Shown: positions 1 to 64,000 of the stretch, piece by piece
Layout of the letters: every line of letters begins with the position of its first letter
Position numbering within the stretch: position 1 is the first letter of the stretch
From: Candidatus Marinacidobacterales bacterium
GTDB taxonomy: Bacteria > Acidobacteriota > Vicinamibacteria > Marinacidobacterales > SMYC01
Length of the DNA stretch: 64,000 nt
NCBI GenBank assembly: GCA_965237955.1
Contig: OZ250169.1
Span: forward strand, 1,088,001 to 1,152,000
Reading direction: 5' to 3'
The notes under the pieces: generated by a model
Database searches by the model: none
What the model was told of the DNA's origin: nothing
The model's input: the letters and a program-made list of their open reading frames with translations, nothing else
Position numbers and translations under genes: made by a program

Positions 1-770
1 ATTTCGTAGTCCACTCCGAACAGCACCTGATAACCGAACAGAGTGTCGGAAAGTACCTCTTGGGCGACACTGGTCGTTCCAGCAAGATTCCGGCGGATCT
101 CTTCGACGTTGGGCAACCCCTCTCCGGTGGAGATCGCGGTGGGGTCGGCGTTCCTGGCCCACACTCCGGAGTATCCCATCTGGGCAAGACCGACACCCAT
201 GCCAAACCCGGCATAGGGGGTGACCCGGGTACTGTTGATGAAGTCCAGATACAGGTTCCCGAACAGGTTGTGCCCGGTGAGGGTGCCTATGCGGTCATTC
301 GCCACCCAGATTTCCTGACGAAGCTTGTCGCCGGAGGCTCCTTCGGCGAAGGGAATCTCGGAGGTCTGATTATATTGGGAGACCTGGTAGGAGTATTCAA
401 ACTCCGGCCGAAGGCGGACTCTCATCCCAGCCAGGTCGTTCTCCCAGGCTCGATACCCCAGTACAAATCCGGACAGAATGCCCCTGGCACCGTCGAAACT
501 GTTGCTCCAGTTGTCACCTGCCCCGCGATTCGAACCCGTGCAGTTGTAGTTTTCATACCCAGCAGTTTGTGTCACGGTCGCATACATCGGGTTGATGTAC
601 TCGTCACAAACGCTGGCCCGGTCGTTGGAGCTGCCTGTGATATTCATTCCAGAGTGGGAGTTCCTGCCAATCTCAAGGCCAAGATAAAGCCCCTGACCGT
701 GCGCTGTGCCCCGAGCGAAAATCCATATCGTAACTAGCAAGATAGTCAACGGTATATGAATACGTTTCAT
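1..770 (-). CDS. Outer-membrane beta-barrel protein (runs off window start); paralogue of 47531-48478
   Basis: Manual translation from ATG 770: MKRIHIPLTILLV.. signal peptide, SSNDRASVCDEYINP, NLYLDF, RVTPYARVGMGVG, EIRRNLAGTTS, LFGYQVLFGVDY. Absent from the ORF track because no stop lies in the window. Confidence 0.8.
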   Translation of the reverse strand, partial: MKRIHIPLTILLVTIWIFARGTAHGQGLYLGLEIGRNSHSGMNITGSSNDRASVCDEYINPMYATVTQTAGYENYNCTGSNRGAGDNWSNSFDGARGILSGFVLGYRAWENDLAGMRVRLRPEFEYSYQVSQYNQTSEIPFAEGASGDKLRQEIWVANDRIGTLTGHNLFGNLYLDFINSTRVTPYAGFGMGVGLAQMGYSGVWARNADPTAISTGEGLPNVEEIRRNLAGTTSVAQEVLSDTLFGYQVLFGVDYE

Positions 771-850
771 ACAGTCTGAGCTCCTCCCTGAGCGTTGAAC
801 AGTTTCGCGGGTAGATTGGGGGAAATTATATTGAAGTGACCCCGCTTTCG

Positions 851-970
851 GGATGTGTCCCGAGGTCCGTGGAAAAAGAACAGCGCCCTCCACTCCGTCA
901 TCAGGGTATCAGGTCAGGCGGCAACCTGCGCGTGTTCGAGAACTTCGCTCAGACGTTGGTAGCCGTCGAT
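851..970 (-). mobile_element. IS256-family right-end remnant
   Basis: Reverse-complement match to ~34207-34326, the end of an IS256-type transposase fragment; terminus GGATGTGTCCCG. Confidence 0.7.
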
Positions 971-1733
971 GGGTGCTTCCTCCATCAAATATTGCTACGC
1001 GGCTGCGGGCAGTGGTACAGGTGCGGAAGAGACCGGGTTGCGTGCCCCAGTGAGCAGGAAAACCTCGATCCGCGACCACAAAGGAATCGTCGTCGCCAAG
1101 AAGATGTCTCGAAAGGTGAGCCGTCGCGTGGTCAGACCGGCCTGCATAGCCGGAGTTCGGATCTCATGTCCGAACTTCAGAGCTTCGTGCGGTCGGACGA
1201 AGTTGTAATAGCAACGGAGCAACTCCATGTGCTCATCGAGCCTCTCCGTCGAGCGAGCGTGGGAAAGCGTTCGTCTCGAAAGGTATGCCGAGCTTTGCCA
1301 GATGGTCAGATTCAACCGCTCGATAAACGACGTGTTCAATGTCGAGGAGTCCTCGGAGTTATTGAGCGCGTCTTCGAATCGCCATGCGGCTCCGTGCAGC
1401 GCTCTCCGTTCGACTTTGATGATACGATCGTTCCTGCGCGTCTTGAGGACCTGGCCGTAGAGACACGCTGGCCGGAAGAAGCGACGGATGACCTTCTGGT
1501 AGAATTCGAATCCATCCGTGACGATCAGGGGAAGACGCCCGAAATTCATCCGCCTCGAAAGGTCACGAAACAGAGCGTGAGTGTTCCGGTAGCTTCGCCT
1601 TCCCGTCACCGTCGATGGCCAGAGCCGAGACCAGACCTCGATCGTAACGAAGACCCAACTCGGCGTCTTCTTGTTTGCCCGTGAACGTGCAAATCTCGTC
1701 GACTTGAAGCTCTTCGGCAGCGAAGTCGGCGAC
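971..1733 (-). mobile_element. IS1-family element, 5'-truncated copy
   Basis: TIR GGGTGCTTCCTCCATCAAAT at 971; encodes the C-terminal part of a transposase nearly identical to 5134-6201 (LNTSFIERLNLTI, YYNFVRPH). Confidence 0.85.
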
Positions 1734-1893
1734 TGTGCTCCGCAAAAAGTCGATCCAGCGTTGATTGCACGGTTTAGACCTGCCATGATCGGCTGCTTCG
1801 CCCCGGTCGACCGGTGGGCTCCATCACGATTACCGGTTGTCACGCATCGCCTGATGGTCTATTTCAAAAGGGGCCGAGTTTTGGCACAGGACG
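1734..1893. mobile_element. Short element with a family-D end (TGTGCTCCGCAAAAAGTC) on the left and a family-A end (..TTTTGGCACAGGACG) on the right
   Basis: Left motif recurs at 34384 and ~42238; right motif is the family-A TIR. Confidence 0.6.
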
Positions 1894-1945
1894 GGATTGC
1901 TCAATTCGCTTTATGGTCTTGTCCTTCATTGGCTCCCTCCTCCGT

Positions 1946-2422
1946 TTATGACTCGGTGTGAGAGATGACCTGGTAAGAGCCCGAGTCCGGCCTTCCATCT
2001 TCCTGGAGGTTGGAGATCTCGAGAGTATATGAGCCGGCTGGTTCTTCTTCCGCGGTGATTCGAGTAGGCTTCGCTGGCGGTTCACCGATTGAGGACGCGA
2101 CAACGTCTTCGCACGCATTCCTCTGGGAAAGCCGACAATTACATTGGCCACGATAAATGACGGCGTCAAGCCTGTTGGAATCTCGATTCCAGTCAACAAC
2201 GGCCTCGATGTCACCTAAGGCTGTCGTGCTGAACGAGAAGAACCTAAGGAAATCACAGTCTAACGTTTGTGAGGACTCGAGAGTGCCAATGTTGAAACTA
2301 CCGTCAGCTATCACCCTGCTTACATCGAAAACTGGCGCCACTGCGCCAGTAGGTGGCTTGCAGTGAGTCATCGCCAAGAAGGCAGCTGCAACGATCACTT
2401 TCTTTTTCGGCATTCGGCTCAT
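1946..2422 (-). CDS. Hypothetical exported protein / lipoprotein
   Basis: MSRMPKKKVIVAAAFLAMTHC signal-like N-terminus; the upstream ORF extension overlaps IS3 DNA and is discarded. Confidence 0.55.
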   Translation of the reverse strand: MSRMPKKKVIVAAAFLAMTHCKPPTGAVAPVFDVSRVIADGSFNIGTLESSQTLDCDFLRFFSFSTTALGDIEAVVDWNRDSNRLDAVIYRGQCNCRLSQRNACEDVVASSIGEPPAKPTRITAEEEPAGSYTLEISNLQEDGRPDSGSYQVISHTES

Positions 2423-2601
2423 CCAACCTAAGTGGTGTTTCTTAAGCGGCCAAGTCTCAATCTTCGGCATTCGGGCGTCAAGCATATCAATACTGGACTG
2501 GAAAAGAACCAGGCGCAGGCCAAGCCACAGTTGACGGCGATCCCCTACGCGGAAAGCCTGAAGGAGTGTGAGACGAACAAAGCCAAGTTCCAGGATTGGT
2601 G

Positions 2602-3897
<1,296 letters not shown>

Positions 3898-4337
3898 CCG
3901 CGGAGGACGCGCTCGCTCGCGCCGCCGCCGAGACCAAGCCAGTGCTCCCCGCACAGCAAGCCCCGCCGGCATCGCCTGATCCACAACCGCCGGCGCCCGC
4001 CCGCGTGAGTGATGAGGATGCGATCCGCAAAGTACTTGCCAACTATGTGCAGGCGATCGAGAGCAAGGACTTGTCTCTTTTCGCTAGCGTGAAACCGAAT
4101 CTCTCCGCCGACGAGCGAAGCCGACTCGAAAAGTCGTTCGCCACAATAGACTCGCATCAGATCGATGTTGCGATTTCCGCGGTGGAGATTCAGGGTTCTC
4201 AAGCTTCGGTCAGGATTTCGCGTAAAGATACGATCACCTTCAACGGGCAGACACAAACCCGCGCGTCGCGGCAGATCATAGTCTTTGTCAAGAAGCCCAA
4301 CGGTTGGGTGATCGAACAAATCGCTCAGGCTCCCTGA
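3898..4337 (+). pseudogene. C-terminal fragment: Pro-rich linker plus NTF2-like domain
   Basis: PAQQAPPASPDPQPPAP..DEDAIRKVLANYVQAIESKD..GWVIEQI; 5' part replaced by IS6. Confidence 0.6.
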
Positions 4338-4380
4338 GCTAGTTCGTCTACTGGACTCGCTCGTTCACAAAGGAGGCTCC

Positions 4381-4793
4381 ATGGTTAAACGGCTCCAACT
4401 GTTCCTAGCTTTGTGCTTGGTTCTGGGCTCATCAAGGGCCTACGGTGACGACCCGTTCAATATCGCGGTAAAGCCTGAGAAGCTTGCATTTCTCCTTACT
4501 CAGCTCTACGGTCCCGGTGGCCTCATCGTAGACAGCCTGACCGTGCTTCCGAGCGGGGACACGCACTCGGCCCACTTCAATAGCGACTTTCAAACCGGCT
4601 TCACGCAGTTCAATACCGCCCTTGCAAGCCAGATTGTCAACGTTCCACTTCCGTCACCCGCTTCCGGCTTCACCTACGAGTTCGATGCGACCCTTGGAGT
4701 CTTTACCCGAACCACCCAGAGCTTCGGACCGATACTTGCCGAGCGCTGGGAAACCATCGGCGGTGGCCGATTCTCCTTCGGCTTCACATTTCA
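4381..4793 (+). pseudogene. N-terminal fragment of an exported, probably outer-membrane protein
   Basis: RBS AGGAGG, signal peptide, PLPSPASGFTYEFD..SFGPILAER; interrupted at ~4793 by IS110 DNA. Confidence 0.65.
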
Positions 4794-5042
4794 TACTATC
4801 GACGTCTCGCCTATCGCGTCGGTAAATCCAAAGCCATCACCGCCACCGCTCGAAAGCTCGCCATTCTCGTCTACCGCACTCTCAAGGATGGGCTCGTCTA
4901 TCAAGACCCCGGGGCCGCCGCCTACAACGCTCAAGATCGCTCCCGTGCCGTGCGCCGCCTGACCCAACGCGCCGCTGACCTCGGTTTCGCTCTCATCGAC
5001 ACTCAAACGGGCGACGTCGTTCAGGCGGTAGTTTCTTAGGAG
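4794..5042 (+). mobile_element. IS110-family transposase C-terminal remnant and right end
   Basis: Frame from 4794: YYRRLAYRVGKSKAITATARKLAILVYRTLK..AADLGFAL..VS*; ends GTTTCTTAGGAG. Confidence 0.8.
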
Positions 5043-6225
5043 TGTTGGCGGCCAGTCCCTAACCCCCCTGCGTGCTAGAGTATGAGCCAGAATTTCGAGG
5101 ACACTGTTCTCTCGTGGTCAGGGCCGATCCAAAGTGAAAAATCGCAGATGTCTCAATCGCGCCTGTCCGTTGCGGGGCAAAGTCAGTTCCGGAAACATCG
5201 TTCGCCACGGATTCTACCGAACCAGGTCCGGGAAACGTCGTCGATTCCGGTGTGTCGAGTGCGGAAAGACGTTCTCTTTGACCAAGGGCACGCCGTACTA
5301 CCGTCTCCAGCATCGAAGAGCTACTTTCGATGCCGTAGTCGCTCTAAGAGTCGAAGGTGTCAGCATTTCCGCGACTGCTCGGGTCGAGGGGATTGCCTGG
5401 AATACCGTGGCTCGCTGGCTCGAGCGGGCGGCGCACGCTTGTCGTCGATTCAACCGCGAGACGATCATCGGATTCGCCGTCGAGGAGCTCCAGGCCGATG
5501 AGGTCCGCACGTTCGTTGGTAGCAAGAAACGGCCGAGCTGGATCTTCGCTGCCATCGAGGTCGGGTCGCGGCCCTGGCCCTCGACGGTCGTCGGGCGACG
5601 AAGCTACCGAAACACTCTGGCGCTCGTTCGCGACGTCTCCAACCAAATGGATTTCATGAAACTTCCCCTGATCGTCACGGATGGGCTCGATTTCTACGAA
5701 AAGGTCGTCCGTCGCGTCTTCGGGCCGGCTTGTCTCTATGGCCAAGTCCTCAAGACGCGTAGGAACGATCGTGTCGTCAAGGTCGAACGACGGGCCATTC
5801 ATGGAGCTGCGTGGCGATTCGAAGAAGCGCTCAATAACTCCGAGGACTCTTCGACATTGAATACCTCCTTCATCGAGCGACTGAATCTGACCATCCGGCA
5901 AAGCTCGGCATACCTTTCGAGACGAACGCTTTCCCACGCTCGCTCGACGGAGAGGCTCGATGAGCACCTGGAGTTGCTCCGTTGCTATTACAATTTCGTC
6001 CGACCGCACGGAACTCTGAAGTTCGGACGTGAGATCCGAACTCCGGCTATGCAGGCCGGTCTGACCACGCGACGGCTCACCTTTCGAGACATCTTCTTGG
6101 CGACAACGATTCCTTTGTGGTCGCGGATCGAGGTTTTCTTGCTCACTGGGAGGCGCAACCTGGTCTCTTCCGCACCTGTACCACTGCCCGCAGCCGCGTA
6201 GCAACATTTGATGGAGGAAGCACCC
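5043..6225 (+). mobile_element. IS1-family element, outer part of left TIR missing
   Basis: Right TIR CAACATTTGATGGAGGAAGCACCC ends at 6225; left side begins TGTTGG. Confidence 0.75.
5134..6201 (+). CDS. IS1-family transposase, single ORF (Zn ribbon, HTH, DDE)
   Basis: CLNRAC..CVECGKTF, ELQADEV, VTDG, TSFIERLNLTIR, YYNFVRPH. Confidence 0.85.
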   Translation: MKNRRCLNRACPLRGKVSSGNIVRHGFYRTRSGKRRRFRCVECGKTFSLTKGTPYYRLQHRRATFDAVVALRVEGVSISATARVEGIAWNTVARWLERAAHACRRFNRETIIGFAVEELQADEVRTFVGSKKRPSWIFAAIEVGSRPWPSTVVGRRSYRNTLALVRDVSNQMDFMKLPLIVTDGLDFYEKVVRRVFGPACLYGQVLKTRRNDRVVKVERRAIHGAAWRFEEALNNSEDSSTLNTSFIERLNLTIRQSSAYLSRRTLSHARSTERLDEHLELLRCYYNFVRPHGTLKFGREIRTPAMQAGLTTRRLTFRDIFLATTIPLWSRIEVFLLTGRRNLVSSAPVPLPAAA

Positions 6226-6245
6226 AAAGTTTAGGAGGATATACC

Positions 6246-7589
6246 TTGTTGAAGAACGGCATGTTGACATTCCTTGTTTTCACTCTTTGGTCGGTGCCGA
6301 CCGCGGCGGTGCCCGCTGCCGAGGAGCCGGACGTGGAGACCGCCGCTCTCGAAGCTGAGATCCGCCAGGAGTTGTCTTTGCTACACTCGCGTCTGTTAAA
6401 GCTCGAGGCGCTTTTGGACTCGTTGCAGGCAGGCAGTGGAGCCTCCGAAGTCGCACCCGGCGGGGACTCAGGTAAAACCGCCGTGGACGAGGCCGTTCCT
6501 CCCGCCCCGAAGCCCGCCATCTCTGGTCGTAGCGATCAGAAGCTGTCCAGGGGCGTGGCAAGCAGCGGAGGCCAGGCGATCTCGTTCACCGGCTTGCTTG
6601 ACACCTATTTCACGTACAATACCAACAGTCCACCAGACGGCTACAACACGCTGTACTACACGAATCCGAATGCGCGGGGCTTCGGCTTAAATCAAGCCAA
6701 GATCGAGATCGACGCCAGCGGCGACGGGCCCATCGGATTCCGTTCCGACATCTGGTTCGGCTCCGGGGCGCGCCTGTTCCGAGACGGTCTTGAGCCGGGT
6801 CCACTCGAGGATGTGCTGTACCTGCAACAGGCGTATGGCTACTACCAGTTCTCGAACGGAGCGCAGCTCGATGTTGGCCTGTTTGGCACGATTGCTGGCC
6901 TGGAAGTGGCCGAGTCACACCTGAACTGGAACTACACCCGAGGCATCCTGTGGGCTTGGAACGAGCCCTTCTCGCACCTTGGCGCTCGGCTCAGCATGCC
7001 GATGACGGACACGTTCACGTCGACCGTCATGCTTGTCAACGGCTTCGACAACGCCTGGGATCAGAATACCGGCAAGTCGTACGGTCTGCAAGGTTCCTTC
7101 GCTCCAAACGATGGCTTCAACACGACCTTGACCTGGATTAATGGACCGGAGAATTGGGGCACGAACGAAGGCTGGCTCAAGAACCTTAGTTGGAACGCCT
7201 ACAAGATGCTGCACGAGCGGTTGGAGTTCATGGCCAACCTCGATTACATCCAGGCCAACGATCCAGAGTTCGGCAGCGCGACATCCTGGGGCATGGGCGG
7301 GTACGCCCGCGGGCATGTCTCGGACCAGGTGCGCATCGCCTACCGCTTCGAATTCATGGACGACACCGATGCGCGGTCGACCGGATTCAAGCAGAACCTC
7401 CGGGAGAACACGTTCACGCTCGAGGTCCAGCCTGTGAAGGACGACCCACGCTTTCTGACGCGTATCGAATACCGCCGTGACTGGTCCGACCTCCCGTTCT
7501 TCACCTGCGGCAGCTGCGCGAGTGGCATGGCGACGAAACAGGACACGTTCACGGTTGGTATGATGTGGGTCTTCGGACCCAGGCAATAG
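6246..7589 (+). CDS. Outer-membrane beta-barrel porin with N-terminal coiled coil
   Basis: RBS AGGAGGA before TTG 6246; signal peptide; GLLDTYFTYN, YLQQAYG, NWNYTRG, RIEYRRD, terminal VGMMWVF. Confidence 0.8.
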   Translation: MLKNGMLTFLVFTLWSVPTAAVPAAEEPDVETAALEAEIRQELSLLHSRLLKLEALLDSLQAGSGASEVAPGGDSGKTAVDEAVPPAPKPAISGRSDQKLSRGVASSGGQAISFTGLLDTYFTYNTNSPPDGYNTLYYTNPNARGFGLNQAKIEIDASGDGPIGFRSDIWFGSGARLFRDGLEPGPLEDVLYLQQAYGYYQFSNGAQLDVGLFGTIAGLEVAESHLNWNYTRGILWAWNEPFSHLGARLSMPMTDTFTSTVMLVNGFDNAWDQNTGKSYGLQGSFAPNDGFNTTLTWINGPENWGTNEGWLKNLSWNAYKMLHERLEFMANLDYIQANDPEFGSATSWGMGGYARGHVSDQVRIAYRFEFMDDTDARSTGFKQNLRENTFTLEVQPVKDDPRFLTRIEYRRDWSDLPFFTCGSCASGMATKQDTFTVGMMWVFGPRQ

Positions 7590-7597
7590 GGGTCGCC

Positions 7598-7675
7598 CGA
7601 CGGCACGGGGCTGGGAGGGTGCCTTTTGAGAGCGTTCGACGGCACGGGGCTGGGAGGGTGCCTTTTGAGAGCGTT
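7598..7675 (+). repeat. Exact 39-bp tandem duplication containing a terminator-like GGCAC..GTGCC-TTTT hairpin
   Basis: CGACGGCACGGGGCTGGGAGGGTGCCTTTTGAGAGCGTT x2, just after the porin stop codon. Confidence 0.9.
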
Positions 7676-8192
7676 GAGGTTGCGAACGTCCCGGAATAAG
7701 TTGCCTCGTGCGGGACGAAGATGAGGGCGCGAAAGGTGTGTGATTTGTGCACATCGTTCAACGAGGTCCGTGGTCGGTGACCACGAAGCCCCCGGGCGGC
7801 TTGCGATGGAAGTCCGAGAGGTTGGTGAAGGATCGTTCTTTTTTCGCAGAAGCTTTCGCGGATGAAACGGGTAGCCCTTTTCTCGTTGGCTCGGCCTGAG
7901 AGGAGGCTTGGGACTGGAAGGTGGAAAAACATACCTGCTCCGCCAGCCACTCGCCGAGCGCCGACTTTGAGGTTGTCGTAGAACCAGCTACCTTTGGACA
8001 TCCTCCAAGCTCATGGAGAGAGCGGTATGAGAAAGGGCTTCGAATTTGTCAAGGCGGTCGTATCCTGCTCCCCTGAAAGTTGAAGCCACCCACAAAGCTG
8101 TGCTGAGATGGTCGGCGGAAAGGTGGTTGAAGATGTCGACGAAGAAGTCGGGGGAGTCTGTCCAGAGGTGGACGGCGAAGCGACGAGCGAAT

Positions 8193-9381
8193 CTAGTCCC
8201 ATGGAACAGAAAAAGCTAGACAACACCGGCCCTTCTGTGATCTGCTAAATGCATGAAACACAAGGGCCGGCGAAAAGCCGAATTGAAGCTGTCGTCTCAA
8301 GAAAGCGAAGCGCTGACGCGACTGGCGCGACGCAGCCGTAGTTCGCCGCACCAAGCCTTCCGAGCGAAGATCGTGCTGGATTGCGCGGCGGGTCTGACGA
8401 ATATGGAAGTTGCTAGGAAGATGCACACCATGAGGAGCACGGTGGGCAAGTGGCGAAGACGCTTTGTAGAACAACGAATGGAAGGGTTGTACGACGAACC
8501 TCGGCCGGGAGCGGCTCGCAAAATCGGCGATGACCAGATCGAGGAAGTCGTGACCAAGACGCTGGCGACGACTCCAAAGGGGAGAACCCATTGGAGTACG
8601 CGCTCGATGGCCAAGCATCTTGGGCTGAGTCATTCGACGATTGGACGTATTTGGCGAACGTTCGGGCTTCAACCGCACCGCTCGGAATCGTTTCGTCTCT
8701 CGCAAGACCCACAACTGGTCGAAAAAGTACGCGACGTTGTTGGCCTGTATATGAACCCACCGGATAACGCGGTCGTCCTGTGCGTCGACGAGAAATCGCA
8801 GATTCAAGCGCTCGAGCGTGCTCAACCTGTCCTGCCCATGAGCTTGGGCCAGCCCGAGCGACAAACCCACGACTACATTCGGCATGGAACGACTGACCTG
8901 TTTGCCGCACTCGACGCCGCAACAGGTGAAGTCTTCGGAAAGTGCTACGCGCGACATCGAGCGCTAGAGTTCAAGAAGTTCCTCGCTGAGATCGAAGCAG
9001 CCGTTCCCAGCGAGTTGGACATCCACGTCGTGCTCGACAATCTCGCCACGCACAAGACACCGGCGATCAAACGCTGGCTTTCCAAGCGACCTCGGTTCCA
9101 CTTTCACTTCACACCGACACACGCCTCTTGGCTCAACTTCGCTGAGCGCTTCTTTGGCTTGCTCACCGAACACGCCTTGCGACGAGGCTCGCACACGAGC
9201 GTGCCTCAGCTCCGCGTTGCGATACAAGACTATCTCGATGCTCACAACGAGAACCCAAAGCCGTTCAAGTGGACGAAATCCGCCGACCAAATCCTCGAAA
9301 CCATCGCTCGGTTCGCCCAGCGAACGCTCGATACACATGGCAAATCGAATTTGGACAGTAATTAAAGATCCAGGGGACTAG
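8193..9381 (+). mobile_element. IS630-family element, copy 1 (1189 bp, CTAG site)
   Basis: CTAGTCCCATGG..CCAGGGGACTAG; near-identical to 24501-25689. Confidence 0.95.
8253..9365 (+). CDS. IS630-family transposase
   Basis: [43 protein letters not shown]. Confidence 0.95.
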
Positions 9382-10089
9382 TGCTGAGCATACTGAAGGG
9401 CGAGGAGATCAAGAAGCTGAAGCAGAAGATCGGCGAGCTGGTGATCGACAATGCTATTTCGACGACAAAACGTCCGAGGAGTAGTGAACGCGGTGACGGG
9501 CGTCTCAGAGAGAAGGGTGTGCCGCGTGTTGAAGGTTCCACGCTCCCTAATGCATCCGGGGCGCGCCGGATGCGAACCGGGCGACGACAACCGACCGAAG
9601 GGCCGCTGGTAAATCGGCTCGGCGAACTGGCGGTTGAGTTTCCCACGTTCGGCTACCGTCGGCTGTGGGCAATACTGAGACGCCGTGACGGCATCCTAGT
9701 GAATCGAAAGGTGGTTTACCGGATTCTGAAGGCGAACGGTTGGTTCGTACATCAGCGAAGCTATACGCCCCGACCTCGAGTACAAGGTCGACGCAGCCGA
9801 GCGGCCTGTAGCAACGAGCGGTGGGCGATGGGCCTGGCCCACATCTCGTGCGGCCGCGACGGATGGGCGCATCTAGCAAGCGGTCCATTTCGGGAGTTTT
9901 GGGAGTCCGTGCAGGGGCTGAGCCAGATTTCGAGTTGGCGGACTTCCGGGCCGGTACTGTCAAGTTGAAGTATTCTGATATACAATATTCGGTTTTTGTT
10001 CTTCATAATGGAGTGGCTCGCGATGCCTAAATGGCCAGGGAGCGCTGACAAGCAGCCAACTACTTTTAGAGGCCTCTCTCGATCTGAAC

Positions 10090-10239
10090 TACGGCGACGA
10101 CCAAGAATGTCCAGGGTTGGTTCGGCGTGCTCATGACCGAGCATTCTAGCCTCCCATAGCGAAGCAAGCGTAGACGCGTCTATACGAAACGCTCCGGCTG
10201 ATGCAGGTCTTGAGTTCGTTCGTGTTTTTGGACACGACG
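10090..10239 (-). mobile_element. Family-B integrase-core element, left-end remnant
   Basis: End CGTCGTGTCCAAAAACAC; first codons MSTPNQPWTFLVVAV; homologous to 27075-27224. Confidence 0.7.
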
Positions 10240-10421
10240 CCGTTTCGGGAGGCGATGTAACCGACACCCCGAATCAAGTAGAGAAGACACCAGCGAATTT
10301 CGGGGGTCAACGACTCTGGGTCGGCAAGCACGCGAGGAACGAGGTTATACGCCACTCCTTCCTCTTCATTGAGGAGAAGGCGAAACAAATCCTCTCGAAC
10401 TTGAAACTTTCGACCCGACAT
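10240..10421 (-). pseudogene. N-terminal fragment of an unknown protein
   Basis: ORF runs into the family-B end at 10239. Confidence 0.35.
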
Positions 10422-10533
10422 CGTCTTATCAATTGAAAACCTACGGGCGTCGACAAGTAACGGCAGCCACCGTCCTCGCGAGACCTGTCAGCCTTAGGAT
10501 ACCAGGAAGAAACCTTTTAAGCAGTTTTTTTTC

Positions 10534-12375
10534 TCAGCGCGCATAGCCGAGAGCACGCAGTTTGTCAAGCTGGTCGGGGGTAAGCTCTACCGGTGGTGCG
10601 GGAGCGCCGCTTTCTCGCCGTTCGCTCGCTCGAGCAAGGAAAAATTCCACTTGCTGTAAGGCCCGCTCCACCCAGCTCGGCTCGCCAGACACCAGATCGT
10701 TTCGTTCCCGAGGGTCTCTCGCCAGATCGTAGAGCTCGACCGACGCTTCCGAGCCATCGTGGTGACGGCTGACGATGAGCTTCTTACCGTTCACCCCCTG
10801 CCTCATCGCCAATTTATGTGAGTCGTCTACGGTGTGGCGGGTTTCGGCCCAGACCTCACCATCGGGGCCATCGGACGACTTCTCGGAGCCTCGAATGAGG
10901 CCCAAAAGGCTTCGTCCTTGGAATCCGGCCACGGCCGGGAGCCCCATGTTTTCCAGGATCGTCGGAGCCACATCGACCAGGCTTACTTGCTGAGAGACGC
11001 GCTGACCCGCCCTTTCGCTCCCGGGTAGCTTCATCAATAGCGGAATACGCAACACTTCTTCATATAGCGTCTTCTGGTGCTCCCACCCTCCGTGTTCAAG
11101 AAACTCTTCCCCGTGATCGGAAGTAACTACCACCAAAGACTTGTCGAATATTCCCATCTCTCTCATCACCCCGAACAGCCGCCCAAGTTGCCGGTCCGCG
11201 TATAGGATCTCACCGTCGTAGAGAGCCAGGATGTGCCGGAGATCCCGCGGATCGATCGAGTCCGCCGTCTCCTTCTTGAACTCCCACCAAACGCCGCTGG
11301 CCACGCCCGAGTAGTCTGGGTCGAAGGTCCGGTCGTAGGGCGGCGGTGGATCGTAATGCCAGTGAGGGTCGTAGTAGTGGAGAAAAAGAAAGAAGTCACG
11401 GTCGCCCCTCTCCCTCAAAAAAGAGATGGCACGCTCCGTAACCTGCTCCGCTCGCGCGTCGTAGCGATACCAGTGACCGTCGAAGCCGTGGCCGAAACCG
11501 TATTGCTTCGATAAATAGAGGTGTGTCACCACCGCTTGCGTGAAAAACCCATTCTGTTGAAGATGAAGCGGAAGGCTCGGCACGTCATCAGGCAGCCCGC
11601 GACGGAGATCCACCGCTCCGTGGGATGAAGGATAGAGTGAGGTCAAAAGGGAGGCGTGCGCGGGAAGCGTCCAGGGAGCCGTGGTCACGGCATCTTCGAA
11701 AACGACTCCTTCTTTGGCGAGGGCCTCGAGAGTCGGGGTCGTCCCCCTCCCATAGCCGTAGACGCTCACATGATCCCGTCGCAAGGTGTCGATGGAGACA
11801 ACGATGACTCCTCTGCCCCCCCGATAGCGTGCCCGATCGTGAAGGATCGGGTCCGCAAAGAGCGCCGCAAACCCGAGTGCGGACGCCGCATCTCCAGTTG
11901 CGTTCGCGCCGGCCTTTCCACCTTCGAAGCTCAACCAGATCTCTTTTCCCGCGAAGGGACGGAGGTCGACCGACTGGTCGATCCACTGATCGCTACGCGC
12001 GGTATGAATCTCCCGCTCGAAGACAACGCTCGACGGACTCTCGATACCGGCCTTCATCACGAAGCGAGCTTTGCCGCCGGCGCCTCCCTCGCCTGTCGTC
12101 TTCGGTTTGATGCCAATGGCGAAGGTAAGCAATGGTCTGGGCGGAACCTTCACCCGAAACCGAACCTCGGAAGGAGTCGGTGCCGTGAGGCATGGCCTCG
12201 CGTCTTCACCCAGACTCACCGGAGAGGAGATCGCAGATTCGGAAGAGTTGGAAAAAACCACGTACGTTTGTTCGAGAAGAGAAACCGGTGGCTCGGATGG
12301 CACGGCCCGACTGCAGGCCGGGACCGTCAAAGTTAGGGCGATGGAAAGGAAGCGACGGGTTCTGACGTCAGACAT
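10534..12375 (-). CDS. Sulfatase-like hydrolase/transferase, lipoprotein
   Basis: VVSIDTLRRDH, WTLPAHASLLT, HYYDPHWHY, YDGEI, TSDHGEEFLEHG, LYDLARDPRE, LRALGY. Confidence 0.9.
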   Translation of the reverse strand: MSDVRTRRFLSIALTLTVPACSRAVPSEPPVSLLEQTYVVFSNSSESAISSPVSLGEDARPCLTAPTPSEVRFRVKVPPRPLLTFAIGIKPKTTGEGGAGGKARFVMKAGIESPSSVVFEREIHTARSDQWIDQSVDLRPFAGKEIWLSFEGGKAGANATGDAASALGFAALFADPILHDRARYRGGRGVIVVSIDTLRRDHVSVYGYGRGTTPTLEALAKEGVVFEDAVTTAPWTLPAHASLLTSLYPSSHGAVDLRRGLPDDVPSLPLHLQQNGFFTQAVVTHLYLSKQYGFGHGFDGHWYRYDARAEQVTERAISFLRERGDRDFFLFLHYYDPHWHYDPPPPYDRTFDPDYSGVASGVWWEFKKETADSIDPRDLRHILALYDGEILYADRQLGRLFGVMREMGIFDKSLVVVTSDHGEEFLEHGGWEHQKTLYEEVLRIPLLMKLPGSERAGQRVSQQVSLVDVAPTILENMGLPAVAGFQGRSLLGLIRGSEKSSDGPDGEVWAETRHTVDDSHKLAMRQGVNGKKLIVSRHHDGSEASVELYDLARDPRERNDLVSGEPSWVERALQQVEFFLARASERRESGAPAPPVELTPDQLDKLRALGYAR

Positions 12376-12385
12376 CGAGCTTCGT

Positions 12386-12781
12386 CTAGAAGGAACGCCG
12401 ATGTTCTGGTGTCTCTTGGCGAAAACTAAACCCGCAAGGCTCCCACGGGTTCACGATGTTTCGGTCCCGCAGATCTCTCTCATCGATAGGGAAAGTGGTG
12501 CAGTTCCTCGGGCGACCCTTGTAAATCCCACATCGAGGAAGGCGGCTTGCCCAATTCAAGAGCGGGCAAGGAAACATGACATTGCAGCACGCGCCGGTGC
12601 GATGGCAATTACCGACCCGTCGCGTGAGACTCTCTTCAACGTAGCGGGGTCTGAAGTTCACCAGATACAAACGCCGCACCTTGCCCCCAAGGAGAATGCC
12701 GCGTTGTTTCCAACTCAGCGACCGAAGCCTCTCCCGACCGCGATGCTGGTAGACGCCCGCCCCTTCGTAGAGTACCTGCAT
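12386..12781 (-). CDS. Cysteine-cluster protein (YkgJ-like, possible Fe-S/Zn)
   Basis: CHRTGACC..CP..CGIYKGRPRNCTTFP..CG. Confidence 0.65.
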   Translation of the reverse strand: MQVLYEGAGVYQHRGRERLRSLSWKQRGILLGGKVRRLYLVNFRPRYVEESLTRRVGNCHRTGACCNVMFPCPLLNWASRLPRCGIYKGRPRNCTTFPIDERDLRDRNIVNPWEPCGFSFRQETPEHRRSF

Positions 12782-12828
12782 GGAGGGGGAATCTTAGGCC
12801 AGCCCGCCCGGAGCCGTCAACCCGGGTT

Positions 12829-13372
12829 CTAGAAAGAGATAGCGAGCTTCACCACGTACACGAATGCCGAACTAACTCCCTCCTCGCGGTTGACGAAGTC
12901 GAACGCCACCGTGGGTATGACCGCGTAGCGGGATCCGAGCTCGAAGCCATACTGGATGCCAACGCGTCCCAGGAATAGCTTCTCGTTTCCCCTCTTCCTC
13001 GGCGTGGCTCTCGCCGCCCCCGACGCGCCTCGGCTCTAGCTCCCAACCGGGCCCTGCATACACCGCCAGCCCCTCGTGCAGATGAAAAGTGACGGGGATG
13101 ATCAACAACCAAGCGTCTAAGTCGGTGAGATGTTCCAACGTTCCCCCGATGCCAATTCGCGGGTTGAGCCGATACTCGTAGTCGCCACCAATCGTGAAGA
13201 AACTCTTCTTTTCTTCGGATTCGTAAGTGCCGCCGAGCACCAAGGACGCCTCGTTTCGGTGGAAGTGCTCTTCTGGCTCTTCCTCGGCGGCAAGAGCTGC
13301 GGGAAGAAGGATCGACGCCATACCGAAAACCACAAGCGATGACGACAAGAACTTCAGAAGCTGACCTTCCAT
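12829..13372 (-). pseudogene. Small outer-membrane beta-barrel protein, frameshifted
   Basis: Signal peptide, FTIGGDYEYRL, YAGPGWE; continues in other frames as LFLGRVGIQYGF..AFDFV and AFVYVVKLAISF*. Confidence 0.6.
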
Positions 13373-13425
13373 TGAAGCCTCACGCAGTGCTATCTCGGAG
13401 TTGTCGGTTACGAACTTCGAGCGCG

Positions 13426-14022
13426 TCACCGCCGCCGAGGTTTCAGCAAGGCTTCGGTCCCCGAGCCCCAATTGAAGAGGCACCCGAGCGTATCCATGAT
13501 TGGGGCATCGATCTTTTCGACATTTTGAGCGGCGACGACCTGTATGTTCCCTATACCCGGAGTCGCCGCAAAGGGCACGAACATGGTCAAGTTACCGTCC
13601 GCGTGCTCCTCCACGATGTAGGCCAACATCCGCGCCCCCGGGCCTACAGAAAGAAGCGCCGGCTGTAGCTGCCCCGGAACGTCCCTGCCGGACAGCCGCC
13701 TAGAGAGACTCCGCAGCAGCGCATACGGGGCGAAGCGCATGAGGATCCTGTTCTCGAACGACCGCCCGGCACGGCTGCCGACTCGGGATTGGTCGATCAC
13801 CCCCACAAGCAAAGAGATCACGATCAGCACGCCGGCTGCTGTGAAGCGATGGACCCATACGTCGGGGAAGGCGCTCGCGGGCAAGAGGTCCGCGATCGGT
13901 GTGGTCAGGCCCATCAAGATGTCGAACAGCCCGCCGATCAGGAGGTAGGACAGAATCAGCGGCAGCAGGAGCAGGAAGCCGCTCATGAAACGCCTGCTCA
14001 AGAAACTCAACACGTCTTTCAC
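13426..14022 (-). CDS. DUF502-like membrane protein
   Basis: FMSGFLLLLPLILS, two TM segments, MFVPFAATPGIG. Confidence 0.75.
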   Translation of the reverse strand: MKDVLSFLSRRFMSGFLLLLPLILSYLLIGGLFDILMGLTTPIADLLPASAFPDVWVHRFTAAGVLIVISLLVGVIDQSRVGSRAGRSFENRILMRFAPYALLRSLSRRLSGRDVPGQLQPALLSVGPGARMLAYIVEEHADGNLTMFVPFAATPGIGNIQVVAAQNVEKIDAPIMDTLGCLFNWGSGTEALLKPRRR

Positions 14023-14044
14023 GTCGGTCTAGTCCTTCCTGGAT

Positions 14045-14596
14045 TTAGGACGCGGACGCCCTCGGGAAGACGGCCGTAGCGCCATGATGGAACAGGGCCC
14101 GCACTTTGTCCCAGAACTCCCCACCGAGTACGAAAAAGCTGACCAAGTACATTGCATCGCCCACCACGCCGAGCACCACGCGGTTCGCCTCGTAGCCGGG
14201 GATGAAGTGGGCAACGTAGGGAATCAACCAACCGAATAGGAGCGGAAGTAGGAACATGAGGAGGCCGATGCGATAGCGCGTGCGGCTCACGCTCTCCGGC
14301 GGGGCGTATCGCCGGAGGATCCCAAAGAGGAGCCGCTTGAGGTGCTCGAAGCCAGACTTGCCGAGGATCGCAACCGCCGCGAGGGAGAAGAGCTCCGGGA
14401 TGCCGACGGCAAGAATGACCGACAAAGTGGCCTTCCATGCGCTCGGGAGGCTCGACGTCGCGACGAAGGGGATGAGGGCCGGACAGCCCAGCCCGATGAG
14501 GAAGAGAGCAGCGCCCAATCGGAAACGCCGAGCGGCGGGTCCGTGGGGCTCGGTGTTGGCTTCGCTCGCCGCATCCCTAGACCTTTGGCCTGCCAC
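14045..14596 (-). CDS. Transporter-suffix-domain membrane protein (start uncertain)
   Basis: GIPELFSLAAVAILGKSGF, VSRTRYRIG, SFFVLGGEFWDKVRALF. Confidence 0.7.
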   Translation of the reverse strand: MAGQRSRDAASEANTEPHGPAARRFRLGAALFLIGLGCPALIPFVATSSLPSAWKATLSVILAVGIPELFSLAAVAILGKSGFEHLKRLLFGILRRYAPPESVSRTRYRIGLLMFLLPLLFGWLIPYVAHFIPGYEANRVVLGVVGDAMYLVSFFVLGGEFWDKVRALFHHGATAVFPRASAS

Positions 14597-14603
14597 GATG
14601 TCA

Positions 14604-14764
14604 TCACTGCTCGAAGCTACGGTAGGCGACGATGCGCCATTGGCCGTTCTCTCGATTCCAAAGCAGCCCCAGAATGGCTCCGCCCTCGTCCTTGAATCGG
14701 AAGAGAAGCGCCGTAGTACTCGGCGGCCTGCGGTCTTCTCTTGTCCACAAAGATACGGTTCGGT
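14604..14764 (-). pseudogene. C-terminal fragment of a gene truncated by IS5
   Basis: ..GLLWNRENGQWRIVAYRSFEQ* abuts the IS5 TIR. Confidence 0.5.
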
Positions 14765-15848
14765 GCCTTGGTGCACAACTCCGATAGAGGCCGAGAGCTC
14801 GCTTGGCCCCGACTCCCATCATCCGGTCATCTCGCTATCAGGCATCCCGAGCGCCGTCATCGTGTTGAGAATCTTGCACCCGATCCTTGCCTCGACTCTC
14901 TGTGCCGCCAACCCTCTCGCTCGCATCGCTGAGCCCACGATAGCCTTGTAGCGATGGAACGTTGTCTCGACTTTGCTCCGTTTGCTGTAGCCCGATTCTG
15001 TGTGCCACTTTCGTTTGCCGAGCCGAGCTTGTGCTGCAATGTTGCGATTACGCTGTCGGCTGCTCGCCGGCCCCGATGCGAGCTGGGCGCCCTTGCGCGG
15101 CGGTATCAGCACCCTCGGCGAGCGATGAGCGCTGTGATTCTCGATCGCCTCATAGACACCGCCGGCGTCGTATGCGGTGTCAGCTCTGGCCGATGAGATG
15201 GGACTGTCGATCTGTCCGACAAGCGATGCAACCCGCGATGAATCGCGGGCTCTTTTGCTCGTCAGCTCGCCGGCGACGACTTCGCCACGCTGCTCGTCGA
15301 CACACAGATGGAGCTTGCGATAGTCCCTGCTATTTGGTGCTCTGCGCAGCTGGCCGGCGTGGACAGCGAGACCGCTGCTGTCGATCAAGATGTGCAACGG
15401 CGTCTTGTGCTTGTCTTGGTAGAAGGGGACCTTACCCAGCTTCGCCTTGCGCCTCGAATTGTGGTGTGATCGGGCACATCATTGTCTAGCTTCATCAGAG
15501 CGAACAACGACCGCAGCAATCCCTCGCTCTGCCTAGATGACAGATGAAACACCATGCCCAGGGTGACAGCCGTCTCGATGGCGTGGTTCGAGTACTTGCG
15601 TTGACGGCCCGGTTTCCTCCTCTTCGGCCGGGGCGCGTCCCAGTTCACAAGCTTGCCGGCGGTGAGCGAGATCCAGACGGTCAGGCTCCCGCGGTTGCGC
15701 AGACCCGCCTCATATTCACGCCAATTCCTCACGCGATAGGCCTTCTTCACATACTTCCGCTGAGTGCGTTTGAAAATGCTCATGGGAAACCTCGAATCCG
15801 CGAGTACAGGACAATTGTGGACCGAGATCGCGAGTTGTGCACCAAGGC
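14765..15848 (-). mobile_element. IS5-family (IS903-like) element, frameshifted transposase 15783-14819
   Basis: TIR GCCTTGGTGCACAACTC; [49 protein letters not shown] in two frames. Confidence 0.9.
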
Positions 15849-18137
15849 AACCAGGAGCAAGGGATTCTGAGCTGGGCTCTCGAACAAAACTGCAGGGATG
15901 TCTCTCCGGTCGCGGCTCTTCTAGAGCGACAGCTGGAGACGATCGAATCCACGCCGGGGACGGAGACCCGAGTGGGAGCCGGTGTGGAGACGATTTTCGA
16001 GAAGGCCGCCGAAGTAGCAGAATCCTTTTCCCGCGGCATGATCTCGACCGCGCACGTCTTGATCGTTTGCTCCGCGAACGACACGGTGTGCGGCGAGCTG
16101 TTGCGCTCGAACGGTGTCAGCCGGACCCGTCTCCGCGCCGCGGACGCAGAGGAGTGCACCTTGGCCCATCCCACCGAGAAGCTCCTCCCCACGCTCGCCC
16201 GCTTCGGCCGAGACCTCACCGGGGACGCGGCACAAGGAAATCTGGAGCCTGTCATCGGGCGTGACCAAGAGATCCGCCGGGTTGTACAAACCCTATTGCG
16301 ACGCTCGAAGAACAACCCCATCCTGGTTGGAGAGCCAGGCGTCGGGAAAACCGCGCTCGTCGAAGGCGTAGCTCAGCGAATCGTTCGCGGTGACGTACCC
16401 GATGAGCTGCGGGGCCGGAAGATCATCGCTGTCGATCTGGGAGCCATGTTGGCGGGGACGATCTACCGTGGGATGTTCGAAGAACGTCTGACGAATGTCA
16501 TCCGTGAAGCGGAGGATTCCAAGGGTCGCGTCATCCTTTTCATCGACGAAGTGCACACTCTCTTGGGGGCGGGCTCGGGTCAAGAACGCTCTCTGGACGC
16601 GGCCAACATGTTGAAACCGGCGCTCGCGCGAGGTTTATTGCGAGTGATTGCCGCGACGACCACCGATGAGTACCGGCGTTACTTCGCTCGAGACGCAGCT
16701 CTGGAGAGACGCTTCCAACCCGTTGTTCTCGACGAGCCGACGGTGGAGGAAACAATCGAGCTGCTGCGAGGGATCAAGGGTTGCTACGAAGCTCACTATC
16801 GAATACGGATTCTCGACGAGGCCATCGTCGCGGCGGCGAAGATGTCGCAACGCTATGTCAGGAACCGAAGACTGCCGGACAAACCGATCGATCTGATGGA
16901 TGAGGCGTCCGCAGCGCGCCGGCTCGAGCTCGATGGAATCCCCGCCGAGCTCGAGACGAAGGAGCGACGGATTATCGAGCTCGAAACGGCACGGGTCGGG
17001 TCGCACAGCGCCGAGCTCGAACGTGAAGTTGCCGAGCTACGTACCGAGGCGGGCTGGATGAGAGCTCGGTGGCAGCAGGCCAAAGATGCGCGCCAAACGC
17101 GCGACGAAGTCGATGCCAACGACGTGGCCGAAGTGGCGTCGCGGTGGAGCGGAGTGCCGGTAACGCGAATCGTGGAGGATGAGGCTGCCAAGCTCGCAGA
17201 GTTGGAACTACGGTTGCGGCGGCAGATCGTCGGCCAACCTGAGGCAGCCCGCGTCGTCTCTCAAGCGCTGCTGCGCGCTCGCACCGGCATCAAGAGTGCG
17301 GAACGACCGATCGGAAGTTTCTTGTTCGTCGGCCCGACCGGGGTCGGAAAAACCGAGATGGCCAAGATCCTCGCCCGCGAGATGTTCGGGGAAGCGAAAG
17401 GTTTCGTCCGCATTCAGATGAGTGACTACTCGGACAGTTATTCCGCTTCACGTCTCATCGGCGCACCCCCTGGTTATATCGGATACGACGAGGGCGGTGT
17501 GTTGACCGAGGCAGTGCGTAACCGACCGCACTCCGTGATCCTTTTCGATGAGTTCGAGAAGGCGCACAGCGAGGTTCAAAACCTGTTGTTGCAGGTTCTC
17601 GACGAGGGGCACCTGACGGATTCCAGCGGCGAGACCGTGGACTTCAGCAACACGATCATGATCCTTACGTCCAATCTGGTGCTCGGCGGCGGAAACGGCA
17701 TCGGGTTCGGAAGCGAGAGAAGCGCCACTGCGGCTCTCCAGAAACACTTGCCGCGCGAGATGATCAATCGATTCGATGCCGTGGTTCCCTTCGCCGCGAT
17801 CACGTCCGAGCACATGAAATTGATCGTCGAGCTTCGCCTCGGGGAGTTGTCGGGGCGATTGCGGGAGCGCGGCGTGCGACCGAAGTGGTCGGAGTCGATC
17901 AAGACATGGCTGGCCGAGAATGGCTGCGACCCCATGTTTGGCGCGAGGCCGTTGAGGCGGTTGATCGAGTCTCACGTCGAAACCGAGCTCGCTGCCAAGC
18001 TCGTGGGTGGGCTCGAGGGGGACGTTTCGATTACCGTGCGAGACGACAGCGTCGTCGTAGAGGCGTTCACGGATGAAGCGCCGAGTAGCGCCGGATCGTT
18101 GAAGCTGATTCGAGAATTGCAGGCGCAATGCGAATAG
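15849..18137 (+). CDS. ClpA/B/C-family AAA+ ATPase, 5' end replaced by IS5
   Basis: [62 protein letters not shown] loop, GARPLRR. Confidence 0.9.
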
Positions 18138-18361
18138 ACGCTTGCCGGGGAAGTTGGCGATGCTTTCACTCTCCCGCTAGCGGGCGCGTGGGGTGAGGGT
18201 GGCACCGCATGAACTTGCTGCTGGAAGATTCGGCACTTCACCAGAGGACACTGGACACCTTCACCGATACCGAGGACGAGCTGGCCGACGACACGCGACT
18301 TGCGTGAAATCATCTGCGATACGTCTCCACTTCTCTACCTTCACCAGATCGAGCAGTCAGT

Positions 18362-18460
18362 GACCTAGCCAAGCTCTACGAGGTTCCGACTCACAGACTC
18401 AACGAGCAGGTCACCCGCAACGGGAGGCGCTTTCCAGACGACTTCATGTTTCGGCTCACC
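18362..18460 (+). pseudogene. ORF6N-domain fragment
   Basis: DLAKLYEVPTHRLNEQVTRNGRRFPDDFMFRLT, with no start codon or continuation. Confidence 0.7.
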
Positions 18461-18565
18461 CCTCTGTGAGAATGATGAGGTCGATTCTTTGAGATCGCAA
18501 AATGTGATCTCGAAGGCCAGCCGCGATGGTCGTCGGGCTGGTCAGCAACCACCACCGTTGCAGAG

Positions 18566-19906
18566 TCAGGAATGCCGGGGCCGCTGGCTCGACCAGCGCT
18601 TCCGCGCGGCGTCGAGAAACGACGGATCCTTGGTGGGCTCATCCTGAACGATCTTCTCGAATTTGGGCATGAACGACGTCTTCCGATGGTGGCGCTGTCG
18701 GATATCCTCCACGAGGGCGTCCCACTGATCGACTAAACCCGCTTTCTCGTAGCACTTCTTGGCCTGCTTCAGGTTGGATAGAGCCGAGCGGTAGTTTTTG
18801 TTCTTCCCCTCGTCGACGATCTGCAGTGCGATGGCGCGAAAGAGGCGAGCGGCGACGTCGGGGTGTGGACGCTTCAGGTATTTCGCGGCCTCGCTGAGAG
18901 CGTAGTCGCTCTCGTCCATGAGAGCTTCGTCCGTCGTACTCTGGAGCCGATCCACGAGGCGAGTCGTTTCGCGAGTCTCGATGCATAAATCCATCGCTGG
19001 GCGAAGATCGCCGCTGGCGGCACGGTCCATGGCGCGCTCGTGCCAGCGAGTACGCTCGGCTTCCGGTACGTACCGCATGAGCTCGTTGTAGCTGGCGGTG
19101 CCGGGGCTCGCTTCGAAGTCTTTCCAGGCTAGCGTCAGAGCTTCCTCGGGATGGCCGAGCTGGGAGAGGAGGGTGCGCTCGCGCTTTTCGAGATCGTACG
19201 TCGCAAAGTCGTGCCTCCCGCTGATCTCGAGGCCACGCCGAACCCATGACAGTGCTTGGCTGGCTTCTCCCTTCGCGTGGAAGATGTCCGCGATCACGAG
19301 GCAGTCCTGGCCGCGCATCCCCATCTGTTGGCAGAGGCGGATATAAGAGAAGGCGTCGTTTTGCGCCTGGAATAGCGCGCGGAGCACATCGGCCCATTGC
19401 CGCTGCGACGCGTCGCCTCCGAGCTCATCTTTTCTGCGCGCGGCCTCTTGCGAGGCTTGCTCGAAGCGCGCGCGCGCGATCTCCACGAAAGCCATCCGGC
19501 CGTCATCGTCGAGCGCTTCGGCGAGGTCGCGCTCGATCTGGTACGTGTAGCCATAGTTGTCGGCATCGATCCAATGCAAGAGCGTTTCGACCGAATCGTT
19601 GGCCGGGCAGCCGCCGGATTGCCGCGCTCGTACCCAGTGACAACAAAGCCTCTGCATGAAGTTGCCGAGCTCGCCGCCCGAATCGTTGAGCTCGTGGATC
19701 TTGGCGTAGCAGCCCGCTAGAAAGGTCTCGAAGAGGATGGCCGCACGCTCGGGGTCGTCGTCGATGAGAGGGTTGATTTGCTGCACGAGTTGGTCGAGCG
19801 CCTTCACGAAGGAAAAGCTCTTGCCGTAGCTGATGAACTCGCCCGGCCGGAGCGCGGATTCAATGCTGCGCTCGTGAGGGTCTCGTGTGCGAGGTCGACG
19901 GCTCAT
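18566..19906 (-). CDS. Helical-repeat hypothetical protein (DUF6880-like)
   Basis: 446 aa; LNDSGGELG, WIDADNYG, KNYRSALSNL, IRQRHHRKTSFM. Confidence 0.65.
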   Translation of the reverse strand: MSRRPRTRDPHERSIESALRPGEFISYGKSFSFVKALDQLVQQINPLIDDDPERAAILFETFLAGCYAKIHELNDSGGELGNFMQRLCCHWVRARQSGGCPANDSVETLLHWIDADNYGYTYQIERDLAEALDDDGRMAFVEIARARFEQASQEAARRKDELGGDASQRQWADVLRALFQAQNDAFSYIRLCQQMGMRGQDCLVIADIFHAKGEASQALSWVRRGLEISGRHDFATYDLEKRERTLLSQLGHPEEALTLAWKDFEASPGTASYNELMRYVPEAERTRWHERAMDRAASGDLRPAMDLCIETRETTRLVDRLQSTTDEALMDESDYALSEAAKYLKRPHPDVAARLFRAIALQIVDEGKNKNYRSALSNLKQAKKCYEKAGLVDQWDALVEDIRQRHHRKTSFMPKFEKIVQDEPTKDPSFLDAARKRWSSQRPRHS

Positions 19907-19935
19907 CTTCTTTGGCTCCCGAGCGGGAACGCTTG

Positions 19936-21330
19936 CTACCGCTCGTCAAAAATTCCGAGCTCCTCCCACAGGAAACTAAGGTCGATGGGATCCCGTCTTT
20001 GAGTCTCGGCTTGCTCGCGCTCGCCAAACTCGTAGCTTCGCAGGAGCTCTACGACCTCGCGCCGGCCAGCCTTTGAACGTATCGCCTGGCGGGGCGTCTT
20101 GTTCTTCAGCGCGGGAATGGGCTCGTCGGTCCAATTGGCGTAAGTCTGCCGGTAGAACTGCTCCAGGATCGCGGTTTTCGTTTCCGGTGGGATGTCGTCG
20201 AGGGGGTCTTCCCCGATATCCGGCTCATTCCTCATTCGTGTGTGGCGCCCTTTCCAAGCATGTCTCGGGTCGGTCGACTCGCGCGCGATGCGCTCCACCG
20301 CGTCGCCGACAAGCTCGGAGAACCAACTCTCGGCGGCATCGGCGGCATCGTTCGTTCGAGCGAAGAGCTCGATGCGATCGTCCGCCGTTTTCGAAATGGA
20401 GCAAAGGCTGCGACGCGCGCTATCGCCGTCTTTCTCCGGCTGCAGACGGACCCAGTGGTCCTCGTCGTCCCGGTCCACGTCCGGCTCCACCTCGAGTGCT
20501 TTTGCGAGCCGTGGCCAGTCTTTCACGCGATAGTGCACCACCGTCAGTAAGATCGCCTCGCCGGTCGAAGCATCGGTCAATACCGGCGGCGGCCCTACGA
20601 GGACCGACAACCAAGCCTCAATGACGGTGGCGCTCACCCAATCGGAATGGAGGAGGCCTCCGCTCCCTCGGGGCCCTTCCAGAATGCGACCGCGCAATGC
20701 CACGTACTGAGGGCGTTTGAAAGCGTACACCGCGCCGGTGAGAACGGTCGGCTCGCACGGGAGCACCCGCGCTGCGAAAATGTCGCCTTCCCGGAGCGAT
20801 TGCGAAGCCGACCTCTCGCGAACCCAAAACCGCGTTGGCTCGTTGGCGAGCGTCGAGACGAGCCACAGACCCTCTCCGGGCTCCGCTTCGACGACTTCGT
20901 AAAGATCGATGGGCTCCGTCGCGAGAAGCTGGAGATAGCGCCGCTCGTTGACATCCATCAGAGGGCCACCCTCACCGAGCACGAGCTCCATGACCGGCAC
21001 GAAATCGTCCTCGTCCTCGGTGGGGCTGATCTCGCCTTCGGCAAGCACCCATTCGAACGCGTTCAGATGAACCATTTCTCCCAGGTCTTCGGGAAGCTCG
21101 TCCAACTCCTCGAATTGCTCCTGCTCCAGTGAACCGAAGAATTCGAAAGTGATCGCACGTTCGATCTCTTCGGGATAGTGCTCGCGAAGCCACGCGATCG
21201 CGCGTGCGACCGCCCCTTCCGCGACCGCGATCGACGACGACGCGGCTTCGTCTTTTGCGAGGCAGCACTTCTTGTACTTCTTCCCGCTGCCGCAGGGGCA
21301 GGGAGCGTTGCGAGACGTTTTGTTCGGCAT
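19936..21330 (-). CDS. SEC-C motif protein
   Basis: RNAPCPCGSGKKYKKCC at the N-terminus; WTDEPIPALKNKTPRQA near the C-terminus. Confidence 0.9.
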   Translation of the reverse strand: MPNKTSRNAPCPCGSGKKYKKCCLAKDEAASSSIAVAEGAVARAIAWLREHYPEEIERAITFEFFGSLEQEQFEELDELPEDLGEMVHLNAFEWVLAEGEISPTEDEDDFVPVMELVLGEGGPLMDVNERRYLQLLATEPIDLYEVVEAEPGEGLWLVSTLANEPTRFWVRERSASQSLREGDIFAARVLPCEPTVLTGAVYAFKRPQYVALRGRILEGPRGSGGLLHSDWVSATVIEAWLSVLVGPPPVLTDASTGEAILLTVVHYRVKDWPRLAKALEVEPDVDRDDEDHWVRLQPEKDGDSARRSLCSISKTADDRIELFARTNDAADAAESWFSELVGDAVERIARESTDPRHAWKGRHTRMRNEPDIGEDPLDDIPPETKTAILEQFYRQTYANWTDEPIPALKNKTPRQAIRSKAGRREVVELLRSYEFGEREQAETQRRDPIDLSFLWEELGIFDER

Positions 21331-21564
21331 AGTGTGAGGCGATTAATACCGTGCCCGACGCCTCCTCGTGGACCGGCGAAAAGCCACTCGCGCAGGCGAT
21401 TCAGGCACAGCCGAAATCTAACACGATGCCAGTCGCGAATGCTTACCCCGGTAGAGAAGCTGGGGACTCACGGGCGTATCCTGGACGTCGAGTCATCGGT
21501 TTGAGGGAGCGGGTGGTGACACTCGCGAGCACGGGACGAACGATCATCGGGATCGAACTCATCT

Positions 21565-22990
21565 TAGGGCCGGCGACAAAATAAGTTCCCGTTTTCAAGA
21601 CGGTCGGATGGTGTAGTTCCATTTGGGTAGAGTCTGGTCCTTTGTAACGGAAAGCGCCTGCATCCGCTCGTCAGTGATTTTGACGCCCTTCGGATAACGA
21701 CGCCGGATAAGGTGTGCGCGTACTCGCAAACCGGAAGAGGTGGTGGTCGTGCGGATGTATTTGAGGATGGTTTCGTAGCTGTCGAGAGGCCTGCCCGCCC
21801 AGTTCTTGCTGATCTCGCTGAACAGACGGTGCTCCACTGGATTCCACTTGGATGTACCGGACGGATAGTGGGCTATGGTGATAGCGATGTCGTGGCGATT
21901 GCAAATCCGCGTTTGAAGCCCGTGCTTCCAACCCCGACACCGATAGCCATTGCTGCCCCCGGCGTCTGCCAATATCGCGAGGTCACGGGCTGCAGGATAG
22001 CGTCGCCGTCCTTCCGTTCGCCACCACTTCTCGATGGCATTCACGGCGAAGTCCGGGGTGTTGTACGAGGTACCAATGAACACTGTCCCGCGGTTCGCGA
22101 GCAGATCGTAGACGCCGTAGGGGATTGCGATGCCGTTCGATTCGGAACGGAAGTCATGGTCTTTGACGAGAGTCGGCTCGCGGTTCCAGGCCTGCCCGCC
22201 GTTTTTGAATAATCCCACCAGCTCCCGTTTCTTCGTGTCTACGCTGATGATGGGATGACCAGCTGCGGCAAAACGCTCGCGCAGTTCGGCGATACACGCG
22301 AATTGGGTATCGCGATCTTCGGACGTGGCACCGCACAGCTTCTTGTGGTTCACCCGCAACGAGAAGCCGAGCTGTTTGAGCAGTCGACCGACGGTTTTGC
22401 TGCTGACGTTCACACCAAGGCTTCTTAGCTCGCAAGCAATCTTGTCGGTGGTCCGCCGCGTCCATTTCACTCCCGTCATCGGATCGCCCGCGGTGTCGTG
22501 CTTCATGAGTTCTTCGATCTTGGCGATGACTTCTGGCGTTTTTTTTGCACGGCGCGCCGTCCGCCACCCTTTCGCCGAACTCCGTCGAGCTCAACATCTC
22601 TCATTAGCAATTCCCTACGACCTCTGGCTACCGTGCTCGGATCCATCCCGAGCAGTTCGGCAATCTGTTGGTCGCCACCGTGACCGAGCTTCATGGCCTC
22701 GACTCCCGCGTAGAGACGGCGCTGCTTTTCATCGAGCAGGCTGTAGAAAAGAACGATCGCAGCCTTCAACTCCACGGGGAGCACGCGGACTCCCCCGACC
22801 CAGCCCAACGTGGAAGGTGACGCCTCATGTACCTGGCGGGCCGAGAGCTGTTGCTTGCGCGTGCTCACATCGGTGGCCAGATACAGATATCGGCCGAACA
22901 CCTGCTCGCGCGCCAATCTTTTCTCTCGGACCAGTTTCAACAGAGGAGCCTTGACGTCAACCTGCACCACGTCCTCGAGCTCGTCGACGT
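21565..22990 (-). mobile_element. ISAzo13-family element, copy 1 (right end intact, 5' part lost)
   Basis: End TAGGGCCGGCGACAAAATAA; cut at 22990 by family A. Confidence 0.85.
21595..22506 (-). CDS. ISAzo13-family transposase, catalytic part
   Basis: TAGDPM, ISVDTKKRELVG, DHDF, ADAGGSN, HYPSGTSKWNPVEHRLFS, WNYTI. Confidence 0.9.
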   Translation of the reverse strand: MKHDTAGDPMTGVKWTRRTTDKIACELRSLGVNVSSKTVGRLLKQLGFSLRVNHKKLCGATSEDRDTQFACIAELRERFAAAGHPIISVDTKKRELVGLFKNGGQAWNREPTLVKDHDFRSESNGIAIPYGVYDLLANRGTVFIGTSYNTPDFAVNAIEKWWRTEGRRRYPAARDLAILADAGGSNGYRCRGWKHGLQTRICNRHDIAITIAHYPSGTSKWNPVEHRLFSEISKNWAGRPLDSYETILKYIRTTTTSSGLRVRAHLIRRRYPKGVKITDERMQALSVTKDQTLPKWNYTIRPS

Positions 22991-24420
22991 CGTCCTGTGC
23001 CAAAACTCAGCCCTTTTGAAATAGCCGATAAATCAACAGCTTAGCGTCTGTGTTTGCGACCGTGCCAAGGGCTGTAGGCTCTACAATCGTCTTGGGTGGA
23101 CGGGTCGTCACCATGCAGACGACCACCTGGTCGAGAGCGAATATCCAAGCGTGTTCCTGAAGCTGTGTTTCCACGCTACGCCGGTCGAGTCCATCGAGGG
23201 GCTACCGTCCCGACCACAATCTAGGCGGCACGGCAGTAGTAGTTGAGAATGCCTCCAAGTCGCTCTCGCGACACGATGGGGCCAACGTCCTTCGCGCTTG
23301 CCGGCAGAGGTATGATGAGCTCGTTGTCGATGCCTTGGTGGTTCCGTTCGGTGTGATAGTGCACGACGTATTCGGTTACCGCTGTCCGCAGGTGTCCCTC
23401 ACTGAGAGGTACGAAGCGGTCGAGACATTCTCGACGTATGGAGAGAACGAATCTTTCCGCGTAGGCGTTCAGATTCGGACTATTAGCGGGAAGTCGGAGG
23501 GGCTTCACGCCTGAACCTCTCAACAGCCCACGTGCCTCTTCGGTGAATAGCGGGTCCCGGTCGTGGATGAGGTACCGCTTGCCAAGGAGGAAACCATCCC
23601 ACATGTCAGTGAGGTTTCTTGCTACCTGCTTCATCCACTCTCCGTTGGGGTCCGAAGTTATCCCACCGATGCACACGCAGCGAGTGACGATATCGATGAC
23701 AAACAGGACATGGTAGCGGACGAGCCCGAACGGGTTCACCACTTCGACGGTGAACAGGTCTGTCGCGGCGATAGCGCCCCCATGAACCTTGATGAAGGTG
23801 CTCCACGACATGCTCTTGCCCCTCTCCGGGGCAGGCGCGATATCGTGCTCGGCGAGGACCCTCTTGATGGTGTTGCGTCCGAGTTCATATCCGAGGTTCT
23901 TAAGTGCGCCCTGCAGGCGCGTATATCCCCACGTCGGGTTCTCCCGCGCCATGCGTACCATGAGCTCACGGATGTCCTTCGCCGTGGGAGGTCGGCCTGG
24001 GCTCCGGTTCTTACTGCCATCGTACTTGGCTGCGATGAGGCAGCGATACCAGCGCAGCAGCGTAGAGGGTGTGGCAACGGAGGCAATCTGGGCTAGCACA
24101 TCACGGCCCAAGGCCTGGGCCTTGACGGCGAGCCTACGCCGGTCTTCGTCAGAGAGCCTGAGACGCTTGCCCCGAAGCCCGGCTCGGAGCACACGGTTCT
24201 CCTCTCGCAGGTAATCAATCACATCCTGCTGCTGGCGGTTGACCCAGCCAGCCACAACGAGCAGTAAGAACCGCACGTGGTACGTCATCATGGAGCTGAA
24301 GATAACACCCTCGGTCCAGACGATTGTAGAGCCTACAGCCCTTGGCCCGGTCGCAAAACACAGACGCTAAGCTGTTGATTTATCGGCTATTTCAAAAGGG
24401 CCGAGTTTTGGCACAGGACG
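22991..24420 (-). mobile_element. Family-A integrase-core element, copy 1 (1430 bp, ~102-bp TIRs)
   Basis: CGTCCTGTGCCAAAACTC.. inverted at 22991-23092 and 24318-24420. Confidence 0.9.
23221..24291 (-). CDS. Integrase-core (rve) DDE transposase, 356 aa
   Basis: [54 protein letters not shown]. Confidence 0.9.
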
Positions 24421-26569
24421 GGGGCTTCGAGCGTGGCTTCGATGTTTACCGCATGCTCATCAGGCGTCGCGCCAGCGAGATCGTCGATGAGGCACTTGAG
24501 CTAGTCCCATGGAACAGAAAAAGCTAGACAACACTGGCACTTCTGTGATCTGCTAAATGCATGAAACACAAGGGCCGGCGAAAAGCCGAATTGAAGCTGT
24601 CGTCTCAAGAAAGCGAAGCGCTGACGCGACTGGCGCGACGCAGCCGTAGTTCGCCGCACCAAGCCTTCCGAGCGAAGATCGTGCTGGATTGCGCGGCGGG
24701 TCTGACGAATATGGAAGTTGCTAGGAAGATGCACACCATGAGGAGCACGGTGGGCAAGTGGCGAAGACGCTTTGTAGAACAACGAATGGAAGGGTTGTAC
24801 GGCGAACCTCGGCCGGGAGCGGCTCGCAAAATCGGCGATGACCAGATCGAGGAAGTCCTGACCAAGACGCTGGAGACGACTCCAAAGGGGAGAACCCATT
24901 GGAGTACGCGCTCGATGGCCAAGCATCTTGGGCTGAGTCATTCGACGATTGGACGTATTTGGCGAACGTTCGGGCTTCAACCGCACCGCTCGGAATCGTT
25001 TCGTCTCTCGCAAGACCCACAACTGGTCGAAAAAGTACGCGACGTTGTTGGCCTGTATATGAACCCACCGGATAACGCGGTCGTCCTGTGCGTCGACGAG
25101 AAATCGCAGATTCAAGCGCTCGAGCGTGCTCAACCTGTCCTGCCCATGAGCTTGGGCCAGCCCGAGCGACAAACCCACGACTACATTCGGCATGGAACGA
25201 CTGACCTGTTTGCCGCACTCGACGCCGCAACAGGTGAAGTCTTCGGAAAGTGCTACGCGCGACATCGAGCGCTAGAGTTCAAGAAGTTCCTCGCTGAGAT
25301 CGAAGCAGCCGTTCCCAGCGAGTTGGACATCCACGTCGTGCTCGACAATCTCGCCACGCACAAGACACCGGCGATCAAACGCTGGCTTTCCAAGCGACCT
25401 CGCTTCCACTTTCACTTCACACCGACACACGCCTCTTGGCTCAACTTCGCTGAGCGCTTCTTTGGCTTGCTCACCGAACACGCCTTGCGACGAGGCTCGC
25501 ACACGAGCGTGCCTCAGCTCCGCGTTGCGATACAAGACTATCTCGATGCTCACAACGAGAACCCAAAGCCGTTCAAGTGGACGAAATCCGCCGACCAAAT
25601 CCTCGAAACCATCGCTCGGTTCGCCCAGCGAACGCTCGATACACATGGCAAATCGAATTTGGACAGTAATTAAAGATCCAGGGGACTAGTACGAGGGACT
25701 CGAAGCGCAAAGAAATTCTTGTTCGTGCACCTGTTCGATGCTCACTGGCCTTATGTTCCGCCGCGAGGCTTCCTCGATCGGTTCGACGAGCGCCCACCGG
25801 ATATCTCCGATATCCTGACCAAGGTGCGTGATGGCGTGCCGCCCTCCGGGCCAGAGGAAATCCATCAGCTTGTAAATCTATACGATGGGGAGATCGCGTA
25901 CCTCGATCAAGAGCTGGGAAGATTCTTTGCCGGACTCAAGGAAGCAGGCATTTACCGCCGATCCTTGATCATTCTCACCGCCGACCACGGCGAATCTTTT
26001 TACGAACACAATGCATGGGACACATGAGTTCACTTTTCGAGGAGGTTACACACATTCCGCTGATCGTGAAATGGCCTGGAGAGTCTCCCACCGGGACCGC
26101 CGAGTCCCTGGTAAGTCAGCTCAACATCTTCCCCACCCTGCTCGAGGAATCAGGACTCGTTCCCCCATACGACCACGTCTCGCTCGCCCGATTCCTTGGA
26201 GAAAGCCCGGCTCCTTCGAAGAACGCCCTGAGCGAGTTTACCTGGGATGCCAAAGAAGGCCAGGGAGCGATGATGAAGATTGCCGTCAAGGATAACCGGC
26301 TCAAGTATATTTTGATGCTTGCCGGAGAGGTCGAAGACGAGCTTTTTGTCTCGGACGTGGTGAACGAGGAGCTCTACGATCTCATCGAGGACCCCGGCGA
26401 GCAAAAGAACTTGCTTCCCGAGACGACGGCCGATATCGGCCCGTTGCGGAGCGATGCCCGCTTGCTGCTGGAAAAGGCCCGGGCCCTACAGGCCAAGCGA
26501 CGGGGCCAGGAAGTCGTTCTGGATAAAGAGCTCTCGGAGCGTCTCAAGGCCCTGGGCTACATCAATTAG
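24421..26569 (+). pseudogene. Sulfatase-like gene: 5'-truncated, IS630-interrupted, frameshifted
   Basis: GFERGFDVY..EALE-L-VRGTRSAKKFLFVHLFDAHWPY after removing IS630; TADHGESF; shift near 26020; LKALGYIN*. Confidence 0.85.
24501..25689 (+). mobile_element. IS630-family element, copy 2 (transposase 24561-25673)
   Basis: Near-identical to 8193-9381; clean insertion at CTAG. Confidence 0.95.
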
Positions 26570-26629
26570 TCATGCGCGGTCTGCCGTGACCGACCGCTTT
26601 CGGGATCTCATCAGAAACCGCGGATTTTC

Positions 26630-27224
26630 CTTCGCTAGACGTAGGACGAGCTCCGTAATCTCGACCATCACTCTAGGCGCGTATGGTGCAAATAGTACGT
26701 CGAGCTCGACGTCGGCCTGTGGAGGGTCGATGATCGGATCTGCGCGAACGCGAGGATTCGATGGGCCGCCAGCCGAGGTCAATGCCACGACGATACGAAA
26801 CCCACGGGGCGGCTCGGACGGCACTCGAACGCTCGCTGTAGTCCCACTTCCGCGCAATCAGCCTTCGGTGCCAAGTCCAGCAGGGTTTCCGGTGTGACGA
26901 TACCGGCGACTTCTGCCAAGAGTTTCCGACCAAGCGCCTTACCCTTTACCGCGAGCCGACGTCGCTCGTCGTCTGTGAGACGAAGCTTCCTCCCGCAAAG
27001 CCGAGCTTTGAGGACTTTGTTCTCCTCGAGCAAGTAGACCATAGCGGCCTGTTGGTCACGCTGGAGCCAACCAGCGATGGCGACGACCAACAAGGTCAAG
27101 GGCTGGACCGGCGTGCTCATGAGCGAGGATTCTAGCTCCCTTTGGCCAATCAAGCGTAGATACGTCTATTCCGAAACGTCCGGGCGAGCTGGTCTTGAGT
27201 TCGTTTGTATTTTTGGACACGACG
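26630..27224 (-). mobile_element. Family-B integrase-core element, degenerate 5' half
   Basis: End CGTCGTGTCCAAAAATAC; MSTPVQPLTLLVVAIAGWL..YLLEENKVLK..RRRLAVKGKALGR, homologous to family A. Confidence 0.8.
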
Positions 27225-27452
27225 GGGAAGCCAAAGCCAAAGCAGCGGAGAAGGCGAAGAAGACAGCGAAGGATACTTTCGAGTGAACGAACGATTTCGG
27301 TCACTCCCCGATGACCTCCGCCCACGCGGGCGGTGCCATTGCTGTCAAATTGACGAAAAGCTAGCGTCTCCTGCAGATGGTAGCCAGGATTACCGGGCTG
27401 CACCATCGCGAGAATTCCCGTACCGGAAGCGATTTCTTTGACCAGGCAGCTC

Positions 27453-27806
27453 TTACTTGGACTCGTCCTCGGGCGCGGTGACTGCCGTTACTTTTATCGT
27501 GTTGGTCTCTTCGTCGAGTTCCCCAGCGATAACAACTTCGTGACCAAGGTTCTTCTTGGCGTCGTCCTCGCCGACGTCCAGAATGAAGTAGGCGCTGTTG
27601 GTTGCCAGTGCCCACTTGGCACCACCCTTCACGCAACTCTCCGCGCATCCTTGGTGCCCAGCCTTCGAAACCTTCGCGTAGTCTTTGCTGCAATGCTCGT
27701 CTGCAATCCAGCCGCTCCAGGTGCCATTCTCCTCGGATGCGTTACCAAAGGCCACGAAACCGGAAAGTAATAAAATAGCTACCGCCACGCTTGTCCACTT
27801 CATCAA
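27453..27806 (-). CDS. Small secreted Cys/His-containing protein
   Basis: RBS GGAGG, signal peptide, DEHC..HQGCAESCVKGG. Confidence 0.75.
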   Translation of the reverse strand: MMKWTSVAVAILLLSGFVAFGNASEENGTWSGWIADEHCSKDYAKVSKAGHQGCAESCVKGGAKWALATNSAYFILDVGEDDAKKNLGHEVVIAGELDEETNTIKVTAVTAPEDESK

Positions 27807-27876
27807 TTGTTACCTCCAGGAACCAAACTCCAGCATACTCACACCCGATCACCCTGTCAATAGAGCCAAACCTTAG

Positions 27877-28038
27877 ATGCGAAAGTTTAAATCTCCGGGA
27901 CAGGCGCAACGATTCTTGACCGTGCATGGACTCGTGCGAAACTTCTTTCGGGTCGGACGGCATTTGTTGCAAGCTCGTCATCATCGGGAGCTAAGAGGCC
28001 GCGCTTTCTTCGCCTGGCACGAGGTAACGTGTGCCTGA
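27877..28038 (+). pseudogene. IS6 transposase C-terminal fragment
   Basis: MRKFKSPGQAQRFLTVHGLV..WHEVTCA*, similar to 3669-3833. Confidence 0.85.
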
Positions 28039-28314
28039 CGAAATCACGAAGCGCAACAGTCAACCTGGACCTGTGATCCGCAAAAAAGGAGGTCGCGTAT
28101 CGACGGGCAGACAGCCATGAGAGGGAGGTCCTGCGAACTCGTCTTCGCCACCGGGCACCAAGGACGTGGACGTGCGAGTAAGGCCTGTTCGCACGGAGAT
28201 TCCCCGAGTAAGGATACGGGCCGTCGTCTCGTCGCCTACTTATCCGAAGCCGCCGACTGTTTTGGCCGGCTCAGAGGATTAGGTAGATCTCCTGCAGGGA
28301 CATATCATGTCTCC

Positions 28315-28677
28315 ATGACCAGCTTCCGGATTTCGGTGACGGTTCTCGCTGTGATTCACGCGGTCTTCGCAGGATTCACCGCCTTAGTTGGAGCATTCGC
28401 TAACGGTGGGAACGTCTGGCAACGGCTACTGGTGATCCTCCTTCACCCTCTTGGCGCCGCGGGATTGCTTCTGCTCGTGCTGCGGCCCCGCCTCGCCACG
28501 ACGACGATCCTCACCATGATGGCGCTCCTGACGGCGAACGTGATTGCCGACCTGTGCATTGCGCAGATGATTGCCGCGGGAAGAGTGCGGGGAGATTGGG
28601 AGCTTGCGCTGGCATTTTCGGTGGTTCCGGCCATCGGGATTGTCTACGCGCTGGCGCTGCTGCGAACTGCCCGCTAA
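28315..28677 (+). CDS. Four-TM hypothetical membrane protein
   Basis: Four hydrophobic stretches from MTSFRISV. Confidence 0.65.
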   Translation: MTSFRISVTVLAVIHAVFAGFTALVGAFANGGNVWQRLLVILLHPLGAAGLLLLVLRPRLATTTILTMMALLTANVIADLCIAQMIAAGRVRGDWELALAFSVVPAIGIVYALALLRTAR

Positions 28678-29058
28678 CGGCCGGGTAAGGCTCCGTCCGG
28701 AAGAGGAGGTATGAGAGTGAGTGTTCCCCGGTCGTGCGTCTGGGCATATCGGGATACTCCCTCGCATCATTGCAAAGGGCCCCGAATAAATTGTGGACGA
28801 AGATCGGTTATATCCGATAAAACGGATCGGTTATAAAATTGCAGCCAATTCGGTGGGCACCTGAGCGAAAAGTGCCTGGATTTCGCGGTGATTTCGCAGA
28901 TTATAACTAAAACCAGGCGTCAAAAATATAACCGCTTGGTATAACCGATATAACTTGGCGGCCTGAGGCCACTTTTTCGGATTTCTGGCCTCTAAATGCC
29001 ATGTTTGTATGGAAGCCAGCGGAGACCGGATAGCTCCAAACTGCCCCATCCGCCACCC

Positions 29059-30485
29059 CGTCCTGTGCCAAAACTCGGCCCTTTTGAAATAGGCCATAAA
29101 TCAGCAGCTTAGTGTCTGTGTTTGCGCCGGGGCCAAGGGCCGTAGGCTTTACAATCGTCTGGCCCGAGGGTGTTATCTTCAGATCCATGATGACGTACCA
29201 CGTGCAATTCCTACTGCTCGTTCTAGCTGGCTGGGTCAACCGCCAGCAGCAGGATGTGATCGACTACCTGCAAGAGGAGAACCGTGTGCTCCGAGCCGGG
29301 CTTCGGGGCAAGCGTCTCAGTCTCTCGGACGACGACCGGCGCAGGCTCGCGGTCAAGGCCCAGGCTTTGGGCCGCGAGGCGCTGGCCCAGATTGCGTCCG
29401 TTGCCACACCCGCTACGCTTCTGCGCTGGTACCGCCACCTCATCGCAGCCAAGTACGATGGCAGCAAGAACCGGAGTCCAGGCCGACCTCCGACGGCGAA
29501 GGACATCCGTGAGCTCATTGTGCGCGTGGCGCGGGAGAACCCGACGTGGGGATATACGCGCCTGCGAGGCGCACTCAAGAACCTAGGACATGAACTCGGA
29601 CGCAACACTATCAAGAGGATCCTCGCCGAGCACGGTATCGCTCCTGCGCCGGAGCGGGGAGGAGCATGTCGTGGAGCACCTTCATCAAGGCTCATTGGGG
29701 CGCCATCGCTGCGACAGACCTGTTCACCGTCGAGGTTGTGAACCCGTTCGGGCTCGTCCGCTACCATGTCCTGTTTGTCATCGATATCGCCACTCGCTGC
29801 GTGTGCATCGGTGGGATAACGTCGGACCCCAACGGGGAGTGGATGAAGCAGGTGGCAAGAAACCTCACTGACATGTGGGATGGGTTCCTCCTTGGCAAGC
29901 GATACCTCATCCACGACCGGGACCCACTATTCACCGAGGCGGTACGTGGGCTCTTGAGAGATTCAGGCGTGAAGCCCCTTCGCCTTCCCGCGAATAGTCC
30001 GAATCTGAACGCATACGCGGAAAGATTCGTTCTCTCCATACGTCGAGAGTGTCTCGACCGCTTCGTACCGCTCAGTGAGCGACACCTGCGCACAGCGGTA
30101 ACCGAATACGTGGTGCACTATCACACAGAACGGAACCACCAAGGTCTCGGCAACGAGCTCATCACACCTCTGCCGACAAGCGCGAATGACGCTGGCCCCA
30201 TCGTGTCGCGAGAGCGACTTGGGGGCATTCTCAACTACTACTGCCGTGCCGCGTAGATGGTCGCCGGCGACGGTAGCCCCTCGGCGGGCTCGACCGGCGT
30301 AGCGTGGAAACAGCTTCAGGAACATGCTTCGATATTCGCTCTCGACTAGGTGGTCATCTGCATGGTGACGACCCGCCCGCCCAAGACGATTGTAAAGCCC
30401 ACGGCCCTTGGCCCGGTCGCAAACACAGACACTAAGTTGCTGATTTATGGCCTATTTCAAAAGGGCCGAGTTTTGGCACAGGACG
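29059..30485 (+). mobile_element. Family-A element, copy 2; transposase 29187-30256 frameshifted near 29660
   Basis: Both long TIRs present; 1-bp deletion relative to copy 4. Confidence 0.9.
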
Positions 30486-30756
30486 GGATACGATCCGCTC
30501 CAGCGGGTACGTCGTTCACACGCTCGAAGCCGCCATCTGGTCAGTCGCCCGCACCGGAGACTTCCGCAGCGCGGTGCTGCTCGCGGCCAACCTGGCCGAC
30601 GACGCCGATACGGTAGCAGCAGTGACGGGGCAGCTCGCCGGCGCCCTCTACGGCCTGAACGCCATCCCCGACCACTGGCGGGAACGCGTTGCCTGGAAGG
30701 ATCAACTCCTGGCAGCGGCGCGGCGGTTGCTGTCGGAACCCTTTGCCGACCGGTAG
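30486..30756 (+). pseudogene. ADP-ribosylglycohydrolase C-terminal fragment
   Basis: [45 protein letters not shown]. Confidence 0.85.
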
Positions 30757-30765
30757 AAATTGGGT

Positions 30766-30863
30766 GGGTAGCCGAAGCACGGCTCTTGACCCGGTCGCAA
30801 ACACAGACACTAAGCTGCTGATATTATGGTCTGTTTCAAAAGGCCGAGTTTTGGCACAGGACG
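30766..30863. mobile_element. Solo family-A end variant
   Basis: Exact reverse complement of 45345-45442. Confidence 0.85.
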
Positions 30864-30946
30864 GGATCGCGCCAGTGCGCCGCGGCCATCCTGCGTATCC
30901 CTACATGCGAGATGCCGACGGAGACGGAGTTGTCTGCGAGCGGTGA
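30864..30946 (+). pseudogene. Excalibur calcium-binding domain C-terminal fragment
   Basis: IAPVRRGHPAYPYMRDADGDGVVCER*. Confidence 0.75.
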
Positions 30947-30952
30947 ACGGCC

Positions 30953-31257
30953 TGTCCCTTCCATAAACTTGAGCTGCATGAGATTGGCAAACTGCCTGCA
31001 ACCAGGACGCTTTGGTCGTCTTCATGTAGGACGTTTTGAGAGCCGGCGTCGGCTCTACTCAGGGGTAGAGGTGTAAGCTGGTGCAAAGTCCAGCAGCCGT
31101 CCCGAGCAGATCGGACTCAAGCAGCGCGTCGAGTGTAATAATGATGGAGACCACCGACCTTTGAAATGGCACTCACTTTGCCCATTGCTGGCGACTCTAC
31201 GCGGCGGGGCTCGGGCGCGTCTTTCTCAAGCGACAAATGAGTCCGGCACGAATGATA
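30953..31257 (-). mobile_element. Family-E integrase-core element, right-end remnant 1
   Basis: End TGTCCCTTCCATAAACT; KVGGLHHYYTRRAA*; direct repeat of 33190-33494. Confidence 0.8.
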
Positions 31258-31425
31258 GGGTGCTTCCGCCATTAAGTGTTGGTGAGATGACGCTAAGACT
31301 TTACGGTGCATTGAATTACAGCCAAAATAGCGTTCGTGACCTTCGCTGCGCGCTAAATGGAGCGTAAGCGCCTTTTTTGCAAAGGGATGCGCACACATCA
31401 CCAACAGCAAACAGCGCAAGCACCC
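31258..31425. mobile_element. MITE with IS1-like TIRs (168 bp)
   Basis: GGGTGCTTCCGCCATTAAGTGTTGGTGA .. TCACCAACAGCAAACAGCGCAAGCACCC. Confidence 0.65.
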
Positions 31426-31519
31426 AACGGTGTCCCGAGGGTTCGTGCAAGCGAGCGCTGCGAAGCTGCGGGAGATGCAGGAACGGGATCTGACCGGCGA
31501 GGATGTGGTGGCGCTACAG

Positions 31520-31830
31520 GACGGGTAGCCGTCCGCGGCGGCGTCGATGAACATGGGTTCGCCCGGACCGACGTCGGCCGCGAAGAAGGGCACCCGGCCG
31601 TCGCGTTGCCGCGCGGAGTTGTAGGCCGCGATCCGGGGTTCGGGATCTGCGGAGGAGCTGAGAGCCAGGAAAAGGCGTCCGGTGAGCGGACCGTCGTGGA
31701 CGTCGGCGCCGAAGCTGACTTCGACGCCAAGCCGAACAGCCGCACCATCCTGGGCACCCGGCTCCCACGGTGCCCGTATGCAGGCGATCTGGGCTAGAAC
31801 CGCTGCCAGGATGACGCGAAAACAACTCAA
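31520..31830 (-). pseudogene. N-terminal fragment of an exported protein coupled to the Nramp gene
   Basis: TTG overlaps the upstream stop; signal-like region, GPLTGRLFLALS..EPRI..FFAADV..DGYP, then ends. Confidence 0.55.
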
Positions 31831-33053
31831 ACGACGCCGGACACGCGCAACAGCTGGAACGCTCCCAGCCCAATGACGACGAGCACCACCGCGCCCGCGA
31901 GCAGGTTGGCAAACCATCTGTTCCGATAGCGCCCGAGCAGTGACCGGTCGTTCACGACGACGAGCAGGAAGATGGCGATGAGCGGCAGCAGAAGCCCATT
32001 CGCAGCCTGCGCGAGGAGGATGGCTTCGGCGGGGCTGCCGCCCGAGAGCGACAAGGCGACACCGACGACGATGACCAGGATCCATACGCCGCGAAAGGCG
32101 GTGGACCTCATGTCGCGGTCCATGCCGAGCGCACCCGTCGTCGCATAGGCCGCTGCCAGAGGTGCTGTGATCGCACTGGTGAGGCCGGCGGCGAAGAGGC
32201 CGAGGCCAAAGAATGTTTTCGCGGCGGAGCCTAGGATGGGCTCGAGTACCCCCGTCACCATGAGTGCGTCGGCCTGTTCGATGCCTCGGCCAAGAAGTGG
32301 TGTGGCGGTCACTATGATCGCAAGCGTCACCGCACCTCCGAGGGTCACGGACAAATATGTATCGAGCCGAGCGGCCGGCAGGGCTTCGTCGGCCGGAACC
32401 TCCGAGGACCACTTCTCCTGAACGGCGCTCGCGTGCAGAAAGAGGTTGTACGGGACCACGGTGGTTCCGATGAGGGCGATGATGGTGACGAGCGAGCCGG
32501 CTGGGATCTGCGGGACCAGCATGCCCTTGAGGAGCTCTCCCGGAGCGGGCCCGACCATGACCGCAGTGAAGAGAAACACGGCACTCATGACCACGACCAG
32601 CGCCACCAAGACGCTCTGTATCACGCGATAGGTGCCCGAGCCGAGGAGGACGGTCGCAGCGACCGCGATCACGACCACCCAGGCTCTGGGTGTCCAGCCG
32701 AGCGTCAGCTCGAGCCCCAGCGAGGCGCCGAGCAGGTTTCCCGCCTCGTAGGCGGCGTTGCCAACCGTAATGGCGAGCGCCACCAGCCCGAGTGCCGCGT
32801 AGCGCAGGAGTGGTCGACGAAAGCTCTGACGGATTGCGTCGCTCAATCCCGAGCGGCGGACGATCCCCAGGCGAGCGGCCATTTCCTGCAGAACGGCAGT
32901 AGCGATGACCGAGAAGACGACGGCCCAGAGCAACGCGAAGCCGTAGCGTGCCCCGGCGCGTGAGGAAGTAACGATGGTTCCCGGACCGATGAAGGCTGCG
33001 GTCACGAGAAGGCCGGGACCTAGGCTTCGGAGTGTCCCCGCGAGCTTGCCCAC
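31827..33053 (-). CDS. Nramp-family divalent metal transporter (GPGT variant)
   Basis: LGPGLLVTAAFIGPGT, LQEMAARLG, GNAAYEAGN, IGTTVVPYNLFLH, AQAANGLLLP. Confidence 0.9.
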   Translation of the reverse strand: MGKLAGTLRSLGPGLLVTAAFIGPGTIVTSSRAGARYGFALLWAVVFSVIATAVLQEMAARLGIVRRSGLSDAIRQSFRRPLLRYAALGLVALAITVGNAAYEAGNLLGASLGLELTLGWTPRAWVVVIAVAATVLLGSGTYRVIQSVLVALVVVMSAVFLFTAVMVGPAPGELLKGMLVPQIPAGSLVTIIALIGTTVVPYNLFLHASAVQEKWSSEVPADEALPAARLDTYLSVTLGGAVTLAIIVTATPLLGRGIEQADALMVTGVLEPILGSAAKTFFGLGLFAAGLTSAITAPLAAAYATTGALGMDRDMRSTAFRGVWILVIVVGVALSLSGGSPAEAILLAQAANGLLLPLIAIFLLVVVNDRSLLGRYRNRWFANLLAGAVVLVVIGLGAFQLLRVSGVV

Positions 33054-33189
33054 CGGAGCGATATGCTATATCACATGGTTGTGCTCCGCAAAAACAGAAT
33101 TGGCCGTTTCGCGGCGAACGGATGAGGTGATCCGGCGTCATTGTAAACGCGGAAAGGTTCGCTCTTGCGTCTGCTCTCGAATATTGTGC

Positions 33190-33698
33190 TGTCCCTTCCA
33201 TAAACTTGAGCTGCATGAGATTGGCAAACTGCCTGCAACCAGGACGCTTTGGTCGTCTTCATGTAGGACGCTTTGAGAGCCGGCGTCGGCTCTACTCAGG
33301 GGTAGAGGTGTAAGCTGGTGCGAAGTCCGGCAGCCGTTCCGAGCGGGTCGGCTCAAGCAGCGCGTCGAGTGTAATAATGATGGAGACCACCGACCTTTGG
33401 AATGGCTCTCACTTTGCCCATCGCCGGTGACTCTACTTGGCGAGGCTCGGACGCGTCCTTCTCAAGCGACAAATGAGTCCGGCACGAATGATAGTAGTCG
33501 ACGTATTCGCGTAGGATTCGCCTCAGGTGCTGCTCATCAAGGACGATCACGTGGTCGAGACACTCACGTCGAATGGAGCCGATCATCCTTTCGACCAATG
33601 GATTCTGCCACGGGGAGCGCGGTGCGGCAAGGACCTGCTCGATCCCGAGACCGTCGACGCGAGTATCGAAGTACGCTCCGTAGATCTGATCTCGATCC
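33190..33698 (-). mobile_element. Family-E element, right-half remnant 2
   Basis: [37 protein letters not shown]; cut by the family-A end at 33699. Confidence 0.85.
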
Positions 33699-33752
33699 CG
33701 TCCTGTGCCAAAACTCGGCCCTTTTGAAATAGACCACAAATCAGCAGCTTAG
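33699..33752. mobile_element. Truncated solo family-A end
   Basis: First ~54 bp of the TIR. Confidence 0.85.
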
Positions 33753-33812
33753 ACGCCCTTGGAATCCGCGCAGAAGCGAGGGTATTTCGCGCCGCAGGGC
33801 TGTCTTCCGACC

Positions 33813-33970
33813 TGTGCCTTCTATTTTATTCATCCGCGGGCACCAGCTCGCGACGAGCCTTGAAGGCAGAGATGAGAGCAAGAACAAACGACGAAATCAT
33901 GTAGGTATGGTGCCGGTAGACCGAAGACTAATCAAGTTCGGGGCGCGCGGATGAATAAATAGAAGGCACA
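33813..33970. mobile_element. Family-C MITE (158 bp)
   Basis: TGTGCCTTCTATTTTATTCATCCGCG .. CGCGGATGAATAAATAGAAGGCACA; the same end recurs at 45443. Confidence 0.8.
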
Positions 33971-33974
33971 GGAC

Positions 33975-34326
33975 GCCTCTCGCGCCGGCCGTCGTCCGAA
34001 GCCTAGAGGAGGCCGGTAATCAGCTGCTGACCTTCTACGAATTCCCTCGTGCCATGTGGAAATCGATTCGAACGACCAATGCTCTGGAGAATCTCAACCG
34101 CGAGTTTCGACGCCGGACGAAAACCCAAGCGTCGTTCTCCAGCGAGGAGTCCGCGGTCGCTTTGCTGTTTGGGCTTATCGCCTCTGGCCAGATTCAACTA
34201 CGGCGCATCGACGGCTACCAACGTCTGAGCGAGGTTCTCGAACACACGGAGGTTGCCGCCTGATATGATACTCTGATGACGGAGTGGAGGGCGCCGTTCT
34301 TTTTCCACGGACCTCGGGACACATCC
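33975..34326 (+). mobile_element. IS256-family 3' remnant
   Basis: LLTFYEFPRAMWKSIRTTNALENLNREFRRRTK; end ..CGGGACACATCC. Confidence 0.85.
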
Positions 34327-34383
34327 GGTGAAACGGCCGCGGCTCTCGAATGTCGACCGCGAGGTTTGGGTGCTGTTGCGGGT

Positions 34384-34479
34384 TGTGCTCCGAAAAAAGT
34401 CGATCCAGCGTTGATTGCGCGGTCTAGACCGGCCATGATCGCGTGGGCCTTGAGTGCGTTTGTGTTTTTGGACACGACG
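34384..34479. mobile_element. 96-bp element with a family-D left end and a family-B right end
   Basis: TGTGCTCCGAAAAAAGTC .. GTGTTTTTGGACACGACG. Confidence 0.6.
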
Positions 34480-34583
34480 CGTTATGAAATACTGTGCCGT
34501 AGTGTCCTCGAACTCCAGCACACGAAATCAACGCCTTCATTATAGATTAGCCAAACCCTATACGTACTACAATTCCTATTAAC

Positions 34584-35732
34584 ATGATCGTTTCGAGGGT
34601 TGTACTTCAGAACTGGAAGAACTTCCGCAACGTCGACGTATGCTTTGGGGATCGCGGGTTTCTGGTCGGGCCGAACGCGTCGGGAAAATCAAACTTTCTT
34701 GACGTGTTCAGGTTTCTAAGGGATGTTGCGAAGCCTGGCGGCGGCCTGCAGCGTGCCGTGGCCGACCGAGGTGGACTCTCCCGAATCAGAAGTCTTGCCG
34801 CCCGTAAGGTTCCTAACGTCGAAATCCGTGTGGAGCTTTCGAGCGGATGTGACAATGAACCGTCTTGGATCTACGAGATCGGCATCAAACAGGAACCTCG
34901 GGGGCGGCGACAACCGTTTTTGATCTACGAACGGGTTTGGAAAGGTACAGAGCAGATCCTTAATCGCCCGGATGATTCCGACAAAAGGGATGTACTGCGG
35001 CTCACGCAGACTCACGTTGAGCAAATCAATACGAACGAGGTGTTCCGCGAAGTCTCGGAGTTCTTCCAGTCTGTCCTGTACCTCCACATGATTCCACAAT
35101 TGGTGCGCCGTCCGGAGCAGTTCCAACCTTCCAAGGAGTCTGAGGACCCCTACGGCAGACGCTTCCTGGAGCGTATTGCAAAGGCGACGCCGAAGACAAG
35201 AGATGCACGCCTTCGGAAAATCGAGGCAGTCCTCCGTATGGCGGTCCCGCAGCTCACGAACCTAACGCTGACGAAAGATGAACTGGGGATCCCGCATCTT
35301 GAGGTGCTCTACGAACATTGGCGTCCTGGCGCGGGAAAGCAACGAGAGGACCAGTTTTCGGACGGTACTCTACGGCTCCTCGCACTCTTGTGGATTCTGC
35401 TTGAAGGAGACTCTCTCCTTCTGCTCGAAGAGCCCGAACTCTCCCTCCACTCGGAGATTGCGAGAAAGCTACCTCGGCTGATTCACAGAATTCAGGGGCG
35501 TAGAACGCGACAGGTCGTGATTAGCACCCACAGCGCCGACCTGATGGACGATCCCGGCATCGGAGGAGAAGAGACGTTTCTGCTTGTGCCCGAGTCCGAA
35601 GGAACGCGGATAGAACGAGTATCCGATCGATCCGATGTGCAAAAACTTCTGGAGGGTGGAATGACTGCGGGGCAAGCGGTCCTTCCTTTCACGAGGCCTC
35701 CGGGAATGAATCAACTCGGATTGTTCGAATGA
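34584..35732 (+). CDS. ABC/AAA_21-type ATPase
   Basis: LQNWKNF, Walker A GPNASGKS, signature FSDGT, Walker B LLLLEEPE, STHS. Confidence 0.9.
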   Translation: MIVSRVVLQNWKNFRNVDVCFGDRGFLVGPNASGKSNFLDVFRFLRDVAKPGGGLQRAVADRGGLSRIRSLAARKVPNVEIRVELSSGCDNEPSWIYEIGIKQEPRGRRQPFLIYERVWKGTEQILNRPDDSDKRDVLRLTQTHVEQINTNEVFREVSEFFQSVLYLHMIPQLVRRPEQFQPSKESEDPYGRRFLERIAKATPKTRDARLRKIEAVLRMAVPQLTNLTLTKDELGIPHLEVLYEHWRPGAGKQREDQFSDGTLRLLALLWILLEGDSLLLLEEPELSLHSEIARKLPRLIHRIQGRRTRQVVISTHSADLMDDPGIGGEETFLLVPESEGTRIERVSDRSDVQKLLEGGMTAGQAVLPFTRPPGMNQLGLFE

Positions 35733-36343
35733 AAGAATCCATTCCGATACACCTCGTGGTAGAAGACGAGTTAAGTGAAGCGGTCTTGCGTGAAATCTTG
35801 CGACAGTCCGAACGCTCATTCGCCGTGGGTGCAGCATACCGAAGAGGTGGTTCTGGATACCTACGCACAAACGTGAAGAGATTCAACCACGGCGCGAAAG
35901 GGACCCCCTTCATTCTGCTCACCGACCTGGACAAAAACGAATGCGCTCCGATGCTGATTCAGGAGTGGTTGACAGATCCCTTGCACCCTAATTTGATATT
36001 TCGTGTGGCTGTGCACGAGGTCGAAGCCTGGATTCTCGCCGATCGTGAAGCCTTCGCACATTTCCTTGGAATATCTCCGCGGGACATCCCTCCCGAAGTG
36101 GATAGCATTCAAGATCCAAAAGAGAAGTTGATATCCCTAGCGCGGACTTCTCCTAAACGGGACCTGAGAAACTCTCTCATACCCAGAAGGGGTAGCACAG
36201 CCCGCGTTGGACGTGATTACAACGGGAGGCTCTCGGAGTTCGTCCGCAGTAGTTGGAGACTGGCAGAGTCCAAACGGCTCTCGCCCAGCCTTCTGCGAAC
36301 GGCGAACGCGGTCGGGACGTTCGAGCCGCATTGGAGGGGCTAA
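35729..36343 (+). CDS. TOPRIM-like protein (DUF4276-like), coupled to the ATPase
   Basis: ATGA overlap; LVVED, LTDLD, VAVHEVEAWILAD, DPKE, SPSL. Confidence 0.75.
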   Translation: MKESIPIHLVVEDELSEAVLREILRQSERSFAVGAAYRRGGSGYLRTNVKRFNHGAKGTPFILLTDLDKNECAPMLIQEWLTDPLHPNLIFRVAVHEVEAWILADREAFAHFLGISPRDIPPEVDSIQDPKEKLISLARTSPKRDLRNSLIPRRGSTARVGRDYNGRLSEFVRSSWRLAESKRLSPSLLRTANAVGTFEPHWRG

Positions 36344-36370
36344 ATCGACCTGATCCGGATTGCCTGACCC

Positions 36371-37796
36371 CGTCCTGTGCCAAAACTCGGCTCTTTTGAA
36401 ATAGGCCATAAATCAGCAACTTAGTGTCTGTGTTTGCGACCGGGCCAAGGGCCGTGGGCTTTACAATCGTCTTGGGCGGGCGGGTCGTCACCATGCAGAT
36501 GACCACCTAGTCGAGAGCGAATATCGAAGCATGTTCCTGAAGCTGTTCCACGCTACGCCGGTCGAGCCCGCCGAGGGGCTACCGTCGCCGGCGACCATCT
36601 ACGCGGCACGGCAGTAGTAGTTGAGAATGCCCCCAAGTCGCTCTCGCGACACGATGGGGCCAGCGTCATTCGCGCTTGTCGGCAGAGGTGTGATGAGCTC
36701 GTTGCCGAGACCTTGGTGGTTCCGTTCTGTGTGATAGTGCACCACGTATTCGGTTACCGCTGTGCGCAGGTGTCGCTCACTGAGCGGTACGAAGCGGTCG
36801 AGACACTCTCGACGTATGGAGAGAACGAATCTTTCCGCGTATGCGTTCAGATTCGGACTATTCGCGGGAAGGCGAAGGGGCTTCACGCCTGAATCTCTCA
36901 AGAGCCCACGTACCGCCTCGGTGAATAGTGGGTCCCGGTCGTGGATGAGGTATCGCTTGCCAAGGAGGAACCCATCCCACATGTCAGTGAGGTTTCTTGC
37001 CACCTGCTTCATCCACTCCCCGTTGGGGTCCGACGTTATCCCACCGATGCACACGCAGCGAGTGGCGATATCGATGACAAACAGGACATGGTAGCGGACG
37101 AGCCCGAACGGGTTCACAACCTCGACGGTGAACAGGTCTGTCGCAGCGATGGCGCCCCAATGAGCCTTGATGAAGGTGCTCCACGACATGCTCCTCCCCG
37201 CTCCGGCGCAGGAGCGATACCGTGCTCGGCGAGGATCCTCTTGATAGTGTTGCGTCCGAGTTCATGTCCTAGGTTCTTGAGTGCGCCTTGCAGGCGCGTA
37301 TATCCCCACGTCGGGTTCTCCCGCGCCACGCGTACAATGAGCTCACGGATGTCCTTCGCCGTCGGAGGTCGGCCTGGACTCCGGTTCTTGCTGCCATCGT
37401 ACTTGGCTGCGATGAGGTGGCGGTACCAGCGCAGAAGCGTAGCGGGTGTGGCAACGGACGCAATCTGGGCCAGCGCCTCGCGGCCCAAAGCCTGGGCCTT
37501 GACCGCGAGCCTGCGCCGGTCGTCGTCCGAGAGCCTGAGACGCTTGCCCCGAAGCCCGGCTCGGAGCACACGGTTCTCCTCTTGCTGGTAGTCGATCACA
37601 TCCTGCTGCTGGCGGTTGACCCAGCCAGCTAGAACGAGCAGTAGGAATTGCACGTGGTACGTCATCATGGAGCTGAAGATAACACCCTCGGGACAGACGA
37701 TTGTAAAGCCTACGGCCCTTGGTCCGGTCGCAAACACAGACACTAAGCTGCTGATTTATGGTCTATTTCAAAAGGGCCGAGTTTTGGCACAGGACG
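36371..37796 (-). mobile_element. Family-A element, copy 3; transposase 37668-36599 with the same frameshift as copy 2
   Basis: Both TIRs present; near-identical inverted copy of 29059-30485. Confidence 0.9.
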
Positions 37797-39169
37797 GGAT
37801 TGCGATGCCGTTCGATTCGGAACGGAAGTCATGGTCTTTGACGAGAGTCGGCTCGCGGTTCCAGGCCTGCCCGCCGTTTTTGAATAATCCCACCAGCTCC
37901 CGTTTCTTCGTGTCTACGCTGATGATGGGATGACCAGCTGCGGCAAAACGCTCGCGCAGTTCGGCGATACACGCGAATTGGGTATCGCGATCTTCGGACG
38001 TGGCACCGCACAGCTTCTTGTGGTTCACCCGCAACGAGAAGCCGAGCTGTTTGAGCAGTCGACCGACGGTTTTGCTGCTGACGTTCACACCGAGGCTTCT
38101 TAGCTCGCAAGCAATCTTGTCGGTGGTCCGCCGCGTCCATTTCACTCCCGTCATCGGATCGCCCGCGGTGTCGTGCTTCATGAGTTCTTCGATCTTGGCG
38201 ATGACTTCTGGCGTTTTTTTTGCACGGCGCGCCGTCCGCCACCCTTTCGCCGAACTCCGTCGAGCTCAACATCTCTCATTAGCAATTCCCTACGACCTCT
38301 GGCTACCGTGCTCGGATCCATCCCGAGCAGTTCGGCAATCTGTTGGTCGCCACCGTGACCGAGCTTCATGGCCTCGACTCCCGCGTAGAGACGGCGCTGC
38401 TTTTCATCGAGCAGGCTGTAGAAAAGAACGATCGCAGCCTTCAACTCCACGGGGAGCACGCGGACTCCCCCGACCCAGCCCAACGTGGAAGGTGACGCCT
38501 CATGTACCTGGCGGGCCGAGAGCTGTTGCTTGCGCGTGCTCACATCGGTGGCCAGATACAGATATCGGCCGAACACCTGCTCGCGCGCCAATCTTTTCTC
38601 TCGGACCAGTTTCAACAGAGGAGCCTTGACGTCAACCTGCACCTCGTCCTCGAGCTCGTCGACGTAGTAGCCTGCCTCACAGGCCGCGACCAACGCTTTT
38701 ACCGTCGCAAGCAACGTCCCGTACTTCGAGAACCACACTGAGCGCAACGACCAAAGACCTTTTCGATCGAACTGGGCGATCTCGTCCAACGTGTAGTAGC
38801 TACCACGGTGGGAGTAGCTTGTCCGATACGCCAACTCATTGAGCTTTCGGAAGACGGTCGAGTCCACATCGGTACCCAACACTGCCTTCAAATCATCGAG
38901 GGTAGCTATTTTGTGCTTCCTCAACAGGCGGTCGAGATCTTCAGACTGATAGCTCGTAGGTCTCATAATAGGAGAAGTGCTCCTTGATAGGCGTAATCCT
39001 CCCTAAAATGAGGACCGTTTGTCAAACACGCGCTGGTTGCTGAAGATCTACAAATGTTCCGTTTCTAGGGAGCTTGCCAGGCTCTCGTGATGCCAGACGA
39101 CATCGCGATCACGATCTGAAACAGGAAGAATGTGCTCAAAACTAGACAGTTATTTTGTCGGCGGCCCTA
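37797..39169 (-). mobile_element. ISAzo13-family element, copy 2 (left end intact, 3' part lost)
   Basis: 37797-38665 repeats 22122-22990; end TTATTTTGTCGGCGGCCCTA. Confidence 0.85.
38178..38966 (-). CDS. ISAzo13 upstream ORF (HTH) with long N-terminal extension
   Basis: LLDEKQRRLYAG..LGHGG..TVARGRREL..RRKGGGR; ends near an A7 run overlapping the catalytic ORF. Confidence 0.8.
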   Translation of the reverse strand: MRPTSYQSEDLDRLLRKHKIATLDDLKAVLGTDVDSTVFRKLNELAYRTSYSHRGSYYTLDEIAQFDRKGLWSLRSVWFSKYGTLLATVKALVAACEAGYYVDELEDEVQVDVKAPLLKLVREKRLAREQVFGRYLYLATDVSTRKQQLSARQVHEASPSTLGWVGGVRVLPVELKAAIVLFYSLLDEKQRRLYAGVEAMKLGHGGDQQIAELLGMDPSTVARGRRELLMRDVELDGVRRKGGGRRAVQKKRQKSSPRSKNS

Positions 39170-39387
39170 AGGGGTATGTTCACCTTGTCAATCGGTCTCC
39201 ATTTCTCAGGCTGCCGTCTCCAAGTATACGGTTCGCCATCGCACCCCACCGTCCCCATACTTGGCGGAGCTTTCTCGATAATCATCTCTTGAAGTCCTTC
39301 GACTTGATCCTGAAGCTCCTTGCGTTCAGTCTAACTTCCTTGTGGGTGAGCCAGCCTCGGATTGACGTCCGGCGCGCAACACGCAGA

Positions 39388-40272
39388 TCAGCGGGTAGCG
39401 GTCCCTGTTGGGAAGCCGGTCGCCATGTTGGCCATGCGCTGGAGGACGCCCGGCCCAACGTCTTGAATGTTCATGTCCACCAGCGGCTTCAACGTGAAGG
39501 GTCCAGGACTGTCGTCCGGATCTGGTTCGATCGACACGACGGCCTGATAGCCGATCAGCGAAACCGGTGGCATGATGAAGTCCTGCCCTGGGAATGGCGG
39601 CGTGCTTCTCGGACCGGCCGTCGGTCCGGCCGCGTCCGAGTCGGCACCCATCACCTGAGTGAATCGGCCCGTCGACACCGGGCCTTCGGGGCCGACCACC
39701 CAGCCCTCGTAGATCCAGCCCGCCGGCAACGCCGTCAACACCAGCGACGCGCCCGGACCAGCAGCAGGGTCGAGCCACCAGATACCGGACGCGTAGTCAC
39801 GCTTTACAGCGGCAGTGGAGGGTGATTCCAAGATGAAGCTCCCGGACGCGGAAGCGAAGGTGGTGCCCAGCGCTGTAGCGTCCGCCACAGAAAGCGCTGC
39901 ATTGTTTCCAGCGAAGTCACCAGCGAGATACTTCGTCGTCGACGGCGCGGGGTCGGAATCTGGCGACGGCTCGATGGTCAGGATGAACTTCGTCGCAGAC
40001 GAGAGCGTGGCCTCATCAACGGAAAAGTTGCGTTGACTCAAGCTGCCATCGTCACCGACGGTGAACGTGCCCGTCGAGACGGGATTGCCGTTCACCAGGA
40101 TCCAGCCCTCGTAGACGAACCCAGGACCCAGATTCTGGAGTCCGTTGAACGACCACCCGAGACTCTTCTGGCTCGGTCCGGTGGGACTGTCGGTGTCGCC
40201 ACACGCCGCGGTGACCAGCAACGTCGGCATCAACATTGCGCACACCACGTTCCAACTACGTCGTCGAGTCAT
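39388..40272 (-). CDS. Lipoprotein with a duplicated YEGW..STG motif (anti-sigma-factor-like domain)
   Basis: RBS AGGAGG, lipobox TAAC, VYEGWILVNGNPVSTGTF and IYEGWVVGPEGPVSTGRF. Confidence 0.75.
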   Translation of the reverse strand: MTRRRSWNVVCAMLMPTLLVTAACGDTDSPTGPSQKSLGWSFNGLQNLGPGFVYEGWILVNGNPVSTGTFTVGDDGSLSQRNFSVDEATLSSATKFILTIEPSPDSDPAPSTTKYLAGDFAGNNAALSVADATALGTTFASASGSFILESPSTAAVKRDYASGIWWLDPAAGPGASLVLTALPAGWIYEGWVVGPEGPVSTGRFTQVMGADSDAAGPTAGPRSTPPFPGQDFIMPPVSLIGYQAVVSIEPDPDDSPGPFTLKPLVDMNIQDVGPGVLQRMANMATGFPTGTATR

Positions 40273-40305
40273 CGAAACCTCCTTGTTGGGCGACGCCGAC
40301 AACAA

Positions 40306-40438
40306 CTAGTCCCCTGGATCTTTGATTACTATACAAAGTTAGGCTTTTTGCCAGCCCATAAAATTCATAAGATTCATGCACTTAGAAGTGTTTCGGCAAG
40401 CTCTGCTTTATCTAGTTTGTTCTGATACAGGGGACTAG
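40306..40438 (-). mobile_element. IS630-derived MITE (133 bp), copy 1
   Basis: CTAGTCCCCTGGATC..CAGGGGACTAG; inverted near-copy of 42645-42777. Confidence 0.85.
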
Positions 40439-40612
40439 CCAGCCTGCTTTGTGGGCGCCGCGCCGGTATAGGCTAGCACAGAACTCGCCGACGTGCGCCC
40501 GCACCTGTCAGGAACCCATATATTCCGATTTGATCCGCGCGTTTTTCAGTTATCGCAGCATTCGCGGGAACTAGCGCCCCGGCGATCACGCGGCGTCAGT
40601 GTTTCGCGATCC

Positions 40613-40746
40613 CGTCCTGTGCCAAAACTCGGCTCTTTTGAAATAGGCTACAAATCAGCAACTTAGTGTCTGTGTTTGCGACATCCCCAAGGGCCGTAGG
40701 CCGGCGCTTGGGGATGTCGTGGCTGTCCGAGTTTTGGCACAGGACG
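40613..40746. mobile_element. Family-A MITE (134 bp), copy 1
   Basis: CGTCCTGTGCCAAAACTCGG at both ends; near-copy at 57094-57228. Confidence 0.9.
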
Positions 40747-40999
40747 GGAGCGCGTGTAGGACGGTATGAGACACTGATGGCCTACAGCGTGAATTCCGGG
40801 TAACAGTTCTTGGCCGAGGATACTACGATGAGAAGAATGGACTTTGAACGGTGGACTCGAACGGTGCCGGCACTGGTTCGAATGGCAACTGTGCTGTGAT
40901 CCCGTGCAGTCCGCAGCCCCGGGCCGCAGGGACAATCGAACGTTGTTCTTCGGAACCAGCGTGACTTGGCGGCGGTATCGGTTCCGAGTGGGGGCGAAG

Positions 41000-41857
41000 G
41001 TGAAACGTCTATCGTTAGTGGCTCTGTTTGTGGGCGTGATCGTTTCAGACGCCTACGGAACAGAATGTGAAGAATTCGTCCCGTTCGCACAACCCGTCAA
41101 GCGCACGGTTGTCGGTCGGCAGAACACCGGAGAGCTTGAGCTCACCGTAATCTGCCACGAGGGACAGGTGGTGGGGTTCAACTCGAACCACAACGTACCG
41201 GACTGGGTTGCGCACCGATTGATGCGCGACGACTTGCTGTCCCCTGCGGTTGAACGGGAGAACGCATTCCGAAGCGACCCGCAAGCGCAGGTCGGCCACC
41301 GTGTCGAGCCGTCAGATTACCGGAGAACCGGGTACGACCGAGAGCATATGGCACCCGCAGGTGCAATGAGGTGGTCAGAAGAGGCCATGAGCGAGAGCTT
41401 CTTTATGACGAACATGGCACCGCAAGTTGGTGCAGGATTCAACCGAGGAATCTGGCGATCGCTAGAGCGCAAGATGCGGCAATGGGCATGCGAGCGCGGA
41501 ACACTCTACGTCGTAACCGGTTCTCTCTATGAAAAGCGTCCCGTCGAACAGCTCGTGTTCGATGGCAACGGCGATGGAGTGGACGACAACGGAATTCTCG
41601 TTGACGTCCCGTCACACTTCTACAAGATTGCTGTTGATCCAACCGCTATGGAAGCCATTGCGTTCATCCTTGAGAACAAAAGAGCGACGACAGCGGATTT
41701 GCCCAAGTTCTTGGTTAGCATTCGTGATGTTGAAGTGCGCAGCGGGTTCGACTTCTTCAGTGGCATCTGGGACGGAGCGGAATACGTGATCGAGAGTCAT
41801 GTGCAGCCAGACCTATGGGAGGATCCAAAGGATGACCGATGCGAGCGCCTCCGGTAA
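41000..41857 (+). CDS. Secreted DNA/RNA non-specific endonuclease (NucA/EndoG family)
   Basis: Signal peptide, PDWVA, YDREHMAPA, ESFFMTNMAPQ..FNRGIWRSLE, VPSHFYK. Confidence 0.85.
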   Translation: MKRLSLVALFVGVIVSDAYGTECEEFVPFAQPVKRTVVGRQNTGELELTVICHEGQVVGFNSNHNVPDWVAHRLMRDDLLSPAVERENAFRSDPQAQVGHRVEPSDYRRTGYDREHMAPAGAMRWSEEAMSESFFMTNMAPQVGAGFNRGIWRSLERKMRQWACERGTLYVVTGSLYEKRPVEQLVFDGNGDGVDDNGILVDVPSHFYKIAVDPTAMEAIAFILENKRATTADLPKFLVSIRDVEVRSGFDFFSGIWDGAEYVIESHVQPDLWEDPKDDRCERLR

Positions 41858-42463
41858 CGGAAATGCGATGCTGGAAAGGCAAAGGCTTGAGAATGAAGCG
41901 GAGCAGCTTCAAATCGATAAGGCGAAACAAGAGATCGAGACGAAGCGCAGCAAGGTGAGGCGATGCGTCACGTATGCGTCGGTTTATTCTTACCTCGCGT
42001 TGGCTGGAGCTGTGGTCGGGTAGCTAATGTGGGCCGGTCGTTACGAGGTCGCGATCGGGGTCTTGGGCGGAGTTGCCAGTCTCGCAGGCTCGATATCGGG
42101 ATATTGGTTTGGGTCTAGGAGACCAAAGGATTCTGATGGTTCTTAAGCGCGCACTAGCGACGTGGCCGATCGCCACCGACAAGTGACGCTGCTGTGGTAG
42201 GCGCGAGGGAGGTGTTCTAATGGGAGAGTTCATTCCCTATACTCCGCAAAAAGTCGATCCAGCGTTGATTGATGCGACGCCGGGGAGCGACAATGCCGGC
42301 TCGCATGCCAAGGCCTCTCACAGAATCGTTGACCGAACCTCGTCTGTCCCCGTCCCACAAGATAGAATAACCAAACTTGGCTGTGCGCCGCTCGCCGAAG
42401 CGGGTGGGGTATGTGCCTGCTAACGCCATATGAAACTAGAGGAACTCCAGCCGAAGGCTACCG

Positions 42464-42901
42464 CGTCGTGTCCAAAAACACGAACGAACTCACGACCTCG
42501 GGCCTTTGGGAAGGTGCAAACTGCTGACCCGCTGGGCGTTCGAGTATTTGGACCAGACGCGCTTGCGCCTGACCGATGCGAAACGTTCCGGCATGCTGCG
42601 GGCGTTTTGGATGAGAGATGTCTAGGCTTGGTTGGCAATAGGAGCTAGTCCCATGTATCAGAACAAACTAGATAAAGCAGAGCTTGCCGAAACCCTTCTA
42701 AGTGCATGAATCTTATGAATATTATGGGCTGGCGAAAAGCCTAACTTTGTATAGTAATCAAAGATCCAGGGGACTAGAATGAGAGGTCTGCTCGGGAGCG
42801 CCTATCGCAGAGCCAGTGCTGCGTCGGCTGGTCTCCGCGAATTTCGAGAACGCTTCTAGGATTCGAGCTTTCGGGCTCTGTTCGTATTTTCGGACATGAC
42901 G
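42464..42901. mobile_element. Family-B MITE carrying a nested IS630 MITE
   Basis: CGTCGTGTCCAAAAACACGAAC .. GTTCGTATTTTCGGACATGACG. Confidence 0.7.
42645..42777 (+). mobile_element. IS630-derived MITE (133 bp), copy 2
   Basis: CTAGTCCCATG..AAAGATCCAGGGGACTAG. Confidence 0.85.
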
Positions 42902-43126
42902 GGGTTCATTAGACTGTTGTTGGGTTACGAGGACATCGCCGATCACGATGCCTTCCATGCGGAATAGCCTGCTGACGCTGCTGGCAGGCAAGACCGGTCC
43001 GACCGGTGCCAAGCTCCCCAGCCCCACAATCTGCGCATGGCGGCAAGGGCCGGTTGTCGGCGCGACGGAAGGCGGCAGTGATCTTGGAGCTGTTGCGCGT
43101 TTCTAAACCTCTTGGAGTATTGACCT

Positions 43127-43324
43127 ATGGCTCGTGTGGATATGGAGCGTATTGTCGAGCACTTAAGCTCGGAAATGAGGAGAGCTCTTGAAGATGCCGT
43201 CAATGAGACAGTCGACGACGCAGGTGTTGATGCGCATGAACTCTTTCGGGCTTTCCGGCGTGCAGTTAGACGAAACAGCAGCACGTGGGAACGTGTTCCT
43301 GATGGTTGCGTGAAGCTTGATTGA
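43127..43324 (+). CDS. Small hypothetical protein (65 aa)
   Basis: GGAG upstream; plausible helical composition. Confidence 0.55.
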   Translation: MARVDMERIVEHLSSEMRRALEDAVNETVDDAGVDAHELFRAFRRAVRRNSSTWERVPDGCVKLD

Positions 43325-43327
43325 TCG

Positions 43328-43595
43328 CGTCCTGTGCCAAAACTCGGCCCTTTTGAAATAGACGATAAATCAACAGCTTAGAGTTTGTGTTTGCGACCGT
43401 GCCAAGGGCCGTAGGCTCTACAATCGTCTTGGGCGGACGGGTCGTCACCATGCAGACGACCACCTGGTCGAGAGCGAATATCCAAGCGTGTTCCTGAAGC
43501 TGTGTTTCCACACTACGCCGGTCGAGCCCACCGAGGGGCTACCGTCGCCGACGACAATCTATGCCGCACGGTAGTAGTAGTTGAGAATGCCTCCC
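43328..43595 (-). mobile_element. Family-A right-end remnant (copy-1-like variant)
   Basis: TIR, 3' region and last codons GGILNYYYRAA*; cut by copy 4. Confidence 0.85.
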
Positions 43596-45023
43596 CGTCC
43601 TGTGCCAAAACTCGGCTCTTTTGAAATAGGCCATCAATCAGCAACTTAGTGTCTGTGTTTGCGACCGGGCCAAGGGCCGTGGGCTTTACAATCGTCTTGG
43701 GCGGGCGGGTCGTCACCATGCAGATGACCACCTAGTCGAGAGCGAATATCGAAGCGTGTTCCTGAAGCGGTTTCCACGCTACGCCGGTCGAGCCCGCCGA
43801 GGGGCTACCGTCGCCGGCGACCATCTACGCGGCACGGCAGTAGTAGTTGAGAATGCCCACAAGTCGCTCTCGCGACACGATGGGGCCAGCGTCATTCGCG
43901 CTTGCCGGCAGAGGTGTGAGGAGCTCGTTGCCGAGACCTTGGTGGTTCCGTTCTGTGTGATAGTGCACTACGTATTCGGTTACCGCTGTGCGCAGGTGTC
44001 GCTCACTGAGAGGTACGAAGCGGTCGAGACACTCTCGACGTATGGAGAGAACGAATCTTTCCGCATATGCGTTCAGATTCGGACTATTAGCGGGAAGGCG
44101 AAGGGGCTTCACGCCTGAATCTCTCAACAGCCCACGTACCGCCTCGGTGAATAGCGGGTCCCGGTCGTGGATGAGGTATCGCTTGCCAAGGAGGAAACCA
44201 TCCCACATGTCAGTGAGGTTTCTTGCCACCTGCTTCATCCACTCCCCGTTGGGGTCCGACGTTATCCCACCGATGCACACGCAGCGAGTGGCGATATCGA
44301 TGACAAACAGGACATGGTAGCGGACGAGCCCGAACGGGTTCACCACCTCGACGGTGAACAGGTCTGTCGCAGCGATGGCACCCCAATGAGCCTTGATGAA
44401 GGTGCTCCACGACATGCTCCTGCCCCGCTCCGGCGCAGGAGCGATACCGTGCTCGGCGAGGATACTCTTGATAGTGTTGCGTCCGAGTTCATGTCCTAGG
44501 TTCTTGAGTGCGCCTCGCAGGCGCGTATATCCCCACGTCGGGTTCTCCCGCGCCACGCGCACAATGAGCTCACGGATGTCCTTCGCCGTCGGAGGTCGGC
44601 CTGGACTCCGGTTCTTGCTGCCATCGTACTTGGCTGCGATGAGGTGGCGGTACCAGCGCAGAAGCGTAGCGGGTGTGGCAACGGACGCAATCTGGGCCAG
44701 CGCCTCGCGGCCCAAAGCCTGGGCCTTGACCGCGAGCCTGCGCCGGTCGTCGTCCGAGAGACTGAGACGCTTGCCCCGAAGCCCGGCTCGGAGCACACGG
44801 TTCTCCTCTTGCAGGTAGTCGATCACATCCTGCTGCTGGCGGTTGACCCAGCCAGCTAGAACGAGCAGTAGGAATTGCACGTGGTACGTCATCATGGACC
44901 TGAAGATAACACCCTCGGGCCAGACGATTGTAAAGCCTACGGCCCTTGGTCCGGTCGCAAACACAGACACTGAGCTGCTGATTTATGGCCTATTTCAAAA
45001 GGGCCGAGTTTTGGCACAGGACG
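43596..45023 (-). mobile_element. Family-A element, copy 4 (intact)
   Basis: Both TIRs present; uninterrupted transposase. Confidence 0.9.
43825..44895 (-). CDS. Integrase-core DDE transposase, 356 aa
   Basis: Same length and motifs as 23221-24291. Confidence 0.9.
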
Positions 45024-45237
45024 GGGAAGCGCGTGGCTCAGAAACAAGTGATCGGCTATGTGGGCTCCACCGGCTTGGCAACGGGTCCACATCTGGATTT
45101 CCGACTCATTCGCCATGGAAAGCCGGTCAATCCGTTGAAGCAGATCTATCCTCCCGGTCCACCTGTCGCCGTTGAGCACATGGACGCCTATCTCGAGAGA
45201 GTGAAAGAGCTCGCGGCAAGAATGTCATCGCCGAGCG
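45024..45237 (+). pseudogene. M23 peptidase C-terminal fragment
   Basis: [32 protein letters not shown]. Confidence 0.85.
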
Positions 45238-45468
45238 CGTCGTGTCCAAAAATACAAACGAACTCAAGACCAGCTCGCCGGGACGTTTCGGAATAGACGT
45301 ATCTACGCTTGATTGGCCAATGGGAGCTAGAATCCTCGGCGTCGCGTCCTGTGCCAAAACTCGGCCTTTTGAAACAGACCATAATATCAGCAGCTTAGTG
45401 TCTGTGTTTGCGACCGGGTCAAGAGCCGTGCTTCGGCTACCCTGTGCCTTCTATTTATTCATCCGCAC
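45238..45468. mobile_element. Stack of solo ends: family B (45238), family A (45345), family C (45443)
   Basis: Each matches an end found elsewhere in the window; all face the same way. Confidence 0.85.
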
Positions 45469-45741
45469 GGGTGCTTCCGCCATTAAGTGTTGGTAGCTGC
45501 CGCTTAACCCGCTCACGTGCTAGAGTTTGAGCCTGACTTCGAGAGACGCAGTCCTTTCGGCGATGCCGGCTGGGCTGACCACGCGGTGCCTGATGTTCAG
45601 GGACATCGTTTATGGCGTTCGCCGGCAAAGGCAGGCCAACTGACACTAGCATTCAACCGCGGCGTAGCAACATATCTGGACTCCTCTAGTCAAGCCCCTT
45701 TCTTAATAAATCTTCCATCGAAGCTGCGCATCCATCGCGTC

Positions 45742-45952
45742 GTGACGAGTGGGTCAGACTGCAAACGTATCTTCGGCCTCAGTGAGGAGCGTCTTGGGTG
45801 CTCCGGGCCATGATGGAAAATCCGCGCGCGAGGAGCCAATCACTTTGAACGACCTCTTAGGGCCAGTGTTGCTATCGGCTTGACCCCGCGCCGGTCCGAC
45901 CGGTACGCCATCAGTTGGATGGGTATCGTCGCAGCCTCTTTTGGAAGGGAAA
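45742..45952 (-). ncRNA. Putative bridge/seekRNA, duplicate copy (approximate limits)
   Basis: Identical to 46080-46290. Confidence 0.65.
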
Positions 45953-46079
45953 AAGGAAAACACGAAAGTGGAGCCTCTAAGTCTAAGCGGCCATCGGCGA
46001 CTGGAATTCATATCTGGACTCCTCTAGTCAAGCCCCTTTCTTAATAAATCTTCCATCGAAGCTGCGCATCCATCGCGTC

Positions 46080-46290
46080 GTGACGAGTGGGTCAGACTGC
46101 AAACGTATCTTCGGCCTCAGTGAGGAGCGTCTTGGGTGCTCCGGGCCATGATGGAAAATCCGCGCGCGAGGAGCCAATCACTTTGAACGACCTCTTAGGG
46201 CCAGTGTTGCTATCGGCTTGACCCCGCGCCGGTCCGACCGGTACGCCATCAGTTGGATGGGTATCGTCGCAGCCTCTTTTGGAAGGGAAA
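46080..46290 (-). ncRNA. Putative bridge/seekRNA (approximate limits)
   Basis: Minus strand carries TAGCAACACT and AAGTG (match target), and TTCCATCA and AGATA (match element ends). Confidence 0.75.
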
Positions 46291-46320
46291 AAGGAAAACA
46301 CGAAAGTGGAGCCTCTAAGT

Positions 46321-47352
46321 CTAAGCGGCCATCGGCGACTGGAATTCACTCTCGCGGGTGGAGACGGCCCAGACGATCCGGGCGAGTTTGTTGGCGACAG
46401 CAATCACGGCCTTGTTGTGTCCCCGCGAGCGGTGGACCTTCCGAGCCCAGGCGCGGAGCTTGTCGGGCGGGCTCTTACTGACGTTCGCCGCGCGGAGCAC
46501 GGCGCGCCCGCCCTGGGTGAGGAGCATACGGAGGTAGGAGTCGCCACGCTTGGTGATGCGTCCGAGGCGGCGAATGTCGCCACTGGAGTTTTCCTTGGGA
46601 ACTAGGCCGAGGTAGCTCGAGAAGCGGCGCCCCGATGGGAAGCGGCGAAGATCGCCGACGAAGCCCACGATGGCGGTCGCGGTCAGAAGTCCGATGCCGG
46701 GAATGGCGAGAAGTCGTTGGACTTCAGGAAGCTGCTTGGTGAGCGCCTTGAGCTCGTGCTCGATGCCAGCGCACTTGTCCTTGAGTTCTCGAATCTCGGA
46801 GCAGGCATCACGGAGATGCGAACGGAGCACGTCGGGCAAATCAGAATCAGCGTCTTCGACGAGTTCGAAGAGGGCGGGCACGACGAAGTGAGCGCCCTTT
46901 GGGATGATGAATCCGAGTTCGCGCAGGATCCCGCGTACGGCATTGATGCGTGCGGTCCGTGTGGAGAGCCATCCTGAGCGCAGGCGATGGAGCGCGGCGA
47001 GGCTGTGCTGGTGCACGGACTTAATGGGCACGGGAAGAATCTCCTCGTTCCTGTAGGCCTCGAGCAACGCTTTGGCGTCGGCGCGGTCGTTCTTGCTCCC
47101 GCGTCGATAGGGCCTCACGAGGTGAGGTGGGAGCAGGACGACGTCGTGTCCCAACCTTCGGAACGTCCTTGCCCAGAAGTGAGCAGAGCCGCAGGCTTCG
47201 AGAAGCACGGTGGCAGCGCTCTGTTTGGCAAAAAACGACACCAACTTGGGTCGACTCACACGGAGTTGCTTGGACACCTTCCCCGCTTCTCCCGAGATGG
47301 CAATCTCGAAGACGTTCTTTGCAAGATCCACAGCGATCGTCGTATCTTTCAT
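46321..47352 (-). CDS. IS110/IS1111 DEDD recombinase
   Basis: IAVDLAKNVFE, LEACG, KNDRADA, IPGIG, YLGLVPKENSSG, ITKRGDSYLR, ANKLARI; RBS AGGAGG. Confidence 0.95.
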   Translation of the reverse strand: MKDTTIAVDLAKNVFEIAISGEAGKVSKQLRVSRPKLVSFFAKQSAATVLLEACGSAHFWARTFRRLGHDVVLLPPHLVRPYRRGSKNDRADAKALLEAYRNEEILPVPIKSVHQHSLAALHRLRSGWLSTRTARINAVRGILRELGFIIPKGAHFVVPALFELVEDADSDLPDVLRSHLRDACSEIRELKDKCAGIEHELKALTKQLPEVQRLLAIPGIGLLTATAIVGFVGDLRRFPSGRRFSSYLGLVPKENSSGDIRRLGRITKRGDSYLRMLLTQGGRAVLRAANVSKSPPDKLRAWARKVHRSRGHNKAVIAVANKLARIVWAVSTRESEFQSPMAA

Positions 47353-47530
47353 TCGGACTCCTCCTTTTCGATGCGTATTCGACTGACTTTGGCACATCGA
47401 TGCCGTCTATGTCAGCGGAGGAGTCCATTCCATCACTTGATTGTGAAAGCACCCGTTCTCGCATATGCTGGTACTTCCCTGCAATTCCGTAGAGTCGGTG
47501 AGAATGCAGGGACACGCTCCCGACACGGAG

Positions 47531-48478
47531 ATGACCACTGTGTGCACCATGAGATCGCTTCTCGGAGCTTCCGCGCTGGCTGTGGTCGGCACCGGACTGA
47601 TCGCCGGCAAGGCCTCGGCGCAGTCGGCGTCCGGCTTCTATCTGAACCAGGAGGTCGGGCTCAACGTCGCGTCGGCGGTTGAGTTGCTCGGCAACAGCAA
47701 CGACCGGGCCAGCCGCTGCGACGAGTTCATCAACCCCCGCTTCGCGGAGGTCCCCGGTTGTACCGACCCGAACCGCGGGTCGGGCGCGGGTTGGAAGACC
47801 ACGTACGACCGCGCCGCCGGGATGCTAGCTGGGCTGTCGGGCGGCTACCGGTTCGGCGGGCGGCTGCGAGTCGAGGTGGAGTGGTTCCATCGGGAGTCGG
47901 AGTACGACCAGACCTCGTCGGTGACGAGCGCGACCGGCGACACCTTCGCGAAGCTGGGCGGCGAGATCCAGCGGGCCGAGGACCGGATCGGCAGCATCTC
48001 GTCGCAGAACATCTTCGCCAACGTGTACGTCGACTTCCCCGGCCGGACTCGTCTGATGCCGTACGTCGGGGTGGGGGTTGGCATCGGCCTGACCGAGCTG
48101 GACTACGGCGACTTATGGGCGCGGAACCCCAACCCTGCCGCGATCGCCACGGCCGCGGGCCTCCCGAACGAGACGGAGATACGCCGGAACCTCGCGGCGA
48201 CCACGACGAGCAAGCAGGCAGAGTTGCACGACCGACTGACCGGGTACCAGGTGCTGGGCGGCGCAGACTATAGGATGTCGGAGATGTTATCGCTCGGCGT
48301 CAAGGTCCGCTGGGTGCGCTTCGGCCGCTTCACCGCCGAAGACATCGAATGGGAGCGCCTCCGGAGCCACGCGTCGCAACTGCGTCTTGACGGCAGCGAA
48401 CCGGTGACATTCCGCATCCGGACTGACGGCGCCCTCTCGTTCGTGGGCGTCACCTTGGCCATGCGGTACACGTTCTAA
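47531..48478 (+). CDS. Outer-membrane beta-barrel protein (opacity/Msp4-like)
   Basis: Signal peptide, LRVEVEW, ANVYVDF, PYVGVGVG, GYQVLGGADY, terminal RYTF. Confidence 0.85.
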   Translation: MTTVCTMRSLLGASALAVVGTGLIAGKASAQSASGFYLNQEVGLNVASAVELLGNSNDRASRCDEFINPRFAEVPGCTDPNRGSGAGWKTTYDRAAGMLAGLSGGYRFGGRLRVEVEWFHRESEYDQTSSVTSATGDTFAKLGGEIQRAEDRIGSISSQNIFANVYVDFPGRTRLMPYVGVGVGIGLTELDYGDLWARNPNPAAIATAAGLPNETEIRRNLAATTTSKQAELHDRLTGYQVLGGADYRMSEMLSLGVKVRWVRFGRFTAEDIEWERLRSHASQLRLDGSEPVTFRIRTDGALSFVGVTLAMRYTF

Positions 48479-48524
48479 TCGAGCAACGACGGCCCGCTCG
48501 TGTTCCCCGGCGCGGACGGGATTC

Positions 48525-48620
48525 GGTGCTTCCGTCATCAAAGTGTTGTTAAGCAGCTGCGTGCAGTGGCACGATGTCGGGAGAGACCGGGTTGCGCACC
48601 TCCGTGAACAGGAATACCTC
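48525..48620 (-). mobile_element. IS1-like right-end remnant
   Basis: GGTGCTTCCGTCATCAAAGTGTTG followed by sequence similar to 995-1066. Confidence 0.6.
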
Positions 48621-48903
48621 CTAGCCGGGCTTCGGGGCAAGCGTCTCAGTCTCTCGGACGACGACCGGCGCAGGCTCGTGTATTGGTTCAGCGTGAAGAT
48701 GACAGCGAGGTTGGACGTTAACGCAACGCCCGGCGGCAGGATGTCCCCTATCGCCCCAGGGATCGTACCAGAGTGCTCGGGGGCGTCAAGGGTAAAGCGC
48801 GCTGCGCGCGCCGGCTTCGCCGCCCTTGACGCCCCCTGCGCTCTCTGGTACTCAATGCTTGTGGGCGAGAGGGAACGGAGTGGGGCTCCTGGGATCAGAG
48901 TGT

Positions 48904-49880
48904 TCATGCGGGCACCTTGTTCGCACGGCGCTCACGCCGCAGCTTCCGAGCCTGCTCGAGTTTGCGGTCTCGCTCCGACCAGATCTGGGTGGCCTTGCCA
49001 TCCATGAAGTCCAGCGGCGCAATGTAGCCGATCGCGCTGTGCAGGCGAACCCCGTTGTAATATTCGACGAATCGTTCCATCAAGCGGCGAGCCTCTTCGA
49101 GGCTCGTGGGGCTGGCAGGACGCAGGGCGTCCGATTTTATCGTCTTGTGCCAACGCTCGATCTTCCCGTTCGATTGCGGGTAGTACGGCGCGGTCCTCAC
49201 GTGCGTCATCCCTGAGATGCGGATGAATGCCTTGAAGTCCTTCGCGATGTACTGCGGACCGTTGTCCGAGATGATTCGAGGCCGCGCATCGGGGTACCGC
49301 TCCTTTGCTCGCTCCAAGATGCACTCCACATCCGCTTCCGTCATCGACTCACGAATCTCCCAGTGAACCACCGCGCGGCTCGCACCATCCAGAAACGAGC
49401 AGAGGTAGTAGAACGTCCCACCCAGGTTCAAGTACGAGATATCCGTGTGCCAGTGCTGGTGCGCTCGCAGCGGCTGAACGAAGCCCGTTCCCTTCTTCGA
49501 CGGCTTCGGGTTCCAACGGTCCAGACGACCCGCCTTCGACAACACCCGGTACGTCGTCGAGGGGCTAACTGCCACCACGTCTTCGTCCAGCATCATGAAC
49601 GTGAGTCGGCGATACCCGTCCAGTGGGTGGCAGTCGAAGTAGTCGATCACGGACTGGCGCTCCCATTCTTCGATCCAGTGATCCCGCGGCACCAGGCCGT
49701 TGTGCTCATTCACCTTCCCGTACCGCTTGCGCCAGTCGTAGAACTTGCCCCGAGCGATCCCGCACCACTGAACGATCTGCTGGACCGGAAGCTGGGTCTT
49801 GGTGGCGATTGTGTTCACGAAGTCGACAACCTCGTCACGACGGTCATGGGGAATCCAGGCACCACTCAGGCTTCCCCAAG
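48904..49880 (-). CDS. IS3 OrfB (DDE), probably reached by frameshift at an A8 run (49881-49888)
   Basis: GYRRL, WHTDISY, ISDNGPQY, PQSNGKIERWH, YNGVRLHSAIGY. Confidence 0.9.
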
Positions 49881-50176
49881 TTTTTTTTGAGTGTCACGTA
49901 CTCTTCGGTCACCTCAGCGATGATCTGATCCTTACGGGCCACCTTCGCCTCGAGACGGGAGAGCTTCTCCTCTAGCTCCTTCTCACGGCTCGGCGCACGA
50001 CGGAACGAAAACACCGTATGGGCTCCAGCCAATAGCTCCCTTTGCCATGTGTAGAACAGGCTCGGCTGGATTTCTGCCTCGTTGCATACCTCCGAGACCG
50101 GCTTTTTCTCGGCAACGTGCTGGCGCAACAGCTCTGCCTTTTGCTCCGCAGTGTGACGACGACGACCTTTGCTCAT
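49844..50176 (-). CDS. IS3 OrfA (HTH)
   Basis: RRRHTAEQKAELLR..VSEVC..FYTWQR..LKKN. Confidence 0.9.
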   Translation of the reverse strand: MSKGRRRHTAEQKAELLRQHVAEKKPVSEVCNEAEIQPSLFYTWQRELLAGAHTVFSFRRAPSREKELEEKLSRLEAKVARKDQIIAEVTEEYVTLKKNLGKPEWCLDSP

Positions 50177-51372
50177 GACAGCTCCTTTTTCCATGTGCGT
50201 ATTTTAACTTCAGGACTGTCATGTTCCAGCTGAACCGAAACACTCGCGGTCAAGGCCCAGGCTTTGGGCCGCGAGGCGCTGGCCCAGATTGCGTCCGTTG
50301 CCACACCCGCTACGCTTCTGCGCTGGTACCGCCACCTCATCGCAGCCAAGTACGATGGCAGCAAGAACCGGAGTCCAGGCCGACCTCCGACGGCGAAGGA
50401 CATCCGTGAGCTCATTGTGCGCGTGGCGCAGGAGAACTCGACGTGGGAATATACGCGCCTGCGAGGCGCACTCAAGAACCTAGGACATGAACTCGGACGC
50501 AACACTATCAAGAGGATCCTCGCCGAGCACGGTATCGCGCCTGCCCCGGAGCGGGGCAAGAGCATGTCGTGGAGCACCTTCATCAAGGCTCATTGGGGCG
50601 CCATCGCTGCGACAGACCTGTTCACCGTCGAGGTGGTGAACCCGTTCGGGCTCGTCCGCTACCATGTCCTGTTTGTCATCGATATCGCCACTCGCTGCGT
50701 GTGCATCGGTGGGATAACGTCGGACCCCAACGGGGAGTGGATGAAGCAGGTGGCAAGAAACTTCACTGACATGTGGGATGGTTTCCTCCTTGGCAAGCGA
50801 TACCTCATCCACGACCGGGACACCCGCTATTCACCGAGGCAGTACGTGGGCTGTTGAGAGATTCAGGCGTGAAGCCCCTTCGCCTTCCCGCTAATAGTCC
50901 GAATCTGAACGCATATGCGGAAAGATTCGTTCTCTCCATACGTCGAGAGTGTCTCGACTGCGTATTCCAGCCATCGTGAACGCCGAATCCAGAGCAAGCT
51001 GAACAGCGAATCCGGTGAAGCCGAACGCTCATCGAAGCGATGAAGTGTTGGGTGACCTCCTTTCCACTGATTGAAAACGTGAACCTATCTTACCTGCGTG
51101 TTGTGTAGCAAGGGGCGGCAGGTCGGTGCCGGAGGGAGCGGGCGTAAGGAAAGACGCGAAGCGACCTTCCCGCTCCCGTAGGCAGCGACCTGCCGCGGCC
51201 GAACCCCGGGCGATGTGGGGCTGGTTTCGGGGGGTTGCTGGGGTATGGCCTGGCTCGAGAAGACGCTTCCTGAGGCATTCTCGCGCGTCGTTTTGGCGCC
51301 GCATCGTCTGGTACCCCGGGTTTGGCGGTTTCACCCGTTTTTATCGCATCGACGCTGTGGTCCCTCGCTCGC

Positions 51373-52131
51373 TCATGCATCGGCGTTGTCAAATGCCTTT
51401 GGCGCAGCCTTGGTCTTTCTCAGAGAAGCTCCTTTGAGAGTGATGCGGTGCGCGCTGTGGAGAATGCGATCGCAGATAGCGTCTGCCTGGTTTGGGTCGC
51501 CAATCGCTTCGTGCCACTGCTTGAGCGGAATCTGGGTCGCGATGAGTGTGGAGCCACGCTCGGCGCGGTCTTCGATGACCTCCATTAGATCCCGTCTCTC
51601 CGATTCTTTCAGCGGGTGAAGCAGCCAATCATCGATAGCCAGTAAGTCCAGCTTGGCGAGTTTCGTCAAAAGCCGGGCGTAGGAACCATCACCACGAGCG
51701 ACCGCGAGCTCGTGGAGCAAGCGCGGTGCTCGCACGTAGCATCCGGTGAAGCCGCGACGACAGGCCCGCTCCACGAAGGCGCAAGCCAAGAACGATTTGC
51801 CAATCCCCGTCGGGCCGGTGATGAGCAGGTTATGGCGCTCACCGACAAAGCGGCAGTTGCCCAGGCTCAAGATCTGTTCGCGGTTTAAGCCTCGAGGCGC
51901 TTGGAAGTTCACGTTCTCCAAACATGCCGGATAGCGGAGCTTTGCCGCTCGCAGTCGTCGAGAAAGCTTACGCTGTTCGCGGGCGGTCCACTCGGCATCG
52001 ACCAGGAGTCCCACACGTTCCTCGAAGCTCAGCTCCTTGTATTCGCTCGAGCTCAACTGGGTTTCGAACGCGGACACCAAGCCGAACAACTTCATGGCGT
52101 TCATCTTTTCTATCGTTTCGGGTGTCAGCAT
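51373..52131 (-). CDS. istB: IS21 helper ATPase IstB
   Basis: ITGPTGIGKS, LLAIDDW, ATQIP..W, ADAICDRILH. Confidence 0.95.
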   Translation of the reverse strand: MLTPETIEKMNAMKLFGLVSAFETQLSSSEYKELSFEERVGLLVDAEWTAREQRKLSRRLRAAKLRYPACLENVNFQAPRGLNREQILSLGNCRFVGERHNLLITGPTGIGKSFLACAFVERACRRGFTGCYVRAPRLLHELAVARGDGSYARLLTKLAKLDLLAIDDWLLHPLKESERRDLMEVIEDRAERGSTLIATQIPLKQWHEAIGDPNQADAICDRILHSAHRITLKGASLRKTKAAPKAFDNADA

Positions 52132-53681
52132 CGGGACTCTCCTCCTTCGTAGTGATCCGCGCCTCGGATGTTCTCGTGCTCCTCTCGCGGTTTCGCTTCG
52201 GCGTCCGATTCGAGCACCACACGATCCAGACCAGCCGAGAGAATGTTTTTCACCGTGCGATAGCTGTAAGAGCTCAAAGCTTCCGCTCGTGCGCAAGCGG
52301 CCTCGAGACGCTCACTGCCCCAGCGGCTGCCTAGTCGCATGACTCCCAGGCAAGAGCGAAATCCCTGCTCCGGGTGAGGCCGACTCTCTAGAATCCCCGC
52401 AACCAGCCTTCCCGTGGCGCGACCTGACTGCTCCGCCCAGTGGAGCAGCCGCGACGGCGTCCACTCCAGGTGCTCCCGATGCGAACGTGGCATATGCTCC
52501 GGGTTCGTGGAGTAGTGCCCCTTTCCTTTCTTGCGGGGATGCGACGCGACGCGCTTTCCCTTGAACAGGACCTCCACCACCGAGGCAGTCACCCGTGCCT
52601 CGACTTTCTCGTGAATGAGCTGATAGGGAACGCTGTACAAGTTGTTCTCCACCTCCACGTGGTAGTCGATGTTCACTCTGCACCGCTTCCACGTCGATAA
52701 CTCGTAGCTCTCCTGCGGTAGCGGTTTCAGTACGGGCCGGTCTAGCCTTTCGTACAACTCCCGCCGACTCACACCGAGCTTCTGCATCGGACGCGCATTC
52801 AGGACCTCTAACTTCTCCCAGATGGCTTCGTTCAGTTCCGCCAGGCTGAAGAACGTGCGATGACGAAGCACCGCCAGGATCCAGCGCTGCGCCACCTGCA
52901 CTGCCGACTCCACCTTCGCTTTGTCTTTCGGCTTGAACACCCGAGCCGGGACCACAACCGCACCGTAATGCGTCGCCAGCTCTTCGTACGTCCGGTTGAT
53001 CCCTGGCTCGTAACGGTCCACCAAATCCACGCCGCTCTTCAAGTTGTCCGGAACCCAGATCTCCGTACTGCCACCGAAGTAATCCGACATCCCCTTATGG
53101 GCCTTCGCCCACGATTCCAGCGACTGGTTCAGTGTCGCTTCGACGTAGGTGTAACTGCTCGCGCCCAACGTCCCGACGAACAGCTCCATTTCGACGAGCT
53201 CTCCCGTTTTCGGATCGACGATGTGAGGCTTCTTCCCCGAAAAATCGACGAATGTCTTCTCGCCTGCTCGATGCCGTTGACGCATCGTCGGGTTCAGCTT
53301 CTTCTTCCACTGACCGTACAGCTCGCAATAACGGCTGTAGCCGTACGCTCCCGGCTTATTCTCCGCGTACTCCACCCACAGCTGCAGCAACGTCAGCTCT
53401 CGGTGACGCCTCAGCTCCTCGTGGATGTGGGCATAGTCCAGACCCGGCCGTGCGCCAGACGAGCCCGGCGGCGGAAACAGCCCTGCCTCCAGCTCCCCGC
53501 CGCTCAGCTCCTCCGGGAGCGGCCAGCTCAGACCACCCTTCTTCGCCTTGGCCAGGTACTCACTCACCGTTCCAACCGCCACGCGAAGTGCCTTTGCGAT
53601 CATGCGGTGAGTAAAACCCAGCTCGTACTTTAACCTTAGAACCTCTCGTATTTTTCTCATCGATAACCTCTTAGCTGCCAT
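52125..53681 (-). CDS. istA: IS21 transposase IstA
   Basis: MRKIREVLRL, FVDFSG, VPDNLKSGV, PKDKAKVE, YSVP, HENIRG. Confidence 0.95.
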   Translation of the reverse strand: MAAKRLSMRKIREVLRLKYELGFTHRMIAKALRVAVGTVSEYLAKAKKGGLSWPLPEELSGGELEAGLFPPPGSSGARPGLDYAHIHEELRRHRELTLLQLWVEYAENKPGAYGYSRYCELYGQWKKKLNPTMRQRHRAGEKTFVDFSGKKPHIVDPKTGELVEMELFVGTLGASSYTYVEATLNQSLESWAKAHKGMSDYFGGSTEIWVPDNLKSGVDLVDRYEPGINRTYEELATHYGAVVVPARVFKPKDKAKVESAVQVAQRWILAVLRHRTFFSLAELNEAIWEKLEVLNARPMQKLGVSRRELYERLDRPVLKPLPQESYELSTWKRCRVNIDYHVEVENNLYSVPYQLIHEKVEARVTASVVEVLFKGKRVASHPRKKGKGHYSTNPEHMPRSHREHLEWTPSRLLHWAEQSGRATGRLVAGILESRPHPEQGFRSCLGVMRLGSRWGSERLEAACARAEALSSYSYRTVKNILSAGLDRVVLESDAEAKPREEHENIRGADHYEGGESRC

Positions 53682-54088
53682 TTCCTAGATCGTCCTCCTT
53701 CCGGGTACGACCTAGAGTTGCCTTGAAACGTGCTATCGATGAGCATTCGCGATGCCGGAACCGGCGTTCACGTTGCCTGGAATCCGTGTTCACCTTCCCC
53801 GGAATCGATGTTCACGATCCCCGGAATCCGTGTTCACGATGCTTTGGAATGGATGTTCACCTTCGGCTGGAATCTGCGTTCACGATGCCCCGGAATACGC
53901 ATCCCGGAAAACGAGCCGCGAGCCCGCCGCACGAGTCGTTCTTCGCAAGGCCCATTACTACACTCTTGGTTCACTCACCCAACGTGCCCCTAAGTCGTTG
54001 GATCACGACGAAGGGACTTCAGATCACTTCTGTCGGTTGCCGAGCCTCTGCACTTCGACTAGCATTCTTATTTTCATCCTGGTTTTGC

Positions 54089-54406
54089 ATGCCCAGAAAC
54101 GCGCAGGTTGTTCGACAGTGGCTCTTACTGGAGAGACTCGAACGCTCGAAGGGAGCGACCCTGGACGAGCTCGTGGACAGCTTACCGTCCGACCATCCGT
54201 GCCACGCGCGCACGGTTCGGCGCGATCTCGAGGCGCTCGAAGCCCTGTTTCCGCTCATCACAGAACGAAGACGGGGCAAGACCATATGGCGCCTCATGGA
54301 CGGCTTCGACCGAACAATCCGCCTCGCGTTCTACCAGACAGAACTTATGGCGCTTGTATTCTCGAAGGATCTTCAAGAGGTGTTGATCAACAGAAGGAGT
54401 ACGTAA
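54089..54406 (+). CDS. Winged-HTH protein resembling the N-terminus of a WYL-type regulator, WYL domain absent
   Basis: MPRNAQVVRQW..TLDEL..RTVRRDLEALE..ELMAL; stops 4 bp before the RM gene. Confidence 0.65.
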   Translation: MPRNAQVVRQWLLLERLERSKGATLDELVDSLPSDHPCHARTVRRDLEALEALFPLITERRRGKTIWRLMDGFDRTIRLAFYQTELMALVFSKDLQEVLINRRST

Positions 54407-54410
54407 GACG

Positions 54411-56966
54411 ATGACTGCACCCGACGCACAACTACTGAGCCAGGACGCTTATGCAGAAGTCACCGCTGCCAACCTTCTCGAACGTCTCGACCTCGAGCGG
54501 TTGGATATATCCAACCGCCTAGCGGTCGATCCGAAGCGACGAGCTGATCTAGGGCAGTTCTTCACTCCAGCAGGCGTGGCCCACTTCATGGCTGCCATGC
54601 TGCTGGTTCCAAAGCCGCCGAAAGAACTCCGCATCCTCGACGCCGGAGGAGGGAGCGGCATCCTCACAGCCGCGGCCGTCGCCGAGTTCTGCGCTAGGCC
54701 GAAGCCAAAGCGGCCCCATGCGTTGCACGCCACGGTCTGGGAGATCGACGAGTTGCTCTCCAGGGACTTAGCCCGCACCTTCGAACACTGCCGAGTAGCT
54801 TGCGACGAAGCAGGAGTTCGATTCACTGGAGAACTCCGCCAAGAGAACTTCATCCTAGGTGCCGCCGACCTGGTCGGCGGTGGTGGACTCCTTACCCTGG
54901 GGTGCCCGCGCTTCCACGTGGTAATCATGAACCCGCCCTACCGCAAGCTCAGAAGCGACAGCGCCGAGCGCGAACGCATGAGCTCGGTTGGAATCGAAAC
55001 CAGCAACCTCTACTCCGCCTTCGTCTGGCTCGCACTTGAGCTCCTTGAGGACGGCGGTGAACTCGTGACGATTACGCCGCGCAGCTTCATGAACGGGTCC
55101 TACTTCCGCCCGTTTCGTCAGGCGCTCTCCCGCACGCTCGCTTTCCGCCGCGTTCACGTCTACGACGCCCGCGATGTCGCCTTCGTCGGCGACGCTGTGC
55201 TCCAGGAGAACGTCATCTTCCACGGCGTCCGAGGAGGTGCCCGCAGGAAGGTCAGGATCACAACCTCGCTTGGTCCGGCCGACGCCGGTTTAGCTGAGCG
55301 GACCATCGACCCGGCTGAGCTGATCCTTCCGAGCGACCCGAAGTGCGTGCTGCATCTCGTTCCCGACGAGACCGACGCTCGGATCGCTGAGCAGATGCGG
55401 GCATTGCCGCACACGCTCTTAGACCTTGGCGTTTCGGTCTCTACAGGCCGCGTGGTCGGTTTCCGGGCCAAGGAACGCCTGCATGCAGCAGCAAGAGAAG
55501 GAGATGCGCCCCTAATCTTCCCCAGGCACTTCGCACATGGGTTCGTGACTTGGCCAAAGGCGGCGGGCTCGAAACCGAACGCCTTGGCCGTGTCCGGCCA
55601 CGATGACGACCTCCTGCTTCCCACAGGTTGGTACGTCTTGATCAATCGCTTCAGCGCGAAGGAGGAGAAGCGGCGCGTGGTCGCAGCGCTCTACGATCCT
55701 GCGCGCATCAACGCTGAAGGCGTTGCCTTCGACAACAAGTTGAACGTCCTGCACTGTGACGACGCCGGTCTGTCCGAAGACCTAGCCAAGGGGCTCGCGG
55801 TCTTCCTGAACAGCACGGCGATCGACGCCTACTTCCGCCAGTTCAGTGGACACACTCAGGTCAATGCTGGCGATCTGCGCTCGCTGCGCTTCCCAAACGC
55901 CGGTGAGCTCAAGCGACTAGGCCGCCGCATCGGTCGCTCGATGCCAACGCAGGACGAGATCGATCAACTAATCAGAGAGGAGGTTCCCGCCATGAATGAA
56001 GGAGACGACCCGGTAGCAGTGAAACGAAGGGTTCAGGCCGCCGAAAGTATCCTGAAAGCCCTGGGGGCACCGAAGGGACAGCGCAACGAACGATCGGCCC
56101 TCACCCTTCTCGGGTTGCTCGACCTTGCTCCTATGGACGCATGGTCCGCAACCAGCGCACCGCTCCGCGGTGTCACTGAACTCATGGACTGGATGGCCGC
56201 GAACTACGGCAAGCAGTACGCACCCAACACGCGCGAGACGATCCGCCGCTTCACCCTTCACCAGTTCATCGAGATGGGTTTGGTCCTGCTCAACCCGGAC
56301 GATCCCAAGCGGCCTCCGAACAGCCCGAAGAACGTCTACCAGATCGAACCCTCGGCGCTCAAGCTGCTCCAGTGCTTCGAGACCGACGAGTGGGACGGTA
56401 ACTTGGCCAGCTATCTCAAGTCGATGGAGGGAAAAAACCGCCTTCGCGAGAAGGCTCGGCAGATGGAGTGCATCCCCATCACTCTTCCGGACGGCCAGAC
56501 GCTCGAACTCACGGCCGGCGGCCAGAACATCCTCGTCAAAGAGATCGTTGAGCAATTTGCGCCGCGCTTTACGCCCGGCGGCTACGTGGTCTATGTCGGC
56601 GACACCGGCGAGAAGCATCTGTTCTACTATGTCGATTATCTGAAGGGCTTGGGCGTCGAGATCGACCCGCACGGCAAGATGCCGGACGTGGTGATCCATC
56701 ACGTCGAGCGCAACTGGCTCATTCTCATCGAGGCCGTCACCTCGCACGGCCCGGTGAACATCCTGCGCCACAACCATCTCAAGGATCTCTTTGCGGGATC
56801 AACGGCTGGGCTCGTCTTCGTAACGACATTCCTCGATCGTGCGGCGATGCGCGAGTACCTGCCCGAGATTGCCTGGGAAACGGAAGTCTGGGTCGCCGAC
56901 GCACCCGGGCACCTCATCCACTTCAACGGCGAGCGCTTCCTCGGGCCGTACAAGAGCGGCGAGTAG
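54411..56966 (+). CDS. Fused N6-adenine methyltransferase and BsuBI/PstI-family restriction endonuclease
   Basis: LGQFFTP, ILDAGGGSG, NPPY, FSGHTQVNAGDL; then YAPNTRETIRR, HGKMPDVV, LIEAVTSHGP, IAWETEVW, HFNGERFLGPY. Confidence 0.92.
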   Translation: MTAPDAQLLSQDAYAEVTAANLLERLDLERLDISNRLAVDPKRRADLGQFFTPAGVAHFMAAMLLVPKPPKELRILDAGGGSGILTAAAVAEFCARPKPKRPHALHATVWEIDELLSRDLARTFEHCRVACDEAGVRFTGELRQENFILGAADLVGGGGLLTLGCPRFHVVIMNPPYRKLRSDSAERERMSSVGIETSNLYSAFVWLALELLEDGGELVTITPRSFMNGSYFRPFRQALSRTLAFRRVHVYDARDVAFVGDAVLQENVIFHGVRGGARRKVRITTSLGPADAGLAERTIDPAELILPSDPKCVLHLVPDETDARIAEQMRALPHTLLDLGVSVSTGRVVGFRAKERLHAAAREGDAPLIFPRHFAHGFVTWPKAAGSKPNALAVSGHDDDLLLPTGWYVLINRFSAKEEKRRVVAALYDPARINAEGVAFDNKLNVLHCDDAGLSEDLAKGLAVFLNSTAIDAYFRQFSGHTQVNAGDLRSLRFPNAGELKRLGRRIGRSMPTQDEIDQLIREEVPAMNEGDDPVAVKRRVQAAESILKALGAPKGQRNERSALTLLGLLDLAPMDAWSATSAPLRGVTELMDWMAANYGKQYAPNTRETIRRFTLHQFIEMGLVLLNPDDPKRPPNSPKNVYQIEPSALKLLQCFETDEWDGNLASYLKSMEGKNRLREKARQMECIPITLPDGQTLELTAGGQNILVKEIVEQFAPRFTPGGYVVYVGDTGEKHLFYYVDYLKGLGVEIDPHGKMPDVVIHHVERNWLILIEAVTSHGPVNILRHNHLKDLFAGSTAGLVFVTTFLDRAAMREYLPEIAWETEVWVADAPGHLIHFNGERFLGPYKSGE

Positions 56967-57093
56967 CCATGCTGCTCGCACAGACCTCATGGACAATTGC
57001 GAGCAGGTTTTCGACGAGCCCGTGGTGTGGCGACCGCGCGTGAAGATTCGCAGCGATGGCAACTCGCTGCTCGATTCGCAGCGCTCCTGACCC

Positions 57094-59211
<2,118 letters not shown>

Positions 59212-59290
59212 TCGAAGAGCTTGCCTGCCAGTGGGGAACGGGCTGCACGGCCCTTCGTCGTGCGTCTCCTTGGTTTGGCAGCCCCTGCCT

Positions 59291-59402
59291 GCCTTGGTGC
59301 ATAACTCTGGACAACTCTAAAGGAATCAGCAGGTTACGTTTTTGGTGCAAAAATAGCAGAGTCAATGGAATCAATGACTTACCTGTATTTATGCACCAAG
59401 GC
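59291..59402. mobile_element. IS5-derived MITE (112 bp)
   Basis: GCCTTGGTGCATAA .. TTATGCACCAAGGC, matching the TIR of 14765-15848. Confidence 0.8.
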
Positions 59403-59418
59403 ACTCGCGAAGTGTGGT

Positions 59419-59832
59419 ATGAAGCATCGGATGTCCGAACCTGGAGAAGCGAGTGGAGAAGTCATTGGCCGGCATCTGATTGCCGACATGACGGGGTTGT
59501 CCCCAGCCCTCCTGCGTGATGGCGATCGGATCATGCGTGTACTGAAGGAGGCGCTGGCGCAGGCAGGCTTTCACTGCATCAGGAGCGTGGAGCATCACTT
59601 CCTCGAGCGTGGCGCGGGGTTTACGGGGATAGTCCTTCTGGTGGAATCCCATGCCGCCGTTCATACCTATCCCGAGCGGAAATATCTCGCGCTGGACATC
59701 TTTGCTTGCGGCAGGCTCGATCCTTCCAGCGTTATGGACGCGTTGGTTTCAAAGCTAGGTCCTGCAGCAGTCGACGTACGGACTTTCACACGCACCCCTC
59801 GCGCCACCATTCCCGCACACACAGATACCTGA
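59419..59832 (+). CDS. speD: S-adenosylmethionine decarboxylase proenzyme
   Basis: GRHLIAD, GFTGIVLLVESHAAVHTYPE (ES cleavage site), DIFACG. Confidence 0.9.
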   Translation: MKHRMSEPGEASGEVIGRHLIADMTGLSPALLRDGDRIMRVLKEALAQAGFHCIRSVEHHFLERGAGFTGIVLLVESHAAVHTYPERKYLALDIFACGRLDPSSVMDALVSKLGPAAVDVRTFTRTPRATIPAHTDT

Positions 59833-59889
59833 CCCGAGGGATATCACCCGAAAATGTTCGGGGTGGGACAGGCCGGATTCGGCCTGCCG

Positions 59890-60930
59890 TCAGAAGGTCC
59901 ACACGATCAGGATCGAAGCGCCGACGTAGCCGAAGGCTTCGAGGAGGCCAGCACCGATGTTTGGATGTTCCTGCGTCTGCTCGTCGGCAAGCTTGACGCC
60001 GGGTGCCAGCAAGATGTTGGTGAGTTTGTGGACGAGGAACAACATGATGAAGCCAAATGCCACGTCGACGGCGAACAGCATCAGGCTATCGGTCCAACTG
60101 GTGAAATCGCCGCCGACAGCGACACTGATGATATTACCGATACCGATGAGCGCCCCTCCGAACGCCAGGCCCACCGCGGCGTTGTCTCGCTCCAATTCTT
60201 CAAGAAACTTGTACGGGGTCACCAGCTCGTACAGTCGTCCGGCGATGACCAGCACCACCTGGGCGATTAGCCAGAAAACCAGCAGGACGAGCATGCCGGA
60301 ACCCACGGCGCCGATTGCGCTCGCCGCGGGAGAAGCTCCTCCCGCATCGCCCTGAGTCGCGCGGAGAATGATCAGGCCGTTGGCGATGTATACGCCAGCC
60401 TCGACAAACCCAACGCCGAGGTTGCGATCTTCGACAACCTCTTTGGTGTTATTGAATGTAGGCAGAAGGATCTTCTCGCACATGAAGCTCGCCAGAAGCA
60501 TGAGGACGATCGCGGAAAGACCGTAGATACCGATCGTAACCACGTCGGTGCTCAGACCCCGTGATTCGCCCGAAATCGCCCCGCCGAACGCGATCAGGAT
60601 TCCAAAGTAATAGCCAACCGTGGAGATTGCGAGTGCCTGGTTGTCCCGAGTGAAGAGTTCCGCATTCAAATCCACACGCCGGTACAGGCTGGAATAAGCG
60701 AGCTTCGCGATCCAGAAGAGAACAAACGCCTCGAGGATATAAAAGAAGGATTCGCCGATCAGATAGAGATTGTCTACCAGAGAAACCTGCGCCGCTGGTG
60801 GAGTAGGAGTCTGCGCAGCGAGGGCAAATCCCGACCCGGCGAGTACTGAGACGGCTGACAGAAGTAAGACAGTAAAGACCGACTGCTTGCTCATAATGAA
60901 ACCCCTATTGTGTCCGTCGACGCAGATCAC
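59890..60930 (-). CDS. DUF350 repeat membrane protein
   Basis: Repeated EL..DN.A[LV]A/G motif followed by TM helices (four units). Confidence 0.8.
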   Translation of the reverse strand: MICVDGHNRGFIMSKQSVFTVLLLSAVSVLAGSGFALAAQTPTPPAAQVSLVDNLYLIGESFFYILEAFVLFWIAKLAYSSLYRRVDLNAELFTRDNQALAISTVGYYFGILIAFGGAISGESRGLSTDVVTIGIYGLSAIVLMLLASFMCEKILLPTFNNTKEVVEDRNLGVGFVEAGVYIANGLIILRATQGDAGGASPAASAIGAVGSGMLVLLVFWLIAQVVLVIAGRLYELVTPYKFLEELERDNAAVGLAFGGALIGIGNIISVAVGGDFTSWTDSLMLFAVDVAFGFIMLFLVHKLTNILLAPGVKLADEQTQEHPNIGAGLLEAFGYVGASILIVWTF

Positions 60931-61673
60931 TTTCCCATACTGCGCCCGCCCGAGCCTCCCCGACTGCGGGCTCTGGCCTGGAAACGCGTCTGTTTGGCCT
61001 GATACCTCTGGGAGAAAGATGGCCGCGTTCTGGCCGTCACGGTACCGTTCGCGCCGAAGGCGGGTCGCCCTCCGGTCTGAGGGCCGTAATAAGGCTGACC
61101 ACGATTCCTCATGCCGATGTAGGTGCCGTAGTCCGGCCGGCTGATCCGGTGCCCACCCAGAGCGGTTCTCATGAACGAGTACTGCCCGTACCAGATCCAG
61201 AATCCGCCGGCACCCCAGTGCCCGTAGTGGCTATGACCCACATGCTGATAGTAGGGAGGGTAGCTCTGGTTATAGGCCGTCAAGGTGCCATCCGGCGTCT
61301 TTGAAGCCACTACCATACCGACGGATCGTTCATAGCGGGCCGCCAGCGTGTCGGAGATCGAAAAGGTGTCCACCCGTTCATCAAACTCGGCCGCTTCTCC
61401 CGCGTCGGGGTTCTCACCGATCGGCGCGGTGACCAGGAAGCTGCTCTTGAGCGTCATGGAGTTCCGCAGAAACCCGTCGTCGACATCGTCCACGATGATC
61501 GAATACTCGGGATACTGCGTAAGCTGCCGCACCAACTCTGGAACGGGGTCACGGTTCGAGACGCAGCCGCCGGCCAACCAGAATCCCACCACGATCACGG
61601 CCACAACCGCCCCAAACCGGATCCAGTCCTGGGCTTCCATCAAACCGTGTTGCTCGTTTGTCTGGCGGGGCAT
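60927..61673 (-). CDS. Conserved hypothetical membrane/lipoprotein with Gly/Arg-rich tail
   Basis: YVG-like YQHVGHSHYGHW, FWIWYGQY, RSRGGSGGRSMGK; overlaps the DUF350 gene. Confidence 0.7.
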   Translation of the reverse strand: MPRQTNEQHGLMEAQDWIRFGAVVAVIVVGFWLAGGCVSNRDPVPELVRQLTQYPEYSIIVDDVDDGFLRNSMTLKSSFLVTAPIGENPDAGEAAEFDERVDTFSISDTLAARYERSVGMVVASKTPDGTLTAYNQSYPPYYQHVGHSHYGHWGAGGFWIWYGQYSFMRTALGGHRISRPDYGTYIGMRNRGQPYYGPQTGGRPAFGANGTVTARTRPSFSQRYQAKQTRFQARARSRGGSGGRSMGK

Positions 61674-61711
61674 TCCTAGACTCCTTGGATCATCTCTGTT
61701 TCTGGTAGTTC

Positions 61712-62263
61712 CTACGCGTTTCCGCTCGGAAGGATGTTCGTGAACTGATACTCTTCCACGTATTCGCCGGCGACGGACTTGAAATCCCTTTCTCCGTGCT
61801 GCGTGACGAACAGCACGTTTCTTCCTGAATCGTCACAGTATGCCCAACTGATGAACTCTTTCCCCGGGCCCTCGGCGTCTTCATGGAACAAACCCGCGCC
61901 GCTTTCCATCAGCCTATAGCTCCGGCCATTGTGGGTCAAGCTTGCGGGGGGATCTTCATGTCGGAGGGTATGTTCAACGACGTCCTCGGAAATCTGGCTG
62001 ATAGAAACGCTTTCTGTCAGCGTCCAGGTAGTCTCGCCGTCACTATCAGCCCTCTCCAAGTAGACGACCTTGTCGGAGGTCTCGAGCACCCATTCTTTGG
62101 TCTCGAAGCCGGAGTAGTCGTAGGTGTTGTACCCAGTGACCTCCCATGTCTCCATATCGTAATCGACCAGGTATCCAACCTTCATGGCACCCAGCACAAA
62201 GTCAGCTAGAGGGTCGGATTCAGGGTTGTCCCGCACCCGGCCAAACCATTTCTTCCATCCCAT
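61712..62263 (-). CDS. DUF4178 domain protein
   Basis: MKVGYLVDYDMETWEV..YDY..EW, PPASL..GRSY..ESG. Confidence 0.75.
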   Translation of the reverse strand: MGWKKWFGRVRDNPESDPLADFVLGAMKVGYLVDYDMETWEVTGYNTYDYSGFETKEWVLETSDKVVYLERADSDGETTWTLTESVSISQISEDVVEHTLRHEDPPASLTHNGRSYRLMESGAGLFHEDAEGPGKEFISWAYCDDSGRNVLFVTQHGERDFKSVAGEYVEEYQFTNILPSGNA

Positions 62264-62292
62264 CGTTCAGTTGCCCCTCGATGAGCGTCGGA

Positions 62293-63888
62293 CTACCATC
62301 GAGCGAAATCTTCGCGATAATACCCCGCGAGAGTCGGCCGTTCCAAGGTATTGGGCTCGACTTCGACACGGGCCATGTCCGCATCGAAATCGAGCCTGGA
62401 CAAGAACAGCTCCTTATTCAGGTAACGCAGCCCGGGCATAAACTCAATGCCGCGGGGATCGATCGGTTCCACGGACCCGAGATGAAAGCCCCACTCGCCG
62501 AAGGAAGGTACGTAGGCGTGAAAAGAGAGCACCTCGAAATCCGCTTCTTCCATCGATTCGCCGATGCACCAGTAGGCCCGGCGCGCGTAGTAGGGGCTTG
62601 TCGCCTGGGTGAGTACCACGCCTCCGGGAGCCAGATGCCGCCGAATCAGCCTGTACGCTTCGACCGAGAACAGTTTTGAGATTCCCTCTTCTCGCGGATC
62701 CGGCAGATCGATTATCACGACAGAATAGGCTTCGTGTTCCCTCTGCAGAAAAGTAAACCCATCCTCGTTAGTCACGCGAACCCGCGGATGGCTCAAGGCG
62801 TTCCGGTTCAGGTCCGTGAAATAAAGATTACGCGTGGCCAGTGTCGTCATCGCCGGATCGAGGTCCACGAGCTCGATCTCTTCCACCTTGGAATACCGGA
62901 GGATCTCACGAACGGCCAGACCGTCACCGCCGCCGATGACGAGAACCCGCGCTCGGTTCCGCGATAACGCCATTGCCGGGTGAACCAGCGCTTCGTGATA
63001 CCGGTATTCGTCGACTGAGGAGAACTGCAGATGCCCGTTCAAAAAGAGTCGGGTTTCGTCCTTCCAACGCGTAACCACGATCTTCTGATACTCGGTCTGC
63101 GTGCTGAAAACCACCTGGCCTTCGTAGAGGGAATCTTCCCAGCGCTCCATCAGGGGCTCGGCTTGAATTGCGAACACGACCAATAGACCGGAAACCAGGA
63201 CGCCCTGAAGCAAGAGTCCTTCCCGGTCCCTGGCCGATAGCTGAGCCCACACTGCCACAAGAATGGCCGAACCGGCAAGAAGGTTGAGGGCGCCGGCGAC
63301 GAGTGATGTATGAAACGCTCCGAGAACCGGCAAACAAAAAAACGGGAAGAGAACAGCCGCGACCAGAGCGCCAACGTAATCGACCGAAAGCACATTCGAC
63401 AGGATCGTCCGTAACGATCCGTGTCTTCTCAGGATCCGTGTCAGGAGGGGGATTTCCAGCCCGATTAGCGTGCCGATGATCAGGATGATGACGAGCATCA
63501 GGTACTGGTAGACGTCGGTGTAGGCATAAGCGAGGTACAGAGCGGGAACTGTCAAACCACCGAACAACCCCAGCCAGATTTCCAACGCCACCAGCCGCCG
63601 GATCAATTTGGCGTGAATGGCTCGCGACACCCACGATCCCAGGCCCATCGCGAAAAGAAAGAAGCCAATCGTCAGGGAGTATTGCTCGACGCTGTTCCCC
63701 AGGAAATACGAGGAGATACTTCCGACCAGCAGCTCGTAGACGATTCCGCACGCCGCGGCGACAAAAACGGATGCGAGTATCAGGAACAAGCTAAACGGCG
63801 ACATCCTTTTCTCATCGGGCCCAACATCGCTGAGCTCCAGATCGTTCGTCGCGAGATCGCCGTCAGGTGCCTTAGTAGTCTTTTTCAT
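62293..63888 (-). CDS. speE: Membrane-anchored polyamine aminopropyltransferase (spermidine synthase)
   Basis: Seven N-terminal TM segments; LFLNGHLQFSSVDEYRYHEALVHP, VLVIGGGDG, VDLD, IIDLPDP, VPSFGEWGF. Confidence 0.92.
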   Translation of the reverse strand: MKKTTKAPDGDLATNDLELSDVGPDEKRMSPFSLFLILASVFVAAACGIVYELLVGSISSYFLGNSVEQYSLTIGFFLFAMGLGSWVSRAIHAKLIRRLVALEIWLGLFGGLTVPALYLAYAYTDVYQYLMLVIILIIGTLIGLEIPLLTRILRRHGSLRTILSNVLSVDYVGALVAAVLFPFFCLPVLGAFHTSLVAGALNLLAGSAILVAVWAQLSARDREGLLLQGVLVSGLLVVFAIQAEPLMERWEDSLYEGQVVFSTQTEYQKIVVTRWKDETRLFLNGHLQFSSVDEYRYHEALVHPAMALSRNRARVLVIGGGDGLAVREILRYSKVEEIELVDLDPAMTTLATRNLYFTDLNRNALSHPRVRVTNEDGFTFLQREHEAYSVVIIDLPDPREEGISKLFSVEAYRLIRRHLAPGGVVLTQATSPYYARRAYWCIGESMEEADFEVLSFHAYVPSFGEWGFHLGSVEPIDPRGIEFMPGLRYLNKELFLSRLDFDADMARVEVEPNTLERPTLAGYYREDFARW

Positions 63889-64000
63889 AAGTACAGTGAC
63901 GTATATTTAAGTTGCTGAAAGAGCGCCTCTCTGGCATGATTCTGCCCATTGGAGCAGATAAATGCCTAGAGAATCGCCGTTTGACATTGAGTTGACCGTC

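Follow-up and report, generated by a model that had tools for sequence, protein, structure and literature searches.

An ISPa25-like IS1111 element with a predicted guide RNA matching the terminal inverted repeat of an IS1-like host

What places one mobile element at a fixed base inside the terminal inverted repeat (TIR) of another? The question is raised by an insertion in the 64,000-nt stretch of DNA analysed here (the window, numbered from its first base), part of an 8.13 Mb genome in one contig (G000). The inserted element is of the IS1111 type and reads on the minus strand, with the following parts.

45673..47435, minus: ISPa25-like element of the IS1111 type, a 1425-nt unit with its 3'-terminal 338 nt duplicated in tandem
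47418..47435, minus: left end, comprising a terminal extension and the sub-terminal inverted repeat (47427-47418)
46321..47352, minus: DEDD transposase, 343 aa, from an ATG behind AGGAGG (reading frame open from 47397)
46011..46031, minus: inner right end, with a TTGACT -35-like box, sub-terminal inverted repeat and ATA
45673..46010, minus: outer duplicate, 338 nt, identical, with the last codons, a second RNA scaffold (45938-45757) and the outer right end

The ends were fixed from 25 left and 25 right junctions, and family membership was judged on the IS1111 criteria of PMC11187229. The transposase scores 308.7 bits against the IS110-family model NF033542 (cut-off 140), with D9, E52, D89, D92 and S257-G258 all intact, and it has the features of IS1111 transposases (DEDD, the GL-P----SG motif and a length in the class of about 330–350 aa). 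Perfect 10-nt sub-terminal repeats with extensions of 7 nt on the left and 3 nt on the right, and a long non-coding region of about 310 nt 3' of the transposase gene, are likewise as in IS1111. The element uses one site in one orientation without target duplication, its rejoined flanks equal the empty sites of relatives, and the top-strand guide described below lies 5' of the bottom-strand guide, the IS1111 order. A 2-nt core duplicated at the two junctions, as the earlier note had read them, had to be given up: the left TG is part of the element and the right TG part of the target. Among 59 relatives, the first base of the left end is T in 57 but the first base of the right flank is C in 53, so no core is duplicated.

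The genome holds 16 near-identical full copies, together with one interrupted copy, several truncated ones and a 91%-identical sister; five genomes labelled Ca. Marinacidobacterales contain copies that are 93–98% identical in amino acids. Truncated copies starting just before the target loop were considered as a separate RNA-only mini-element and rejected, since they have no left end of their own and abut the end of another, very abundant element. That end (of the type at window 45345-45365; 495 ends in G000, usually preceded by CCC or CGC) meets truncated IS1111 copies at the same place in several genomes. Near the element lie genes for two transposases with an integrase core (43825-44970 and 48904-50194) and for a beta-barrel protein of the outer membrane (47465-48478).

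With the ends joined, the -35-like box lies 17–18 nt from a junction -10-like box in 44 of 85 relatives, and no other spacing was as good. Contigs of four runs, a form of data that drops rare forms, contained no circle junction. The left sub-terminal repeat (47417-47426) is complementary to the transposase ribosome-binding region (47355-47364), and a complement of at least 7 nt to that region was found in 74 of 85 relatives, a count made without a control. Such a complement could block translation of read-through transcripts, and not of transcripts from the junction promoter.

The sequence that surrounds the element belongs to a family of insertion sequences and miniature derivatives (MITEs), represented in the window by the following features.

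45470..45672, plus: host MITE body and left TIR, 221 nt once rejoined
47436..47453, minus: outer 18 nt of the host right TIR, with the left half of the target, TCAAG, at 47440-47436
45665..45672, minus: right half of the target, TGTTGCTA
5134..6224, plus: IS1-like host transposase (355 aa) and an empty right TIR, with A for G at target position -1

TIRs of the IS1 family are about 23 nt long and start with GGT, a pattern that the host TIRs fit. IS1 itself makes target-site duplications of 8–9 nt; the host elements and their 160–245-nt MITEs have none in 34 of 40 paired ends and 2–3 nt in the other 6, and we therefore call the host ‘IS1-like’. The IS1 family has a DDE transposase with an N-terminal zinc finger; the host protein scores 32.7 bits against PF03400 (cut-off 24.1) and 85.1 against NF033558, below the cut-off of 100, and some of its homologs are named as IS1 family. 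The first 89 nt of the host MITE are 84% identical to a full-length IS1-like copy.

The flanks of the element rejoin to a version of the TIR like that at 6196-6225, as had been noticed earlier, and the target is a 13-nt sequence in the right TIR, TCAAG followed directly by TGTTGCTA. In full-length hosts the right half includes the stop codon of the host transposase, on the other strand. Other copies, which the earlier note had proposed to collect, occupy the same position: of the 25 intact left ends in the genome, 24 are preceded by the outermost 18 nt of a single TIR family, and the one exception has different guides that fit its own site. Left junctions in related genomes lie inside the TIR in 55 of 61 cases, and the site is perfect at 30 of 41 complete copies. 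The genome has 203 TIR-like ends, 25 filled and 178 empty. All 25 filled TIRs have TCAAG and all 18 TIR-side right ends have TGTTGCTA; none of the 178 empty ends has the perfect 13-mer (15 have one mismatch), which leaves a graded set of 178 unused sites with 1–6 mismatches. One perfect empty 13-mer was found beside a MITE end. Where both host ends could be paired, the opposite end was of the unhit type in 13 of 13. Six insertions lie outside TIRs, all from the genome of L029, and two that carry the same guide (L033 and L034) have 12 of the 13 target nucleotides.

Many filled TIRs could also arise if one or a few insertions had been spread by the host with the IS1111 element as cargo. In filled TIRs (window 47430-47453, for example), the left end of the element leaves the host TIR intact at 23 of 24 positions, so that the host might still move with its cargo; filled ends differ from common left TIRs mainly at position 21, and four copies have an outer flank in common. 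No such movement was seen in the copies compared, however, and composite transposition of host and element together was rejected because no composites are identical. The IS1111 copies are identical or nearly so, but between their host MITEs there are 5 or more differences (median 26) in each of 36 pairs from this genome, and 6 or more in each of 45 pairs from a relative, which argues that most insertions were independent. The 25 copies have 23 distinct outer flanks, and the duplicated form of the element sits in two different hosts. We regard spread by the host as highly improbable, and as the main route it is already largely refuted.

In the non-coding region downstream of the transposase gene, a bridge/seekRNA and its guides are predicted as follows.

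46095..46276, minus: inner copy of the predicted bridge/seekRNA scaffold, from a consensus structure of 41 sequences
46203..46212, minus: target guide for the top strand, its predicted partner being TGTTGCTA with 1–2 nt to the left
46179..46186, minus: bottom-strand target guide, TC[A]AAGTG
46149..46156, minus: donor guide for the left end of the element, to which it is complementary
46104..46110, minus: near-invariant donor guide that matches the right end, AGATA followed by CG

Four segments had been picked out from the letters of the minus strand, and all were found in place: TAGCAACACT (46212-46203), AAGTG (46183-46179), TTCCATCA (46156-46149, read also on the plus strand at 47428-47435) and AGATA (46110-46106). 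When the non-coding region was simulated 20,000 times under a dinucleotide model, the 10-mer arose by chance in 0.03% of runs, the 8-mer in 0.5% and the two 5-mers in 14% and 19%; all four together never occurred (0 of 20,000). Only the 10-mer and the 8-mer are thus individually unlikely, and the 5-mers by themselves are not significant. The 10/10 match across the target core holds as a 10-mer, but its final T belongs to the scaffold and hardly varies, which makes the real guide 8–9 nt long. AAGTG was likewise placed correctly as the guide for the opposite strand, a guide that likely extends to TC[A]AAGT with one bulged base, since RNA positions 102–107 covary with target positions -5 to -1.

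The 41-sequence consensus fold has compensatory changes at 18 of 41 pairs, and 95.6% of pairing cells in the scaffold alignment can pair, compared with 33–48% when the structure is slid along it, a score taken on the same alignment from which the structure was derived. The earlier note had proposed to test whether the four segments lie in two internal loops: both target guides do flank one internal loop, unpaired in the consensus, but the donor guides occupy separate loops of a branched structure. In the single-sequence fold, where the mean unpaired probability is 0.40, the four guides have values of 0.63, 0.75, 0.41 and 0.58, one donor guide (0.41) being largely paired. Donor guides in branched structures are noted for many IS1111 elements in PMC11208160. 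A search of Rfam across 45400-47500 returned no match up to E 0.1.

We then compared guides with insertion sites among relatives. From a starting set of 120 distinct elements with both ends, those with at least 44% identity and both anchor motifs were kept, giving 61 rows (20 were skipped and four rows of the TIR lineage removed), and removal of two further TIR-lineage rows left 59. The top-strand guide matches its own flank at 7.15 of 9 positions (5.20 when permuted; maximum 5.71 in 5000 permutations) and the bottom-strand guide at 3.24 of 4 (1.64 when permuted; maximum 2.15 in 5000), scores that are inflated by relatedness as the rows are not independent. Several non-guide columns also exceeded the permutation maximum, with scores below those of the top guide columns. 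In the nine rows with non-attC sites, both target guides again exceeded all permutations. The left-end donor guide shows little covariation because it is conserved together with the left end. Further relatives with non-attC guides that fit their own sites are L161, L173, L159, L163, L164, L077, L079, L145 and L165; L161 and L173 have a common site, L159 adjoins a reverse transcriptase gene and L164 lies near a Mutator transposase. In a search for other relatives retargeted to IS ends, covering 26 flanking reading frames at 9 loci, no transposase was seen to abut the site in L161 or L173.

These comparisons bear on whether the site is picked by protein recognition of the host TIR, or of the host transposase bound there, with the RNA matches incidental. 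Nearly all insertions do lie in TIRs, as recognition by protein would have it. Insertions at sites outside TIRs nevertheless have the 12-mer in common, the left TIR is never the filled end in the 13 pairs although it is identical over the outer 18–22 nt, a 93%-identical transposase goes to attC, and guides covary with targets. We consider choice of site by protein very improbable. That the guides are aimed at an IS1/MITE family, as first proposed, is supported by the copies in the same site, the guide/target covariation, the unpaired target guides and an IS1-like host with MITEs.

The comparisons establish the element's anatomy, its specificity for site and orientation, the guide/target covariation and the covariation in RNA structure. 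On these grounds, we hold with considerable confidence the reading that an ISPa25-like IS1111 element likely uses a predicted bridge/seekRNA to steer its DEDD transposase to the 13-nt site, and that it was likely retargeted from an attC ancestor. Following work on ISEc11 and IS621, PMC11187229 in particular, the ends would join into a circle, creating a promoter; the bridge/seekRNA would be made from the downstream non-coding region; this predicted RNA would base-pair with the 13-nt site, likely steering the transposase; and the circle would be inserted without target duplication. Two points are unaccounted for by this mechanism. The top-strand guide pairs also with target positions -1/-2, pairing that inhibits insertion in IS621 according to PMC13626964, and the right-end donor guide has CG where both junctions have TG.

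The element also carries a rearrangement that was absent from the earlier note. Two copies of the entire guide region and right end, with no mismatch between them, lie 338 nt apart. The inner right end (46011..46031) abuts a site inside the 3' end of the transposase gene, the join falling exactly on the last base of the right end. A perfect repeat in a repeat-rich assembly could be an assembly artefact or ordinary slippage, yet this is very unlikely given that exact join, the identical form at two loci with different flanks and a further join of this kind in a single contig, of low depth, from an RNA run. The second locus (G000 7863073-7864837) is in a different, full-length host copy, so the duplicated form has likely moved as a unit. 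Against an artefact, too, are the right-end-to-internal joins found in three genomes (this one and fetched loci): 15 in all, 11 of them distinct, and each of the 11 has G at +2, compared with 27.5% of positions. Similarity of the joins to donor or target on the right side beyond +2 is weak (p 0.01–0.05), and they are not enriched as left-side target mimics (p 0.26–0.29). We infer that the 338-nt duplication is a transposase misfire joining the right end to an internal site. The right end would become linked to an internal site cut by mistake, and recombination or copying would then return the product as a tandem repeat; for an IS110 element, bioRxiv 10.1101/2025.10.25.684509 reports reactions of the top strand only. 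Upstream of one IS1111 copy, an array at G000 2861900-2862420 has tandem 48- and 61-nt units that each end in the left target half, and 16-nt versions occur at G000 2974176, 3011962 and 7874127.

Perfect sites are distributed unevenly among genomes. Counted with strict patterns in 41 genomes, perfect empty and filled TIRs number 0/18 in G000, 0/3 in G012, 11/4 in G008, 38/1 in G013, 19/10 in G015, 48/3 in G018 and 64/33 in G033, and G021, G023 and G025 have 18, 12 and 4 empty with none filled. Eight relatives thus retain perfect empty TIRs (4–64 each) and this genome has none, which indicates that the perfect site is normal host sequence. In G000, 6 of 24 own-type right ends are internal joins; the figure is 10 of 21 in G041 (no empty 13-mers) and 1 of 51 in four genomes with 15–80 empty sites. 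The two exhausted genomes account for 16 of the 17 joins counted; assignment was by eye, and some right ends may belong to other relatives. G043 speaks against simple exhaustion, with 22 empty sites and yet exact right flanks in only 2 of 8. With two genomes set against four, the link between exhaustion and internal joins is a lead, not a result. A tentative history, which we hold to be possible but not the favoured expectation, is that a parasite of attC was rewritten to the IS1-like right end, filled all perfect sites in some genomes and, with none left, misfired on itself, linking its ends to internal and neighbouring sites and amplifying its guide-RNA gene in tandem, with the surviving ends being escapers by guide mismatch. 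If true, bridge recombinases could be driven to off-target rearrangement in nature by running out of targets, which would also supply spare guide copies free for retargeting.

Evidence on the origin of the targeting comes from the sister copy, which lies on the same chromosome, has 93% amino-acid identity and occupies an attC-like hairpin behind a stop codon; of the two, only the sister is in attC, the element itself being in the TIR. The sister keeps the scaffold and donor guides and has changed 4 of 9 and 3 of 5 target-guide bases, and its guides fit its own site except at one base. The genome has an integron integrase match above the cut-off (G000 3346207-3347146), in two pieces in different frames and possibly frameshifted. 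An attC-like motif, a loosely defined label, is present in 65 of 86 relatives with context, and 27 of the 45 such relatives that could be tested fold with the expected box pairing, compared with 14 of 89 shuffled controls. In a quick-search tree that ignores L104 and L119 (probably mis-translated, with long branches and odd composition) and includes 14 intermediate proteins without DNA context, the TIR rows and the sister fall inside a mostly attC-labelled set. As the sister, most relatives and ISPa25 sit in attC-like sites, an ancestor that targeted attC and then changed its guides is the likely origin of the element. Targeting of the TIR could instead be older in this subgroup, still RNA-guided, with the attC sister a reversion or a chimera bearing an attC guide loop. 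The sister and two TIR subgroups do form an unresolved fork, and a search of other near relatives in named genomes for the attC-type loop gave just two matches, both in one other acidobacterial genome. The prevalence of the attC-like motif among relatives and its presence in ISPa25 oppose an older TIR targeting, as does a T peculiar to the TIR lineage at a position in the guide where 58 of 59 relatives have C; we judge this ordering of events unlikely, though it deserves some weight.

Among IS1111 elements, IS4321 and IS5075 reportedly target Tn21-family TIRs. They too lie in another element's TIR and differ from the present element in host family and target; neither name appears among the 25 plasmid matches listed, and the earlier note's comparison with them gives way to attC-targeting ISPa25 (PMC11187229), the best named among those matches at 46% amino-acid identity. 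The first 19 nt of the left end are identical in ISPa25, the right-end layout is the same and the RNA scaffold is common to both (nhmmer E 1e-23), but ISPa25 sits in the attC of a class 1 integron, whereas the guides here fit the IS1-like TIR. The mechanism is already known, as are IS1111 elements aimed at the ends of other elements. In titles and openings of abstracts, covering neither subscription journals nor ISfinder, we found no IS1111 element aimed at IS1-type TIRs and no switch from attC to TIR.

Conserved scaffolds with changed guides and changed targets are likewise described for ISEc11/ISXne4 and ISEc21/ISMch6, pairs that are 72% identical (PMC11187229); the element and its sister are 93% identical on one chromosome, and their switch, unlike those, is between two classes of mobile-element recombination site. 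The tandem RNA-bearing 3' modules resemble ssr9/MITEPpu9 of ISPpu9, which has transposase-dependent alternative circles (PMC12288879), but ssr9 has end-like boxes on both sides, whereas the duplicates here start at varied internal sites only weakly like the left end. For bridge-recombinase tools, the possible link from exhausted targets to self-rearrangement is relevant to their behaviour off target. With IS621, the element has in common a DEDD transposase with catalytic serine and four guides for target and donor; it differs from IS621 (PMC11208160 and PMC13626964) in its downstream RNA, reversed guide order, long sub-terminal repeats, donor guides in a branched structure and no need for a shared 2-nt core. 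The IS1111 branch is less well understood than IS621, and a natural pair of 93%-identical RNA-guided transposases on one chromosome, alike in their donor guides but not in those for the target, offers that branch, together with the 178 unused sites of 1–6 mismatches, a ready test of specificity.

What the first reader, a model, noticed from the sequence alone, without database searches (positions are those of the whole stretch)
45673..46348. Tandem duplication of the whole guide-RNA end, joined exactly at a CA core in the element's own gene
Seen: two identical 338-bp units. The junction GGAATT-CA-TATCTGG places the precise right end after a CA that natively continues CACT, the same CACT as in the real target. 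Inference: this looks like recombinase-made self-insertion at a partly matching site rather than slippage. It yields an element with two right ends and two guide cassettes, one free to diverge.
Basis: partly seen in the sequence, partly recalled or inferred. Interest (0 to 1): 0.75.

Follow-up and report, generated by a model that had tools for sequence, protein, structure and literature searches.

The report
Jumping gene with doubled guide end
An RNA-guided jumping gene carries an exact second copy of its last 338 bases, predicted guide RNA included, likely because its own enzyme joined the element's right end to a wrong spot inside the element; such slips recur in this genome and its relatives and were reported in bulk in 2026, so this is a clean example and not a new system.

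Summary
Confirmed. An IS1111-group (IS110 family) element carries two identical 338-bp right-end units, each with the whole predicted bridge RNA. The join is not a one-off. 4 of 17 complete copies in this genome have extra right ends, and the same 1765-bp double-ended element sits at a second, different target. Three genomes give 12 distinct joins. All start exactly at the right end, after an internal C-N dinucleotide taken from the internal partner; no left end is joined internally. This fits a one-sided, one-strand transfer of the right end by the element's recombinase, resolved in place, better than slippage or full self-insertion. The internal site matches the target's left arm at 0 of 6 bases. 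No guide divergence was seen between duplicated cassettes. Public contigs did not show the junction, so read-level proof is missing. Tandem non-coding units at IS110 loci and half-match or one-end-first chemistry are in 2025-2026 preprints, and this scan found such duplications before on other DNA. New details: right-donor polarity, units as short as 19 bp, and a two-guide copy at two sites.

The parts
45671..47435 (-). Whole double-ended IS1111-group element (1765 bp counting both CA dinucleotides)
   Evidence: identical copy at G000:C1:7863073-7864837
45673..46010 (-). Outer (extra) right-end unit, 338 bp: last transposase codons and stop, non-coding region with predicted bridge RNA, right end
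46011..46348 (-). Inner (native) right-end unit, identical to the outer
46009..46010 (+). New junction: internal GGAATT-CA joined to the terminal TATCTGG of the right end
46347..46348 (+). Native internal site (T-CA-CT); apart from the guide itself, the only TCACT in the element; resembles the left-end junction CCAT-CA-CTT
46321..47352 (-). IS110-family DEDD recombinase gene, 343 aa, intact (an upstream ATG at 47397 gives 358 aa)
   Evidence: (NF033542, 308.7 bits, cut-off 140)
45983..46010 (-). Duplicated transposase tail (EFQSPMAA-stop) with no start
46204..46212 (-). Predicted left target guide UAGCAACAC (outer copy 45866-45874)
   Evidence: differs together with the target in the 91% sister copy
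46177..46184 (-). Predicted right target guide plus handshake AAAGUG-AU (outer copy 45839-45846)
46148..46156 (-). Predicted left donor guide UUCCAUCAU (outer copy 45810-45818)
46102..46110 (-). Predicted right donor guide plus handshake AGAUA-CG-UU (outer copy 45764-45772)
46015..46024 (+). Right sub-terminal inverted repeat TGGACTCCTC (outer copy 45677-45686)
47418..47427 (-). Left sub-terminal inverted repeat; the left end runs to 47435
45470..45672 (+). Host: body of a 221-bp non-coding element with IS1-like terminal repeats; the IS sits in its far terminal repeat, whose remainder is 47436-47453
   Evidence: (I5)

Best explanation
An IS1111-group insertion sequence carries two identical copies of its 338-bp right end, guide-RNA region included, likely because its own recombinase transferred only the right end, on one strand, to a CA inside the element, and replication or junction repair likely fixed the result in place. 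Shown: the anatomy, the exact end, the recurrence and the one-sidedness. Inferred steps: (1) The window's + strand is the strand cut first, since the predicted guides read left-target, right-target, left-donor, right-donor on it; the tnp-distal end is then the right-donor (RD) end. (2) The enzyme nicks just 5' of TATC at an existing right junction and nicks an internal site just 3' of a C-N dinucleotide, then joins the internal 3'-OH to the right end, so the dinucleotide at the join comes from the internal partner. (3) The second, left-end transfer does not happen; the two partners are probably sister chromatids or neighbouring copies, and resolution leaves a tandem unit with the gene intact. 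(4) The double-ended element then probably moved as one unit through its outer end, giving the identical copy 1.4 Mb away (about 50%, against gene conversion 25% and independent repeat at a favoured site 25%). The extra cassette is most likely a neutral by-product.
For: Recurrence: 4 of 17 complete copies in G000 have extra right ends, with units of 338 (twice), 475 and 396/292/396 bp; 4 of 9 G012 loci with a right end and 1 close pair among 32 right ends in G033 show the same. All 12 distinct joins start at the terminal TATC; the 4 non-CA joins (CG, CG, CT, CC) all keep the internal partner's dinucleotide, as expected from a top-strand cut 3' of the core with a 5'-phosphoserine on RD (PMC11208158, passages). 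In 63 right-left end pairs of the wider family the left-end side is CA in 58, while the right-end side varies (CG 28, CA 13, GG 8, others 14), so the same polarity holds for normal insertions. No left-end-to-internal join and no reciprocal deletion at 76 left-target-like sites. Units of 19, 29 and 46 bp are too short for a cis circle or for homologous re-entry (inference). The 396/292/396 array is explained by one further round that used the outer end (inference). Published chemistry: right-junction transfer comes first, about 10-fold faster, top strand only (bioRxiv 10.1101/2025.10.25.684509, sections 7-8); half-matches suffice (bioRxiv 10.64898/2026.08.31.748434, parts 1, 3, 4 of 6). Only 1 of 43 empty target-like repeats left in G000 is a perfect match, which may favour misfires (inference).
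Against: No read or contig crossed the junction in 7 runs. How the internal site is chosen is unclear: this site matches neither left arm (0/6 and 1/6), and over 12 sites left-donor likeness is only weakly enriched (p 0.008-0.024 uncorrected, six models tried; left-target p 0.06-0.07). At least 6 duplications or rearrangements in the same non-coding regions of G012 and G033 do not start at the right end, so ordinary slippage also acts there. In more distant relatives 2 of 3 clear joins lack the C (GG, GC). The bulk study reports tandem units with almost only LD matches, the opposite label (10.64898/2026.08.14.744561, section 8 and discussion passages); I could not see how it orients IS1111-type elements. 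The chemistry cited was measured on IS621 and CazIS110, not on this element. No RNA, circle or activity was shown here.
Confidence: 0.65

Rival explanations
1. Same enzyme-made join, but formed in cis as a partial circle of the 338-bp end, which then re-entered an intact copy by homologous recombination.
For: Partial circles that reuse the RD terminus and recurrent internal end points are reported (10.64898/2026.08.14.744561, section 9). It gives the same junction and no left-end join; 338 bp is enough homology; one circle species could explain two identical loci.
Against: It cannot easily give the 19-, 29- and 46-bp units (inference). No free-standing right-end unit flanked by foreign DNA on both sides with such a join appeared in the genome listing.
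Confidence: 0.15
2. Full self-insertion: a whole circle inserted at the CA in the gene, and the doubled left part later collapsed by homologous recombination.
For: It gives the same final structure. The site shares CA-CT with the target and 6 of 8 bases with the right target guide plus handshake. IS110 seems to lack target immunity. One join (position 398) has a near-match to the left target arm.
Against: 0 left-end-to-internal joins among 26, 36 and 25 left ends despite 12 distinct events. Left target match 0/6 here. All 12 sites lie within 795 bp of the right end (P about 0.001 if uniform), although longer units may be lost faster.
Confidence: 0.1
3. Assembly artefact at a high-copy repeat.
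For: The junction was not seen in contigs of 7 public runs, four of them from one sample; one of these carries this locus's left-end junction with its flank, and three show contigs of the 91% sister copy.
Against: The single-contig 8.1-Mb assembly resolves 17 complete copies. The same join occurs at two loci with different flanks. The same rule holds in three separately assembled genomes and in metagenome contigs. Four joins have no CA overlap to mislead an assembler. Those contigs drop rare variants; a 2-copy link beside 15-20-copy sequence may be pruned (inference).
Confidence: 0.05
4. Replication slippage or microhomology-mediated duplication with no role for the recombinase.
For: Duplications not tied to the end do occur in these regions (at least 6). 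A 2-bp overlap exists here.
Against: 12 distinct joins hit one exact base, the element's terminus, with overlaps of only 1-2 bases.
Confidence: 0.03

Closest known systems
Tandem non-coding repeat units and partial circles at IS110 loci (Hu et al., bioRxiv 10.64898/2026.08.14.744561; author name from an earlier scan note; sections 8 and 9 and passages read)
   Same: Tandem non-coding units beside an intact transposase (n = 468 there), bounded on one side by a true donor end and attributed to half-match recombination resolved in place.
   Different: There the units keep almost only LD matches; here all 12 keep the end that the guide order marks as RD. Their screen needed units of 50 bp or more; here units go down to 19 bp. 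Figures and supplements were not seen and may already cover IS1111-type cases.
Half-match recombination of IS621 (bioRxiv 10.64898/2026.08.31.748434) and RD-first direct transfer of CazIS110-1 (bioRxiv 10.1101/2025.10.25.684509)
   Same: One-strand joins at partly matching sites, with the RD-containing junction made first.
   Different: Those are in vitro or E. coli assays on IS621 and CazIS110-1; this is a natural genomic footprint in an IS1111-group element.
ISPa25 family (IS1111 group; best named plasmid hit, 46.3% over the full protein)
   Same: DEDD recombinase, 3' non-coding region, sub-terminal repeats; many relatives sit after TAAC/CAAC motifs that recall attC sites (recalled, not tested).
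   Different: This element targets the terminal repeat of an IS1-like element; under 50% identity.
IS4321/IS5075 (IS1111 family; seen only as a reference title in PMC11208160)
   Same: An IS1111 element aimed at another mobile element's terminal inverted repeat.
   Different: Their target is the Tn21-family repeat; here it is an IS1-like repeat.
ISPpu9/MITEPpu9 (PMC12288879, passages)
   Same: An element with two right-type ends that circularises through either; tandem small-RNA modules occur.
   Different: Its extra module has both end boxes and a different small RNA; here the extra unit is an exact copy of the bridge-RNA end with no left end.

Membership tests
IS110 family | DEDD RuvC-like domain plus Tnp domain in one protein | tested here: met
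   PF01548 and PF02371 above cut-off; NF033542 308.7 bits vs 140; similarity to IS621 and ISCro4 chains
IS1111 group | Long non-coding region downstream of tnp, short left end | tested here: met
   310 bp downstream (46011-46320) against 83 bp upstream of the ATG at 47352; criterion from PMC11208160
IS1111 group | Sub-terminal inverted repeats | tested here: met
   10-bp TGGACTCCTC, 4 nt from the right terminus and 6 nt before the terminal CA at the left
IS1111 group | Specific target and orientation, no true target duplication | tested here: met
   The same site and orientation at nearly all copies; empty site seen in two runs (joint 45670 to 47434); the left-side CA belongs to the element in 58 of 63 pairs
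IS1111 group | RNA segments matching both strands of target and donor, top-strand complement first | tested here: met
   Four segments read in the expected order (order from PMC11187229); the target guides differ together with the target in the 91% sister copy. A sequence match only
IS1111 group | RNA is expressed and bound by the recombinase | not testable with these tools
   No raw RNA reads were offered
IS1111 group | Circular intermediate with abutted ends | tested here: inconclusive
   No left-right junction in the genome or in 237 scanned loci; only contigs were available
Half-match tandem expansion of IS110 loci | Unit bounded by one authentic donor end only | tested here: met
   12 of 12 joins keep the exact right end; the other side is internal
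Half-match tandem expansion of IS110 loci | The retained end is LD | tested here: inconclusive
   By guide order it is RD here; the preprint's labelling rule for IS1111-type elements was not found in the passages read
Nested self-insertion (IS within IS) | Both new junctions present (internal-to-right end and left end-to-internal) | tested here: not met
   No left-end-to-internal join
IS1 family (host of the target) | IS1-type transposase between the terminal repeats | tested here: inconclusive
   The best NCBIfam match of the 355-aa protein is IS1 (E 5e-22) but at 78.8 bits, below the cut-off of 100; hence 'IS1-like'

The most novel reading that the evidence does not exclude
The double-ended element is a mobile, two-guide form, and right-end duplication is how IS1111 elements retarget: the spare bridge RNA mutates to a new target while the original keeps the element moving. 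In addition, IS1111-type tandem units form by right-donor-first transfer, opposite to the reported LD bias.
Probability: 0.12. Interest if true: 0.62.

Novelty: new member of a known kind. Interest (0 to 1): 0.3.

Why it matters
It gives a natural genomic record of the one-strand, one-end-first chemistry recently proposed for bridge recombinases, this time in the IS1111 group, and shows the misfire is common (4 of 17 copies in one genome). For editors built on these enzymes, it predicts small tandem duplications at the right-donor end of an inserted cargo as a by-product worth looking for. If the two-guide element proves mobile, it is a ready substrate for asking how new target guides evolve. 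No such divergence was seen here.

Tried and rejected
Reads: contigs of 7 runs (X1-X7) never crossed the junction. All are simplified contigs that drop rare variants, so this is uninformative. The exact junction (1 mismatch allowed) was found in 0 of 400 other genomes of the phylum, which were drawn evenly and mostly not shown to carry the element. A new promoter at the junction: none by consensus scan (0 found). Guide divergence: the four guide segments were unchanged in all duplicated cassettes where they could be read; the left-target pattern mis-hit in three loci. The outer unit at C1:3027298 has one substitution and a 2-nt insertion in the hairpin between the target guides; the predicted fold weakens (-13.8 to -11.6 kcal/mol), which looks like decay or a sequencing error rather than retargeting. 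Passenger transport or segmental duplication as the cause of the second copy was rejected: one copy sits in a 221-bp non-coding element, the other in a full IS1-like element, with different flanks. Covariation of the right-junction dinucleotide with the right donor guide across 152 distinct ends was too noisy to use (many had no motif found). Dropped before counting: L145 (single right end, ambiguous) and L198 (repeats joins already counted in G012); the 4 complex or repeated rows were reduced to distinct sites. The left-end list includes one doubtful 3-mismatch hit. I first suspected the target was an integron attC site; the paired terminal repeats showed it is an IS end.

Full report
Observation. 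The two 338-bp units are real in the assembly and identical. They form the right end of an insertion sequence whose 343-aa gene (46321-47352, minus strand) is an IS110-family recombinase (PF01548, PF02371; NF033542 308.7 bits); the best named plasmid match is the ISPa25 family at 46%. The long non-coding region lies downstream of the gene and there are 10-bp sub-terminal repeats, which places it in the IS1111 group (criteria from PMC11208160, passages). The outer unit holds the last eight codons and stop, the whole non-coding region and a perfect right end; the gene is intact.

Guides and target. Four segments of the non-coding region read, in RNA order, as left target (UAGCAACAC), right target (AAAGUG, then AU), left donor (UUCCAUCAU) and right donor (AGAUA-CG, then UU). 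The flanking AU and UU would pair with the AT before the left-end CA and the AA before the target CA, as the handshake bases do in IS621 (PMC11208158 and PMC13626964, passages). The order agrees with that described for IS1111 seekRNAs (PMC11187229, passages). A 91% identical sister copy at C1:5245812 has different target guides and a correspondingly different flank. On this reading the window's + strand is the first-cut strand and the duplicated end is the right-donor end. All of this is prediction from sequence; no RNA was seen. The target is the terminal repeat of an IS1-like element: 196 repeat matches in the genome, 22 of them directly followed by this IS's left end. Here the host is a 221-bp non-coding derivative. 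The full-length host protein matches IS1 best but below the curated cut-off. An earlier scan note had named the IS1 target; I checked it to this extent.

Recurrence. The genome is one 8.1-Mb contig. Of 17 complete copies, 13 have one right end and 4 have more: the window's copy; a 100% identical 1765-bp copy at C1:7863073-7864837, inserted in a full IS1-like element with different flanks; a 475-bp unit; and an array of 396, 292 and 396 bp. Of 60 related genomes searched, 11 had a match. In 40 regions fetched from five of them, 4 of 9 G012 loci with a right end carried extra right ends (up to seven), G033 had one among 32 right ends, and 6 right ends from G008, G015 and G018 had none. That makes 12 distinct joins.

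The rule. Every one of the 12 joins begins at the terminal TATC. The dinucleotide before it starts with C in 12 of 12 and is CA in 8 (P about 3e-7 and 1e-8); the four others keep the internal site's own CG, CT or CC. Normal insertions of the wider family show the same polarity: CA at the left-end side in 58 of 63 pairs, a variable dinucleotide at the right-end side (5 of the 63 are inner self-joined ends and 1 is a doubtful left end). So the 'CA core' is better seen as the left partner's last two bases, matching a cut 3' of the core on one strand. Against a simple picture: at least six rearrangements in the same regions of G012 and G033 do not start at the end, and two of the three distant joins lack the C.

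Site choice. The window's internal site matches the left target arm at 0 of 6 and the left donor arm at 1 of 6. It is, though, the only TCACT in the element besides the guide, and it ties for the best match (6 of 8) to the left-end junction among the CA sites outside the guide (69 CA sites in all). Over 12 sites, left-donor likeness is weakly enriched (p 0.008-0.024, uncorrected, six models), left-target borderline (0.06-0.07) and right-target not at all (0.47). All sites lie within 795 bp of the right end.

Mechanism. I commit to a one-sided, one-strand transfer of the right end to an internal C-N site, resolved in place between sister or neighbouring copies (0.65). This is the first step of the direct-transfer route of CazIS110-1, where the right junction moves first, on the top strand only and about ten times faster than the left (bioRxiv 10.1101/2025.10.25.684509, sections 7 and 8), with the relaxed matching shown for IS621 (bioRxiv 10.64898/2026.08.31.748434, parts 1, 3 and 4 of 6). 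Units of 19-46 bp argue against a circle in cis. Rivals: partial circle with homologous re-entry 0.15; full self-insertion with collapse 0.10; assembly error 0.05; slippage 0.03. For the second identical copy I put transposition as a unit at about 50%, gene conversion and repeated formation at 25% each; sequence cannot separate them.

Limits. Contigs of seven public runs did not cross the junction; they drop rare variants and no raw reads were offered. No divergence of guides between duplicated cassettes was found; the one changed outer cassette looks decayed.

Comparison and novelty. Tandem non-coding units beside IS110 transposases (n = 468), with one-sided donor matches, are described in bioRxiv 10.64898/2026.08.14.744561 (sections 8 and 9 whole, other passages; figures and supplements not seen, and they may bear on the LD/RD contrast). 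ISPpu9 already shows alternative right ends (PMC12288879, passages). Earlier scan notes describe the same kind of duplication on other DNA; one of them, 565 bp long, matches the unit length I found in G012. Three literature searches listed nothing on right-donor polarity of IS1111 tandem ends or on a double-ended copy at two sites; I saw only listings for the papers not named above, and many journals are not covered. Verdict: a real, well-resolved natural example of a known misfire, with a few testable new details. Interest 0.3.

Noticed in passing
G000 whole genome: Target saturation: of 43 empty repeats resembling the target, only 1 is a perfect TAGCAA-CACTT; 20 read TACCAA. Mismatched repeats seem to escape the element.
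   Followed up: partly
G000:C1:5245812-5247238 (L018): A 91% identical sister element with changed left and right target guides and a different flank: natural retargeting in the same genome.
   Followed up: partly
L051:3554-6318 (G012): An array of seven right ends (units of 19, 29, 454, 29, 382 and 428 bp) in front of one full element, at an off-repeat site that matches the predicted guides fully (GATAGCAA-CA-CTTT).
   Followed up: partly
Loci L051-L327: Across this family the dinucleotide at the left-end junction is almost always CA (58 of 63) while that at the right-end junction varies, so the 'core' need not match between donor and target.
   Followed up: partly
G000:C1:796558-799913: One copy is split in its non-coding region by a 1.9-kb insertion with a CTAAG duplication.
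   Followed up: no
G033 copies (L042, L050, L064, L068): Several G033 copies carry a short duplication about 15-34 bp inside the right end that does not start at the terminus.
   Followed up: no
window 43325-45430: A 268-bp near-tandem pair (91-92%) and several ends of an rve-type element around a 381-aa integrase-core gene (43825-44970, minus strand); these ends also truncate several copies of the IS1111 element elsewhere.
   Followed up: no
window 7598-7675 and 53746-53889: A perfect 39-bp tandem pair, and a 22-bp array of 6.5 copies just beyond the 518-aa transposase-like ORF at 52125-53681.
   Followed up: no
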